DNA of 63,056 bases, the filler included, from Hyphochytrium catenoides (Eukaryota; Protista; Hyphochytriomycota), in the NCBI GenBank assembly GCA_900088475.1. It is 15 parts of 15 records of this genome, joined end to end, with 100 filler letters (N's around TTAATTAATTAA, not from the genome) between each part and the next. Parts side by side here need not be neighbours in the genome. Positions count along the whole stretch, not along the records: positions 20,744 to 26,040 come from FLMG01000974.1; 14 more parts are not named here. One strand, written 5' to 3'. Made by a program: the position numbers and the translations under genes. This document shows, piece by piece, positions 1-63,056 of the stretch. The notes below the pieces were generated by a model. That model ran no database searches. It saw only the letters and a program-made list of their open reading frames with translations, and was not told the DNA's origin. Numbering within the stretch: the first letter of the stretch is position 1; each line of letters starts with the position of its first letter.

Positions 1-167
1 ATGTCACCATCCTCATACTTCACGTCACATGTGCCGTCCGAATGAACCTTTGTAACAATTGCTTGGTACAGCTTCGATCTCCCTTTAAAGTTGACATTTA
101 CTCGCTCATTTAGATGGATCTGGTGCCTGTTGATGTCTTCTTTTTGAGGCGAATTGCTTTTGGGCAT
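1..167 (-). CDS. Tudor-like domain protein, N-terminal part (runs off window start)
   Basis: My translation from ATG at 167 (in-frame TGA just upstream): MPKSNSPQKEDINRHQIHLNERVNVNFKGRSKLYQAIVTKVHSDGTCDVKYEDGD. Fits the Tudor/SH3-like pattern V-x-A/V-x-F/Y-x-G...Y-x-A/G-x-I/V...DGTxDVxYxDGD. Not in the ORF track. Confidence 0.7.
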   Translation of the reverse strand, partial: MPKSNSPQKEDINRHQIHLNERVNVNFKGRSKLYQAIVTKVHSDGTCDVKYEDGD

Positions 168-889
168 TTTGCATCACCAGAAGATGGTCCGTTTAATCAG
201 TTAGGTCCTCATCTTCTTGGTTCTATGATAACGCTTCCCAAATCGGACCTATTCATCCTATTAGGCAACGCTTGCAAGAGCTAAATGAGAGACTGGCTGT
301 GAGCCTACTGTTTGGCCTGCCGTCTCAGTTCGGAGGCCTTATAGAGCTGCGCAGCGCTGATTATTGTCGCGAAGCTTTGACACTTCAGAAGCAACACCAA
401 GCGCTGTGCCAAGTTGAAGCTGCGAACATACCAGCAAAATGAAGGACCTTTCATCCAGACCTCCCCTCGGCCAATAATATGTGAATTTCATTTCAAAAGG
501 CGGCAATATTAGGGTCAATGATGCGCACTCTGGATGCCGACAATCAGTGTTATATTTAGAGGAAAGTATTGCTGTGGAAATTGAAAGGTCTGGACGATGT
601 AATTGGGTAGGTTAGTTCGGGGCAAACCTTCAAACAAAAGAATGCGACGAGATTAGGAAGCCTCTGTTTGTAATATGTGCGGGGCAATAATAGATGAATT
701 TGGATTTCTGAAGCTTTCTGCTTTCTGCAGATTTGAGTTTATAGAGTAACTGAGATGTGAAGCCACGATGGGGCAGATGACGATGGCTGAGAATCGTCAA
801 TTGTATAACGTAAAGGAAGACCATCCCCGTTGCTGAGTTTCTATTGGCGGCACGACCAGGTGTAGGTCGCACAGCAATACAGGTTTACA

Positions 890-3800
890 ATGTCACAAGG
901 TACCACCGGCTCTCTACTATTGCTGCCGGCAACACGGTGTCCTCTAATATGACCGAAAGTAGAGCCATACCAAGAGCCCCCATGGGCTGGCTCTCCAACT
1001 CCTGCCTCGAGTTGGAATCTGGAGGTACTCAAGGGTGGGCAGATTCTAACGACCATTGACCTCGCTGGCGGAGAGAAGAGCTGCTTCATGATTGGTAAGA
1101 GCTGTCAGCAATCTGTAACAGTCTCACGGACGACATAACCTCAGACGATGTTCATTATGTAGGGCGACGAGGTGATCTCTGTGACATAGTTCTAGAGCAT
1201 CCCTCGATATCCAGACTGCATGCGGTTCTCCAATTCTCAAAAGACGGTTGGCCATTTCGGTGCTCTGCGCTTAGCTCCTCGTCCCCTCATCACTTCATGT
1301 AGGGCACCTCTTTCTTTACGACTTAGGCAGCACCCACGGGAGCACGGTCAATAAAAAGAAGGCTCAACCAAAGGTTAGTCTCTGAAAGTCGATAGACCGA
1401 ACGGGTTTCTATAACTGGTCCCCTATGGAGGACTAATCCTTTTTTGTATGGGGTAAGACTTATGTTGCAGTGAATGTCGGGGATATGCTAGCCTTTGGAG
1501 AATCGACCAGACTCTACGTTGTTAACGGCCCTGCTGAGGTACGTTGACTAATCTTCACGCTCCCGAGGAATGCTGGGCTCTCGTTTGGGTTATCCCTACC
1601 CTACACCTCTAATGGTCTTTTGCCTACCTTATGTCGGAATCCCTGAACACAGTTAATGCCCGCGGAATACGAGAGCGAAAGACTAAAGATCCTCAGAGAG
1701 AAGGTGCTTTGCTTTCCCTTGTTGCGCATTAACACAGCTGAGTGGACGGTTTTAACCTTATAACTACCTGCGACCAGCTTGAAACCAGGAGAGATGAAGA
1801 GAGTCGTACCGTCCCCAAAAGCTCTGAGACGCCCGAGGATACCAGCGTGAGCTGGGGCTTCAGAGAAGATGCGGTGGAGGAAGAGGAAGAAGAGCCTCGT
1901 GACGATGAAGGAAACTCAAGTGGGAGACAGATGCCAGAGTATTTAAAGAAGGTTAGTCACTACATATCGCTGCCTCTTCCGCGCTTTGTTGTCCTTCTTA
2001 CAGGTAGACGCAGGCAATGTTGAAGGAAAAAGAGAAGTTTACCCCCACCATCACTGAGTCGGACGTAGTAGAAAAGGTTGGTGCACGGGTCTCAATCTCT
2101 GTGGACTAGTTAGAGGAGTCAAGTGAAGATAGCTAGCGTTAAGGGAGTGAAAGGCCAGAAGCGCGTCCTGCCATAACGATACGGCCCTGCAGAATAGGAA
2201 ACGTTGTTCTAAGGTTCAAAGGAGGTCTGGGAATGGAAGAGTGGACAATGGACTGCCCTAGAGACAAGGCGACGATGCTAAGCCTGCCCGTTGCCTTCAG
2301 GACCGCAAACTCTTTGAGAAACTTCAAAAGAAGGTCCAAAAGCTAGAAAATCTTAGAACTGAAATCGAGAGAATTACTGCCAAAGAGAACGATCAAGCCG
2401 GGCTCACAGAAGGACAACAACAGACAATAGCTAGGAACGAAAAGCGGATAAAGGACTTGGAGGAAGAGGTGGAGCAAATAGAAGACACGATCAGAGAAAG
2501 GTAAGCCTTATGGTCTCCTGACCATTTCTTATTTGCCTAACTTCCCTAATGCTCCCTTCTCTAAGAAATGCGCAACGTGAGGGAAGTGCCGTAGCGAAGC
2601 GAAAGAAGCGGAAAGCCGAAAGCGAAGAGGAATATAACAGCGAAGAAGACGACTTCTATGACCGGACCGGCACTGTCAAAAAGAAGCGCCATGCTCAAGG
2701 TATGCCTGTAGGTTCCTCCTGCTCGCTCCATTTAGCCTTAGAGATCCTTCTCGCTAGGTCATCATACTTTTTTGAACGCACCTTAGCTGCATTTCACGTT
2801 CTTCTCTCAGCTAGTAGCCCCATTTTCCTGGTGTGGCCTCTTCACTTTTGTTTTGATTATGGGAACATAGGGAATAAGGCCACCAGTGCTACATTGAAGG
2901 CTGAGACGGTAGAGTCTTTGGAGAGCCAACTTGCAGAAGTTACTGGAAAGCTCCAGAATCTACATGAAGAAATCGAGGAGCTCAGCAAAAAAGCGGCCTC
3001 AAGGTTTTTCCAATGCTATTCGTGCTACCTCTACACAGCTCTCACCGTCGTTCTTTTCACCCACATTCCTTACTTCCTTGTTGTTGACGTCTAGTACCAT
3101 CGCTTTGCCATTACCCTAGTCCTGCCGGATTGGATACCCGTCCCATCTTGAAACAGTGACACTTCTCTTTATCTTATGCCTCACAGTGAGGAAACTGGTG
3201 AAGTCGATTCTTTGGACGCATTTATGATGCAAACTAGTAAAGACGTCGTGACAGAGATGCTCCTGGTAACAGCTTCCTATTGATCTTGCCGCGATTTGGA
3301 CTATGGGTGACCGACTCTCTTCGCGTTTGCCTACCCTTGCAGAGAGATGTTTTCATCTCAAGCCCCTCTACATTTATATTTTTTCCCGCTAACAAAGACC
3401 TTTGCAGTCTAAAGAAAAGCAGAAGAAAGAACTGGGATTGGAGAAGAAGAGGATAGAAACTCTTCTATCGATCGCCAGGCCTGCACTACCGGGACTTGTG
3501 GCAGCAGTGCCGAAGACAAAAGAAGCGCAACCAGCTTCAGAAACAAGACCTAGAGACATCATGGTTCAAAAACCTATCGAAAAGGAAGCGTCCCCTTCTG
3601 CAGAGACAGAGGTGGCTACCCGTCCGACCTCTCCTTCTAAACCTGCGTCAAGGCCGGAGGCGCAATCGAAGAAGATTGTCCAGCCGACGAATGAGCAAAG
3701 TGGAAAAACCTCTCCAAAGACAGCAGTGGCGGCCAAGAGTAAGGGTCCTTTGTTACCCCAGGGACCAGCTCCGGCTACGGAAAGTCCTCGACAGGGGCTG

Positions 3801-3989
3801 CAGGTACGAGGAGCAAAGCGGCCGCTTAGTCCTGCTCAAGACGCCACTAGGATACAGCCTTCTTCGGCTCCTCGGCCGACTTCAAAGGTCAGAACTGAAG
3901 AAGAAGAGGAGGAGGACGTCACATGGGTACCGCCGTCCAACCAACGCGGCGATGGAAGGACACCGCTGAAAGATAAATACGGTTACTAA
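890..3989 (+). CDS. SLC4A1AP: Kanadaptin-like FHA-domain protein (multi-exon)
   Basis: Spliced by GT-AG introns (first intron 900-962): MSQEPYQEPPWAG...LEVLKGGQIL...FMIGRRGDLCDIVLEHPSISRLHAVLQF...LYDLGSTHGSTVN...VGDMLAFGESTRLY (FHA core). Also SWGFREDA, EEDDFYDRTG, DSLDAFM and the C-terminus WVPPSNQRGDGRTPLKDKYGY*, all kanadaptin hallmarks. Confidence 0.93.
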
Positions 3990-4143
3990 CTGGCTTGTAT
4001 ATAAGCATTAAGCTCAGCGACAGAAGAGTTATTCTTATGTTCATTTCCTCTTAAACATCTTCTCGGTTATGTCGTCTCCGGACGGGTGAATGCCTTCTAG
4101 TAAACGAGAAGTAGCCAGGGATAGAAGTCTTTAGCTGTGCTGC

Positions 4144-5663
4144 CTAGGCAGATGTAGGGTTGGATGGACAAGGATGGTGACGATCCCATTCGTATCTTGG
4201 GCAGTTGAAGTCTGTCAGAGCACAGTTCCAGCTTCCGCAGTAACCGAGAGATCTGCAAAGAATGCGCGCTGAAGACAGCAGGTTAGAAGCTTGCCTGTTC
4301 CCACCTTAAGGACCCGCGCTTTGGCCGCGCAGTCCTGAAGAAGCAGGCGCAACAAGAACAGTACTCTACTACCAATATGAGTCTCTCTTGGCAATTGTTG
4401 CCCGCTCAGAGCTACACTCTCATCTACTCTTCTTACTCTATTGTTCTTTGCTCTCCATTTTTCTATCGCCGTTGACATCTAGAACTCTACTCACCAGAGT
4501 TATGAGCGCAGAACTCGAACTTCTCCTTCTTGGCATAGGAGTGGGAGAATGGAGAGAGCTCCGCGCAAGAGCAACGCGAGACTGCCATCGCCGTGTTTCT
4601 CAGCTCATCAGCTCTCAAACAGTCCTCAGAGCACATCACCCGACTAATGTCCTTCGTCCGTGGAGGTCCATGACCGCCGGCAGTGCTGATGATACCATAA
4701 GGGCAGAATAACATTAGCGCAGTGAGGAAGAGAATGCCTCGAAATGGTTAGATGGTAATAAGGACACGGAGAGCAAGTGATGGGAGATCGCCCATTAGCA
4801 CTGAAAAGCCGATGGCACTTAGACCGTGACGGAGAAGCGAGAGATTCATTGCAGTAGACTAGTAGCCCGATTCGATCCTCCCTCTCTCTCTCTTCCTCAT
4901 CTCCTTCAGCCCTGCAATTTTTTCTCTTTCCCGCGAGAGTTTTCCTTCACCTGAGCCTCAGATTATCTAGCCGCTGCATGCAGTTGTAGGTATAATAGTC
5001 GAGACGTCGGCCTTGGGGCGAGCTGGTGATATAATCATGATACTTTGAGAGCTGGCAGCTGGAGTCAGGAGAAGCCAGCCACTCCTCCTCGTCACCGCTG
5101 CCGCTGCCATCCTCATCGGGTGCTAAGACGACAGGAAGAGGGGCGAGGCAGGAAGTGTTAGCAGACAAAGCGAGGAGAGAGAGAGACAACGACAAGATTG
5201 ACGCTGGATAACAATAATTGCCAAACTCTCGGGGTAATGGGGTAAAGGTGGTGATGGCTCGTAAGCCCAGGGTTGGAGAGTACGAAGCCGAAGAAAGAGA
5301 GAAGTAATAAGAGGCTCCGCAGAGGACTGCTCCCAGTGAGCACGGCGCCTCGTGCGGTGCAATGCAGCCGAAACACAAGGTGAATGGAGAAGAGAGACGA
5401 GAGAAAAGAGTGGTGACACATATGGAGGCAGTATGCGCATGCATCTACCACCGACTGACATGAGGCGCACAGAAAAAGAAGAAGAAGACTAAGAAAACAT
5501 CGCTGTAGCTACCTGCTGCTAATGCACTCTCACCTAGTACCGCAGCTGTTACCGAGGAAGATTGATATAAGGCGCTGCTTAGCAGTAGAAGGAGGACGTT
5601 CACCACCACCAAGAGTCGCGATGATGCGGAGACGGAGAAGAGACGCCTTCGAAAGGAACGCAT
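4144..5663 (-). CDS. Cysteine-rich secreted hypothetical protein (4 exons, 212 aa)
   Basis: Exons 5663-5513, 5122-4951, 4685-4495 and 4268-4144 join in phase with GT-AG ends (639 nt). Hydrophobic N-terminal segment LLVVVNVLLLLLSS; 12 Cys, e.g. VMCSEDC...RCSC...FCAHNSARILCRSLGYCGSWNCALTDFNCPRYEW. Confidence 0.75.
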
Positions 5664-6133
5664 GCCACCGTCATTCGGCCGCCGCCGCCCGCAGTGATGA
5701 ACCTCAGTATACTCTTATTATCTGGAGGAGGAGGTGGGCATGCCTTCACCACTGTCCAGCAGGAGGAGACACCAACCTGCTGTGGAAGAAGTGAAGAAGG
5801 GAAAGAGAGAGTGCCGATGTATGCCAAAGCGAGATGATGATTGCTGATGCTCTCGGCTCTGTGTATCCAATGACGTTACATGATGAAGACGGAGAGCGAA
5901 AAGCCGTGAAGAGAGACTGATCAAGAGAGAGGAGCAAAGATCGTCAGAGAGGCGGTGGCAAAGGAAGAGGAAGGACGAGAAAGAGACAGATAGACAGATA
6001 ATAAGTTGGAAGAGAGATGATGGTGAGAACACGAGCGCAGTGACAGAATAGAGAAAGAGCGAGAGGAGTGAGAAAAGAGAGAGACATGAATAGAGAAAGA
6101 ACAAGAGAGACGAGATGAATAGAGAGAGAAAAA

Positions 6134-6179
<46 letters not shown>

Positions 6180-6926
6180 AGAGGGAAAGCTAGAAGAAAG
6201 AGAGGAGGAGGAGGAAAAAAAATGGCCGTTTCTCTCCTAGTCCCCCTCCCCCTGTCAACATCCACTAAACCTGGGTCTCCAACCCTCGGAAAGGCTGGGT
6301 AACATAGGTCTACCCAGACCCATCTTCCGGGCTTTTGCAACTCTTGCCGAACAAGTAACAGCACACACCGTCACCATCACCCGGCAAATCCCGGTTAACC
6401 ATACTCACCCATATTCATCATAGTGGGTTTCACAGTTACCCATTTGCTATCAGTTTACTCTATAACCAGGTTATCTGTATAGCAATCCCGTGCCTCTTTC
6501 CTGTTCTTCCTTTTCTCTTCCTCTCTCTCTCGGTGTCGCTTCTTCCCCCTTCCTCCTTCCCCTCTGACCCTTCTCTCCTGTTCAGATCCTTCCCTGTCTG
6601 CCTCCTTTTGGCCGTCTCCATACCGCCGCCGCCCCGCTGCGATAGAGCCACATCGTCATCGCATCTTCACTGTCATCAGCCGCAGATTCGACATCCAAAC
6701 GCTGCTGCACGAGCAGGAGAGACCTATAGGAGAAGTGGTTTATAAGAGAAGAGAAGAAGAGAAGATATTCTACCTACGTTGTGAGCGTGTGCCTGTGCCA
6801 CATCATTTGCCCGTATAGGACGAAGAGAGGTTTATTCATTCACCTGAGCAAAGCATTGAGAAGCGCCACATAATCTTACAGACAAACAGAACGAAGAGAG
6901 ACAAGCAAGAGGCAGAAGAGGGAAGG

Positions 6927-9806
6927 ATGATGGAGACTGAAGCACTTAGAGGCGATAGCGGCCCGGCAGCTCCGTTTGACCTCCAAGTACGCACTGACAA
7001 CGGGACCTTTGTGGTCCAAGTATCAGCCACCAACAGGATCAGCGAGGTCAAAGTGAGGATCTCGGCCCTTAAGAACATTCCAACGGAAAAGCAAGTGCTT
7101 AGTAAGGGTAAGGGCATTCGTTGTCTGTGACTGTCTAGGCGGAACGGACGCTATTGTTATCTTTTGTCTCTCCTTCACGCCATGGTCGCTTCGTCTCTTT
7201 ACTTTTCGCTCCCTGTGACTGATGTCTACCAGTGCCAGTGCCTGCCCTTCGGCCCTGCCCATGCGTGTTGCGTGGCTTCTCACTTATTTGCACCGTTGTA
7301 TAGAGGGTGGCGAACCTCTAGAGGACACAGCCATCGTAGGTTCACTGGGGTTGCAGCGTGGCTCCACCTTGGTCCTGAAGACCAAGTCTGCGGGGTAAGC
7401 AGCTAGAAAGAGAGGAAAGCCGTTCTGCACGGGCATCCTGGGGAAGGACAAAGAGAGCCTATGAACGGAGAGAAGATATTCAGACAGAGCCGATGTCGAT
7501 TTGATTTAGGAGACATAGAGGACGAGCGCATTATGGCTGGGAGAATGTTCTAGAGACGGAAAAAGAGAGGGAGAGAAGACCGACAGAGGAGGGCAAACAG
7601 CCCTTGGTTCACTCTTTGACTCTTTCTTGCTTTCCAGGGAAGATGAGGATCAACTTCCTCCAGAGGAGCTACCCAGAGCTCTGGTGGTGACGAACATCCC
7701 ACTACGACCCAGAGTAAGACTCAGATGAGAAACAGGGAAGAAGGGGATCTAACGTGGCCCATAAGCGATGAGAAGACGGAGAGGAAAAGCGATAGGAGAG
7801 GGATTGAGCTCATGTAACTTTCTCTGTTTGTCCCTATGCAGGACCAGACAGAGGAGGAGATTGTTCAGGTCTTCTACAAGTTTGGCGAGATCACACGCCT
7901 GATACTGAAGAGGTTTGTCTAGATGCTGGTCTCTCTCCCTATAGCGGTGACTGCGATGTGCTGCTAGCTCTTTCCTCTCTCTCGTGTCTCCTTTTCTTCT
8001 CGCTCTTACCCACTTTGTGTTATGCCTAATGGCGTGACTGGCTCGGTTTTGCTAGTCTGAACCTTTCTTCCTTCTCTAGCGACAGCCAGAGCAGCCAGCA
8101 TGCGGTTCTTATTTTCTCAGCAGAGGATGCGGTCAAGCGCGCGGCAGAGCAGTCCTCTCTCCTTCTCTTCGGTAAAAGAGTGAATGTCATCCCAGCCTCC
8201 CGCCTTTCTAAGGCCCCAGGAAGCTCAGGCGTTCTTAATGAGGGTAAGAAGATAGGGAAGATGGGAACAGAGGGGCTAAGGAGGAGCAGCAAGGAGGGGC
8301 ATGCACGTAGAAGGGAGACATGGGGGAATCCTTAGAGCTGAACGATCGCAAGATTAAAGGAGACGATAGAGTGCCAGACAGCTAAGTGTTCCCTGGACGT
8401 GTCTAACTATTATCTCATACTCTCTTATTAGCCAGCAGCGCTTTGGGCTCACTCTTCGCTGGAGGATACCTGATGACCAAGCAGGCCTTCTCCACAATAA
8501 GCAAGTTAGCTGGTGCGGTTCTCTATACTCCTCCCGCTTCCAATATCCCAGTCTTCGGAGCTCACACGTTTCATCTTTCTTGCTCTCTCTTACTTTGTTA
8601 TCTGCCTGTTTGGAGCCATTATATTGCCTTCTTTCCCTGAGTACTTCGGCCCTAACGCTTACCGCTTGTGAACAGATGAAGCCAAGGTTCCAGAAACCGT
8701 AAAAGGCGGGGCGGAGAAGGCTCGCTCTACGGCTCTGGCTCTTGATGAAAAGACAAAGTTGACCGAAAAAGTTTCCGGCTTGGCTGCAGCTGGTAAGAAA
8801 GAGAGGCAAGACGGAGAGAGACAGAGATAGATAGAGAGACATTAAGACGACTACTTCTAGCTGGAAGAGACCGTCTTCAGCCATCTGCCTTGTATCTCCT
8901 AGATGTCACTAGTCCCTTCAGCACCTGGTATCCTGTTCTTTTATTTTGCAGCTCGCTTTTCTCCCCTTTCCCTACGTTCATTGCCGGATTCTTGTCCTCA
9001 TCCTACTCCGTCAGTCTCTGATTGGTCCTTCTTCACTAGTCCTGGGTTTCTATTGAATGCACCGTGCGCAGTTTGGACGTGCCCTGTAACAGTAACATAA
9101 CATCCTCTCTACCTTTGTTTATGTCCCCTTTATCTTTCTGACAACTATAGCGAAAGGGACGGCAGCGCAGTTGGACTCTCGTCTTCACCTGTCGTCTACA
9201 GCTTCATCGGTAGGCCAGGCAGCGGCCGTCCAGGCGAACGCAGCGGCTAAGACGGCAGCCAACACTGCACAGCAGATTTCCTCCAAAGTAAGGACTTGGT
9301 GTTGTGTGGGTGATGAGCTAAGATGTTGATGGGTGACGGGAATGGGATGGCCTAAAGGTAATGGAGAGGATGCAAGATGCGCCAAAAGAAGCAGGAGAGT
9401 AGGGGAGATATGAGATGGGCTGAGCAGACAAGAAGAAAGAGAGAAAGAGACAGGGTGGATCAAAGAGAAAATGACATGGAAGAACGAAAAACAGGAGAGG
9501 TGTTATCTGTCCTAACTGGATCTATGCCTTTTCCCACGACTATACCAGGCCATGCAGAATGAATATGTGAGCACAGGGGTTAAGTCCATAGGAAGTATCT
9601 TCCAGACAGTGGCTGCCTTCTCGGCTAAGACCGTGGAACAGACCAAGAAAAAGATCGCGGAGGGAGAGTCTCCATCGTCTCTTCCTGCAGCTCCATCCTC
9701 TGCACCCGCGGCCACGTTTGCGGCTCCACAACCTCCTCCGCCCCTCGCCCCCAGTGCAGAGACAGGAGGACAGACTAAGATGGGCTCTAAGGCTATGGAT
9801 ATCTAA
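6927..9806 (+). CDS. Ubiquitin-like domain + RRM + Vip1/BPA1-like helical C-terminus (multi-exon)
   Basis: Exons 1-2: FDLQVRT...ISEVKVRISALKNIPTEKQVL...GEPLEDTAIVGSLGLQRGSTLVL (UBL). Then LVVTNIP...TEEEIVQVFYKFGEITRLIL...AVLIFSAEDAVKRA...LFGKRVNV (RRM). Then SLFAGGYLMTKQAF...LDEKTKLTEK...MQNEYVSTG, resembling Vip1/BPA1. The introns I checked are GT-AG and phase-consistent. Confidence 0.78.
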
Positions 9807-10499
9807 GAGACAAATAGTATCGACGAACTCTAGGCAGAAGGAAGCAACTGAGTAAATGAGACAAAAGAAAAACGAAGAAACGCTAAACACTATCCAAATG
9901 CACGGAAGAAGGTTGGCCTGGATCCAGCTCGAAGGAGAGAGACACGGGAAGACAGGGTGAACGAATACCAGCAAATAGCTTAAGTTGCAGGCGTAGCTAG
10001 CATTTATAGGTATATACAGGTGACTGATTCATTTTTTTATCAACAGCCCAACTTTCTATCAGATCTCCTCGCTAGGTACATTCTCTCAATTGTGCAAGTG
10101 AGGGGTGGGGCAAGGAATCGTCATGTTGGTCTCTCTCTCTCTCTCTCTCTCTCGCTCTCTTCTCTCTCTCTCTCTCTCTNNNNNNNNNNNNNNNNNNNNN
10201 NNNNNNNNNNNNNNNNNNNNNNNTTAATTAATTAANNNNNNNNNNNNNNNNNNNNNNNNNNNNNNNNNNNNNNNNNNNNAACATGCTCTGCGATGAAGAG
10301 TGGATGTCTCTCAAGACTGGCTGCTGGCAGCAGGAGAGCAATACTCTCCTCAAGCTTAGGACAGGAGCCTGCGACGGGAACCGGGGCATTGCACCCCGGT
10401 CTCTCATAGGGCACAAGCTTCATAGCCGTTGACCGCAGAAGATCTACCGTTCATGGCTAAATTATAAGGTTATAGGACTCCGCTCCGTCGAGCTAATAG

Positions 10500-13474
10500 T
10501 TATGGAGACAAAGGGCGCCAGTTCCTTGCGAAGCTTGACTCCTGGGCCCTAGTCAAGAGCTTTTCATGCACCCGAGAGCCTAAGCTGCTGACTAGTGCAT
10601 AGAAGTGAGAGTTAGGATCCTTCAGCAGCCTCGAAGGTGCGTCACACTCTACTGCCACGCCCGCGCTCATCACGGCTACTCTATCACTATCAATGATGGT
10701 CTCTAGACGATGAGCTATGCACAGAACCGTCCTGTCTGCAAAGTTCTGTCTGATGGCTTGCTGGATGACAGCATCAGTGGAAGTGTCAACATTAGCCGTC
10801 GCTTCATCGATCACGATAATCTTGCTCTGGCGCAGAAGAGCTCTGCAAATGCAGATCAGTTGTCGCTGGCCGACTGAGAGATTCTCCCCGTTCTCCGAGA
10901 CCGAGCCATGCAGCTGTCCCGGCATGGCTTGAATGTCACGCTTAAGATTGACGCGGCTGAGAGTCTAAAAGAGAGAAGAGAGGCCTGCTCAGCAACGGGG
11001 AAAGGTGTTTCGCTTCACTCCCCCTTCTCGTGCACCGGTCTGGACGGCCTTTCTATTATCGCTTATACATTTCCTCTATCATGACTCTTCTTAGAACTTA
11101 CATTCCAGAGTTCACTGTCTTCGTACTCTTCGAAGGGATCCAAGTTGCTCCTGATCGTCCCACTGAAAAGGACTAAAGAATGCAAGAGAGGAAGAAGTCA
11201 ACCATAGTTCACGCTAGTAAAGGAAGGGAGAGAAAGAGAGAGAAGGGATACAGCGGCGAGGATAGGATAACAGAAGAGGGATGGCGTAGCTAGATAACGC
11301 TCCACAGTTCGAGATGTGGTCCTTACCTGGATCCTGAGGGATAATAGCAAAGCGGGAGCGCAAAGTCTGGAGTCCAACCGTAGAGATATCCACACCGTCG
11401 ATGATGATCTTACCGCTGTCAAGCTGGAGGAAGTCAGAGAAGAGGAGAGAGAGAGACTATGAGACGTTGTGACGCAGAGGATGCCTGTCCTCTCAGCAAG
11501 CCTACCTCAATGATACGAAACAGTGCTTGGACTATGGAACTCTTGCCTGCGCCAGTGCGGCCGACGATACCTAAGAGCATGGACGTCTTTAATAGCGGAA
11601 GTTGAAGCATACCTCTCCCGCTTAAGAGAAAGGACAACGCAAGGCAGAGTCTCACTCCAGCATGGAAGTTCATAGAGGTAGAGGAGCCAGATGTAGAAAC
11701 ATCATCGCGAAAGACATTACTTGGCGTTTGATAGCATGAGAGACAGAGAGAGAGAGAGAGAGAACTCGTATTCCCGTTGAAGAGCCAAGGTAAGGACGTT
11801 AGTGCGAAGATATATCTCTGGCTCGGTCTCACACACCTATCTTCTCCATCGGCCTGACAGTGAGGTTGATGCCTTTCAGCACCAGCTCTAGATCGGGGCG
11901 ATAGCGCAGCTTTACCCCTCGAAACTCTATGGCGCCCTTCTGGGGCCAGTCCTTGGGCAGGTCCTGATCGTTGGGAAGGAGGGCTGGCGCCTCAGGCTTG
12001 ATAGAAGAATAATGTAGCAAACGTTCTGCTGAAGTCATCGTGTTTTCCAAAAGGACGTAGAGGCGCACCACCCATTGGACGAGGCCTGTCATCTGTAAGG
12101 CGTAGGAAAGAGCAAGCCCCGTCATCCCTGGGCAAGAAGAGAATAAAGACTCAACGTTAGCTATGACAGTCCAAGGAAGAGCTGGATAGAAGAAGGAGAG
12201 AACTGTTGACTTTCCAAACGTGATAGAGATGTAGTCAACCCAACAGAAAAGATAGAGAACGAGAGAGGGAAGGGAACAAGCGGGAAAGGAAGAGAAGGCC
12301 ATCTAACCATGGCCAGGCCAGTAGTCGTCACAGGTCTCATAAGAAGGAAAGAGAGGAACAGAGGCGCAAGGGAAGGCGGCCGCGGTCACGGGATAGGGAT
12401 GGAAGAAGTGATTACCGGGAGAGACAGAATCTCTCATCGCAACCGAGATCACACAGATTGAAACCACCAGGAGAGTGACCAGCAAGTCAAGGCGGAGAGC
12501 TAGCCACCGGCCAGCCATATTGAAGAGGAAGTAGAGAGAAGAGTTCTTGTCCAAGATCTGGCGGTATCTGTCAATAAAGTCCTACCAGAAGAGCAGAGAC
12601 TTAACCTAGGATAACGGTGACAAAGAGAACGAGAGTGCCAACGGAAGTCCGCGGAAGAGAGAAAGACACTAGACGTCCTGGCAAACAGAGAAAGCAGACG
12701 TGGGGAGACAGAGAAAGGGAAGACACTAGGGGCGAGAATTGCTTACATCTTGCAGTTGGAAGGCTCTAATGGTCCCCAAACCGTTCAGCATCTCTGAGAA
12801 CGAAGAGAAGAGAGGGGACCTGTCCACGAGGGCGAGCGCCGGTGCTATCTTAGTTCGACAGTCTCATATTTTCTTCCTTTCTCTCTTCTCCCTAACGAAA
12901 ATCTCTCTCTCTCTCTCTCTCTCTGTATGTCTCTCTCTATGTCTCTCATTTTTACTCGCTTTCTCTCGGTTCTCCCCTCGCTCTCTGTCTGTCTCTCTCT
13001 CTCGTCGCCTACCTCCCCTCTCGGTCTCTCTCTCTAGTCTCCGCCTCCCTCCCTCTCTGTCTCTCCTCTCTATACCTCTTTCTGGGTTCGGTGTCTCCTT
13101 TATCTCTCAAGTGCACCCGCATCTCTACTTCTTGTGAAGGACCAACCCTAGCGTTAACTACTGAAGTAGAGAAGAAGAGAACGCTTACCTTGAGATTCCC
13201 TCCAACCTCTTCAGCTCGGTCGAGGATCGCCTAAAGTATGTCTGAATGCCGAAGAAGAGTCCCAAAATCGGCCCATAAAGCGCAAGCATCCAGGGAGAGA
13301 CGAAGGCACAAGTGAGGAACATCGCCGTGATCATTACGACGTTCTGGAGAAAGGAGGAGAAGTTTTCCGGCAGTGCGCTATCAAGCTACACAGAAAAAAG
13401 GCCCAGGAACAAAGATGAGAGAGAGAGAAAAGCAAAGAAGGGAAAGAGAGAGTGAGAAAATGTGTGTGTGTGTG

Positions 13475-13525
<51 letters not shown>

Positions 13526-16500
13526 CTTTGTTAGCCATAGTGGTGATGCGCAAGGATAGTGGTGGGAGAGGAACGACGAGCTAAGTATATAAGTGCACAG
13601 TGCTGAGAGCCCAACCGCTGAGTCGGTAATCTAAAGAGGGAAGAGAGAGACATAGAATATAAAGAGAGAAGGACATGGAGTATATAGTCACGGAAGATGG
13701 AATGCACTCGTGGTTCATCTGAGGGTACCCGAAAAAGAGGAAGAAGACAGCAATAGAGAGCAGAGAGAGAGAAAGAGAGGCAGAAAGAAGAGGTCGAGAG
13801 GAGGCCTGACCTGATCGAGATCTTTAGAGAATCTATTGAGCACTCTTCCCGTGGGTGTGACATCAAAGAACAGATTGACAGGTGCTGCCAGTACATTCTC
13901 GAAGAGCTCCTCGTGTATGAGGCGAGAGCTCCTGATGGCGACAGAGACAAAGAGTGTGGAGCGCCAGAGCGTGATGAAGAAGGTGAGCAAGCCGATAGTG
14001 CAGTAGATGGCGATGTAGCCTCCAGCAGTCAGGTGGAAGCTGTCTTGAGACCAGTAAGAGAGCCACATGTCTGCGGGGGAAGCAGGAGCAAGAGGATCAT
14101 GAGTAAAGGCTGTCTAGGGATGAAGATGGCAACTGTCAGAGAGGGAGCCTAGACAGAAGGGAAAAGAAAAAGAGACAAAAGAGTTGAGGGGAGAGACTGC
14201 AAAACCGAGTAGGAGCGGAAGAGCGAAGACTGATCAAAGAGCAGGGCCCAAGCGAAGTGCACTTAAATACAGACAGAGAGAAAAGAAGAGAGGGAGAGAG
14301 AGAGAGAGACAGAGAGACAGAGAGACAGAGAGGGAGAGAGAGAGAGACAGAGAGAGAGAGGGAGAGAAAGAAAGAGAGAGAGAAAGAGAAAGAAAGAGAG
14401 AGAGAAAGAGAGAGAAAAGAAGGAAAAGAGAGAGAAAGAGAGAAAGAAAAGAAGGAAAAGAGAGAGAAAGAGAGAAAGAAAGAGAGAAAGAGAGAGACGG
14501 CATAATATGGACGTCCTGGGTGTCAACTTACCGCTTCCAATGCGAAAGCTTTGGGAGACACAGAACCCAAGAAGAATGAGCAAGAGCCTAGCAAATCCTC
14601 CTCGACGATGTGCACTTCCTGGGGGAACGCAGCAAGAATCGATGGTGAGAGAAAGAGCTGCAGCCAGGAAAGGAGATAGCGAGGGCGTGGACAAGCTACC
14701 GAGCGGAAGAGTGGAATTATTAGGGGAACGTTGACGCGTTGCTTACCAGCAACATAGCTCTTGTAAGTCGACAGGGAGACAGCGCCAACCTCTCTCTCTT
14801 CTTTATCAATCAGTCGCGCTGACGCGTGCTTTGCATTTCCCAAAGGCGCAAGTTCATCTCCAGAAGGTTGAGGAGGGGCTGCAGGCCGAGGAGAGGTCAC
14901 ACTGACAAACACAGGCCCAGGACTGTTCGTCTCGGGTGGGAGAGATAGCGGATTGGCATGACCCGAAGAAGAGGAGAGGTGTTCGGGATCAAGGGGCGTA
15001 GCAACGTGATCTTCTCCTTCCAACTGGTGAACCTCCCCAAGTAAGGTCGGGAACTTCTGAAGTGCTTCGTCTGTCGTTCATGAGAGGGACAGCATGGACG
15101 AGACGTCAGAGAAGAAAGAGGAGTAACGAGACTAAGACAGGAAGAAGAGAGAGAGAGAGAGAGATTATATAGCTAGAGAGACTGACCCAGTTGCCCGCAG
15201 AAAGCAATCCTTCCTTTGTCCATAACAATGACTCTGTCGACATGGCGAAGAAAGTGATAGTGCGCGTTCAGCACTAACACTCTTGTCTCTCCCTTTAAAT
15301 AAGCGAGGAGAGAAGAGAAGATCCTAGAGGCCACTGCCGGATCCACAGCGCTCAGTGGATCATCAAAGAGAAAAATGTTGCAATGACCCCGCCGGTACAG
15401 GGCCCGGGCTAAGCTTATCCTCGCCTTCTGTCCACCGCTAAGGTTTATACCGCGCTCTCCAATCTGGGGACAGGGAATAAAGAAAAGGTCAGAAGATCTG
15501 AGAGCGAGAAAGCTGAGAGAGCATGACCAGGAGAGAAACTGCCGGCAAAGGAAGGAGACGCACACAAGAGAGAGACACTCCTATTGACAGGAAACTCTAG
15601 GGTCATTGTACCTCTGTCATATCGCCCGCGGGTAGATTCTTCAGATCTGTCACCAGCTGAGCAGCTCGCACTGCGTCTCTGTACCTCGCCTCATCGTACT
15701 CCAGCTGGAACAAGATGTTGTCTCTGATGGAGGAATTCTGCAGCCAACATTGCTGAGAAGTGTAGGAGGCGCAGCCTTTCACAGTCGAGACACCACCAGT
15801 TTGATGCATCAGCCCTAGAATGCCCTGAAGCAGGCTCGACTTGCCGCTGCTCAGACCAAGAGAGAGAAGTAGGGCGATAGAGGTAGGCCAATAATATTAG
15901 TCCAGAAGCGAGAAGTAGAGAAGGAAGTCTGGCTAAAGAACAGAGACACGCAATAATACGAAAAGAGAGAATGGCACAGAACTTAANNNNNNNNNNNNNN
16001 NNNNNNNNNNNNNNNNNNNNNNNNNNNNNNNNNNNNNNNNNNNNNNNNNNNNNNNNNNNNNNNNNNNNNNNNNNNNNNNNNNNNNNNNNNNNNNNNNNNN
16101 NNNNNNNNNNNNNNNNNNNNNNNNNNNNNNNNNNNNNNNNNTCCTGGACGAATGTCCAAACATAGGTTGCGAAGAGAGAAGCTGTTGCCTTCTTTCTCTT
16201 CAGCTTTAAGCTCAACCCTCACTTCCTCATTGACCGGCGCCACGACGGCAAGAGATGGGCCCTTAGAAGTGGAAGCGGAGGGAGAAGGAGGAGAGCTGAA
16301 GCCACCCTCAGTAGAAAGAGTCCATTGAAAGTCCACATTCGTGAGTCTGATGCTTCCTATGGGGACGACCTCGGTTCTACTCTCTCTCTGCTCGGCCGAG
16401 GGCTTCTTGAGGACCCCACCGTGATCCCTTTGCTCTGCTTCTCCAAGTGAGAAGTACCGTTCCAAGCGTGCGAGGGATATAGAGCCCTCTGCAATGCCAG

Positions 16501-16991
16501 TGATTGCAGCTGGGAAGGTTGTCAAAGGTCGTCTGCATAAGAGGTTTGAACAGTTGATAAGGTCAGGCAGACAGTCTCGGCGGAGAGGAGGAGTGAGAGG
16601 GAGACACCTAACGATAAGTGAGATGGTAGACGAACCTAAGTCAGTATCAGCAAGAAAGGAGGAAAGGTAGGATTAGCGGTTAAAGACCAAGCAGGGGTAG
16701 GACTTGCAAGCAAGAGAAAGAGAGACAGAGAGAAAAGGTTAAAAGAGAGCAGAAAGGAAAAGCACCTTAACAGCGCGAGATACGCCATCGCAGTAAACAC
16801 TGTCGGTACGCTAAGAGTTTGTCCAAGAGCTGCAAGAAAGTGGAGCCTTTAGTCTACTGACAACAAGCTATCGAATGAGCTAAGCAGCCATCCAGAGCAT
16901 CTCGGTGAGTAGCAAAAGCACACACGCAGAGAGAGAGAGAGGAGGGAGAGCGAAGAGAGAGAGTGAGAGACAGAGAGAGAGAGAGACACAC

Positions 16992-17034
<43 letters not shown>

Positions 17035-19131
17035 AACAGAGAGAGAGAGAGGGAAAGCGGGAGAGAAACAAAGAGAACAGGGCCATCGACATCACCTGAG
17101 TACGTGAGAAATGTGGTGGTGGCGATGAAGACAGGAGCCACAAAGAGGAGAACGACATTAAAGGAGCGCATCATCTCAAAAAGGCGAAGGTTCTTGAGCT
17201 CCTCCTCTCGCGCCTCTCCGATTCTTCTCTTCACTGAGCTCTCCCATGCGTAGTACTTGACAACCCTAGACGGGAGGTCTCCGTTATCCACCTCTGCTTC
17301 TCATCTCTCTTATCTTTGTCCCTACCGAGCATCAACATACTCTACGCCATCCGCTATGTGTCCCCTCTCACTAGCTGTTATTCTCTGTCTCTTTCTGTTC
17401 CTTCTCCCTTCACTTGCACATCCCCCTTTCCGTTCTTGCAATTCGCTGACGTGACATTTCTCCTTTAGCTAGTCACCTTCTGTCTTCTCACCTGATGCCC
17501 TGCAGGATCTCGTTCATGAGCCTGACTCTGCTCCCTGTGTGCTTCACAACCTGTTCTCTCAGTCTTCCAGTCCTCCTTGCTGTGAAATACTGCAGACCGA
17601 GGACCAGGACCATTATCAGGACGCCCATCAACCCGCTAACTCCTATCTCAGCCACGAGCAGCGCCATGGACATGAGGATCATGAGAGGAGAAGCCCAAAG
17701 CCAATGAATGTTGATCACGGCATTCCAAATACGCTCTGTGTCTACGCCTAAAGAGAGAAACCAGAGTCGGAGACCGATTGTGGGAGAGATGAGAGAGAGA
17801 GGGGAGGGAGAGACAGAGCGAGAGTGAGAGAGCGAAAGGAGAGAAGAGAGTGGGGTAAGAATCGTGCGTGGGGGATGAAAGATAGAGAACGACAGAAGGC
17901 CAAAGGACAGGAAGGGCGTAGGAGAGGCGTCGTGGCTTACATATGGAAGGGATGACAAGACTCACAAGGCAAGGAGACCTAGAGTCTCGCTCATACGATA
18001 ACACGGAGGTAACAAGGACAAGAGTAGCGAGAGAAGGGGAGAGAATTGAGTCCAGAACTTAGAGATTGAAAGGGGCAGAGGCCATAAGAGGCAGAGAGAG
18101 AGAGAGAGAGAGTGGTGAAAGACAGGGAGGCCAATTCGCTGTAGCACGTCAGTTCGTACTCATGAGCGTCACGATGTCTCCAGTGCTGGACTGGTTCTTT
18201 GCGGTGGAAGAGAGACGCAGTGATTTCCGATAGACAGCGTCCATCAGCGCCTGCCGACTTTCAAAGGCAAACGTGATCTGGAGGTAGAATGCGAAGTTGA
18301 GAGTAATGACTGCAGAGAATGAGTGAAGACGAGTGAGTTTCAGAGATGCGCTGTGTAGAAGCAGAAGACATCCCGAAGTTGGAATAGAGGGACAGACGTG
18401 GAGAGACTTCCAGGAGAGAAAGAGTCCTGTTGGTGAGAGACACGACTTCACTTTGTCTAAAGGAGTGAGAGAGAAGAGAGAGAAAGAGGGGGATAGCAAG
18501 GTAACAGGCAGGAAGGCGGGCCTGCACCTGAGAGGATGTTACAGAGCGCCAGCGCACACGTGAGTCCAACGCCCGAAGTGATGCCAAAAAAGCCTCCATG
18601 GCCGTCTGACCCTCCGTTCAGGTACCACAGCAGACTCTTCACCTAAGGCGCAAGGGAGAGGAGGATACAAAGCGAATGAGAGAGAGAGACGGAGAAGGAG
18701 GGAGAGAGAGAGAGAGCAGAGAGTAGGAGACGGCTGCGAGCAGCTTTCTTCGCATAGTAGGCACGCAAGCAGTGATGACTTACCGCGAACGGCTGCATGA
18801 AGGTGACGGCGCAGTGTATCAGATAGCAGAGGCCCGAGAGCCAGTAAAGTCTTCTTGAGAAGAAGTAGAGTGCCCACAGCAGGCGCCTGTGCTTCAGGAA
18901 GGGCCCTATGTAGACAAGAATGAGAGGTTGACGCCACGCGCAAGCAATGGACGAGAGAAGTGAGATGAAGAGTTGTCAGGACCGTCCCCGGGACATGGAT
19001 GTCTCTCAGCTCTTTTGGTTCCATGTTCTCCCCGATCTCTCTCTCTCTCTCTCTTCTCCTTCTGTCTCTCTCCCTCTTTCTTTCTCTCTCTTCTCATTCT
19101 GTCTCTCTCCCTCTTTCTTTCTCTGTCTCTC

Positions 19132-19175
<44 letters not shown>

Positions 19176-20064
19176 CTCTCACTCTCTCTCTCCTCGCTCA
19201 CACGCTCCTCTCTCTTTTGCTCGCTCTCGTCGTCTCTCTCTTCGAACCTCCCGGCGCACATGCCCTCCTTAGTCCTCTTCCTCATTTTTGCTTCTCTTCC
19301 TCTGCTCACCAGGTCGTTGTGCAGCTCTCTCCCAGGTGTCATCCAGCCTGGAGCTAAGTGAGGCGGCTGTCAGCTTGGTGGGCACTCTCCATATATCTTC
19401 CTCCTGCAGAGGGCGCTGAAACCCCAGCGCGATGAGAGGAGAGACCCAGCTCAATGTGAAATGAGAGAACCAGCTGGCGCGCTCGTAGGGACAATCAGCG
19501 CTTCTCTCTTGCGCAGACTGGTTGTCTGCTGTCAGTGGGTTACCTAGCAGAAGCTTCACATCATCGCCGAAAGAGGCGTTCTCGGAGTCTGCCAACGAAA
19601 AGGAAGAGAGAGGAAAGATAAGCACACACGCAGCTATAGGAGATAGAGAGAGTAAAGGATGAGAAGGACCCGGGGAAGGCGCGTGAGAGAGAAAGAGACG
19701 GATCGAGGCAAGAGAGAGAAAGAAGAAAGAAGCTAGAAAGAGAGAGAGAGAGTTTAAGAGAGAGAGGAAAGAAAGAGAGTAGAGAGAGACTGAGAGGGAG
19801 AAAGAGCGAGGGAGGGAGAGAGTGTGTGATTGAATGAGAGACTGAAGAGGAGAGAGAGAGAGAAAAAGTAAGACGAGAAGAAAGACCCCTACCTTTGTCT
19901 TCCTGTTCAGGACTTTCAAGCATGAGAGAAGAAGAATGCTTCTCTTTGATCCTTTGCCTCTGCGTCTCTTCTTCCTCCTCTTTCGAGGATGTCTCTCCGT
20001 CATTGGCAGATCGAAAGAAGGCCGCCTGCCTCTCTCTTCCATTCTCTTTCCTCCCGGTCGTCAT
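10500..20064 (-). CDS. ABC transporter subfamily C (MRP-type, no TMD0), about 20 exons, one N-gap inside
   Basis: Exon chain traced with GT-AG ends: lasso motif [30 protein letters not shown]; NBD1 SGKSSLL...[21 protein letters not shown]...FDDPLSAVD; TMD2 [17 protein letters not shown]; NBD2 [12 protein letters not shown]...[20 protein letters not shown]...[18 protein letters not shown]...DEATANVD...IAHRL. The start ATG at 20064 is inferred. Confidence 0.95.
14270..14500. repeat. (GA)n/(CT)n microsatellite tract inside an ABCC intron (representative of many)
   Basis: Near-pure GA/GAAA repeats. Similar tracts at about 6040-6220, 12900-13100, 16930-17070, 19030-19260, 19680-19870, 44010-44060, 45560-45800, 47540-47720, 51530-51760 and 57070-57180. 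Confidence 0.95.
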
Positions 20065-20743
20065 GTCTCTTTGTCCTACGCGCGGGCACCTCAGCCTCTC
20101 CTTGCCACAAGAGAGAGGGAAGATAGGAAGTGAAAGCGCGCTCACATCCGCTGCCCCGAGGTCCAGAAGGTGAGGTGCCGGGCTCGTAAGAGCTGCGCCA
20201 GTTGAAGCGGGGAGACAGCGCTAGAGCGAACTTAGAAGAGGCGAGGGAAGTACGAGCGGGTGCAGTCGACTAGATACAGCAGGCGAGAAGAGAGAGAAGA
20301 TGTTGTCAGGAGAGCAGAGCCTATGATAGAGATATATATATATAGAGAGAGAGAGCCTGCGATAGAGAGAGAAAGAAAGAAAGAGAGAGAGAGAGAGAAA
20401 GCAAGAGAGAGAGAGAACAAGAGAGAGAAAGCGTGAAGCTGATCCGGAGAAGGAAACTTTTCGTGCTCCCTGTGACCCCTGTCCTGAGAGTCTGTTTATT
20501 TCTTAGACGTTATAAGCAGCCTTGATTTGGGTGTTACATCCATCGACCCTTCGTGACAGAGTTAGGTAGCCAGTGAGGACCGTCGAAGCGACATGGCAAC
20601 GCCCAGAGGCTAGGAGAAGAGGCACAGCAAGAGAGAGAGAGAGNNNNNNNNNNNNNNNNNNNNNNNNNNNNNNNNNNNNNNNNNNNNTTAATTAATTAAN
20701 NNNNNNNNNNNNNNNNNNNNNNNNNNNNNNNNNNNNNNNNNNN

Positions 20744-23700
20744 CTGCTTTGATGGGCTTCACTCACAGCACAATAATTGGTATGCTTCAGAACGCCCCAA
20801 AAAGTAGCACCCTACCCCCTAGTATTAGCTTCATAACTGACCCTGCGAAGCTGTCAGGGAGGCGTCTGAGAGACCTAAAGCTTGTTGCCGACATGAGGCT
20901 TCAAGAAGCCTTGGAAGGAGTATGTCAAGACTTTCCACTAGAGGTTTTCCGCACCCTCATGGAGGACAAGGACTTCTTTCGCAAGTACTTTGGTACGAAT
21001 AGCTCTCCCAATGAAGAAAGTCTGACAACCGACCCAACTCTAGTGAGGCTAGTCGAAGGCTATAAGGCTGCAACCACTCCGAGGGATATGAAGAAGTACA
21101 TCCTATCCCTCCTCGCTCGAGACTTTTCCTATCAGACCTTACGCAAGGTGCTACATTGTTCTACATGGTCCATCTATCAAGCACGGCTCCATGCAGTAAC
21201 GGAAGGTGTCGCAGCGGTACCCAAGTTATATGAAAAAGTCTCAAGAGACAGGGTAGGCTTGAGGTTCCTGACCCTGCGGCTATTCTTTGAGCATGGAGGG
21301 GTGCTGCGATATTCCCCGACCTTGCGGAACGGGAAACCCGTTACTTATCTAACGAATAACATTGTAGCACTACATGAGGAGTATCGAAAGTATCATGCTG
21401 ACCTCCATGACAAAACTGCGGTTGCGCCAAAGCCGTTTTCGTTATCCTATTTCAGAGAGTATATACACCAGATGGACTACAAGCCCGAGAGAGCTCTTAC
21501 ATGCCTCTGCGGTAACTGTAACACTTATGGCTACGAGAACTTTGCGCATATGGAGGAGCTGATGGAAGATATTTGCAAGCTGCTGCAGGATCCGGCGGAC
21601 AGAATAAAGTGTAGAGAGGAGCTGCAGAAGCTAATAACTGACTGTAAGCAGTATTTTTTCAACGACTTCAGGTCAAGTCTGAGTGAACAGAATGGCATAT
21701 CGTCATTGTGTCTGAAGCACACTCTCTCCTGTCCAATCGAGTCTGAAATGTTTGGCGAGCGCTGCCACCACGTGGAGTATCATCATGTGCAAAGCAAGTC
21801 GTAAGTGCCACGGAAAAGACCCTTAACAGATCTTCTTTTGGCATCCTAACTTGCTTCTTCCTTCTTTATTAACACTGCTCGTTTTTAGAAAGTTTCTCAA
21901 GACAAACCTGGAGACTACCTTCCAGAAGTTCATCACTCGTATCAAGGATCCCTCTCATAAGGAAGTGCCCACTGAAACTGTCGACGGTGTTACTTCTGCT
22001 GCTGAACTTGCGGAACAGAAAGGGGAGCTAAAGCGTGTGCTCCAAGATGTTTTACGGAAGCTTCGAAAGTTCGAGGCCCACTTAGCAAGGAAGAAATATG
22101 ACGCGATATCTCAGATGAAGATTCTTACAGGACTTCTGGCACATCAATGCTTAGTGATCTTTGACCACAAGCAGAAATGGTGTACGCTCCGGGATTTGAA
22201 CCCAGGACCTCTGTCTTTGATGCCGACACCCTAACCAATATGCACCATACACCAAACGTACTCTTGACTAATCTCCGTTTTTCTTTATATACCAGGGATT
22301 TTCCCCTCTGCGTCGTCCGCTGTACACTTTTTGGTTTCAGCGTCGATCACAGTTCAACAATGGGTGCCTATGTATCACCGAGAGACCCAGACGCAGCGCT
22401 TTGGAAAGCGTGGGGTGTCAATCTTTGGAGCCACATTTATCATACGAAGTAGAGATAAACCAGGTATATCGGTCCTGACATCCTTGAGCAGCCTCTACAC
22501 GGGACCTAAAGACCCACCGTACTGCTTGCTGTTCTGCGTCCCCTTCATAGGAGAGTATGATGTCTATCATGTCCGCCTTTCTTGCGATGATAGCAAGCAG
22601 GATTGGTTCCAGTCTGTAAGCTTTCTTAGTCTTGCCATCGCGGAGTTCCTATCTGCCCTTGAAAGCACAGGAGAGGGGCAGAAGATTACACAGTTCTACA
22701 TTCAAAGCGATGGAGCGATTAGCTTCTCATCTACGGCGTTTATGGTAGCACTGCCGGTTTCTGTGGAGGCGGAGCTACGAAAGCGCACCAATCTAGGTGC
22801 ACAGTCCAAGGGTGCCCGTGTCGTCGGGCATCTAATCACTGAAGCTGGAGGAGGAAAGGACCGGACAGACCAGGACTTCTCCGTGGTTACTCGTCATCTC
22901 CTTAATGCAGTAAAGTACAAGGAGAATGTAGAAGACGCCTCTGACATCTGCCGCGTTCTATCTGCCAAGCGTAATTCATACGCTATCAACGCAGAGATTT
23001 TTCTCAACCGCTCCACCGCTGGGCATGCAGAGAAGAAGGATACGGTAAAGACATTCTCGGGACAGGATACCTTTTACTACCGTGCCTACGAATATGATTG
23101 CCACGGAACGCTTACCGCCATCAAGCTATTTCATCATCACAGTATTGGGAGTGGCATGAAGCTAAATAAACAGGCAGTGGATGCGCTCTGGGCAAATGGA
23201 AGTGCTCCAGATATGACCGGAGCCTCAGGTAGACCTCTCTATCGGTGCGATCGACCATTTGAGCTCTCATGCATGACTTCTTATATCTAGAAGCGAAAGG
23301 TGAGGAGGCACGACATGACGATGTTACTCCCAAGAAGATGGTACAAGGAACTTGCACCTCTACTTCGGGGCCAACTTTTTCTACTGTTAAACCCCGCCAA
23401 AAGCAAAGGGAGTCCCAAAAAAAAGAGAGATCAGAACTCCTAAGAGAACAACCAATAGAAGAGGAGCAGAAAGCACTAAAGTGCGACAAATGCAACCGCA
23501 GCTTTCTCAGTTCGAAAGGCCTAAACAACCACCAGCAAGGAGGATTCTGTGAGGCTGCTGCGGTGGCAACAAAAACACCTTACGTGAAGATGAAGGAGGC
23601 AAAGGATCGCGCCCAGGAACACGATAATACAAAAGGAGGAGCCTCCTTGGCTGCTAATAGGAAGGCTACGGTAAGCCCTGCCGCGCCCCATTGACTGTTA

Positions 23701-25405
23701 ACCATAGAGAACATGAGAATACCTGAACTATGTTTCTGGACGCAGGTGAAGAAGCTGTCGGATCTTCTAATAAAGCTTAGGCGCAGGAAGGTGGACGTCT
23801 TAGGTGACGGATACTGTCAGGCGGCATCCATCGCTGCCAACTTCGAAAAGGCCGTGACGATGGAGCGAGTCAGGCAGGATACCTCAGCTTGGATGCTGAG
23901 AGATGTAGCTGACAAAGGTTTTATAAATGGTTGTTGTTCCAAGCTTAGAGATTCCGCCCAATATCAAACATATGCCAGAACCTACAAAGATTGTTCTGGA
24001 GTCCGTGTTGAAAGATCAGCTTGGGGAGTTACCGACACCCTAAGGGCATTCACGCTCTTGTCGCGGGTGCCCGTATGCGTAGTGATTCAAGACGCCCTCG
24101 AGTGCAATAAGGACGCATATAGCTGTATCCTTTTGCATTATCCGTGTCTTGCAGTGCAACAGGAAGGAGGATCAGAGCAGCAAGAAGATGGTCAAAATGA
24201 GGCAGGCTGTGATAGGACGTGGTCAGCCCTTACTCTGGACGAGATCTGTGAGCTAAATAGTGCAGAGTGGGTCTTCATCCTCTTCAATCAAACGACAGAG
24301 CACTATGATGCTCTTGTCAGTAAGGACTTCTCCTTATCTGACTACCATCAACACAACGACAGTATCGAGGCTTCTACTCTCGAGAAAGAACGGACAGGTG
24401 CTAGCTGGAGGAATATCCACCTTGCTCAGCGAGAAGCTCTTCGGCAGCACCGAGAAAGAGAAAGAGTGAAGGCGATGCCGAACGCTTCTGCAGGTGCAAT
24501 TTCTGCTGCTTCTCCCTTCTCCCAATACCATGGTAAGAACGGCATGGCCTCACCTGCGACCACGGAGGTAGAGATGCAGTCGCTACCGCGCGCCGAGGGC
24601 CCACTACAGGATGCCGATGTCATTAATACAGAGAAACGCGGGATAGAAGTTGATAGTCTGGAGCAATCGTCTGCTACCTTCGCAACCGTGGAGCAAGCTG
24701 TTGAGCGGCCTGCGAATGCTGCCGAATACCATAGGTGAGAGATGGTCATGTTTGACTCTGTAAGCTGTATTGGGTAAGAATCACTTTTCGCTCTGATGCA
24801 GCCACCAAGGATCTGAAGGAAAGGAAAGCTGTGGCTGCCACCTGAAAAAAATATCTGGTCAAAAGGAGAAAAGGCACCGGTACACGCAAGAGCAAACCAC
24901 TTTTCTCAAGGAAATGTTTGACCAGCACCTAACGTTTGGGGGAGCAAAGGTATCGCAGAAAAAGGCACACGAGGAGATGAAGAAGCGGTTCCATAACACG
25001 ACCGGCGACTATGCCAAGAGGCTACGCCTGGGGCCCGCTCAGATAGCCTCTTACTTCAGCAGAATGAAAGCGAAGACTCGAGCTAGGGCAGAGCTACTGC
25101 AACGACAGCAAGACGAGTCGTCAGCGCCTTCCTTGACAAGTGAACTGGTTGATGCAGGAGAAGGTCAGCCTTGTCAGAGTTCTGAATCAAGCAAGAGGAA
25201 GTTGGAAATCGAAACAAGCACTTCTCCATCTGCAATGGCTAAAAAGTTGAAACGTGAACACCTTACTGACCGCTTGGCATGTGGCAGTAGTTCGGGAGAA
25301 GAAAGACCTAGTAGCCAAATGCATGGACCACTGGCCCCGAATCGCCAAGATGAGCAGCTTCGGGATAGACCAACGCAGCACGGACAGCGCTCCTTGCAAA
25401 AATAA
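20744..25405 (+). mobile_element. Intron-containing Sola3-like DDD transposase fused to a zinc finger and an OTU domain; 5' end lost at contig edge; interrupted by a 179-bp insertion
   Basis: Phase-consistent GT-AG introns near 21801, 22463, 23228, 23670 and 24734. Motifs: CLCGNC; IFDHKQK-WVPMYHRETQTQRFGKRGVS (D at 22163); IQSDGA (D at 22709); EAGGGKDRTD (D at 22868); CDKC-x12-H-x5-C (23482-23550); OTU GDGYC...WG...HYD (23806-24309); C-terminal FLKEMFD...QIASYFSR helix bundle. The Sola3 assignment is from remembered motifs. Confidence 0.7.
22181..22359. mobile_element. 179-bp TG...CA insertion (solo-LTR/TRIM-like) with ATGG target duplication and antisense tRNA-like sequence
   Basis: ATGG at 22177-22180 and again at 22360-22363. 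The element starts TGTACG and ends TTCAACA. Removing it plus one ATGG restores AAA TGG GTG (K-W-V) in the transposase motif. Minus strand has A-box-like TGGTGCATATTGG (from 22247) and B box GGTTCAAATCC (22202-22192). Confidence 0.8.
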
Positions 25406-26140
25406 CCATCTGCTCTGCTTGCAAAAAGGTAAAGAGAGGCCACAAGTGTACCAACTTATGCTCGGACTGTCGCAAACCCAATACCACTGGGCATCGCTGT
25501 AAACGAGTCGTATCGCAGCTGATAGCCAGCCCGCCGCCAAAAGTAGCCACCGCTATTCTAACGTAAGCACCCGGTGCACTGGTGCACTGAATCATTGCAT
25601 ATGGTAGGAGGTCGTTCAATATAACAGTTTTATTGACGGACGCTGGTGGTCCAGTTACTCTTGCTCTGACGAGCAGGAACATCAATATTCTCAGGATTGA
25701 TAGGAGGAGAATAATACCAACAGCGGAAGCTGTCCCATAGAGCCTATCAAGCGAGAGCGATCGACACAAACCAAACTCTTCTGCAGCAGCAGCGCTAACC
25801 TTCTTGTGATCTGAGTGTTGATGAGGAGGTGGGGAAGTGCGGCAAACGCAGCAGCGTTCTTGGATAGTCCCTATAGGCCATACGTAATATTAGCCCTAAT
25901 ATTAACTATGGTCTACATTTGGAGACCCCTCATTGCCAAAGTTTCAAAGTTTCTTCCGGTTCTCTCAAAATTCCAGTTCTAAGGATGAAGTTGCAGTGGA
26001 GGACAGGGACGAGACAGTGTATATTGCAATGAAATGAACTNNNNNNNNNNNNNNNNNNNNNNNNNNNNNNNNNNNNNNNNNNNNTTAATTAATTAANNNN
26101 NNNNNNNNNNNNNNNNNNNNNNNNNNNNNNNNNNNNNNNN

Positions 26141-29100
26141 GACGGTGGCACCTTCGGCGACCGACGTGAAGGCTACACTGTCGACTCAACTTCAGGTCAC
26201 TGAACCGGATAACGTACTGGTCTTTGTTAACGCTCTTGGGGGCCAAATTGATCCTTGTCAGGGAGTAAACTGTGGGCAATTCGGCCGCTGTGTGGCTGCG
26301 GACAGGAGCTGCCTCTGCTTCAACGGCTATAGCGGCAGTACCTGCAGTATCCCGCCTCCTGTGGTCCCAGTTAACGGCGGTTGGACGGCATGGTCTCAGT
26401 GGAGTGCCTGCAGTCGGAGCTGCGGTGGTGGGGAGCAGAGCCGCCGGCGGAGCTGCACCAATCCAGTTCCCAAAGATAATGGCACTCCATGCGCTGGATC
26501 GGAAGTTGAGACTCGCACTTGCAATGAGGGAGCATGCCAGATAGGTAGTACACGGCACCACAATCATTCGTCTGCCGTCGGGTTCTAATACCTCTCTCTT
26601 TTACCTTATTCTTTTACTTTGTTTAGCTTCTCCCTCTGTTTCCTTTCTCTTGGTGCCTCATGTCTGATGTGTCCCATATGGGCATATAGGTGGATTTCGC
26701 TCTATCTCTATGGTCACGATGCATCTCTGTGCTTTACTTAATGCCGTTCCTCACCTTTTCGTAGTTGTGGATGGCGGTTATACGCCTTGGTCACCTTGGA
26801 CAGAGTGCTCCGCGAGTTGCCCCACCGATCGCGGAGGCTTTTTCATTGGCAACCAGACCCGCAGTCGGAGCTGCACGAGTCCAACCCCTTCCGCTGGCGG
26901 CAAGGACTGCTCAGTGTTGGGTAGCAGCACCGAGACGAGGCAATGCAATGGCGTGGAGTGCCCCTGGCCCGCGCCACTATGTCCTCCATATCCCCGAGGT
27001 GAGAGTTGAGGGGAACGACATTTTTCATGTCTACAGCCATCTCTGGTTTGTCCCATTTCCTCTTCTGTGAATACGTTGATGAATACCTTGTTCTTATAAC
27101 AATGTCTCTTCTTCCCTCATGCCCATGGAAATATTTGTGCCCTGTGGCATGCTCTCTACAATCAGGTACACCTGTGACCCGCCTCGAGAGTTCCCTACCG
27201 GAGTGCTCTGGACATGGTTCTTGCGTGCGTCCTCGCGGATGCGCAATCAATATTGACTGCGGATTTTTTTGTCAGTGCCAGACGAACTGGGCGGGAGAGG
27301 ACTGCTCCATCACTTCTGAGCAGTTCCTGGAGCGCCAGACTATTCGTCAGAACCTCGTGGAAGCTGTTGCTAATGCGTCACAGCTGATTGTACGTGACCA
27401 GGTGGATTGCATCTAAATTCCTTCACAGTCGTAGCATCTCTAATCTCTTCCTCTTTCACCCTTCTCCCCCACCTCACCTTGACGGTTTCTCTTTTTTATA
27501 TATCTCAGCTCCGCCTCGCTCAAAATAAGTCTGTTCTCAGGTGATTGACATTGCCTCCCCTCCCTCTGTGTCGCATAGTATATTGCTCCAGAGTCTGTCG
27601 GCGCCGTAGCTTCATCTCTCGCCACGATTACCTCATCCACCTCAGAACTCAACTCTGCGACAGTAGAGATGACACTCAGCTTGACCAACTCTCTCATCGA
27701 GATGGCGACCTCAATTCCCAGTGGGCTCAATGCCAAGAGTGCCCAGCAGATTCTGTTAAGTCTTAGTAACGCGCTGGAGGCCAGTGCGAATCCGCTACAT
27801 AGTCCTTCCGCTGAGGAAGAAAGCGGAGCGGTTGATGTAAAGCTGGCAGTTGCTGCTGAGGACGTCAGTATTACCGTAGCAACGGCAACCGATGGGCTGA
27901 TGGACCTGCTCCTTGGTGATGCTGCACCGGGTGAGGGGATGGTGGCTTTGACTAGTCCTGGACTGGTAACGGGTGCGATGAGGGCGGAGATCAAGTCTTA
28001 CTCTGTGCTGCAGCTGCTCGACGGGCCAAGCGTCACAATCTTGGAGGAAAGCTTGGACAGTTCAGATGCAGTAGATGTGAAGGTCGGCTCTTTTCAACGC
28101 TCAATGTTAAGCCCCTTGAATCTCCTCGTACCAAGCTGACTTCCTTGACTGTCCGCAGATGCTCCAATGGAATGTCCCGCCATACAATGCTGGTTCCGAA
28201 GAACTGAAGACGCAGGTTGTGAGCATTCGCATGGCCACCTCAGAGAAGCGAAGCGGATACCGAGTGCAGTACCTCTCCGTACCGCTCATAATAGAGTTCC
28301 ATCTGCCAAACTTCAATTTCACGGAAGGTGAGGTCTCGGAAAAATGTTTATTGATCCTCTGTTCTGTCTGTTCTCTCTCTGCTTAGCTTCAAACCTCAAA
28401 GGAAAACGTGATGCAGAATATTCTTCCGCTTTCGTCCTTACTTTTCTTTCTTCGTCCTTCGGCCCGTCCATCATGCATTCAATAGGGACACACCCAACTT
28501 GCCGCAGTTGGAACGATAACTTAGAGGATTGGGTCACTGAGGGTATTGTCCAGCGAGGGGTTGTCCTCGACGAGTTCGGAGGAGTTAAGGTTGTCTGTGA
28601 AGTGACACATCTCACAGACTTCAGTGCGACAGGGGATGCCATCACTCCCCAAATAAACCAGGTGCTTAGGGTCACGTTCTTCTCTGCTCTGTCTCTCTCA
28701 GCCGTTCCTCTGAATTGCATTCAAAGTATTTGTGGCCGCCAAAGCCTTAACATGCCCTCCTCCTTTGCGCCGATTGTTCTTCAGATCGATCTCATTGCCG
28801 ATGCACAATACCTGGTAGATTTTGAGACAAACAAGGTTCCAGTGATCATACTTGTTGTCTCCTTATTCTGCTTTGGTGTGCTCATCGTGGTCTCCTATGC
28901 ACTGGACAAGAAAGAGACGACGACCTTGGAACGGCAGTTGGAAGACTCATATGTACGTTTGGGCGATCTGTCGGAGGTGGCAGAGGACAGCGACGATGAG
29001 AGTGACAACCATATACCGACTAACGCCACCAGTGCTAGAACAGCCTCCACAAGGAGTGTTGACGAAGATTCAGAGCGTCTTGAGACCCGGCCTAAGCCTT

Positions 29101-31229
29101 CAGCAATGGCTGGTGTATCAGTCAAAAACGCTGTACTGCAAGCTCCTTGGCAGATCCTACTAGTCACCTTCTCGGCTCTGCAGGCTGAGGGAAAGGCTAT
29201 CGGAGTGCTGAAGCCCGATGTTCGTTCCCACATCACCCTGTCCAGACCTCAGCGGCTAGTAGCCTTCTGCGCAACGGTAATGATCACGTTCACAGTCAGT
29301 GCCGTTTTCCATGGCAAGAGACAGCCTAACTTTGCTAGCACTCTGGTTGTCTCTTTACTGTCTATGATGGTTACTCTGCCGGTGGACTTGGGGCTTCCAT
29401 TCGCGTTTAGGGTGCTGCAGATGCCGTTCAAGTCCTTCACCCTCTCCAAGTCGGAGGACGGTAATTTCCGCTTAAATCTCAAATGTCTTGCCATTTGCTG
29501 CTGCTTCAAGCGCAAACCGAAGAAGAAAAGTGGACTTTCCGTGCTAGATAATGCCAAAAGCAGCGGTAACAGGCACAGGAACAAGGATGGGTTAGGGAGC
29601 CCAGACTTTGGACAGCCACCTTTACCTGTGAAGCCAGCTTTTGAGCTATCCACAAATGACATTTCCTACAGTCCGTTCGAGCACGAGTTGGGGTCGACGC
29701 GACAGTCTACGGATAGCTCATGGACCGTCGTTCGTGTCCAGTCACCTCAGGCAGTAAAAAGTGAAGCACCAGCTGGGCGCCAGCTCTCTCAACAGGAACG
29801 CACAGAGTTGAGTACAGAAGCTTGGACAACCAAGGCCTCTTCATTTCCGAAAGGTCCCGGTCCCCTTTCCAGGTCCAAGGGTTTGGCATCGTCCTCTGAG
29901 ACTGCAGGGACGCTTGTTATGGCATCGTCGTTCCAAAAGCAGAGCTCAGCGCGCCATCGCCCACGATCACCACTTGACTTATCTAATATTGGTCGTTTGA
30001 AGGTCGTAGAGCTTCCACAACGGAAGACTGCGCCGCGTAAGATTATCGTGAGGCAGACTTCACCCCAGCCAACGGGTGTATTGCAGGACGAGGGCATACA
30101 CGACCTGGAAGAGGAAGACATAGAGTCAGTAAAGCCATACAAGGAACTCCCTGGGATGCTTCTCTTATTTGGAGGTGGACTACTGATCATTGGCATTCTC
30201 TTTCTCGCAGCAGCAGGCTATTTGGCACTGTATCCGGACCAAGCCTTTGGCTACGGCGGGTTGTTTGCCTTCATTCCTGGCCTGTTGGGCTTACTGGGCA
30301 TCTTAACGAATGGTATCGCCATGTACGGACTTAGTAAGCGCCGACGTGGCACCACACGGACTAGCGGTGCTTATGTTCTACTCCTGGGTCTAGTAATGAC
30401 CTCAATGACAATCGCCTTTAGCTCTCTGCCAGACTCTCCACGCTTGAAAGCGTTCATTATCAACGCTCTGCGCGAGACTTGGGATATGCATGTTAAGGCT
30501 CTGGATGACCCCGCAAAAGCAGGGTCATCCCGGACCTTCCTCCAGTCTGTTCAGCACAAACTTGTGTGCTGTGGCTTTGAAGATGTTCGGGTTGATACCT
30601 ATCGGCACGGCTGTCCTTATGGAGAGGATATCTCTCCCTGTAGGGAGAAGTTGCTGTACGCCCTTTTAAAGGAAGGGCAGGCGTTAGTTATGCCTTTCTG
30701 TGCGATTGGAATGATGCACGCCGTCTTTGGGATGTTGCTGGTGTGGATCAGTCTCCAACCACGTTTCTACTCAATAGACCCCGTGGCGCAGGAGCTGAGG
30801 ATTTGCAAGTTATCTTCAAACCGGCAAATGCTCCTGGATGGAAGGCCCATTGACCGACAAATGATTGAAGCAGCCATCACTATCCAAAAAGCGTATAGAG
30901 TCCATTATTACCGTCTCAGGCGGACGCGGATGCAGGAGATACGGGAATGGAGGCAGCGGAGCAAGCTTAGGCGGTTTCTCTTAGTTCTTCTCTATGTGGC
31001 GGCTATCTATATCATCCTCTTCTGTCTATATGTCAACCTCGTCTTCGCGATGAAATTTGATGAAGAGAGACAGCGTTCCTGGCTCACAACCTCCATGATC
31101 GCGATCCTGGTAGATCTCTTCATCAGAGAGCCCACCGCTGTCTTCTTCAAGGCGGTCAAGGAAGCGCTGCTCTACCTTATGCCCAGGGGTTTCAAAAAGA
31201 ACTCGTATAAGTTCAAGCGCAGACGCTGA
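26141..31229 (+). CDS. Polycystin-1-like / GAIN-GPS membrane protein: EGF, 2x TSP1, EGF, GPS, PKD-like TMs with embedded tetraspanin-like domain and IQ motif (5' partial, multi-exon)
   Basis: EGF DPCQGVNCGQFGRC...CLCFNGYSGSTC; TSP1 VNGGWTAWSQWSACSRSCGGG and VDGGYTPWSPWTECSASC; EGF CSGHGSC...CQCQTNWAGEDC; GPS CRSW...W...C.VTHLTDFS (28500-28625); LSRPQRL before TM2; tetraspanin-like CCG (30567-30575); IQKAYR; FAMKFDEERQRSWL...LFIREP. Confidence 0.85.
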
Positions 31230-31619
31230 GATGGCTCAGCGTTATGTAGCTTATCTTCGTTCACTCTGTCTCAGACCCTTCTCCTCTATTTTGTTATTGA
31301 TTGATCAATGGGAAGAACCTAAGGATGCATCTCTGCATTTTCTTTCTTAGATAGACAACTAAGACTAACACAACTGCGACGATCCTGTTGACCCCTTTCC
31401 GTTGTGTTACTTACAGTACCTTAAGGGCGATGGCACTGATCTCTGTGGGAGGAGTTGTGCACACTCTCCTTGGGCCTCGTCAATTTCTAGAACCTTAGAG
31501 ACGTTCCGAGTCCATAGTTGGCATTGGATGCTAGGGAGTACCCACCTGAATGGAAAGAAGGACCGCGAGAAGAAGAGCACAAGACGGGAAAGTTAGCAGG
31601 ATTCAGATGTTTCTTTGCC

Positions 31620-33480
31620 TACGTTGCTGAGCTGCGTTCGCCTTAACGTTAACATGGGCAAGGATAATGAAAGCCCGGTCCACCACAAGCGAACAGCCTT
31701 CTCACTCAGCAATGCAGATGACCTAGCGTGGAACAGAGCCCCGATGAGTCGAAAACCACCTGAGCAATTAAGAGTCTTGATTTGTTAGATTCTACTGACC
31801 ACGGAAGTGGCTGAAGCCTTGCTCCATACCCAGCTCCGCTACGCTTGTTGCCAATATGAGTATCACATCTCACAACCCTGATCGCGTCAACTCTCTCGTG
31901 AACCCCACATCCTCTCCCAGTTGACGGAGGTCAGGGCGGACTCTTGTCAGGCAGTCACTTTGCTATCCGCATTCTTTCTAAAGGTGGACCGTCATAGACG
32001 AACGGGCCGAATATTGGCCCTTCAACCCCCTTCAGCTTAGCGTGTAAGTGAATTGTTTCGTCGTCCGGACTGAATGAAGCTCATCCGCTACTAATGCCAT
32101 TACGGTTAGTACCCAGCTTTTGGTAACTAAATCCATGAGAGAGGTTAATGATGCCAGGAGTATGCCCCAAAGCACTAAATCAGATTCCTGCCGCGCAGCA
32201 AGTTCTGGAGGGGCTAATCCGTCTGCGTGTTCAGTGTTAATATTGAGAAATCTCTTGGGGGTTCATGTCAAGCAGCCAGAATACTCATCCTCCGGATAGT
32301 TGGTCTTGCCAAGTGAGCGATGCTTCGTTTATGCTACCACTAACAGCAAAAAAAGAACACCAACAGTACTACTACTTCCCCTGAGTGAATACGCTTATTA
32401 GTAGGTACGTATCCCTTCCAGCTCGGAAGTGGCTGCTGGTGCTGTATGAATAGCTGCTGATAGGGTCATCTTCGAGGTCAAACCACAATGCTTTTTTAGC
32501 CCTTTGTTGAAGGTAGATGAGATGAATGATCCCTATTCAGAGGCGACGGCGGGAACCTTACAAAGCTAAGGCACAGAAGCACCAACAGTTCTTCTACCCG
32601 ACGGCCTTAATCGGCTTGGGTCTATAACGGCGGTCTGAGTTCGCTTCTCCCATCTTCAATAGCTCCATTAATGCTGTCCACCAATCTGAAAGCCCCTTGC
32701 TCAGCAATGAGTAACCTTGAGCCGTTCGAGTTTGCGCACTTCAGCGCTTGGTAAAGTTATCCGGACGGGATCTTAGCTAGGCTTTCCTGATGCGGTCCAG
32801 AAAATGGGGCTGACCTCGCTCTCTCCCAGATTGGCTCATGCAGCCTCATCCTCTGCTCTTGGAACCAGGAGAAAGTGGGAAAGGTATAGGAGGCACAGCT
32901 GACTAGGCTTATCATACAATGCCGCAGAAACAGTCAGTCAGTCTCTACTCTAAGTTCCGAAGAAGATATTATATTGTGATCACCAGAATTCTGGCACTCT
33001 GAGCGTGGTGGTAACCTTCGCTGCAGCTATCATCTCCTTCTTTGTTGTCCTGGGTGATGATGTTGTGGCCTTTCTTGGGGTATCCCTCTTCTTCATGAGT
33101 ACTTCTACTCCTGCTTCCCGCCAAATCTGTTATTGTCCAATGGCGGCGGCGGGGTCGGACCATGGCTTAGTCTGTCGTCCTCGTCGTCGGTTTGGCACTA
33201 ACCGGGTCACCAGTGCTATTTTGGGACTCTGATCTGAAAGTCTCTTGGGAACCTCGCTCACCTCCGGATCCCTTCTTCATCATCCCGGGCTCCAAAAATC
33301 AGAAACGTGCGTTAGTTCGTGGTTTCTCAGTTTCTTATGAACACAGGGCTTGGATGTTGCTGTGTAAATTGTGGACTCCTCGCTGCAATCCAGACCTCCT
33401 CCTTACTTATGCAGCAGTAAATGCCGGCTATCAGCAGGATGATTTGCCTTCTGAACGACAATAATTTCATGTTGGAGCAG
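31620..33480 (-). pseudogene. Heavily degraded Ty3/Gypsy-like pol relic
   Basis: Stop-ridden minus-strand remnants in Gypsy order: WFDLED (about 32480, RT 'LDL'-like), YPEDE (about 32290, YxDD-like), LVADEL (about 32085, 'VADALSR'-like), LQPLP (about 31810), LVVDR (about 31680, integrase). Motifs are degenerate. Confidence 0.45.
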
Positions 33481-35308
33481 TACGAGGCTCCTGGTTAGGC
33501 TGTTTGTAGGGCTGCAGTGGGTCCCGTTGATTAGTTTGGGGATCTTGGGGAGGGCAAAAATTAATTTCTCGTGTCGTTGACTGTGGGAAATGGTTGGTTG
33601 CTGAAGCTTCCCTGTGATCGTCGTCGTTTACTTGTTGATGCTTCTCGCAGGCATTATCGATGTTTCATAACTACTGATGCACATGGCTTTACGCCTTCAA
33701 GAAACGATCCTTGGTGGTGGCCTGCATGAAGAAAATACACTTCAGATCCTGATGCATATTCTTTTCCCTTAGCTTCTGCATTGGACCCTTCTCTTGCTTG
33801 CTTGAGCCAAGTGTGATAATGGTATTATTATTGTTGGTGTCTTCTCTTCCCTCACCAACTTCCTAAAGATCCTTATTGCTGAGGGAACAGACAACTATGA
33901 AACATTGATGGATGCCGGAGAAGAGGAGAGAGTTGAATGAAGAGACGAAAACATTTCGGTAGCTCTTGCCTCTTCTTTGTCTTATCCTTCTTCTTCTGAG
34001 AACTCGTTGTAGCTGCTACTTGTTTTGCCGATAATAATACCGTGATCATCATCATCACAATAGCAATGCTCTTCATCGAGCAGAAAACGGAACATGCCAG
34101 CCAGTACTCTTCTGCGTGTTGCTACCAGCTCGTCTCCTTGTCGTTGTTTATCCGTTACAGTACTTGTTATTTAGAAGAAGAGAAGACGATGATGAGGAGC
34201 TGTACCTCCACCATTCCCTACAATCCATCTGAGGCTTTGCCCTGTCTGTTCACAATAATGAGAGCACACAAATCGGCAGAGGAAGGGCCCAGAGTCTATC
34301 GTTTCTCCAATAACTGCCATATTATTGCAGATTCCCTACTGGAGAAGCCCTTGTGGAGCCCGTTTGAATGATTTTCAAGATATCATCATCCTTGAGCTGA
34401 TTATGGGAGAAGGAGATGATGATGTTGTTTACCAAAGCGTTTGTTGTGGAGGGGTAAGGCCTTAGTAGGTGGGAAGAAGGGGTGTTGCCCACCAAGCAAG
34501 CAATAAAGGCCTTCCAAAGAAGAAAGGGCTCTTTCGTTTCATCCGCACTGTTCCATCCTCACTTTCATTCATCCAACTCAAAGTAGCATCCGTTACGGGG
34601 TTGATACCTCAAGAAGAACGTGGAGGCCTTTATTACCCACTGACGACTTGACCGGTAGAGAGGACCCACTTGTGACCCCCGTGTAGCTGGGCGCTTCTCA
34701 TCCGCAGTTTCGTCCATGGTTCTCCCTTGTCCCCCAGCAATAGCACCGTGCTTTACAGGCTTGGAACTATTTTTTTTTTTCTTCCAGCCGGTTCTTGTTC
34801 TGCTGGCTGAGCACTGAGCACCAGCAATAAGTTAACCGTGGGCATTCTGCTATTCTGCCATAACAACACAGGGAGTGACCACGGGGAGATGGGGGATGCG
34901 TTGTAGCAAACAATGTCGCAATAATAAAGGTCGAAGTGGATGATGATCGGTCTTGTCCACTGCTGCCTGCATGGCGTAGTAATGATAATATCTACTACGA
35001 CGTTCTGAATCAGAAGATCTGACAGTGCGAGGTGAAGGTGGTCATCACCAGCAAGAAGAAAGTCTAGCAGCACATCAAAAGATATCTCTCGTCTTTATTA
35101 GTGAATATATAAGAGTTCTTCTCCTCCTGCACCGTCTCATTTCTCAATTTCCTGGGTAAAGCGAACTCACCAACCAACGCTTCGTTGCGCTCTTGACAAT
35201 CAGGGCTCGACCCAGGATCTCAATAAATTACCAATCATCTTCTTGTGTTTCAAGAGTTGAGCGAAGGAAGAAAGAAGTGAAGCGGACCTCTCATTCATCG
35301 CCATCATC

Positions 35309-35707
35309 ATGAATTTTCATTACAAAAAGGACGGCACGCTAGACATGCGTTACTCGTCCTCCAGGGCCGCCGCATCATCCTTCAGTGGTGGAGGGGGCTT
35401 CAGCAGTAGTGGCTTATCTAATACTCGGAGTTACGCGGTCTCCAGCCCGAGTTATTCACCTTCCGCTCCAAGCCTTCACTACAAGAAAGATGGGACGCTT
35501 GATATGCGGTACAATTCGTCAAAAGCGGCAACAAGAGAGGCCTCCTCCTCTCCCGCAAAGCCCCACCCGTCCGGAGTCACCGCTGCACCAGCAACTTCAA
35601 CGAGGGTTTCGTCGCCTGGTACACGTAGTGGGCCCGACGTGCACTATCGAAAGGATGGCACAACACCGGATATGCGCTTTACCACTTCCAAGCAGCTGGT
35701 GGCACAA
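35309..35707 (+). CDS. Protein with three HY(K/R)KDGT-x-DMR(Y/F) repeats in Ser/Pro-rich linkers (3' partial)
   Basis: Open frame from ATG at 35309 to the contig end: HYKKDGTLDMRY twice and HYRKDGTTPDMRF once; the DNA copies differ at synonymous positions. Confidence 0.75.
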
Positions 35708-35807
35708 NNNNNNNNNNNNNNNNNNNNNNNNNNNNNNNNNNNNNNNNNNNNTTAATTAATTAANNNNNNNNNNNNNNNNNNNNNNNNNNNNNNNNNNNNN
35801 NNNNNNN

Positions 35808-36140
35808 TTTGCGCTTCTGCTCTCAAAAGATTCTTCCAATTTGAGCCAAGCTTCTCTCGCCGTTCCTCTACGAGGTAGAAGTGAAATAATGTTGTCAGCC
35901 ACTGCCAAAACAATCTTGTTGAACACCCTTTTGTCATTCCTTAGCCAAGAAGACTGCATCGTAGTCCTAGACGTAGACATGGACTTGTTCTTTGAGGAGA
36001 TATCAGGGGATTCTTGGCTCCCATCAACATGATGAAGGAGCTTCAGTTCATCGAGATAAGCCTCCATTTTCAATCGCCAAACAGGTTAGTCCTCCATCCC
36101 TTGTAGTTTTGATATCGTTACACGAAAGAGCTCATAATGT
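35808..36140 (-). pseudogene. Ty1/Copia gag N-terminal region with in-frame stop
   Basis: ISKLQGMED*PVWRLKMEAYL...L...VDG...WLRNDKRVFNKIVLAVADNII...TAREAWLKLEESFE is the typical Copia gag pattern. TAA sits where Y is usual. Confidence 0.8.
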
Positions 36141-36665
36141 TGATGATTCAGGCTGCTTGAAATAGGTCTTGATAATGAGAATGGAAAGAGAAATGGACAA
36201 TATGAGACTTTGTGTCCGTAGGATTTGGTGCTCTTCTTGCCTTGATAAATTGAACGATATCTCCAAAACGAAGCGGTTTCAACAGAAAATAATCGCACCA
36301 ATGAACTCAGCGATGCCGATTTACCCCCCTGTCACTCTTTGAAAGCTCCGAAGAGAGGGGATTTTGGTACGAAATCGTGCTTGAAACTTTTCCTTTTATA
36401 AAAAGTGCTCGTATGGTTGAAATTTTTGGATGACACTTTTCAATATTTTAATAGTTTCCTCGAAGTTTTTGTCGAAATATTCCCGAAAGTTTCAATGAAC
36501 AAGGACTTTCGTTAGCGGCTATATAACCCTACAGGTAGCCGGAACTGGCTAGTGGAGCTCGTTGGCTGCTCCAGGGGGGCCGACTTGATCTTGGTCTGAG
36601 TCGGGATCCCAATGGTCCAGTGGTTGGCTCAGAGGCTTCAGAACAAGTTTCCGAGTCCTGGGGGA

Positions 36666-36682
36666 CGCGTGGGCCCATAACC
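36666..36682 (-). other. Copia-type primer-binding site (internal half of initiator tRNA-Met)
   Basis: Minus strand reads ...CCAACA|GGTTATGGGCCCACG, directly after the LTR end. GGTTATGGGCCC is the known copia half-tRNA PBS. Confidence 0.8.
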
Positions 36683-37008
36683 TGTTGGATTTGTGTGGGA
36701 TGATTGGACAATGTCATTAGATGAGAGTGCTCTACTTATAGGCCCAACTGGGGTCCCATAATCTAGAGCTATTCTGACTATGCCAACTATTCCTAATAAA
36801 CCCTAAGATATGAAGTTATAGAGATATCTCTGTCTAGAATAGTCAGTCCTGGAGGTATCCTGGGGTACTGACCATAAGCCATAGATATAAGCAGGGACAT
36901 TTCCTTTACTTCATATCTCGGCGCTTCTACTGGGAGTTTAGAGCTGAAACTTTGGTAGTTAAGCTTGCCAGCTTGTAGTCCACATAGCTGTGCCCTCAGA
37001 CTCCAGCA
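36683..37008 (-). mobile_element. LTR (family A, 326 bp)
   Basis: TG...CA ends; aligned along its full length with 42105-42427; preceded on the minus strand by purine tract GCGGGGAGG and followed by the PBS. Confidence 0.85.
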
Positions 37009-37059
37009 CCTCCCCGCAGCTCGAACTCCCTATTGTGAAGGGTCGAAGTTGAATATTCA

Positions 37060-39742
37060 ACAAGGAATAGGGGAGATCCCCCTCAGCGAAGACAGGAGAA
37101 AAAACCTGCGCGTGGTAGCAGGCAGTGCGGCATCTGCCGGAAAGAGGGACATAACAGCGCAGACTGCTTCGAGCTTCCAGAGAATGCTGCGCGCAGGCCA
37201 TCAGGCTGGAAGCCTCGCTTCCACTTGGACAAGCTGCCGGCGTCCCAACTGTTCACAGCAGTAGGCCATGAGCAACTTAGTGCCTTGTTAGCTGCTCTCC
37301 TATCCTCCTCCTCTTCTTCCCGGAGGAGCTCAAACTAATCAATTGGGATTAGCCAATCAGTATGCAAAGCCTTCTGTCGACTCTGGTGAATCCCTTACCC
37401 TACTAGCTTCTATCCAGCAGGCCGCAGCGAAGGCGAAAGCCGTTCAGATCGGCCACAAATGGCTGCTAGACAGCGGATGTTCCAGTCACACCACTGGAGA
37501 TCGATCACTCTTTCTCTCTTTCACTTCTATTGACCCTCTTCCTCTCTTTACCGCTGACAACCGGCCAGTCTTTGCCGTGGGAAAGGGAAGCATACTTATC
37601 CCTGCTGCCAATAGAGCTACCGCCCCTCTCTGCCTGCCGAATGTGCTTTATGCACCAGGCTCTCCAAAGCATCTTCTCTCTGTTGGACAATACATCCAAG
37701 ACTCCTCTGGTGAAGCAGTGTTGTTTACCTCGAATGGAGCTTACACTCTCAGTCCTTCAGTGGTCAAGGACATTGCAAAGTTAACCTCACAGGAACAAGT
37801 GAGACGTATTGGTTTGACAAAGGGAACCGTCTATTACTCCTCGGACAATGACGATGCACGGGGACAAAGTGACCCTTCTATTCCAAGACTAGCCGCAGCT
37901 GGCTGCTAGACAGCGGATGCTCCAGTCACACCACTGGAGATCGATCACTCTTTCTCTCTTTCACTTCTATTGACCCTCTTCCTCTCTTTACCGCTGACAA
38001 CCGGCCAGTCTTTGCCGTGGGAAAGGGAAGCATACTTATCCCTGCTGCCAATAGAGCTACCGCCCCTCTCTGCCTGCCGAATGTGCTTTATGCACCAGGC
38101 TTTCCAAAGCATCTTCTCTCTATTGGACAATACATCCAAGACTCCTCTGGTGAAGCAGTATTGTTTACCTCGAATGGAGCTTACACTCTCAGTCCTTCAG
38201 TGGTCAAGAACATTGCAAAGTTAACCTCACAGGAACAAGTGAGACGTATTGGTTTGACAACGGGAACCGTCTATTACTCCTCGGACAATGACGATGCACG
38301 GGGACAAAGTGACCCTTCTTCTCCAAGACTAGCCGCAGCTACGAGCAAGCAAGAGCCTATCACCCTGTGGCACAAACGCCTTAATCATCTTAGCCACACA
38401 GATGTTCACAGACTAGCCCTGCAGGCTTCCGGTATAGCTCTTGATAGAGCTTCTCAGCAGCTCTGTCTTTGTGAGACCTGCATTCTCGCGAAGCTAACTC
38501 GTAAGCCTTACCACGCTCAGCCCCGTAAGACAGCAAGACTGCTGGAACTTCTGCACGCCGACGTTGGCATTGTCAATACTCGTAGCTTTCAAGGCTATGT
38601 ACATTTTCTGCTCGTGGTGGATGATCACTCTCGGAGGTGCTTTGTGCGATTTCTTCGGAGCAAAAGGAGAAGCAGAAGCTAGGTTGGAGGAACTCATTCT
38701 TTTCATGGAGAACCAGACGGGTGAGCGCGTGAAGGAGATACGCTCCGATCGCGGGGGAGAGTTCGTTAACAGTGCTGCACACAAAGTGTGCTCCCGCCGC
38801 GGCATCCTGCACTCTCCGTCACCTGCTTATTCCCCCTCTAGCAACGGCTGTTGTAAACGCTGGATGAGAACTGTCATGCAGGCGACGAGATGCCTTCTGA
38901 TTGCTACTGACCTACCTCGTTTTTTTTGGGCAGATGCATTGGTCTCCGCAGTTCATGGGATCAATCGCTGTCCTACTGCTTCACTCGATGGCTCTACCCC
39001 CTACGAATAAGTGGTATGGCAAGCCGCCTGATGTTGGTCATCTACGCGTCTTTGGTTCACTTGCGTATGCTTTAAAGCCGTCGACGATGCTGCGAAAGCT
39101 TGATGCGCGGAGCTCTCGGTATATCTTTGTAGGGTATGACTCTGGCACCCATGGCTATCGACTGTATGATCCTCTGACCAAGAGAATCTCTGTGCGGCGT
39201 GATGTGGTTATCGACGAGTCTCGCTCCGGGGCCTTTCTACTCAAACAGGCAAAAAGGCAGCAAAATTATGACTATGCCTCTCCTAGCTTCGTCTGAGGGG
39301 TAGAGAGTGAGAGAGAGCGTCAATTAGGTGAGTTTATTCGACCCTCACCAATGATGATCCAGAGAAGCTAGGTATGAGGGGGAGTGTTGAGTGCTACAAT
39401 GTTCGTTGTTGTCAGTAGTACAGTAGTCACTCTCTATACCCACCTAGCTCTCAGGGACATAGACGTTACGGGTACACCTTTGTTATGGGAAAGAGGGATG
39501 TGAGAAGAATTTCCAGAAGAACACAGGAGCAGCACAGGAGAGAGAGATGATGAGGGAAGCTGGGCCGAGCAAAAGACCTCGAGCAAAAGATCTCGAGTCC
39601 AGACCAGGCTCTCAGGACTGAGTGCATTCAGAGAAATCTCCATTACCCATCAATACCAAGTCCCTTTGTTATCGATTTCATCTATATTGTGCTCATACAG
39701 AAGCTTCAGGCATTGCCACCCAGCTCTGTAAAGTTCATCAAC
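37060..39742 (+). mobile_element. Defective Ty1/Copia element: gag zinc knuckle, protease, integrase, PPT and LTR (family B); no RT/RNase H
   Basis: CGICRKEGHNSADC (about 37126); WLLDSGCSSH; LWHKRLNH...CETC; LELLHADV; IRSDRGGEF; HLRVFGS...KLDARS...FVGY...GYRLYDP. Stop at 39296, PPT GAGGGGGAG at 39376-39384, LTR starts TGTTGA at 39385. Frameshifts and stops near 37900, 38670 and 39008. Confidence 0.9.
37460..38339 (+). repeat. 440-bp tandem duplication of the Copia protease region
   Basis: 37460-37899 is repeated at 37900-38339 with only scattered substitutions; both begin TGGCTGCTAGACAGCGGATG. Confidence 0.92.
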
Positions 39743-40748
39743 CTGCGCGTGGTAGCAGGCAGTGCGGCATCTGCCGGAAAAAGAGACATAACAGCGCAGA
39801 CTGTTTTGAGCTTCCGGAGAACGCTGCTCGCAGGCCAACTGGCTGAAAGTCTCGCGTCCACTTGGACAAATTGCCGTTGGTACAGGAGCCCAGCACCAAA
39901 AGCAATGCTCAGCAACTTAGTGCTCTCATAGCTGCTCTCCTATCCTCCACTTGTTCTTCACCAGAAGCTCTATCATCAGTTGACACTAATGAATTGGGAT
40001 AAGCCAATCAGTATACAAAGCCTTCTGTCGACTCTGGTGAATCCCTTATTCTAGCTTCTATCCAGCAGGCTGCAGCGAAGGCGAAAGCCGTCCAGAGTAG
40101 CCACAAATGGCTGCTAGACAGCGGATGCTCCAGTCACATTACTGGAGATCGATCACTCCTCTTACTCTCTTTCACTTCTATTGACCCTCTTCCTCTCTTT
40201 ACCGCTGACAACCGGGCAGTTTTTGCCGTGGGAAAGGGAAGCATACTTATCCCTGCTGCCAATAGAGCTACAAGTCCTCTCTACCTGCCGAATGTGCTTT
40301 ATGCGTCAGGCTTTCCAAAGCATCTTCTCTCTATTGGACAATACCTCCCAGACTCCTCTGGTGAAGCAGTGTTGTTTACCTCGAATGGAGCTTACACTCT
40401 CAGTCCTTCAGTGGTCAAGAACATTGCAAAGTTAACCTCACAAGAACAAGTGAGACGTATTGGTTTAACCGATGGAACCGCTTATTACTCCTCGGACACC
40501 GACCATGCACGGGGACAAAGTGACTCTTCTTCTCCAAGACTAGCCGCAGCTACGAGCAAGCAAGAGCCTATCACCCTGTGGCACAAACGCCTTAATCATC
40601 TTAGCCACACAGATATTCACAGACTAGCCCTGCAGGCTTCCGGTATAGCTCTTGATAGAGCTTCTCAGCAGCTCTGTCTTTGTGAGACCCGCATTCTTGC
40701 GAAGCTAACTCGTAAGCCTTACCACGCTCAGCCCCGTAAGACAGCAAG
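39743..40748 (+). mobile_element. Second, diverged copy of the Copia zinc knuckle-protease-integrase N-terminus (truncated by contig end)
   Basis: CGICRKKRHNSADC, WLLDSGCSSH, LWHKRLNH; colinear with 37105-37460 and 37900-38530. Confidence 0.9.
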
Positions 40749-40848
40749 NNNNNNNNNNNNNNNNNNNNNNNNNNNNNNNNNNNNNNNNNNNNTTAATTAA
40801 TTAANNNNNNNNNNNNNNNNNNNNNNNNNNNNNNNNNNNNNNNNNNNN

Positions 40849-42100
40849 CCTAATTGTCTTACGTGCCTCAACAACTCTACAGCAATATCGCAAATCCTTT
40901 ACTCCGTCAGCAGCTGTGCTCCACCACAGTGTAAAGGCCCAACTCCATGGCCTGTAATAAGGAAGGCCTAGATGTAATGAAGATCGACACCCAGTTTATT
41001 TCGCCACCACATGCCCGTGCTCCAGAAGCGTCACCATCCATCTGGCACATTCCTCTTCGTGAACGACCCCTTGTAGATTCAGCTGGCCCAGTCGACATTT
41101 AGAAAGTTCATTGTCCAAACATCAGAAAAAAGCCTACTACCACGAACATCGCTTGGGCTACTCAAAGCAATAGCACTGTCCAGAAGAGCATACCGGCCGG
41201 CACCAAGCCCCCCATCAGTAGGCTGGCCTTCGGGAAAATGTAAGGATGAAGGGGAGAAATGACAAAAGGTGATGGTAGTGAGGCGAAAGGTCTAGAACTA
41301 CTGTTCTCCCAGCTTACTTCACTAAGACTAAAACAAGAAGGAGATCAAAATGGGACCAACCTAAAGTTCTCTGTCCCCTAACTGCGTCTACGGTGGTGCT
41401 TCCTTAGCAAATGCTACTGCTGATTGAGCGGCGCTGGGGGAGTGACGCTCAAGGAGGGACAGCCACATACCTTCAATCGTCACAATCTGCCTTAAGGTAC
41501 ACCATTAGTGCAATTGGTTACTCCTTTCCCGATCTTCATCATCTTAGATCTTGATTAGCAGACGGGTCTCGTCGTCGTCGCTCGCTAATAATTCTTGAAA
41601 GCAAAGAGGAGATACCTAGATGACTGGATGGTGTTAAATCATTATGGTGCATTAACTCAAGGTATTCGTTGCACCCAACAATAAAACAATCTACTACTAA
41701 TATGAACCGACTCGACTTAAGTGCAACGACTGCTAGCGCCTCCCAAAAGCACATTTTCGTGCAAGGTGGCACAACTTTTCTCGGGACGCAGACTCCACCA
41801 CTCTTAATGCTTTCTAAGCTTCTTCATCACCCCTGTTCTAGATCGATGCATCCACGAAAGCACCAGCAGCGGGAAGGAATATTGATAGATTATTGCCAGA
41901 TAAAAAAAGGAGCTAAACCACCGGACACCTGAAACGTGCCGCAAGGTCAGTGTTGTTTCTCTTCATCCTTCGTCCCTGTTTTCTCTTGCACATCGCCCCA
42001 CCAGCTCCATATCTATCCTCTTTAAACCTCCCTATAATGGTGGACGCGGTAGCGGTCGACCTCAAACTCTAGAGGACCGAGCCCCAAAGGTACACTATGC
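40849..42100 (-). pseudogene. Possible degraded Gypsy-like protease/RT relic
   Basis: Minus strand near 41095-41000 gives DWAS*IY...K.NVPDGW*RF, resembling RT 'WASP...KKDG..RFC'; many stops. Confidence 0.3.
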
Positions 42101-42104
42101 TAAT

Positions 42105-42427
42105 TGTTGAATGTGTATGCGATGATTGGACAATGTCATTAGATGAGAGTGCTCTCTTATAAGCCCAGCTGGGGTCCCACAATCTAGAGCTGATCTGACT
42201 ATGCCAACTATTCCTAATAAACCCTAGGATATGGAGTTATAGAGATATCCCTGTCTAGAATAGTCAGTCCTGAAGGTATTCCGGGGTACTGACCATAAGC
42301 CATAGATATAAACTGGGACATTTCGTTTGCTTCATATATCGGCTTCTAGTGGGAGTTTGGAGCTGAAACTTGGGTAGTCAAGCTTGCCAGCTTGTAGGCC
42401 ACATAGCTGTGCCCTCAGACTCCAACA
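42105..42427 (-). mobile_element. Solo LTR (family A, 323 bp)
   Basis: TG at 42105, CA at 42426-42427, flanks CTAAT and CTAAA (5-bp TSD with one mismatch); homologous to 36683-37008; no adjacent PBS or PPT. Confidence 0.85.
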
Positions 42428-42587
42428 CTAAAATTTATCCCGAACGAACGTACAAGACTTTTCTCCACTATATTCATACCCCCCAATATCAAAACCGAAG
42501 TGCTCGCCATCAATTCTCCGAAATCTAACATGCTGTACGTTCCGAGCGATATAGAGCCTACAGAATTCTTCCCTAGAATCCGGGAAA

Positions 42588-42808
42588 GTGTTTGATGAAG
42601 TTTACAGAGCTGGATGGCAATGCCTGAAGCTTCTGTATGAGCACAATCTTGATGAAACGATAGCAAAGGGACTGGGTGTTGATATATTATTGAGATTTTC
42701 TCTGAATGACTGAGTCATGAGTCTCTCTGGTCTGCTCTCAAGGTCTTTAGCTCGGCCCAGGTTGATGAACTTTACAGAGCTGGGTGGCAATGCCTGAAGC
42801 TTCTGTAT
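42588..42808 (-). mobile_element. LTR family B fragments, tandemly repeated
   Basis: Reverse complement of 39560-39742 (...ATACAGAAGCTTCAGGCATTGCCA.CCAGCTCTGTAAA.TTCATCAA). The terminal segment occurs twice, about 170 bp apart. Confidence 0.8.
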
Positions 42809-44007
42809 NNNNNNNNNNNNNNNNNNNNNNNNNNNNNNNNNNNNNNNNNNNNTTAATTAATTAANNNNNNNNNNNNNNNNNNNNNNNNNNNNNNNNNNNN
42901 NNNNNNNNCTCTCTCTCTCTCTCTTTTTATCTCTCCCTCTCTCCCTTTCTCTCTCCCTCTCTCTCTCCCCCCCTCTCTCTCTCCCTCTCTCCCTCTCCCC
43001 CTCTCTCTCGCTCGCTCGCTACCGCGTGTAGTTCTACTGGTTCGAGAGTTCAAGTACAAGTAGACTCTAAGTCACTTTTCACATTTGCCATGGACTTGAC
43101 AAGTGCAAGTACCAGTGGTTTCCCACATTAACAAGACCTCTGAGGTGCAAGTATTCTGGTGAGAGAGGACGAGATCTACAGCTTCTAGAGTAGTGGGGTT
43201 TATAACATTGGAATTAGTACTTGAGGTACTTATAAGTAAAGTAAGTTATTTACATAAGTTGAGAAACACTTGCCAATTGCTTGTTCCTGCTGCCAGGAGG
43301 CTCCAGCACGTTCTATCTCCGTTGCCTCCCGCGTTCCGAAGCTCCGAGTTCTAGATGTGCTTCCAGGCTGATTCCTCCTGAGTGGCTTGTGATGATGAGA
43401 CCAGAAGCCGCAAGTTCCTTAAGGTTGGTGGCCTGTGATCTTACTTTTCAGGTGAATCCAAGTCATAGAACTACTTCTCTCTGTAGCTGATGTACTGTAC
43501 CACCGCTCTTCCTCCTTCACCAGCCGCTCTTGGCTCTTCTGCCTCGACTCCTATTGTAGAGGAATCACTCACTCCAGCCCTTGGAGAGAGAGAGAGGTGA
43601 GCTGAGGAGCGTGACGGAGAGAGAAAGGAGAGGGAAGAAGCTGATGAGACAAGCGGAAGAAGATGAATAAGAAGAAAAAGAATCACCGGTAGACTCCCGC
43701 ACCACCTCGCCATGCAGATGTCAAATAGATAGGCAACAGTGGTCTTCGATTCAGATAACAATTGTGTTATAGTATCATATTCTAAATACTAGCGCAATAT
43801 TCATCTTCACTACCGTTTTGCCCTTAGTACCGTAGACGTGCTATTCGGGCGGTTAATGTTTAGGTTCAAGGGTTGATAAGTCGCCCATTAACTCTCTTGA
43901 GCGGCGCATCTCGAGGAGAAAGGGTCCGAAGGTAGACGTGGCGAAGGAGAAGAGCAGATGACGACAGAACCACCAGGAGAAAACAGTTCTTTCCTGATCT
44001 ATATTGG

Positions 44008-44059
<52 letters not shown>

Positions 44060-44468
44060 ACACTCACACACACAACCTATCTATCGATCTGCCTATCGAT
44101 CTATCTATGTCTTTCTCCCTTTTACTTTTCTCTCTGCCTCTATCTTTCTCTCTACTCTCTTTCTCATTCTACCTTTTTCCTGTCTTCTCTCGCTCGCTCT
44201 CCATCTCTCTTTTCCGCTGGCGTTCTTCTTATTCGCATGGCTTTCAGCGAAAGAGAGAGAAGGGACGAAGAAAGAGAGAAAAACAGATATTAACCCCTCT
44301 AGAGAGAGAGAGAGAGATAGAGAGAGAGACGAGGAGGGGAGGAAGACGAGAGAGAGGAAGACAAACAGATCAAGAGAATGCGAGTGAGAAAGTCGCCACT
44401 TTGAACAGGAAGAGAGGTTCCTTGTTGGCTGTGAAGCACGACTAGCACACTAATGGAAGGACCTGTGC

Positions 44469-44499
<31 letters not shown>

Positions 44500-44675
44500 G
44501 TTTCTCTCTTTCTCTTTCCCTTCTCCCTTGCCTATATCCTCCATAACGCTTGCCTTAGAATATCCTCCTTCGCTCATCGAATCCTTTGGGCGCGTCTTTC
44601 TGTCACGTTTTCACTATCGAAAGAACCATCGCCGCAGGAGATGAAGTGGCATAACTTCAAGCTAGAATCAAACCT

Positions 44676-44725
<50 letters not shown>

Positions 44726-45681
44726 TGAAGTGTGACAGCGGAAGAAGTGGTGGAGTGTGTGTGTGTGGGAGAGAGACGGAGAGAGAAGACAAAAGAGAGA
44801 GAGAGAGAGAAAGAATTGGACAGGAGATAGACGTGTCTAGACAAGAAGAGACAAGTGAGGAAATGAGTGGAGCAACGGGCGGTCCTCCGCCTGGAACTTT
44901 GTACTCTTGTTAGAAGACCCGCCGTCCTCGTCGCCCTGATGGTCTTCTAGAACAAAGCCTAGACCTTTCCTTATATAGGACTAAAGGCCCACTCTCCTCT
45001 CTCCACGTTCTCTCTCTCTCTCCCCTTCTCTCTCTCTCTCTCTCNNNNNNNNNNNNNNNNNNNNNNNNNNNNNNNNNNNNNNNNNNNNTTAATTAATTAA
45101 NNNNNNNNNNNNNNNNNNNNNNNNNNNNNNNNNNNNNNNNNNNNTTACTCTTGGTTGTCTCTCTCTCTCTATGTCAACTCTCTCTTCTTTAAACTCTGTC
45201 TTGTGGTCCGTCTCTATGCTGAACCAAGCTCCACCCGGGAGAGAGAGAGAGAGAGTGAACGAGAGAGAGAGAAGAGCGTGGCTGAGAAGCCTTGAGAAAA
45301 GAGGAAAACGGAAGAGGGAGAAGCGCGCTGGGAGGAGAGCAAGATGGAGAGAAAGAAAGAGAGAGAGACTGAGAGAGAGAGAGAGACTGAGAGAGAGAGA
45401 GAGGTGTTTCTACTGAGGATCTTTGAAGAAAGAGTCCACAGCTTGTGGAGCAAGTGTTAGCGGTCTCGAGACTACTGAGTGAAAGGTTGACAGATCCAGG
45501 GAAGGACGGGACAATTACTGATCGATCAGAAGAGAAGCAGGGAGCCAGCAGCCTGCAGTCAAGAGAGAGAGAGGGCCAGAGAGAGAGAGAAAGAAGAGAG
45601 TGAGAGAGGGAGAGAGAGAGAGGAAACGAGAAATTGAGGGGGAGAGATAAGAGAGAGAGAGATATGAGAGAGACAGGAAAA

Positions 45682-45736
<55 letters not shown>

Positions 45737-46804
45737 AGTGAGAGAGAGAGAGAGAGCAAGAGAGCAAGAGAGAGACAGAGAGAGAGAGAGAGAGAGGAAG
45801 TAAGCAGCCTCCAGCTCTGCTTACAAGTTCAAAATAGTAGCCGCTAACGACTATTTCAAGTGGGTGGGGATTGTCGTGTTTGTCAACCTTATATAAGGCT
45901 TGGTTATTGTGAGGTGGGTGGGCGTGAAGTGCTGAACCAGGCCAAGAAAGTGTGTGTATTCGCATCCAGGTTCTTGCTTCCTGCTCTTCCCTCCCATTTC
46001 TCTCTCCCCACCTCCCTTTTTCTCTCTCTCTCTCTCTCNNNNNNNNNNNNNNNNNNNNNNNNNNNNNNNNNNCTCTCTCTCCCCACCTCTCTCTCTCTCT
46101 CTCTGTCCCTCTTTCTCATCCTAGAACTCTTAGGTCCTCCTTGTCATATTTCAATCAGACTCAGACGAAGAGGAGCAGCTCTCTCTACAATCCTCCTCAG
46201 TTCTGACCGTCGCCGACGCGTCAGGAGGATGAGAACGAGAAGAGAAAGGAGTGACGACGGCGCAGATGGGGTAACGGAGACACACGATCCTTAGACAGAG
46301 GAGAGAGAGAGAGGAAAGAGAGGGAGAGAAACTAAGGTGGCCGGGGTGATGCTGGTCCGTGCGGCCCGCTCCAACTATGCCCGTGGCCTCTCCTTTGAGC
46401 AGGACGTGGTGGAGGCGCTTCTCCCCTTGCGCTTCCAACTGAAGCGCGTCGGTGGTCCAGGGGACAAAGGGATAGATCTGAGGGTGGGTGAGGGCCTTCT
46501 TCACTCTTGAGGCTATCCTTCCTCTCTCTCTTTCTCTCTCTCTTTGTGTCCTCTCCTCTCTCTCCCCTTACTTTCCTCTCTCTCCCTCTTTCCTCTTCTC
46601 TATTTTTCTGCAGCCTCGGTTCTTTTCCTTCTCATCTCTGCCCCTTCTTACCAGCTGACCTCCTCTTTTCTGATGTATCCTTTTCTCTCTCTCTCTCTCT
46701 CTCTNNNNNNNNNNNNNNNNNNNNNNNNNNNNNNNNNNNNNNNNNNNNTTAATTAATTAANNNNNNNNNNNNNNNNNNNNNNNNNNNNNNNNNNNNNNNN
46801 NNNN

Positions 46805-47238
46805 TCCTCTATCTCCACATCTAGCTCATTATCGCTCAACTGGAACTTCTTGATCTCATCCGTGACTCCACCGTCCGATCCTCTCCTGTCTCTCTCTCCT
46901 CCTTCGGCAGTCCAAGCACCGCGGCTACTTCGACGTCTCTCTTCATGGAACATGAAAGCGAGGACCGGTGGAGATAGAAAGGAGTTAGTTGAGAGAGAGA
47001 AGGAAGGAAGCAAGAGAAGAATGAAAGCAGAGACAGGGATAGAGGAATGAAAGAGAGGATCGGTCATGAAAGACAAAAGGAGAGAGGGAAAGAGACGGGA
47101 TATAATGCGGGAGAGAGAGAGACGGAGACACGCAGAGAGAGAGAATAAGAGAGAAGCTTCACCTCGGCGCTCTCGGCGTTCCGCTCTGGATCGGCCGGCG
47201 GCCGGAGCGGAAGTGGAATCGGCCTCAGCGTCACTCAT
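46805..47238 (-). CDS. 5' exons of a hypothetical protein
   Basis: ATG at 47238 (MSDAEADSTSAPAAGRSRAERRERR), GT donor, CT-rich intron, then ...DGGVTDEIKKFQLSDNELDVEIE to the contig end. No family recognised. Confidence 0.35.
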
Positions 47239-47540
47239 GGCTCCGTTTGCACTGAGTAAAGCTCTCTCTCTCTCTCTCTACCTTGCGCTGCCTCCTACGT
47301 ACCAGACACAGCTGCCCAGCGGGTAAGAAAAGCAGCAGTTCCGTGACTGAGAGGAGAGAGAAAGAGAAGGTTGAGGTCGTCTGGGCTTATAGTGTGATCC
47401 TTTCCCTATAGACAGCAGATCACAGGGGCTTCGACGCGCCTTTGAACAGCTCCCTCACGGTTACCTGCTGCTCCGCCTGTGCGTGATAGACGCCTGCACG
47501 TTTCTTCTTGCTGCTCCTGTTTGGCGCTCATCCGCTCACA

Positions 47541-47582
<42 letters not shown>

Positions 47583-47637
47583 TTCTCTTTCTCTTTCTCT
47601 TTCTCTTCTCTCTCTCTCTTCTCTTTCTCTCTGTCTC

Positions 47638-47668
<31 letters not shown>

Positions 47669-49216
47669 CTCCGTCTCTCTCTCTCTCTCTGTGTCTCTCT
47701 CTCTCTCTGTCTCTGTCTNNNNNNNNNNNNNNNNNNNNNNNNNNNNNNNNNNNNNNNNNNNNNNNNNCTCTCTCTTCTACACCCTGCCCATTTCTTTTTA
47801 CCTGTCTTCCTCCCTTTTTCTCTTTGTGCTCCAGGTCTGGAGATCTCAGCTCACCATCGCCACGTATTTCGAATCTTACTATGCATCACCCGCCTGTAAT
47901 CCACATAGTATTCCTTATATTCATGATCCGCAATCCAGTAACGCCCCCAGACTGATTGGATTGATGCAAAGGCTTGGCTCTCCGTTACCGGCTACCGGCC
48001 GGTCTGCCAATAGCAGGATCTCTGTCTGGATCTCCAGATGATGGCGCCGCAGCAGAGATTATCGTCTGCAGATCTTTCCTCAGCAGTGAGTGAGAGTGAA
48101 GACTGCAGCAGATCGAGAAAGCCCCGTGGAGTCTCAACAGTGTGGACCCTGTCGCCAATCGGTCCGGTCCGGGCGTAGAAGAGCGATGTCCGCATCATGG
48201 TGGAAGGCCACAGGCCGTATAGGGGGGGGGTTCTTATGATCTAAAGTAAAGAACAACTCCACCTCTACCTGACAGTACTTCGAGGCATTTATTTTATCTG
48301 TCATAAGCAAAGCAACACCGCATCTTTTTCTGCTCTGCAAACCTCACAGTTCGGTCAATTGCTATTGTGTCTAATAGCCCTCTCCACTATTAGGGTTCTC
48401 TCCTTAGCTAGCCAGACTACTCCTACTTTCGTCGGTCCTCCGCCTCCACCAAACCCCGTGGCAGGAGAGAAGAGCGGCACAGTGGGAGAGAGCAAGTAGC
48501 GCTGTTCTGTCTATTACCTTTTAAATTTTATATATTTAGAAGAGCAAGAAAATTATTGAGGTCAGAAACACTATTGCCCCTTCTTACTGATGCCTGAGAG
48601 CTGAAAGGAATCTGGAGTTCCCTGTCTACGCCTTACAGACGCAGGCCGCGCTTGGGCATCGTGAAGCTCTTGAACCCACAGTCCACCTCATTGGACCAGG
48701 GACACTTTCCGTCGCTGCCATANNNNNNNNNNNNNNNNNNNNNNNNNNNNNNNNNNNNNNNNNNNNTTAATTAATTAANNNNNNNNNNNNNNNNNNNNNN
48801 NNNNNNNNNNNNNNNNNNNNNNTCTCTCTCTCTCTCTCCTCTCTCAGTGGAATCACCTCTCGCTTAGCAAAGCACTTTGACCGAATACTAATCTTGTCCT
48901 CTCTCTCCTGCTCCTACGTCAGTCTCTCTCTTATATCAAAGATTGAGCGAAAGGCATTCCGCTGGACTCTTTACTTATTTCTGCCCTCACAATCTTTCTT
49001 TCACTCTGCTTCCCTTCTTCTTTCTCTCATCTCCCCGTCTCTGTCTGTGTCTCCCTATCTCTTTCTTTCTCTTTTCTCTCACTCGTTGCTCTCCTTTCAA
49101 ATGTGCTAAGTATGCACCCATGTAGCAAGCAAACTCTCTCTGATTGACAGTGATCTCTCCGCCTTCGTCACTCTCGCACCTCCTCCCCCTCTCTCTCTCT
49201 CTTCCTTTATTTTATC

Positions 49217-50441
49217 ATGGAGGAAACAGAAATGGAGCTCTTGTCTTCTCTCTCTTTCTCTCGGTCTGACACTATCGACCAAGAAGCTCTCGCAAGAGAG
49301 AGAAGGCTGGCGGATGTTAGGCTTGCGACCTCAACGCTCACCTCTCAGCTTGACAGCAGACAGACTTCAGACCTTAAGCCTTTCAAGCAGCCGCCGAAAG
49401 TCGTTGTAAGACACTTGGTTTCTTCTCTCTGTCTCTCTTCTCCTCTTCTCTCCCTCTCTCCTTCTCTTCTAGCTAACTTCTGTTTCTTGCCCTTTCGCGT
49501 GCTTCCTTCTTTCTCTCTCTGTCTCTCTCGCTCTTCCTATCTTCAAGTGTCTTTGGCAGAACTGGCTCTTCTCGAAGATCTAGTTCGTATACTCTCTCTT
49601 GCTCTGACTGGTTAAGGTTGTGCCTTGCGCTACGTCTATTGCTTGTAGTTCTCTCTTCCTGAAAGGCAGGATCTCTACCCGGCCGCTAAGTTTTCTTGAC
49701 ACTGTCTCTCTCTTTCTTTTTCTCCGTTTCTTTTCCCTTGTAGAGAGCATCTCTCCTTAAGACGGCCACTGACCATCTCGCCGGTAACGTTTTCATGGTT
49801 GAAAGGCTAGCTTTCCCGATCTCTATCGTCTCCTTGCTCTGAATCTCTCATCCCTCTTTATCTCGCAGGGTTACTCTCTCTCTCTCGCTGTCCCATTTTA
49901 TAAATCTGACTCTTTTCCTTTGCCTCAAGCTCTGGCATATTCTCTCTCTCTCTCCCTCTTGCTGTTTTCCCGCTGTCTTCCTCGTTATCTTTTCCATTGA
50001 CGATCCAGCGCTCTTTAGATCTTTTCGTGCTTCTTTTCTGTTTGCTAGGGCTTCTCCCATCAACATTTCTCTCTCTCTCTCTCTCTCTCGCTCTCGCACT
50101 CACTCTTTCCTTCTCTCTCTCTCTCATTGTTGTGTCTCTCTCCCATTCCCTCGTTGTATCAAGAACTAGAGAACTTCGAGCAAGCTTTCTCTCTCTCCGA
50201 TGTTCTCTCCTCCCCAGCACCCGTCTCTCAAGGAGTTTCGAACTCTAACAAAGAGAAAGGGGAGGCGAAGAGAGAGAAAGAGAGAGAGACAGGCAGCGAT
50301 GAACAAGGGAAAAGCGAGACAGAGGCACTGATGCGCCTTGTGATTGCAAACAAAATGCAAGCACAAATTTTGAAAGCAGCACAGCGAGAAGTCGTTCGGC
50401 CTGACTTGCAGAAGTTCTATTCCTCCTTAGACAAGATGCAG
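49217..50441 (+). CDS. Fragments of a multi-exon hypothetical helical protein
   Basis: Coding-like segments (IDQEALARERRLADVRL...; ELENFEQAF...ALMRLVIANKMQAQILKAAQREVVRPDLQKFY) between CT-rich introns. I could not resolve all exon phases. Confidence 0.35.
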
Positions 50442-51636
50442 GCATGTTCAGGAGATGGAAAGGGAGAGAGAGTGTAGAGAGGGAGCGCAGAGAGAGAGAG
50501 AGAGAGAGAGTGAGAGAGAGAGAGAGGACACGCCACACAGAGGAGATACGGAGAAAGTTGAGAAAGAGTGATTGACAGTGACGATAAAGATGTACTCGCA
50601 GCTACTTCTTTAGCTTGGTGAGGAGGGAGAGAGAATGTGACACACNNNNNNNNNNNNNNNNNNNNNNNNNNNNNNNNNNNNNNNNNNNNTTAATTAATTA
50701 ANNNNNNNNNNNNNNNNNNNNNNNNNNNNNNNNNNNNNNNNNNNNAGGGAACAGTCGCTCTGTCCTGAAAATCGGGCTGACATTCCTTTTTGCGGGAGAA
50801 AGAAAGAGGGCGGAGAGGCGTAACTCGAGTGCTACTCAGCCTCATGACTGCGCAGAGTCTGCTTCTTCGCGACGGATGGCAAGATCCCCAAGGAAGACGG
50901 AAGAAGAAGGGTGTGAGTCTGTATAAGTTAGGCTTGTCGGTTAAAGGTAGTGCGCTGGTGAGTTTCTATTCTTCTGTCATCTCATCCCTTTATTGCCCAA
51001 GCCCCATGCGCCTTCAACCATTGATGGTCTGCAAGAGAACTATAGGAGGGAACAGCCCATGTGCAGCACCAGAACAAAGACAAGGGGCCGGAAGGATTCT
51101 GCAGAACGCCATCAGCAGCTGTTGTCAAAAGGGAGAGAGAGATGCCAGGCAGCAGAAGCAGGAAAGGTTCCACTTCATCAGCACAATCAGCTTCAGGAGG
51201 AGCAGAGTGAAGGGGGCTGAAGAGCGCAGAAGAACGAAGCGAAGCAGGTGCAGAAGCTTCATCCTACGTCAGGTCCGTTCACTCTCGGTGGGTCCAAAGC
51301 CTGCCGGCCCATCCTACACATTAGACACAGCCAATATGTGTCACCAAGACTAAGAAGAAGAGTCATCAGTTGAAATGACATCATGAAGAGCCACTGCCGC
51401 TGACTTCCCCTTGTAAATAAAGACGAGGTTGGAGCCTATGAGACGACAGAGAAAACAGAGCAAAAAGGCCGTAATAATGGGGCGGAAGAGAGAGAAGAGA
51501 AGAGAGTCTGACGAGAACGGGGAGGAGAGAGTGGAGGGGAGGGCGAGAGAGAGGGAAAAGAGAGAGAGAAAAGAGAGAGAGAGAGAAGTGAGAGGGAGAG
51601 AGAGAGAGAGAGAGAGAACAGAGAGAGAGAGAGAAA

Positions 51637-51670
<34 letters not shown>

Positions 51671-52205
51671 GAGAGAAAAGAGAGAGAGAGAGAAAAGTGA
51701 GACAGAAAGGAGAGAGAGAGAGTGTGAGAGAGAGAGTGTGAGAGAGAGAGAGAGAGAGAGATCGGGGTCAAGTATCACTGCTCGCATGATGTCGAACGGG
51801 GACTTCCTAAGGCACAAAAGCTCTTCCACCTCTGTTCACCCAAAGATTCATGCAGCTGCTACGGTCCTGGAGGAGATCTGAATGGCTGCTTCAGAGCACA
51901 GATTCTGAAGATTTGCTCAGATCGCGCCTCCACTACTTGAAGATTATGGTTACAATTATGGGCAAGGGAGAGCTGCCAGAGCAGTTGTCCAGAGCTTTCT
52001 TAGGTACGCTGGTGCTTAGGAGCGCCCGGCCTCTCGCAGCACGGTATTGCCGATTGGGCCTACGCAGCTGATGTCGCAGCGCACGTTGAGTTCATCAATC
52101 CCCACCGTGCTAGTACTCCTTAAACTAGTAAAGCTCCTATAGTTAAGAGAGGACAACCGTCCGACTACCTAGACTCCACCCTAGCAAGACGCTAGCCGAT
52201 TATTA

Positions 52206-53610
52206 GTGCAGATGCTGGTCAGGATTATTAGTGCAGATGCTCCGAACTTGGTTATGCCATTGTATCAGATCGATGACAGACAAGGACTGAAAGAGGTCTG
52301 CATTTTGAAGGATGCCTTGAATGATTGTGTAGTGTGGCCATTGCGCTGTTTACGCCTAATGAAGAATCCCGCGCAGAGCGATGGTGCTTCTCCACCCAGG
52401 CCAGCGTCTTCCTCCCCTCCAAGATCTACTTCTCCCCCGACTGATGCTGCTGTACCGGTGAAAGACAGCACCGCAGGGCAGAGGGAGGTTCAGGAGCGTT
52501 TTCTACCTTCTACGACCTCAAACCACAAGAATACCACTTCTGCAAGGAACACAGTTATTGACCAAGCAGAGTTGAAGGAGGAGATGCCACACTTCAGCAC
52601 TCAGGTTGACGAGGCCTACCTTCAAGCCTATCAAACTTATTACAGTGAGTCTCGTGGAGCAAGCAACGTGAGTTCTGAGGAGCCAGATGTGGACTGTGAG
52701 AATGATAGCACGGAAGACGAGGACGCGAACATTTTCTTCTCTGAACCAGATGATGACATATGTGGCTCTGCTGCCTGCACATGCTGTGAGTTGCTCAAGC
52801 ACGGAGAACACAGCCAGAGATGGCTTCGAGTGCGGGTATGCCCTTTCACCATCCTTTATCACTATGCATGGAGTGCCACCAAATGCGCTCTAACGTTACA
52901 GGTGAATCTGGATGGGCTCCATGCGATGCCACGGGTGAGCAAAAGCGATTGAGCAAACGCCATGGGGCCTTCCAAATGTTTGCGCGACGCTTCCGCGACG
53001 CAATGTTTCTGGTTACCAAGGCGGATCTGGATGACCTGAAAATGAAGCTTGCCAAAGCAGGTGCCGCACTAGTCCTTTTATGCCAGCTGCCCTGTTTTCT
53101 GCCTTTTCTTTGTGAAGTATCACTTTTTGATCGCTGAATATCATCTGCTTGTCTACCTTATGTCTCTATCTATCCATACTCAAGAGCTCCTGGTCCAACA
53201 GGAATGTCGCCTGAAGAAATCAAAGTTCGATCATAACTACGATTACGTCCTGGCTCGCGTGCAAAGGCGAATTCCTCCACCTGAACAGCTCTTTGCAAGG
53301 CTGCAGTCCATTCACGATCTTTATGCCGGAATGGCGGACCATCGTAGTGGTCAGAAGCTCTTTTATGCAAAGGCACAGAAGGAATGGACCAATCTAATGA
53401 AACATGTTCAAACCGGCTGTCTCTCTGATCACCCAGAGGTGCCATTATATCTTGGCCGTGAGGAGAAGCACGCCGGAAGAGGTAACCTGTTGTTGCACCG
53501 CACTACAATGCAGAAACAAGTTCATTCACCACCATTCTCTCCCTTGACAGGCTCCACCTCCATTGATTGAAGACCCCTAAGCTGTTCGCGAGGGACGTCT
53601 GATAGAGGTA
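52206..53610 (+). pseudogene. Dada-like (DUF6729-associated) DDE transposase remnant
   Basis: VNLDGLHAMPR (DxxH), HGAFQMFARRFRDAMF, VQRRIPPPEQL, GQKLF, KHVQTGCLSDHPEVPLY, CSRGTS. Frameshift near 52945 and a disrupted region near 53570-53605. Family call from remembered motifs. Confidence 0.6.
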
Positions 53611-55539
53611 ATAATAGCCCTTGTGCTAACCCTGTCCTGTCTTCAAGAAATCAAGAAAAACCTTCATCAAATTGGTCCATTCCTTCTGTGCCTTTGCATT
53701 AAAGAGCTTCTGACCACTACGATGGTTCGCTATTCCGGCCGATTATGGAAGAGAGAAGACACACCATTGGCGAATAGTGCTTCTGAGGTAGACGATTCCA
53801 TAGACCTTGACAAACTTATCTGTCAGCGGCAAGCCAGAGGACTAGGGAGAGAGGCAATAGCTAGAGTCAATGTGAAGGTTGCACCGGACACTACCTGTCT
53901 TGCAGCTCATAAGTGGTATGAGAACACAAAGGGCCTCTGGGCATGGGCACATTAAAAAGAATAAAGCCATCTGAACCATGGTGCCACCGTGGCCTCATAG
54001 CTCTGCACTGTGGCAACCCAATTACCGACCAGTAGCTGACACACGGTGGGACCTGAAGAGCCCAAACCATAGTCCTTGGTGTGAGACGAACGAGGTGACA
54101 AGGGCTGCTTGACCTGACAGACCTCACTCGCTCTCCTCCCCTCCTGTTCACCTTCATGAATGGTCCAGGATCTCGCGATAAGAAAGGCCTGGAGCCCGAG
54201 AAGAAGAGTCCAGTCGGCCTGACCTAACAATGGAGGCAGGCTAGTGGCAGCAGCACTGCAGTGTCTTGCGCCAACAGCATTACCGTCCTCCTTTCGCTAC
54301 TCGCCCTTCTCGTCTGGGGATAAATAATTGAGTCCGCTGCAAGGCGAACCTCCGCTCTTTCTTGCTCTTGTCTTCCAGCTTACAAAGTCCCCTTAATCTT
54401 TAGGAGTCGCCTGGCTCCTCTCGGCCTCAGTATTACTCTAGTCTTTGTATACCGGACTTCTGTCCGTGCTTCAAGCGCTTAGGGAGAAAGGCTGCCATGT
54501 CAATAGCAGAGGGAGACAACGACGCCCTAACAGAAGACAAAAGCTTCGCAGAAGCGACCAAAGCAGCACAACTTAGCCGTCCTCTGTCATGGGCCAATGC
54601 TCACATCGGCGGCGGCGATTGTCACCAATTGATGAAGGCCTTGCGCCTGAACTGTCAACGCCATCGTCCGCCTCTGATGATGTGAGCCATAATGCCCCAC
54701 AGCGACCCTCAAAGAGAGGCCTCCAGGGCGATGTCCACCTCTAAAAGCCTGCACCTTTCTTCCAACTCCAGCCTTCGTCTGGCCCCAGCTCTACCTCAGG
54801 CGCCTCCATCCACCGGGCGAGCTAGCCCTGGAAGGTTCTCAAATGTTCCTGGTCCTTGCCCTTTCCTCTCTCGCTCTCTCACTCTCTTGCTGCTCTCGCT
54901 GTCTCTCGCTTTCTGCTCTCTATCTCTTTTTGCTCTCTTACTGTTCTCTCTCTCTCTCTCTCCTCTCTCNNNNNNNNNNNNNNNNNNNNNNNNNNNNNNN
55001 NNNNNNNNNNNNNTTAATTAATTAANNNNNNNNNNNNNNNNNNNNNNNNNNNNNNNNNNNNNNNNNNNNGAATTTTGAATTACGAAAATAGAGCGCTAAA
55101 GTGAGCAGATGCACACTAAAAGAAAAGGTTCTCAAAATAAAAGGATAGACAAAACGCATAAATAACGATAAATTGGAAGTAGCTGATTGGGTAGGAAGAA
55201 TCTCCTAGTTGAATGTTAGCTAATGAACGGCAATCAACAGCTAAAAAAGATAAAAGATTGCTCCTATTCATGATTAAAACGATTCCTTATTTGAGAATGC
55301 CTAGCTTGAAGCCAAGCGCTATCGAGAACTTTTAAGTCCCTATTCCAAAATGCAAAGAGCTGTATAGGAGCTTACCCATCCTCTGCGAATGTTGTAAAGG
55401 TGATGGGCTTGACCCTTATGAGAGGGGTTAATAATCCTACTGCTTGATAATGAAAGGTTCTGACCCCTAAGGAGGATAGCAACAAGCCTATCAAAAAGCT
55501 CGGCTTTCTTTCCTCCTCCTCGCCTGCTCTTTCTGCTCT

Positions 55540-55558
55540 CTTTCTCTCTCTCTCGCTC

Positions 55559-55589
<31 letters not shown>

Positions 55590-55690
55590 AACTCTCTCTC
55601 TCTTTCTCTCACTCTCTCTCTCACTCTCTCTCTCACTCTCTCTCTCACTCTCTCTCTCACTCTCTCTCTCACTCTCTCTCTCTCTCGCAC
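55540..55690. repeat. CT microsatellite with 12-bp higher-order period (ACTCTCTCTCTC)n
   Basis: About six tandem ACTCTCTCTCTC units from 55611. Confidence 0.85.
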
Positions 55691-56092
55691 GCACGCTCTC
55701 TCGCTCTCTCCCACCCCGCTCACTCTTTCCTCTCCCTTGCTTGATAGTACCAGCGCCCTTACAGCTCATTTACTTCCTTTTCTAGTCTCAAGAGTATCTC
55801 TCTAGCTGGAGAGGAAGGTGGCAGATAACGGTGAAGCTTGCTCTTTCTTCGTCTCTGCTGTGTCACTTCATAGCGCAGAACAGTAAGAAGTACTGGGGGC
55901 CAGAACGCGCGAGAGAGAGAGACGCACAATGAGAAACAGTCGATAGACAGTGAGAGCAGGACTCAGTGAAGTAGAGAGAGGAGCTTCGACAGTGAAGAGA
56001 GAGACAGAGAGAGAAGAGAAAGGGCTTATCCGGGTAGAAGCCGTTAAAATCCTTCGGCATTAAGAAGAAAAGACACCAAGGAGAGAGAGAGT

Positions 56093-56461
56093 ATGTCAAC
56101 CGGCAGAGAGAGTCCTATGGAGAGAAGTCTTCTCTGTACAATCAAAGTAGCGGATCATGAAGACCCTGCTCTCTCTCTCCTTCTTTCCCCTTCTTCCTCT
56201 CCTTCTTCTCCTTCCTCCTTTACCAGAATAGAGAGAGGAGAGAGAGTCAAAGAGAGAGAAGAAGAGGGAGATCTGGAGGCTCAGCTTGCAATGCTGAGGT
56301 GGAGAAAGATCCAGAACCATAGTCAGATCAGGCAGACGATTGAGCTCAGTCAGACGCTGAAGCAGCAGGATTTAGAGCTTAGCAAGGCGCAGAATAAAGC
56401 GAGAGAGAGAGAAAAATGGATGGAGAAGATCGTTCAGGAGGAACTTAGTAAGCCTCTGAAG
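56093..56461 (+). CDS. First exon of a coiled-coil hypothetical protein
   Basis: ORF ending at AAG|GTAAAG followed by a CT-rich intron; DLEAQLAMLRWRKIQNHSQIRQTIELSQTLKQQDLELSKAQNKARERE is heptad-like. Confidence 0.4.
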
Positions 56462-57113
56462 GTAAAGTAGAGTTCTTTCTCGGTCTCTCTCTCTGTCTCT
56501 GACTCTCTCTTCCTCTCTCTCTCTTCCTATCTTGCTTTCTTTCACTCACTCTCTCTCTCTCTCCCTCCACCTTACCTCTCTCCTTTCTGTCTCTTTTCTT
56601 CCGTTAGGCACTTCCCTTATATCTTCTCCCTAGCTTGTATTCCCTCCCTGTCTGTCCCTATACCCCCATCCCTTCTTCCTCTCTTGCTCTCCCCTCTTGT
56701 GCTCTCTCTCCTTCTCCTTTCCTCCCTGCTTCTTCCTCCCTCTCTCTCTCTCCTTCTTTTTCTCTCTCTTTCTCTCTCTCTCCTTCTCTCTCTCTCTCTT
56801 TCTCTTTCTCTCTCTCTNNNNNNNNNNNNNNNNNNNNNNNNNNNNNNNNNNNNNNNNNNNNTTAATTAATTAANNNNNNNNNNNNNNNNNNNNNNNNNNN
56901 NNNNNNNNNNNNNNNNNCGAAAGAGCAATAGTGGCAAGGTAAGAGAAAGGATGAGACATAAAGAGAATGGAAAGGACAGGATTTAAGGAAGGGCCACGTC
57001 CGTCTTCTCTCTCTGTGACGTTCTTCCCTCTCTCTCTCTCTCCTACTGTTCGCTTCTTAGCCTTCTATCGCTATGGTCTCTTCTCTCTTCTCTCTCTTTA
57101 TCTCTCTCTCTCT

Positions 57114-57164
<51 letters not shown>

Positions 57165-58429
57165 TCTCCCTCTGCGTCTCTCTGCGTCTCTCGTGTTCTT
57201 TCTCCCGCTGACGTTCTCTCTCTCTGTCTCTTCTCTTCTTAGGTCTCTCCTCGTTCCGTACCAGACGCCTCAAGCCCGGCCTCTGACCCACTGGAAGGTG
57301 CGCGCATGGCTCCTTTCACTGCCGATTGCTTAGTGAAGGTTGGGAAAGGGTTCAAGCTTGGAGAAGGGCTGAAGATTATGGGATGGAGGCTGGACAAGGA
57401 TAACAGGCACATCTATAGGTAACCTGCCCTCTTTCTCTCTCTCTCTCTCTCTCTCTNNNNNNNNNNNNNNNNNNNNNNNNNNNNNNNNNNNNNNNNNNNN
57501 NNNNNNNNNNNNNNNTCCCCCCCCCCAAACTGTTTGCACGTTATCTTCCCTTTTCCTTTTTCCCTTCTACTGTCGCTCTTCCCTTCGTTTTCTCCTTCTT
57601 CCATCGTCTCTGTTCCTCTTAGTTTGCTGGGGCTCTCTCCCTGCTTCTGATCCGTCATTGTCTGTTCTCATCTGCTCCTGTTTTACACTCTTTTCCTGCC
57701 CTCCGATCTTTAGCTTATCTCTCTGTTCCTGACTTTCTCTCTCTTCTCTCATGTGAGATTGGTTCTCCACTGGCTGTCCCTTCTTCACTTGGTTCGTTCT
57801 GAACTGAAGACAGCAATCTCTCTCTCTTTCTCTCTCTGTCTTCCTCTTTCTCTCTCTCTTTTTCTCTTTCTTGACCAGGGTCGATCCTCAGAGCAAGACA
57901 GAAAGAAGGCTACTGACTTGGGAGGCGATCTCTCAGGACAGCTTGGCCTCATATAACATACTCAAGAACCCACTCTATAGGGTACAGGCCTAGTGTTGCT
58001 CAGCGCTGCTGGCGCTTCCCTCTCTCTCTCTCTCTCTCTCTGTCTGTCTCGCTCTGTCTCTCTGTGTGTTCCTTCTCGGTCTCTCTCCCAATTTTGTTGC
58101 TTGACGACAGGCTCTGTTGCCCTTTCTCGAATCTCTTTGTTCTTAGTCCTAAGCTTTTGGCGTCACTCTGGCTTGAGTTCCTCCTGCCTGACACCTTCTC
58201 TCTCTCCTAGGATGCAATGATAGCCGACAGCGCGTATGGATCCAAGCCTAACACTAAGACTTCTTAGGGAAGAGAAGAAGAAGACTCTCTCTCTCCTTTC
58301 ACTCGACATCCTCTCTCTATACGGCTGCGNNNNNNNNNNNNNNNNNNNNNNNNNNNNNNNNNNNNNNNNNNNNTTAATTAATTAANNNNNNNNNNNNNNN
58401 NNNNNNNNNNNNNNNNNNNNNNNNNNNNN

Positions 58430-58782
58430 CTGGTGATGAAGGCGGCTAGGACCACTTCTGTCCTTTGGTCACTAGCCGTCGTCGGCCTGATTTCTTCCTG
58501 ACAAGTAGTGGCTTGAAGCCCGGCTTTGCTCCCTTTCTCTTCCGTCGTAGAGCAGTTCTGCGTAGTAAAGTGGCGAACCCCCGAGGGCTCGTGAGGATCC
58601 ACTCTGCCATAGGAGCTAAGATCTAGTTTTTGCTTGAGAAGATGAGGACCGATCCCGGCTCCCTTTTGATAGTCTGGCCCAACCGATGACTCGGCTTGCC
58701 ATGAGAACCATAAGAGACTCAGCAGGGGAACTAGTAAGATTCCTACCGTGGAATGTCGTCTGACATGAGGTGATAGCTGCAT
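58430..58782 (-). CDS. Possible type II membrane protein, N-terminal part
   Basis: MQLSPHVRRHSTV-GILLVPLLSLLWFSW (single TM) plus a polar stem, open to the contig end. Confidence 0.35.
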
Positions 58783-61700
58783 GTCAGAATAGCTAGCAAG
58801 CAATCGTGGACGTGAAGATCGAAGTAGTAAACGCGAACACTCTTCGGGCGGAGAAGGGTCGGCCGGGCTGTCTGTCAGAGATGAAGAAGCGGAAAGTCTA
58901 ATGGACGACACTCCCTGAGCAATTGACAATCACGAGGTCCGGGGTCCTCTTCTGGTCAGGCCGGTGTAGCATAATTCACCATGCCAGCTGCAGTTCACAT
59001 CATTATAGGGAGACGACCACAACAACTATCTTCAGGCGCCGTCCCCACCACAGCTGCGCCAGAAAGTCGGAGGAGCTTACGGAGAGACCCGTTCAGAGAG
59101 AATCAACGGGCCGTGGGGTGCAGCCCCTCCTTAAGGCAGGTCTCTATCTTCCATGAAAGCATGGTCTGGTCTCATAGATCTCGAGGCCGCAGATGCAGCT
59201 TCGCGTCCGCCCAATCTGCCCCTTTGAGCTTCAACATTTCCTGAAGCCGCTAACGATCATTACATACACGCAAGTCTACACGGAACTACGCGTTACAGCT
59301 ACTACGGCCCACTACTGTTTTACAGCAGAGCATGCATGACGACGAAACGTCACGGTCCTGCTCAGCTACCAGACGGTCTGCCATCTCTGTCTTTCTGTTG
59401 GGCCGTCAGCAGTGTGGCGGAGGCTGGATCATCACTCATCATGCTGCTGCTTCGTCGGTCGTAGGGGCCAACTAGGACTTCTTCTCCCCTCCTCCTCCCT
59501 CTCTATCCTCACAGCTCTTCCCTCTCTCTCTCTCTCCCTCCCTCTCACCTCTCTCTCTCCTCTCTCTCTCTCCCTCTCTCTCTCTTCCTCTGTCTCTTCC
59601 TCTGTCTCTGTCTCTCTCTCTCTCTGTCTCTCTCTCTCTGTCTCTNNNNNNNNNNNNNNNNNNNNNNNNNNNNNNNNNNNNNNNNNNNNTTAATTAATTA
59701 ANNNNNNNNNNNNNNNNNNNNNNNNNNNNNNNNNNNNNNNNNNNNAGAGAGAGAGAGAGAAAGAGAGAGAAATAGAGATTGTGTGAAGATGCAGAAGTGA
59801 GGATATGTCCCTCCCTTCCTGGAACCAACAAATGTCGCTATTCTTATATGCATCAACAAACCCTCGAACTATAATAGGAAAGGAGGGCCCCTTGGTAATA
59901 ATATGACAGTCATCTGACTCTTCAGCTATCCTTATCTCGACGCATTCATAAAAGAGTGGTAGACCTCTGTCCGCCCCCTCACTGGTCCCCCTTTCTGAAT
60001 TATTCTGGCAGCACCAGCCAAAAGACAAACACTTTGCAATACAAACAGTGAAGAATGATGATAATTTACGGTAATGTTGGCTCCTCTCCTCCTAAGAAAT
60101 GTATGGCTAGCGTACTTGACAGCTGAATTTTTTGTAGTTCTTGACAAGAAGTGACGCTTATTTTGGCAAAGATACACATCCTGTGCCTCGTCTACAACTT
60201 CCCTCTTCTCTCCATTCCGTCTGTTCTTTCTTTCTCTTTCCCTGTCTTTTATTACTCTGAACAAGACGATGCGCGCTCATCTCCGTCTTCCCTATCTCTT
60301 CTCTCTCCTCTGACTCAAGAGCAGCTCTGAGGGTTTTTCTGGTGCATAACTATCCCCAGTCCCGCTCTGGGTGAGAGTTGCCCAAAGAAGAACTGAAATG
60401 GATATCTACGGCGACAAGGACAAGGTCTGTCATCGCACAGGTGGCGGTGCCTCCTCTGGCGGTCATAGTGGGTTTCTCTCCCTTGTGTTCCTTCTGCGGT
60501 GTTAACGCCGGATACCGTTGCGCTCGTGAAGAGCCCGTCCATCGGCTAACTCGCTCTTCTCCTTTCCCCGCCTGAGGAGTTGGCGGTCCTAGGGTATAGC
60601 AATCGCTTCACAGTGGTGACAGCCTTTGATCAATATCATCTCGGTCCCTCATCGTCCTCTGCAAAAAGCAATACCCTTTGTTATGAAGGGGATGATCGGT
60701 CCGGATATCAGATGGCTGCGGTTGAGGTCCGGAAGCGCCATAAGTATCTGGCAGCTTGTCATGCCCATTAGATCGACTTCCCTCCCTTGGTTTAGGAGTT
60801 TTAGTGGAGGGGCGGCCACGACTGCAGCTTTGTCAATACATTCTGTCTGCTCCACCAGATCGGAACGGTTGCAGTCGAACGTGATGTAGGTACACTTCTT
60901 TCGACATTTTTCTGATCAGGCAAGTGTCCCTGGCTCTTCACGAGCAGGAGGCCCGTATGATTGTTTCTCGATTACAGCCTTCCCACGCCCTTTCCTGCTG
61001 CTTTCCCTTCCCTTTCCACGCCCTTTCTTGCTGCTTTCCACTTCGCTCTTCTTCTTCTTCCTCTCTTTTTTCTCCTATTTCCCATCGAGTTGCTGCTGCC
61101 CCCGCTTCTCTTATTTTCTCCTGTTGTCGTTCGAGAGGAGGATCGAGAAAATTTTCCTTCTCTGGCATCAAGTGGAGAGGAAGATGAATGCGCCGCTTCC
61201 TCGGTGTCACCGCAGCAACCTGCTTGCTGTCAATTCTCCCNNNNNNNNNNNNNNNNNNNNNNNNNNNNNNNNNNNNNNNNNNNNNNNNNNNNNNNAACAA
61301 TCATACGGCGGGCCGCCTCCTCCTGAAGGAGCCAGGGACACTTGCCTGATCAAAGATGCCGAAAAAAGTGTATATCGCGTTCGTCTGGGACCGTCTGATA
61401 GGCGTGGGCTGCGCAAATGGTATTGACAAAGCCCGCGAAGACGGTGGCGAGCTCTTAGCCAAAAGACTCCCAAACCAAAGGAAGTAAGTCAACCTATCTG
61501 GTGGGCATTGCAAGCCGCCAGATACTTATGGCATTTNNNNNNNNNNNNNNNNNNNNNNNNNNNNNNNNNNNNNNNNNNNNNNNNNNNNNNNNNNNNNNNN
61601 NNNNNNNNNNNNNNNNNNNNNNNNNNNNNNNNNTCTCTCCCCTCTCTTACCTTCTCTCGCGTCAACTCTTTCTGTGTATCCCAATGACTCCCATCTCCCA

Positions 61701-62340
61701 TCTGATCTCCTCTTTCCTTTGTCCCTCTTTTCCTCTTTAATCAATGCTACCCGTTGTCGTTTTACATTTTGGGGGAATGAGGGAAGCTTCACCGCCACTA
61801 CTGTTTATGGTCTTGGTGAGGGGTTGTGTAGCTGCCTGTGAAGAAGAAGCAGGAGCCGCACGTTGACAATCTGTGGTCATCGTATGCCAAAGAGCAACTA
61901 ACGAGAAGAGTAGAGAGAACCCTTCGATTGTCCAGCGGCGTACTTAGCCACCGCTCTAGTAATGCGACTCCGTGTTGTCCAGAAGTACTGGACAGGACAG
62001 GGCACACATCGTTCTGCATCATCAGGCGGCATGGATTCTGACGACAACCTCCTCCCTGCGCTTCCGCTGCTGCTGCCACCAGGAGGAGAATCAGCGGAAC
62101 AACAGCTGCTACTCCTTTCTAACGGCTCCCTCAACGCTTGGGTAAACACGAGGTACAACTTTGTTCTGTCTGACTGCTTGCTCACGTTCTCCCCACACTC
62201 TTCTTTCTTCAAATCATCTCAACTTCTTCTTTCTGCTCTTCCTTCACTCCTCATTATTCTCTTAAAATTCTTTTTTCAGCGATCTTTTCTTCTTTCTCTT
62301 TTCTTCTGCAGTTCAACCAATCATCTCTTTTTTTCCATAC

Positions 62341-62454
62341 GCTGGCTGTATAAAGTAAATGCAGAATGCGCCGACCCGACATTAGAACGGAGAGGAGCTG
62401 GCTGTATAAAGCAACAATGCAGAATGCGCCGACCCGACATTAGAACGGAGAGGA
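62341..62454 (+). repeat. Two-copy tandem repeat of about 57 bp
   Basis: GCTGGCTGTATAAAG...GCAGAATGCGCCGACCCGACATTAGAACGGAGAGGA occurs twice. Confidence 0.85.
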
Positions 62455-62939
62455 CCAAAAAAGTTCTTCCGTCACTGCCAAGGATAGATGATGAAGTTCT
62501 ATACAAACTTCATGGTTCTACCGAAGTAGTTCACTAGATTATTAGACATGATCCATGGCTATGCACGATTATTACATACTACTAGCAGAGGCCATTGCAC
62601 CCGCACTACTTCACATTCGCTGTAAGAGGAGTAGGAGTATTTACCTACACGGTTGTTATAACCCAACCAATAATGCTCCCCAGCAGGAGCAATCTTATTT
62701 TTTTGTTGAACTAAATGTCGAGTATGCTCTCAGTGATACGAGGTTTACGTTCTGCATCATTTACTACCTCGATGGTAATACACAGCCCTAACTCTGACTA
62801 GGACCTCGTCGACATAAAATGAGGACTTCATAGGCAAACTGCTAATAATGCCGCTTCCGCTTCAGCTTGACAAAAAGCAACAAGATTGCAAACAACGCAT
62901 GCGACGAAGAATAATGCTTAGGGGAGCTTCACCAGGCCT

Positions 62940-63001
62940 CGCCTGCTTTATAAAACTCAGGGGTACTGCAACACTACTAGGGTCTCACATTGGTATCAGA
63001 G
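62940..63001 (+). mobile_element. 3' end of an LTR plus tRNA-iMet primer-binding site
   Basis: ...GGTCTCACA-T-TGGTATCAGAG, with the PBS at 62991-63001; TATAAAA about 40 bp upstream. The LTR start is not defined. Confidence 0.6.
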
Positions 63002-63056
63002 AATATCGCGCTATCATCGGTCAACAATGATCTTCTTGGAAACATTGGTGCAACCC

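Follow-up and report, generated by a model that had tools for sequence, protein, structure and literature searches.

In a 63,056-nucleotide stretch of Hyphochytrium catenoides DNA (the window), it was found that the piece from 20744 to 25405 is likely to contain the larger part of a gene belonging to a cut-and-paste transposon of the Sola3 superfamily, with an extra OTU-like exon and in a copy that an insertion has killed. On the plus strand, a single open frame with about 1,390 codons runs through six exons and four GT..AG introns (62-88 nt), whose phases (2, 1, 0, and 2) are all compatible. The edge of the piece truncates the frame at its 5′ end, where the first full codon lies at 20746, and its sole interruption is a 183-bp insertion with in-frame stop codons.

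The truncated exon A (20746..21800) encodes the N-terminal region of the transposase and is Cys/His-rich close to its end. Intron 1 (21801-21888, with the donor GTAAGT at 21801) separates it from exon B (21889..22180), which closes with IFDHKQKW, the block of the first catalytic Asp. The remainder of the RNase H-like core, with GKRGVS, SDG, and E160-G-G-G-K-D-x2-D169, is encoded beyond the insertion by exon C (22364..23228). After intron 2 (23229-23290), exon D (23291..23670) encodes a basic linker and then a C-x2-C-x12-H-x5-C zinc finger. Intron 3 (23671-23745), exon E (23746-24734), and intron 4 (24735-24801) follow, and exon F (24802..25405) encodes a homeodomain-like helical domain (KRHRYTQEQTTFLKEMF...) and an acidic/Ser-rich tail before a TAA stop codon. 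A preliminary description of this DNA had joined its quoted motifs in one spliced frame, and every motif was found where it had been placed: IFDHKQKW followed by VPMYHRETQTQRFGKRGVS, then YIQSDGAISF and TEAGGGKDRTDQDF in the core, the C-DK-C-x12-H-x5-C finger, and DVLGDGYCQAASIA, AWGVTDTLRAFTLLSRVPVCVV, and EHYDAL. The same description was right that the insertion is the only break, while its size of 179 bp is corrected here to 183 bp. Database searches and folding were performed exon by exon.

What kind of transposase does the core belong to? Among 1.84 billion proteins, exon C has 71 relatives at E<=1e-3 and 15 at E<=1e-10, the best with an E-value of 5e-45 and 47% identity; no relative of the core at >50% identity was found among these 1.84 billion representatives. 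The closest relatives were found in transcriptomes of protists and in environmental assemblies. D116 (of SDG), E160, G162, G164, K165, and D169 are invariant columns in the exon C alignment. Exon A matches the N-terminal parts of the core-bearing relatives P0023, P0063, P0030, and P0007 (BLASTP, E 6e-13 to 1e-6), and exon B aligns with the DYKQK block of the relatives and, in the Sola3 references, with D[YW]xQ. Counterparts of exons A, B, C, and F were all found by BLASTP in one and the same set of relatives. In an unscored, by-eye comparison with two printed reference cores, those of Sola3-1_HM and Caenorhabditis remanei CRE_08425 (Majorek et al. 2014 supplementary file 5, PMC3985635), all seven core blocks are colinear.

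The fold was tested on the relative P0009 as a proxy for the core of the window, which is split by the insertion. The P0009 model (pLDDT 79.8) has the order b1-b2-b3-a1-b4-a2-b5-a3, and its best Foldseek matches are integrase catalytic cores with a probability of 0.99-1.0. With VIA-align, all 16 matches at Z>=8 are integrases or DDE transposases, including MMTV integrase (9.8), Mos1 (9.6), Metnase (9.3), and IstA (8.2). The block comparison and the model of this relative support the assignment of the core as a Sola3-type transposase with a predicted RNase H fold, in agreement with the preliminary description. Searches of Pfam, PHROGs, NCBIfam, and PDB sequences with the core gave no usable match, nor did a word-index homologue search with exon C, and a metagenome scan with the core alignment gave no match. 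The Atlas neighbours of exon C are DUF7869 clusters (0.96). A DUF7869 identity was considered for the core and dropped; it has no Pfam match in the window or among the 71 relatives, and the look-alikes fit the Sola1 blocks better.

As a transposase, the copy is dead. A tRNA-related insertion of 183 bp (22181..22363, minus strand), flanked by AATGG on both sides, splits the catalytic core and introduces stop codons just past the first catalytic Asp. Across the insertion point, the relatives run D-Y-K-Q-K-x-x-P ungapped. ARAGORN called a degenerate tRNA-like gene at 22178-22261 of the minus strand, and an Rfam search of the insertion gave zero matches. An intron was ruled out, since no GT..AG pair restores the frame, and a MITE was ruled out, since the ends are not inverted repeats. 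As the remaining exons are all still open, the insertion probably happened recently.

At least 15 relatives have the finger pattern of exon D downstream of the core; in Pfam, exon D matches zf-C2H2_4 under the cut-off (E 1.9e-3). The exon F domain is conserved in four relatives, P0043, P0010, P0054, and P0060 (BLASTP, E 9e-12 to 1e-4), as expected from the earlier view that this helical domain is typical of the family. The match of exon F to the Pfam Homeodomain (PF00046) is confined to profile positions 1-22, with E 1.5e-3 and a score of 18.8 bits, below the cut-off of 22.9. Since they are common to the relatives, the N-terminal region, the finger, and the homeodomain-like C-terminus are features of the family and not fusions, and the preliminary description of the finger as a fusion is to be abandoned. 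Three relatives have chromodomains, which are common in mobile elements. A domain layout is now described for a deep Sola3-like clade that lacks Pfam coverage: an N-terminal region, the core, a C2HC finger, and a homeodomain-like C-terminus; some members also have a chromodomain.

Exon E (plus strand) belongs to the transposase frame, after the finger and before the conserved C-terminal domain, and the earlier placement of the OTU-like module inside the transposase rather than beside it is borne out. Its first 200 codons (23746..24345) encode the candidate OTU-like cysteine protease module and its last 129 codons (24346..24734) a low-complexity linker, which is an open frame with zero BLASTP matches among the core relatives. 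The exon is not a chance open frame: its 329 codons contain no stop, and its in-frame codon usage correlates with that of the other exons (r = 0.58), whereas the shifted frames give 0.17 and 0.02. The GDGYC loop with Asp21 (23806-23808) and Cys24 (23815-23817, the Cys codon already named correctly in the preliminary description) is followed by the WG helix AWGVTDTLRAF (residues 92-102) and by EHYD with His186 (24301-24303). The Asp/Cys loop, WG helix, and HYD loop have the order and spacing known from OTU proteases. A VTD or Ulp1 protease was ruled out; the Cys precedes the His, there is no Asp-x-His, and the arrangement fits OTU only. The exon had been said to encode an apparently active OTU. 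The Asp, Cys, and His are present as claimed, while no profile or fold test confirms the OTU.

Exon E might instead encode another lineage-specific domain, or a degenerate non-catalytic remnant, whose likeness to OTU is confined to short motifs. I consider this unlikely, although several results point that way. Pfam gives no OTU (PF02338) match for the whole exon, the 200-residue domain, or segments even at E<=10, and searches of PDB sequences, PHROGs, and NCBIfam gave no match. The module has a match in none of the 71 core relatives, and no homologue of the exon was found by word search, plasmid tblastn, or scans of metagenome and viral contigs. The single-sequence AlphaFold2 model is unusable (pLDDT 33.5), and its Foldseek list was disregarded because of the pLDDT of 33. 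About 60 low-complexity residues also separate the VCVVIQ strand from the His loop. On the other side stand three separate OTU hallmarks, correctly ordered and spaced: V-x-GDG-x-C with the Asp at -3, WG-x3-[DE]-x-L-x-A leading into a hydrophobic strand, and HYD preceded by a hydrophobic strand. None of 200,000 composition-matched shuffles contained this three-part pattern, a result that is indicative only because the pattern was defined after the sequence was seen. The Atlas neighbours of exon E are OTU (PF02338) clusters (0.92, with 174-178 shared features), which make up 24 of the 30 nearest clusters. Since Pfam recognises just 20-35% of the members of these neighbouring clusters, divergent OTUs are often missed. 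Judged from its sequence features, exon E is a probable OTU; it is unproven because the motifs and the Atlas neighbours are set against the lack of a Pfam match, the lack of a homologue, and a useless model.

Two other explanations concern the locus as a whole. It is quite unlikely that the locus is a domesticated, Sola3-derived host gene, or a decayed copy of one, rather than a mobile element. Such a gene would agree with the long multi-domain protein and its introns, with the lack of a close relative (>50% identity) among the 1.84 billion representatives, and with the piece itself (20744-25405), in which no TIRs, TSD, or other convincing terminal repeats were seen and in which the 5′ end of the gene is truncated. 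However, the conserved catalytic residues are all retained, the gene has been knocked out by an insertion that a selected host gene would not tolerate, and the relatives are numerous and patchy, with variable accessory domains such as the chromodomains, which is the pattern of mobile elements. Another possible arrangement, very improbable in my judgement, is that of two genes, in which an independent single-exon OTU gene would lie between the exons of a transposase pseudogene. Exon E can be read as a free-standing ORF (23713-24738) with its own ATG at 23713 and TGA at 24736, and its module is missing from all relatives. Nevertheless, a canonical acceptor at 23745 and a donor at 24735 flank the exon with the phases 0 and 2, exactly those that exons D and F require. 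When exon D is joined straight to exon F at the mapped sites, a stop codon appears within five codons, yet exon F is conserved in the same protein of the relatives. The agreement of codon usage with the other exons also speaks for a single transposase gene that includes exon E.

For this transposase gene with its OTU-like exon, the following scheme may be proposed. The family transposase consists of four parts, namely the N-terminal region, an RNase H-fold core with an acidic triad, the C2HC finger, and the homeodomain-like C-terminal domain. The present lineage has an extra exon between the finger and the C-terminal domain, which would encode an OTU-like, papain-fold cysteine protease with the Asp, Cys, and His kept. 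In a presumably mobile element, this protease may strip ubiquitin or a ubiquitin-like modifier from the transposase, from chromatin, or from repair factors at the transposition site. The activity and substrate are suggested by comparison with the OTU and Ulp1 domains in elements of the Ginger1, Helitron, and Mutator groups. The evasion of host control suggested in the preliminary description is speculative. A further step, on which my opinion is evenly divided, is that a protist Sola3 lineage captured an OTU deubiquitinase as a separate exon inside its transposase, between the zinc finger and the DNA-binding-like C-terminal domain, as a third independent OTU recruitment after those of Ginger1 and the Helitrons. 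Such a recruitment would speak for ubiquitin removal as a recurrent need of DNA transposition. The locus itself is of limited practical value because its copy is disrupted and the searches gave no second copy with an OTU.

OTU, Ulp1, VTD, and USP domains recur across unrelated transposon classes, and no transposon OTU has been tested biochemically so far (PMC9741609, PMC2836005). The pairing of OTU and transposase is known in other transposon groups; for Sola3, no description of an OTU module was found in the literature, which accords with the preliminary description. A further independent acquisition, in a superfamily that has received little study, would support ubiquitin or ubiquitin-like control as a general requirement of DNA transposition.

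The preliminary description had presented OTU cargo as a Helitron trait, which is too narrow, since OTU or Ulp1 domains lie at the C-terminal end of Ginger1 cut-and-paste transposases (Bao, Kapitonov and Jurka 2010, PMC2836005). Ginger1 resembles the present locus in combining a cut-and-paste RNase H-fold transposase and an OTU-type cysteine protease in one polypeptide, and some Ginger1 genes have introns. In contrast, Ginger1 has a Gypsy-integrase-like DDE core and a C-terminal OTU that is recognised by pfam02338, whereas the present locus has a core of the Sola3 type and an OTU-like module that is too divergent for Pfam and unusual in its position, being internal and in an exon of its own. 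Helitrons and Helentrons likewise encode a cysteine protease of the deubiquitinase type in fusion with their mobility enzyme, but they are rolling-circle Rep/helicase elements and do not use RNase H-fold transposases (PMC9741609, PMC4067079). The role of their OTU and VTD domains is unproven, and the proposals include the shielding of transposition proteins from ubiquitin-dependent degradation (PMC9741609, PMC4067079). The Helitron/Helentron VTD uses an Asp-x-His motif, which is absent from exon E. Sola1 and Sola2 (E.10, E.12) and DUF7869 show a similar general layout of blocks around acidic residues, but the signature blocks of Sola1 (SDNCGGQNRN, GHT) and Sola2 (DFAENYT, TDGCAGQYKN) are not those of the present core. 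The closest likeness in the core blocks is to Sola3 (group E.13, PMC3985635), represented by Sola3-1_HM of Hydra and CRE_08425 of C. remanei. The blocks held in common are D[YWH]xQ, K-x-[LIV]-P-x4-E-x-Q-x2-[FY]-[FY], GK-x-G-x-S, SD[GN]A, ST-x-[LF], and E-x3-GK(D). Relative to these references, the present core would represent a deeply divergent Sola3 clade known mostly from protist and environmental data.

Six coding exons were found on the plus strand by three-frame translation and splice-site inspection of positions 20744 to 26040, the scope of this analysis, in which each exon was translated and searched on its own. They are exon A (from the edge of the piece to 21800), B (21889-22180), C (22364-23228), D (23291-23670), E (23746-24734), and F (24802-25405), which terminates with TAA. 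The introns are short and eukaryotic in style (88, 62, 75, and 67 nt; all four GT..AG), and their phases of 2, 1, 0, and 2 maintain a single frame of about 1,390 codons. Since this frame runs off the left edge of the piece, the 5′ end of the transposase gene is missing. All the motifs quoted in the preliminary description were found as written. Downstream, a 65-codon open frame (25369-25563, plus strand), shifted relative to exon F and overlapping its stop codon, encodes a Cys/His-rich repeat with C-x2-C-x6-GH-x-C twice; it has neither a Pfam match nor a counterpart among the relatives described below. It could be a C-terminal zinc module lost by a frameshift, or a chance frame. A near-palindrome of 20 nt (25874-25915), 85% complementary with a spacer of 2 nt, is located some 470 bp past the stop codon.

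Exon C, which encodes most of the core, retrieved nothing from Pfam, PDB sequences, or a word-index homologue search. An exhaustive search of 1.84 billion representatives yielded 71 proteins at E≤1e-3; 15 reach E≤1e-10, and the top match has an E of 5e-45 and 47% identity. The exon C core belongs to a real family of transposases. None of the 71 matches a Pfam transposase family. Environmental and run-level assemblies are the source of the relatives, together with a transcriptome of Telonema subtile, from which two ORFs (P0026 and P0081; 1,155 and 1,447 residues) show that at least one protist transcribes members of the clade. In the family alignment, D116, E160, G162, G164, K165, and D169 (exon C numbering) are invariant, and the conserved D-Y-K-Q-K block of the relatives corresponds to IFDHKQK in exon B. 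DUF7869, suggested for the core by Atlas (language-model neighbour clusters), matches neither the window nor any of the relatives in Pfam.

The core was compared with the Sola1, Sola2, and Sola3 alignments printed in the supplement of Majorek et al. 2014 (PMC3985635). For Sola3-1_HM, C. remanei CRE_08425, and the window, respectively, the first Asp block reads KDYCQ, MDWSQ, and FDHKQ; the K..P..E.Q block reads KVLPSKFREGQKEYF, KVIPMQSLEPQSDFY, and KWVPMYHRETQTQRF; the GK.G.S block reads GKKGMSLHV, GKSGISVHV, and GKRGVSIFG; the second Asp block reads AKSDNASSY, LRSDNAGCY, and IQSDGAISF; and the last acidic block reads NEPCRGKD, SEAQGGK, and TEAGGGKD. The signature blocks of Sola1 (SDNCGGQNRN, GHT) and Sola2 (DFAENYT, TDGCAGQYKN) do not fit. 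At signature-block level, and against two printed references, the earlier assignment to a Sola3-like transposase is thus supported. Because the window core is itself split by an insertion, the fold was modelled on the relative P0009 (AlphaFold2, 53 aligned sequences). The model (pLDDT 79.8) has the order b1-b2-b3-a1-b4-a2-b5-a3. The top Foldseek matches are retroviral integrase catalytic cores (E 3e-4, probability 0.99-1.0), followed by a terminase nuclease and RNase H1. In VIA-align against 48,161 PDB representatives, all 16 matches at Z≥8 are integrases or DDE transposases (MMTV integrase 9.8, Mos1 9.6, Metnase 9.3, IstA 8.2), with Hermes, Sleeping Beauty, and P element lower in the ranking. 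The modelled relative and these matches therefore indicate that the family has an RNase H fold.

Which parts of the protein belong to the family? Per-exon BLASTP against the 71 relatives aligned exon A with N-terminal portions of P0023, P0063, P0030, and P0007, gave several relatives for exon B, and matched exon F to P0043, P0010, P0054, and P0060 (9e-12 to 1e-4). Exon F encodes a helical domain that resembles a homeodomain, for which Pfam reports a partial match (E 1.5e-3). At least 15 relatives have a C-x2-C-x10-14-H-x3-6-C finger downstream of the core. Both the finger and this C-terminal domain are thus standard parts of the clade, and the proposed fusion of transposase, finger, and OTU is narrowed to the OTU-like module. 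Exon E has no match among the relatives by BLASTP, unfiltered phmmer at E≤50, or motif scan. Its product (about 330 residues) is an addition and, lying between the finger and the C-terminal domain with its own flanking introns, sits inside the transposase rather than beside it, as had been proposed. In three relatives (P0010, P0054, and P0060), the homeodomain-like domain is followed by a C-terminal chromodomain (E 7e-10 to 3e-8), which shows that accessory chromatin-related modules vary within the clade.

Is exon E an OTU protease? It has an Asp at -3 from the Cys (KVDVLGDGYCQAASIA), a WG helix with a strand after it (AWGVTDTLRAFTLLSRVPVCVV), and a strand that leads into a His-aromatic loop (WVFILFNQTTEHYDAL), in the order and spacing canonical for OTU. 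In 200,000 shuffles of letters pooled from the exon translations, this three-part pattern, defined post hoc, never occurred, and a two-part pattern occurred in 0.6%. Among the 30 nearest Atlas clusters, 24 carry PF02338 (score 0.92, 174-178 shared features), a range which favours true family membership by Atlas's own calibration. The in-frame codon usage agrees with that of the other exons. Exon E has no match in Pfam, whole or in segments, nor in PDB, PHROG, or NCBIfam, and no homologue appeared in any search run; its single-sequence model (pLDDT 33.5) is too poor to use. Taken together, homology to OTU is quite probable. The three catalytic residues are present, and "apparently active" can mean that only. 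Read together with the end of intron 3, exon E makes up an intact ORF of 341 codons from ATG to TGA (23713-24738, plus strand); an independent OTU-only product of it is conceivable but improbable. An AG at 24822-24823 would permit an in-frame isoform lacking exon E; a pyrimidine tract is absent there.

Exons B and C are separated by 183 bp (22181-22363; 179 bp in the preliminary description) containing in-frame stops and flanked on both sides by AATGG. Since the relatives have an uninterrupted D-Y-K-Q-K-x-x-P across this point, it is an insertion into an exon, and no GT..AG pair excising it in frame was found. As it parts the first catalytic Asp from the remaining core and adds stops, this copy cannot yield a working transposase. 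Apart from the insertion, every exon is open, as previously noted, which suggests that the insertion is recent. On the minus strand of 22178-22363, ARAGORN detected a degenerate tRNA-like sequence (22178-22261) at what would be the 3′ end of the insertion, with a 4-base 'anticodon', a 7-bp acceptor stem, and a canonical T arm (GGTTCAAATCC); it is preceded by roughly 100 nt of unrelated sequence. SINEs usually carry their tRNA head 5′, in contrast to this insertion. Rfam gave no match for it. No convincing terminal repeats were found within the piece (20744-26040), in which the 5′ end of the gene is cut off.

In the mechanism inferred here, the RNase H-fold core would cleave the ends of the element and rejoin them, DNA binding would fall to the finger and the homeodomain-like domain, and the OTU-like module would remove ubiquitin, or a modifier related to it, from the transposase itself or from chromatin or repair proteins close by. 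The original observation is confirmed, while its interpretation is partly supported. OTU is known as a fused domain of Ginger1 cut-and-paste transposases (Hydra, Aplysia, and aphid) and is also found in Helitrons; Ulp1 is present in Ginger1 and Mutator elements, and one transposase of Trichomonas bears a USP-type domain (PMC2836005). VTD-class Helitron deubiquitinases are catalytically active; the transposon OTUs are without a biochemical test (PMC9741609). As the preliminary description had anticipated, the literature search turned up no paper joining OTU with Sola3. What would be new is that a known accessory-domain theme appears in Sola3, and at an internal position, neither of which is known to have been reported before.

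Follow-up and report, generated by a model that had tools for sequence, protein, structure and literature searches.

Gene structure and ectodomain of a composite receptor

The Hyphochytrium catenoides window (the whole 63,056-nt stretch of DNA that was analysed) carries, on the plus strand at positions 26141-31229, a seven-exon gene whose 5' end is lost at the edge of its piece (26141). With a probability of roughly 80%, we read it as one multi-exon, 5'-incomplete gene encoding a receptor of the polycystin-1 (PC1)/REJ family that has a nested tetraspanin and IQ motif and lacks PLAT and the channel-like half. The protein runs EGF-TSP1-TSP1-EGF, GAIN/GPS and then nine membrane helices. A preliminary description made from the sequence had proposed that one chain with about nine transmembrane (TM) segments unites a PC1-like GPS receptor, a tetraspanin and an IQ motif; each part was tested and the reading was supported, every element being located where it had been placed or close by (Table 1).

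Table 1. Features of the receptor gene, in window positions.
Feature	Position	Strand	Basis and remarks
Exon 1	26142-26544	+	5' end cut by edge; frame open from edge; EGF-like module and TSP1 repeat 1
EGF-like module 1	about 26256-26345	+	EGF_2/EGF_Teneurin Pfam matches below threshold
TSP1 repeat 1	about 26388-26537	+	Pfam TSP_1 46.0 bits (cutoff 21.6)
Intron	26545-26764	+	GT-AG; its removal restores the frame
Exon 2	26765-26998	+	TSP1 repeat 2
TSP1 repeat 2	within 26765-26998	+	Pfam TSP_1 25.7 bits (cutoff 21.6)
Exon 3	27166-27389	+	Second EGF-like module
EGF-like module 2	about 27192-27311	+	Pfam EGF 15-18 bits, below threshold
Exon 4	27579-28076	+	GAIN subdomain A (helical part)
Exon 5	28159-28327	+	GAIN subdomain B strands; gene model; aligns with family GAIN region
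Exon 6	28486-28661	+	GPS motif and start of stalk TDFSATGDAITPQINQ
GPS motif	28494-28625	+	Pfam GPS 20.2 bits, below the 22.5 cutoff in the window alone
Intron between GPS stalk and TM1	28662-28784	+	GT-AG, 123 nt, in frame
TM1 (PC1-type)	28836-28901	+	Hydropathy peak 3.14; AF2 pLDDT 91-95
TM1-TM2 cytosolic loop	28902-29213	+	Acidic, disordered; model residues 66-108 pLDDT <50
TM2-TM3 (PC1-type)	29214-29450	+	'SRPQR' and 'LPxxxxxPxxF' motifs; profile A2
Disordered cytosolic loop, TM3 to tetraspanin	29451-30140	+	pLDDT <50, model residues 247-449
Juxtamembrane Cys cluster and polybasic stretch CLAICCCFKRKPKKK	29484-29528	+	Opens the loop 29451-30140
Tetraspanin module	30141-30758	+	Four TM, short first outer loop, large outer loop; Pfam, profile A1, fold
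Tetraspanin TM segments	30141-30239, 30243-30326, 30360-30431, 30678-30758	+	Hydropathy
CCG motif in large outer loop	30567-30575	+	Plus two further loop cysteines
IQ-like motif AAITIQKAYRVHYYRLRRT	30873-30929	+	Cytosolic linker, tetraspanin TM4 to PC1-type TM4
TM4-TM5 (PC1-type)	30957-31196	+	'YxNLxFGVKF...W...S...D.....P' block; then short basic tail, stop 31227-31229

All exons were intact and the splice sites canonical, the exon 4 donor being ambiguous between 28076 and 28082. The intron separating the GPS stalk from TM1 had a T content of 0.35, within the range of the other introns (0.34-0.41) as against 0.21-0.29 for the exons. Splicing it out gave 'PQINQIDLIADA', in agreement with the family consensus 'P.xN.VDP.GDA', and an orthologue-like locus (L001) showed an intron at the equivalent position as well as the same exon layout. 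Everything past this intron had been said to lie in one frame, and the last exon was indeed uninterrupted over 2445 nt, from 28785 to the stop codon. To judge from homology, H. catenoides would splice the gene in this way and produce a single transcript.

In the ectodomain, the two TSP1 repeats exceeded the Pfam cutoff while both EGF-like modules were visible but sub-threshold (about 15-18 bits), which upholds the EGF-TSP1-TSP1-EGF order originally read; the EGF-like segment of exon 3 was conserved in L001 (ORF 173-607). REJ was absent from the window, where the gene is cut at 26141, but exon 1 was collinear with homologues in which REJ (98-179 bits) precedes the EGF-TSP1 block. These relatives extended 850-1700 N-terminal residues beyond the window protein, REJ included.

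The GPS cleavage triad HL|T, described beforehand as intact, was found in the codons CAT CTC ACA at 28608-28616, and HL[T/S] together with the downstream stalk was conserved in about 40 relatives. Moreover, profile A5, made from the GAIN region of the family with exon 4 included, matched ADGRG6 (5.7e-15) and ADGRL3 (4.6e-14) across both subdomains. The predicted autoproteolysis would leave the conserved stalk on TM1. A GAIN domain with autoproteolytic GPS and tethered stalk is thus shared with adhesion GPCRs (ADGRG6, ADGRL3, latrophilin). Their secretin-like seven-helix domain, in contrast, is missing from the window protein (no Pfam 7tm_2 match after the GAIN domain), whose membrane part consists of a PC1-type domain and a tetraspanin.

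The membrane core is the N-terminal transmembrane domain of polycystin-1

The five non-tetraspanin helices are the PC1 N-terminal transmembrane domain. The family profile of TM2-3 (A2) matched PC1 chains only (6a70_B residues 240-333, E = 1.1e-5). PC1 was also the best PDB match of the TM4-5 profile (A3; 6a70_B residues 536-601), with an E-value of 0.084 that is marginal taken alone, in a position collinear with the A2 match. In an exhaustive three-dimensional search of 48,161 chains, PC1 (8z6b_A) ranked first with a Z score of 19.0, the runner-up reaching 12.5; model residues 1..789 superposed on PC1 3064..3610 with an rmsd of 3.3 Å over 192 residues, and TM4-TM5 packed against TM1-3 in the predicted model as they do in PC1. 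The 'SRxQR' segment and the last two PKD-like helices picked out in the preliminary description hence correspond to PC1 TM2-3 and TM4-5, respectively.

Further likeness to human PC1 (PKD1; 6A70 chain B, 8Z6B chain A) lies in the GAIN/GPS HL|T with its stalk before TM1, in the motifs H.W.S...TRxQR (TM2), LP....FP..F (TM3) and F....W...S.....P (TM4-5), in the long disordered TM3-TM4 loop and in the REJ carried by relatives of the window protein. The two proteins differ in their ectodomains, that of the window protein being composed of EGF and TSP1 modules, in the tetraspanin and IQ motif inserted into the TM3-TM4 loop, and in the parts that the window protein lacks: the loop-1 PLAT, the TM6-11 half, the TOP/polycystin domain and the C-terminal coiled coil. 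PLAT had no Pfam match in the window protein or in any scanned relative, and the acidic disordered TM1-TM2 loop occupies its place. Pfam likewise gave no PKD_channel match; the ORF ends 10 residues past the last helix region, just after TM5, and therefore the protein is without the channel-like half, as had been noticed at the outset. Relatives end at the same point. The Cys cluster after TM3 (CLAICCCFKRKPKKK) is a candidate palmitoylation site, and relatives align CC and basic residues at its position.

Membership in the PC1 family, with GAIN/stalk and five-helix domain, would also suit a protein that, as PC1 does, serves a distinct TRPP/PKD2-like channel as auxiliary subunit and whose main job would be to gate or traffic that channel, the tetraspanin substituting for the missing channel-like half as a docking surface. 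IQ motifs are frequent on ion-channel assemblies, and the profile that includes the IQ region weakly matched those of Nav channels. We nevertheless regard this role as unlikely, since TM6-11, the PKD_channel domain and the coiled coil, which reportedly belong to the channel tetramer in the solved PC1/PC2 complex (6A70), are missing here, and a PKD2-like gene is absent from the window. Ion conduction by the receptor, if any, would require a separate partner.

A complete tetraspanin and an IQ motif are nested in the TM3-TM4 loop

The four helices between PC1-type TM3 and TM4 are a true tetraspanin, at the place (about 30156-30750) where one had been suggested. The Pfam family PF00335 scored 32.1 bits, exactly its cutoff, over ORF residues 606-799 (30159-30740), and the family profile A1 was unambiguous, matching CD53 (3.9e-13), CD9 (5.2e-11), Tspan15 (1.4e-9) and CD81 (3.2e-9) in the PDB, with E-values from 3.9e-13 to 2e-8 across five solved tetraspanins. 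The sequence match was accompanied by a match in fold: all of the top ten Foldseek matches were tetraspanins, and in a VIA comparison the predicted fold resembled CD53 (Z 12.6) and the large loop of CD81 (Z 8.4). With canonical tetraspanins (CD53, CD9, CD81, Tspan15, Tspan7) the module shares the four TM segments, the short and large outer loops, the CCG plus two cysteines and the fold, but identity is just 12-17% and only the minimal four loop cysteines are present. Moreover, the canonical proteins are free-standing and 200-350 residues long, whereas the window module is nested in another membrane domain and tethered at both ends, by a 230-residue loop and by the IQ linker.

The IQ-like motif was sub-threshold in the window (Pfam PF00612, 14.0 bits; cutoff 20.3) and is supported at the family level, with 27.8 bits (P0010) and 20.9 bits (P0007) at the same position in relatives and a family consensus of AAxxIQxxxRGxxxRxR. 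Compared with [FILV]Qxxx[RK]Gxxx[RK]xx[FILVWY], the window's IQKAYRVHYYR retains I, Q, R6 and R11 and has V in place of G7. The profile spanning this region matched the IQ-bearing Sp17 (1e-4) and, weakly, myosin-V IQ motifs besides those of Nav. The motif may bind calmodulin.

Tetraspanin and IQ motif thus lie within the cytosolic loop that joins TM3 to TM4 in the PC1-type core, as an insertion within the five-helix domain and not as an appended module. Both tetraspanin ends are cytosolic and the insertion therefore preserves the topology of the core, placing the large cysteine-bridged loop outside, beside the GAIN domain, and the IQ motif inside. Two neighbouring genes are ruled out, because the tetraspanin lies between PC1 TM3 and TM4.

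The open frame might still overstate the fusion if an internal promoter or alternative processing yielded two products, a GPS receptor ending after TM3 and a separate tetraspanin/IQ/two-helix protein. The disordered 230-residue linker before the tetraspanin fits such a split, as do short transcriptome ORFs of relatives that hold the C-terminal module only (P0008, 428 aa; P0123, 363 aa; P0050, 343 aa, the last labelled 'complete'), which could be either fragments or genuine short products. P0008, however, is an isoform of a Trinity gene that also gives the 1978-aa P0127, and Trinity transcripts of three species carry the full-length protein as a single ORF. The loop is coding-like in composition (T 0.21-0.22, as in exons) within a stretch that is stop-free over 2.4 kb. 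Moreover, TM4-TM5 are of PC1 type and packed with TM1-3 in the model, and a two-product split would therefore break one structural domain. We consider it quite improbable; the nesting and the full-length homologues support one chain holding GPS receptor, tetraspanin and IQ motif, as first proposed.

A conserved stramenopile family shares the architecture

Collinear single transcriptome ORFs with REJ upstream were found in Cantina marsupialis (P008204, P020894), Platysulcus tardus (P008939, P002572) and Bicosoecida sp. CB-2014 (UniRef100_A0A7S1C6T6, A0A7S1C4Z5), combining REJ, EGF, TSP1, GPS and tetraspanin, with IQ in some. The co-occurrence of GPS and tetraspanin in protists, proposed earlier as a check on the reading, is thereby documented in all three. 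The window protein was collinear with these relatives along its whole length and shares their order of parts: REJ (in relatives), EGF, TSP1, GAIN/GPS, TM1-3, tetraspanin, IQ, TM4-5. Identity to the window protein was 16-27% (39% for the Logan protein P0001), and loop lengths varied. Further relatives came from marine metagenomes, the tetraspanin-bearing cluster of P0080 also includes MAST-4 members, and the family has many paralogues.

In so large and fast-evolving a family, the window gene could be a decaying or unexpressed paralogue with recognisable but non-functional domains. Its GPS and IQ scores are weaker than those of relatives, and its GPS contains two cysteines instead of the four of the classic motif; the two-cysteine form, however, is also that of most relatives. 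The intact exons, canonical splice sites and open 2445-nt last exon speak against decay, and the tetraspanin invariants (W, CCG, two Cys), R..R and P in TM2-3, F and W in TM4-5 and the HLT are all kept, leaving this reading very little probability. Hardly credible at all is a chance CCG in four helices that are tetraspanin-like only in hydrophobic composition: the single-sequence Pfam score does sit at the cutoff and middling structural Z scores are frequent for helical bundles, but the profile matches five solved tetraspanins, homologues reach 54.1 bits on PF00335 (P0001), 20 diverse sequences all keep C157, C158, G159, C172, C181 and a Trp, and the window loop, taken alone, resembles the isolated large loops of CD81 and CD9 (Z 7.7-8.4, 15-20% identity).

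The architecture is that of a conserved stramenopile family already present in sequence databases, where its members are nameless or called merely 'PKD/REJ-like domain-containing protein' (e.g. UniRef100_A0A7S1C6T6). A literature search found no published description of a PC1-type receptor with a nested tetraspanin. The preliminary remark that no description of the architecture was known agrees with this search, though sequences bearing it had been deposited under these generic names, and the natural fusion is conserved and apparently undescribed.

Discussion

The sea-urchin REJ proteins, mammalian PKDREJ and Esi0130_0068 of the brown alga Ectocarpus, itself a stramenopile, are large surface receptors with REJ and GPS, borne by gametes or flagellated cells. 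Esi0130_0068 is a REJ and GPS protein with 6-7 predicted TM helices (PMC4700764). The published descriptions report no tetraspanin or IQ motif for any of these proteins.

The window protein may serve adhesion or mechanosensing as a receptor of the cell surface, possibly that of the flagellum, and its five-helix core would be under the control of GPS cleavage and the stalk. The built-in tetraspanin could provide lateral clustering, organise lipids or membrane curvature, or recruit partners, and coupling to calcium would come from a calmodulin-like protein bound at the IQ motif. In human cells, retraction fibres and migrasomes are sites where PC1 and tetraspanin-4 colocalise (PMC10487028), and calmodulin binding is reported to regulate the function of human PC1 (PMC4999191). 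The conserved fusion described here hints that polycystin-1-type receptors and tetraspanins act together.

A tetraspanin nested in a predicted polycystin-1-type core

The preliminary description had read a whole tetraspanin in the window protein, and profile, invariant-residue and fold comparisons all supported its being real. In the alignment of the module (A1, 20 sequences), the Trp, the CCG motif and two more large-loop cysteines were invariant, and the A1 profile matched the solved tetraspanins CD53 (3.9e-13), CD9 (5.2e-11), Tspan15 (1.4e-9), CD81 (3.2e-9) and Tspan7 (2.1e-8). Using an AlphaFold2 model of 30099-31226 (mean pLDDT 78), all ten of the best Foldseek matches were tetraspanins, the VIA structural search returned CD53 (Z 12.6), PRPH2 (Z 11.8), UPK1B (Z 11.7) and CD81 (Z 11.7), and the large loop alone was matched by the isolated large loops of CD81 and CD9 (Z 7.7-8.4). 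Hydropathy gave nine strong segments, consistently with the approximately nine transmembrane segments that had been expected.

The remaining five helices corresponded to the N-terminal transmembrane domain of polycystin-1 (PC1). A profile of the 'TRPQR' region covering TM2-3 (A2, 28 sequences) matched, out of all PDB sequences, only PC1 chains (6a70_B residues 240-333, E 1.1e-5), with alignment of H.W.S, TRxQR, the TM2 core and the TM3 'P....lF' block. The top match of a profile of the last two helices, TM4-5 (A3, 42 sequences), was PC1 residues 536-601, marginal alone (E 0.084), and this match was collinear with the A2 match, with the pattern F....W...S.....P visible. We then folded the entire protein encoded after the intron (814 aa, using alignment A4), and in this model the helices reached pLDDT 85-95 and both long loops fell below 50. 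Foldseek on this model returned tetraspanins only and missed PC1; the exhaustive VIA search of 48,161 representative chains ranked first a chain of the PC1/PC2 complex (8z6b_A; Z 19.0, rmsd 3.3 A, 192 aligned residues, 19% identity), the match spanning model residues 1..789 and PC1 residues 3064..3610 and skipping the tetraspanin in the superposition. The runner-up was CD53 (Z 12.5), on model residues 450..664. The structural model thus places the last two helices with TM1 and TM2-3 in one PC1-type five-helix bundle.

Since the PC1 superposition covers all five of these helices but passes over the tetraspanin, the tetraspanin and the IQ-like motif are nested in the TM3-TM4 loop. In human PC1, the corresponding loop likewise spans about 200 residues (chain residues 334-535, between the A2 and A3 matches). 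The main concern of the preliminary description, that two neighbouring genes had been read as one, was ruled out, because a module sitting within another domain cannot be accounted for by two adjacent genes. Its statement that PLAT and the channel half are absent was borne out, as neither PLAT nor PKD_channel was found in a Pfam scan of the window exon translations; loop 1 of PC1 holds PLAT, whereas the window protein has an acidic disordered loop there.

Gene model, ectodomain and GAIN domain

The gene is a multi-exon gene in a piece (26141-35707) of about 50% GC, and its model, with canonical GT-AG introns, combines the ORF list with the raw sequence. The model comprises 1382 residues with the 5' end missing, since the open frame reaches the edge of the piece. 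The 123-nt interval 28662-28784 is in frame, so that the ORF finder reads through it. Its T content (0.35; other introns 0.34-0.41, exons 0.21-0.29), the match of the spliced product 'PQINQIDLIADA' to the family consensus 'P.xN.VDP.GDA' and an intron at the equivalent position of a related locus (the contig L001) identify it, on sequence criteria, as a predicted intron. An in-frame intron hidden in the long loop 29451-30140 was considered unlikely, given the exon-like base composition of this loop, and a 31-nt intron after exon 4 (donor 28127) was dropped, since the remaining introns span 123-220 nt.

Features of the window gene and its predicted protein
Feature	Position	Strand	Basis
Exon 1	26142-26544	+	Gene model
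Exon 2	26765-26998	+	Gene model
Exon 3	27166-27389	+	Gene model
Exon 4	27579-28076	+	Gene model; donor uncertain, alternative 28082
Exon 5	28159-28327	+	Gene model
Exon 6	28486-28661	+	Gene model
Exon 7	28785-31229	+	Gene model; stop codon 31227-31229
TSP_1 (two)		+	Exon translations; Pfam 46.0 and 25.7 bits (cutoff 21.6)
EGF-like modules (two)		+	Exon translations; Pfam, both below threshold
GPS	28494-28625	+	Pfam 20.2 bits, under the 22.5 cutoff
Hydrophobic segment (one)	after GPS	+	Hydropathy
Hydrophobic segments (two)	around 29250-29408	+	Hydropathy
Hydrophobic segments (four)	30141-30758	+	Hydropathy
Tetraspanin (PF00335)	30159-30740	+	Pfam 32.1 bits, exactly at cutoff
Hydrophobic segments (two)	30960-31148	+	Hydropathy

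The cleavage triad HL|T at 28608-28616, already reported in the preliminary description, was confirmed in the raw sequence. For the part of the protein preceding TM1, a profile with the window exons among its rows (A5) matched both subdomains of solved GAIN domains of adhesion GPCRs, namely ADGRG6 (5.7e-15) and ADGRL3 (4.6e-14). About 40 relatives preserve the pattern C.YW......W...G......C...HL[T/S].F and, after the GPS, the stalk up to '..DA.LL'. This conservation fits a cleaved, stalk-bearing receptor, cleavage itself being predicted.

Relatives and variation of the TM3-TM4 loop

Word-indexed homologue searches with the 961-aa ORF and with the family alignment A4 found no relatives, an ESM Atlas feature search gave nothing usable, and single-sequence phmmer against the PDB gave only a spurious match (0.14); an exhaustive HMMER search recovered 115 relatives. 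Their sources were transcriptomes of Cantina marsupialis, Bicosoecida sp. CB-2014 (UniRef name 'PKD/REJ-like domain-containing protein') and Platysulcus tardus, marine metagenomes, and the P0080 cluster, which carries the tetraspanin module and has MAST-4 proteins among its members; the named sources were heterotrophic stramenopiles without exception. The co-occurrence of GPS and tetraspanin in protist proteins, which the preliminary description had proposed to look for, was found, with single chains carrying, by Pfam, REJ (98-179 bits), EGF, TSP_1, GPS, Tetraspanin and IQ.

Large relatives (P0003, P0007, P0021, P0064 and others) aligned from the tetraspanin through the C-terminus, and the window protein was collinear with large relatives along its full length (e.g. 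residues 17-1206 with P0024 992-2079, E 1e-97). Since these collinear relatives have 850-1700 further N-terminal residues, the window gene probably carries a REJ domain beyond its cut 5' edge, judging from this alignment. The top relative, P0001 (695 aa, 39% identity, E 3e-111), is encoded by L001 1-3870 (Logan SRR28521203 contig), an orthologue-like locus with the exon layout of the window gene: an EGF exon, GAIN exons, a GPS exon ending 'CLATHLTEF...PQIN', an intron after 'PQIN' at the same position as in the window gene, and a single 695-aa ORF. Its loop from TM3 to the tetraspanin is far shorter (~135 residues vs ~245 in the window protein) while the flanking modules are conserved, and loop length therefore seems free to vary.

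A census of the 39 proteins with matches to both TM2-3 and TM4-5 showed a CCG tetraspanin in the TM3-TM4 loop of 18, a loop without any hydrophobic segment (the PC1-like state) in nine, and other hydrophobic inserts in the remainder. Four tightly spaced helices, without large loop or CCG, occupied the loop of P0004, P0005, P0054 and P0128, to which the module HMM gave E 0.02-0.05; compact inserts of this kind (P0004, P0005, P0054, P0095 type) were not detectably degenerate tetraspanins (module HMM E 0.02-3). In the JGI/Logan metagenome protein P0095, a RhoGAP domain (residues 2021-2135, 44.5 bits) accompanied a compact four-helix block in the loop. Given these differing contents (tetraspanin, compact helices, RhoGAP or none), the TM3-TM4 loop appears, from the sequences compared, to be an insertion hotspot in the family.

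Three transcriptome ORFs from Cantina and Platysulcus (P0008, P0123 and P0050) contained the tetraspanin, IQ and last two helices only, and P0008 is an isoform of a Trinity gene that also gives the 1978-aa P0127. These could be assembly fragments or genuine short products from an internal start.

IQ-like motif, juxtamembrane stretch and topology

The IQ-like motif of the window protein scored 14.0 bits, under the 20.3 cutoff; the identical position scored 27.8 (P0010), 20.9 (P0007), 18.4 and 17.5 bits in relatives, with the family consensus AAxxIQxxxRGxxxRxRxxRxxE...W. The A1 profile also matched IQ-bearing chains (Sp17, 1e-4; IQ regions of radial-spoke proteins, Nav channels and myosin V, weakly), and several members that lack a recognisable tetraspanin still had the IQ motif before TM4, as did several of the compact-insert type.

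Directly after the PC1-type TM3, a Cys cluster is followed by the polybasic run CLAICCCFKRKPKKK (29484-29528). CC and basic residues recurred at the equivalent position in relatives (P0001, P0004), and by its composition the stretch is a possible S-palmitoylation site.

In the predicted topology, the ectodomain would lie outside, TM1 would run inward to the acidic disordered loop inside, TM2 outward and TM3 inward, followed in the cytosol by the Cys-rich polybasic stretch and about 200 disordered residues. Both ends of the tetraspanin would be cytosolic and its large loop extracellular. The IQ helix would lie inside, and the PC1-type TM4 and TM5 would run outward and inward, leaving a short basic tail in the cytosol. 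Basic clusters fell on the predicted cytosolic side throughout the window protein.

Flanking DNA

Beyond the receptor gene, the next ~4 kb (31230-35300) contained no ORF >110 aa, tRNA or tandem repeat, and Pfam returned nothing on the eight longest ORFs; either this whole region is intergenic or it holds a gene made up of many small exons. An open frame at 35309-35707 (+), running off the edge of the piece, carries a motif of about 12 residues three times (HYKKDGTLDMRY, HYKKDGTLDMRY, HYRKDGTTPDMRF), each copy followed by a Ser/Ala-rich spacer. Pfam found nothing meaningful in this frame, only a spurious Methyltransf_5 match (19 bits).

Discussion

These analyses showed that the window gene encodes a GAIN-bearing receptor of the PC1/REJ family, with a conserved cleavage triad and stalk, a PC1 five-helix core, an embedded tetraspanin and an IQ-like motif, and without the channel half. 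After GPS autoproteolysis, the adhesive fragment (EGF/TSP1, probably also REJ) would remain attached, and force or ligand on the bound fragment might alter the engagement of the stalk with the five-helix core. The tetraspanin may act through lateral association, by organising lipids or curvature, or by capturing partners beside the GAIN domain. Calcium feedback could come from a calmodulin-like protein bound to the IQ helix, which immediately precedes TM4, and any ion flux would require a separate channel. On retraction fibres and migrasomes, human PC1 and TSPAN4 colocalise completely (PMC10487028), and calmodulin binding regulates the function of human PC1, according to the title of another study (PMC4999191); the window gene would hard-wire both relationships.

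The preliminary description knew of no such architecture, and our literature search likewise found no description of a PC1/REJ-tetraspanin fusion, nor of a tetraspanin nested in another membrane domain, the nearest report being an Ectocarpus REJ+GPS protein with no tetraspanin reported (PMC4700764). Family members are already deposited in public databases, where their names are generic, and each of the two building blocks is familiar on its own.

A broader, 'Rosetta stone' proposal, which we regard as improbable, is that PC1-family five-helix domains and tetraspanins form a general physical unit, so that animal PC1 (or PKDREJ/PKD1L) would bind a tetraspanin in trans through the same interface, with calmodulin nearby. 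If true, this would account for PC1 being carried along with membranes rich in tetraspanins (e.g. retraction fibres, migrasomes and extracellular vesicles) and would supply a concrete partner for its N-terminal transmembrane domain.

Mutations in polycystin-1 underlie most cases of dominant polycystic kidney disease, and we know of no clear role for its first five membrane helices. The present family kept the five-helix domain and a GAIN domain of the self-cleaving type, lost PLAT and the channel half, and has the tetraspanin and IQ in the TM3-TM4 loop, a nested arrangement retained in many paralogues and in deep-branching stramenopiles. This suggests that the five-helix domain acts on its own as a signalling or scaffolding unit, and that PC1-type receptors are naturally partnered by tetraspanin association and by calcium/calmodulin control, in agreement with the TSPAN4 colocalisation (PMC10487028) and, as far as its title goes, with the calmodulin study (PMC4999191). 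It further suggests that the TM3-TM4 loop tolerates insertions, such as the RhoGAP of one relative. At about 800 residues after cleavage, the window protein offers a compact natural construct for the structural study of stalk-to-core signalling.
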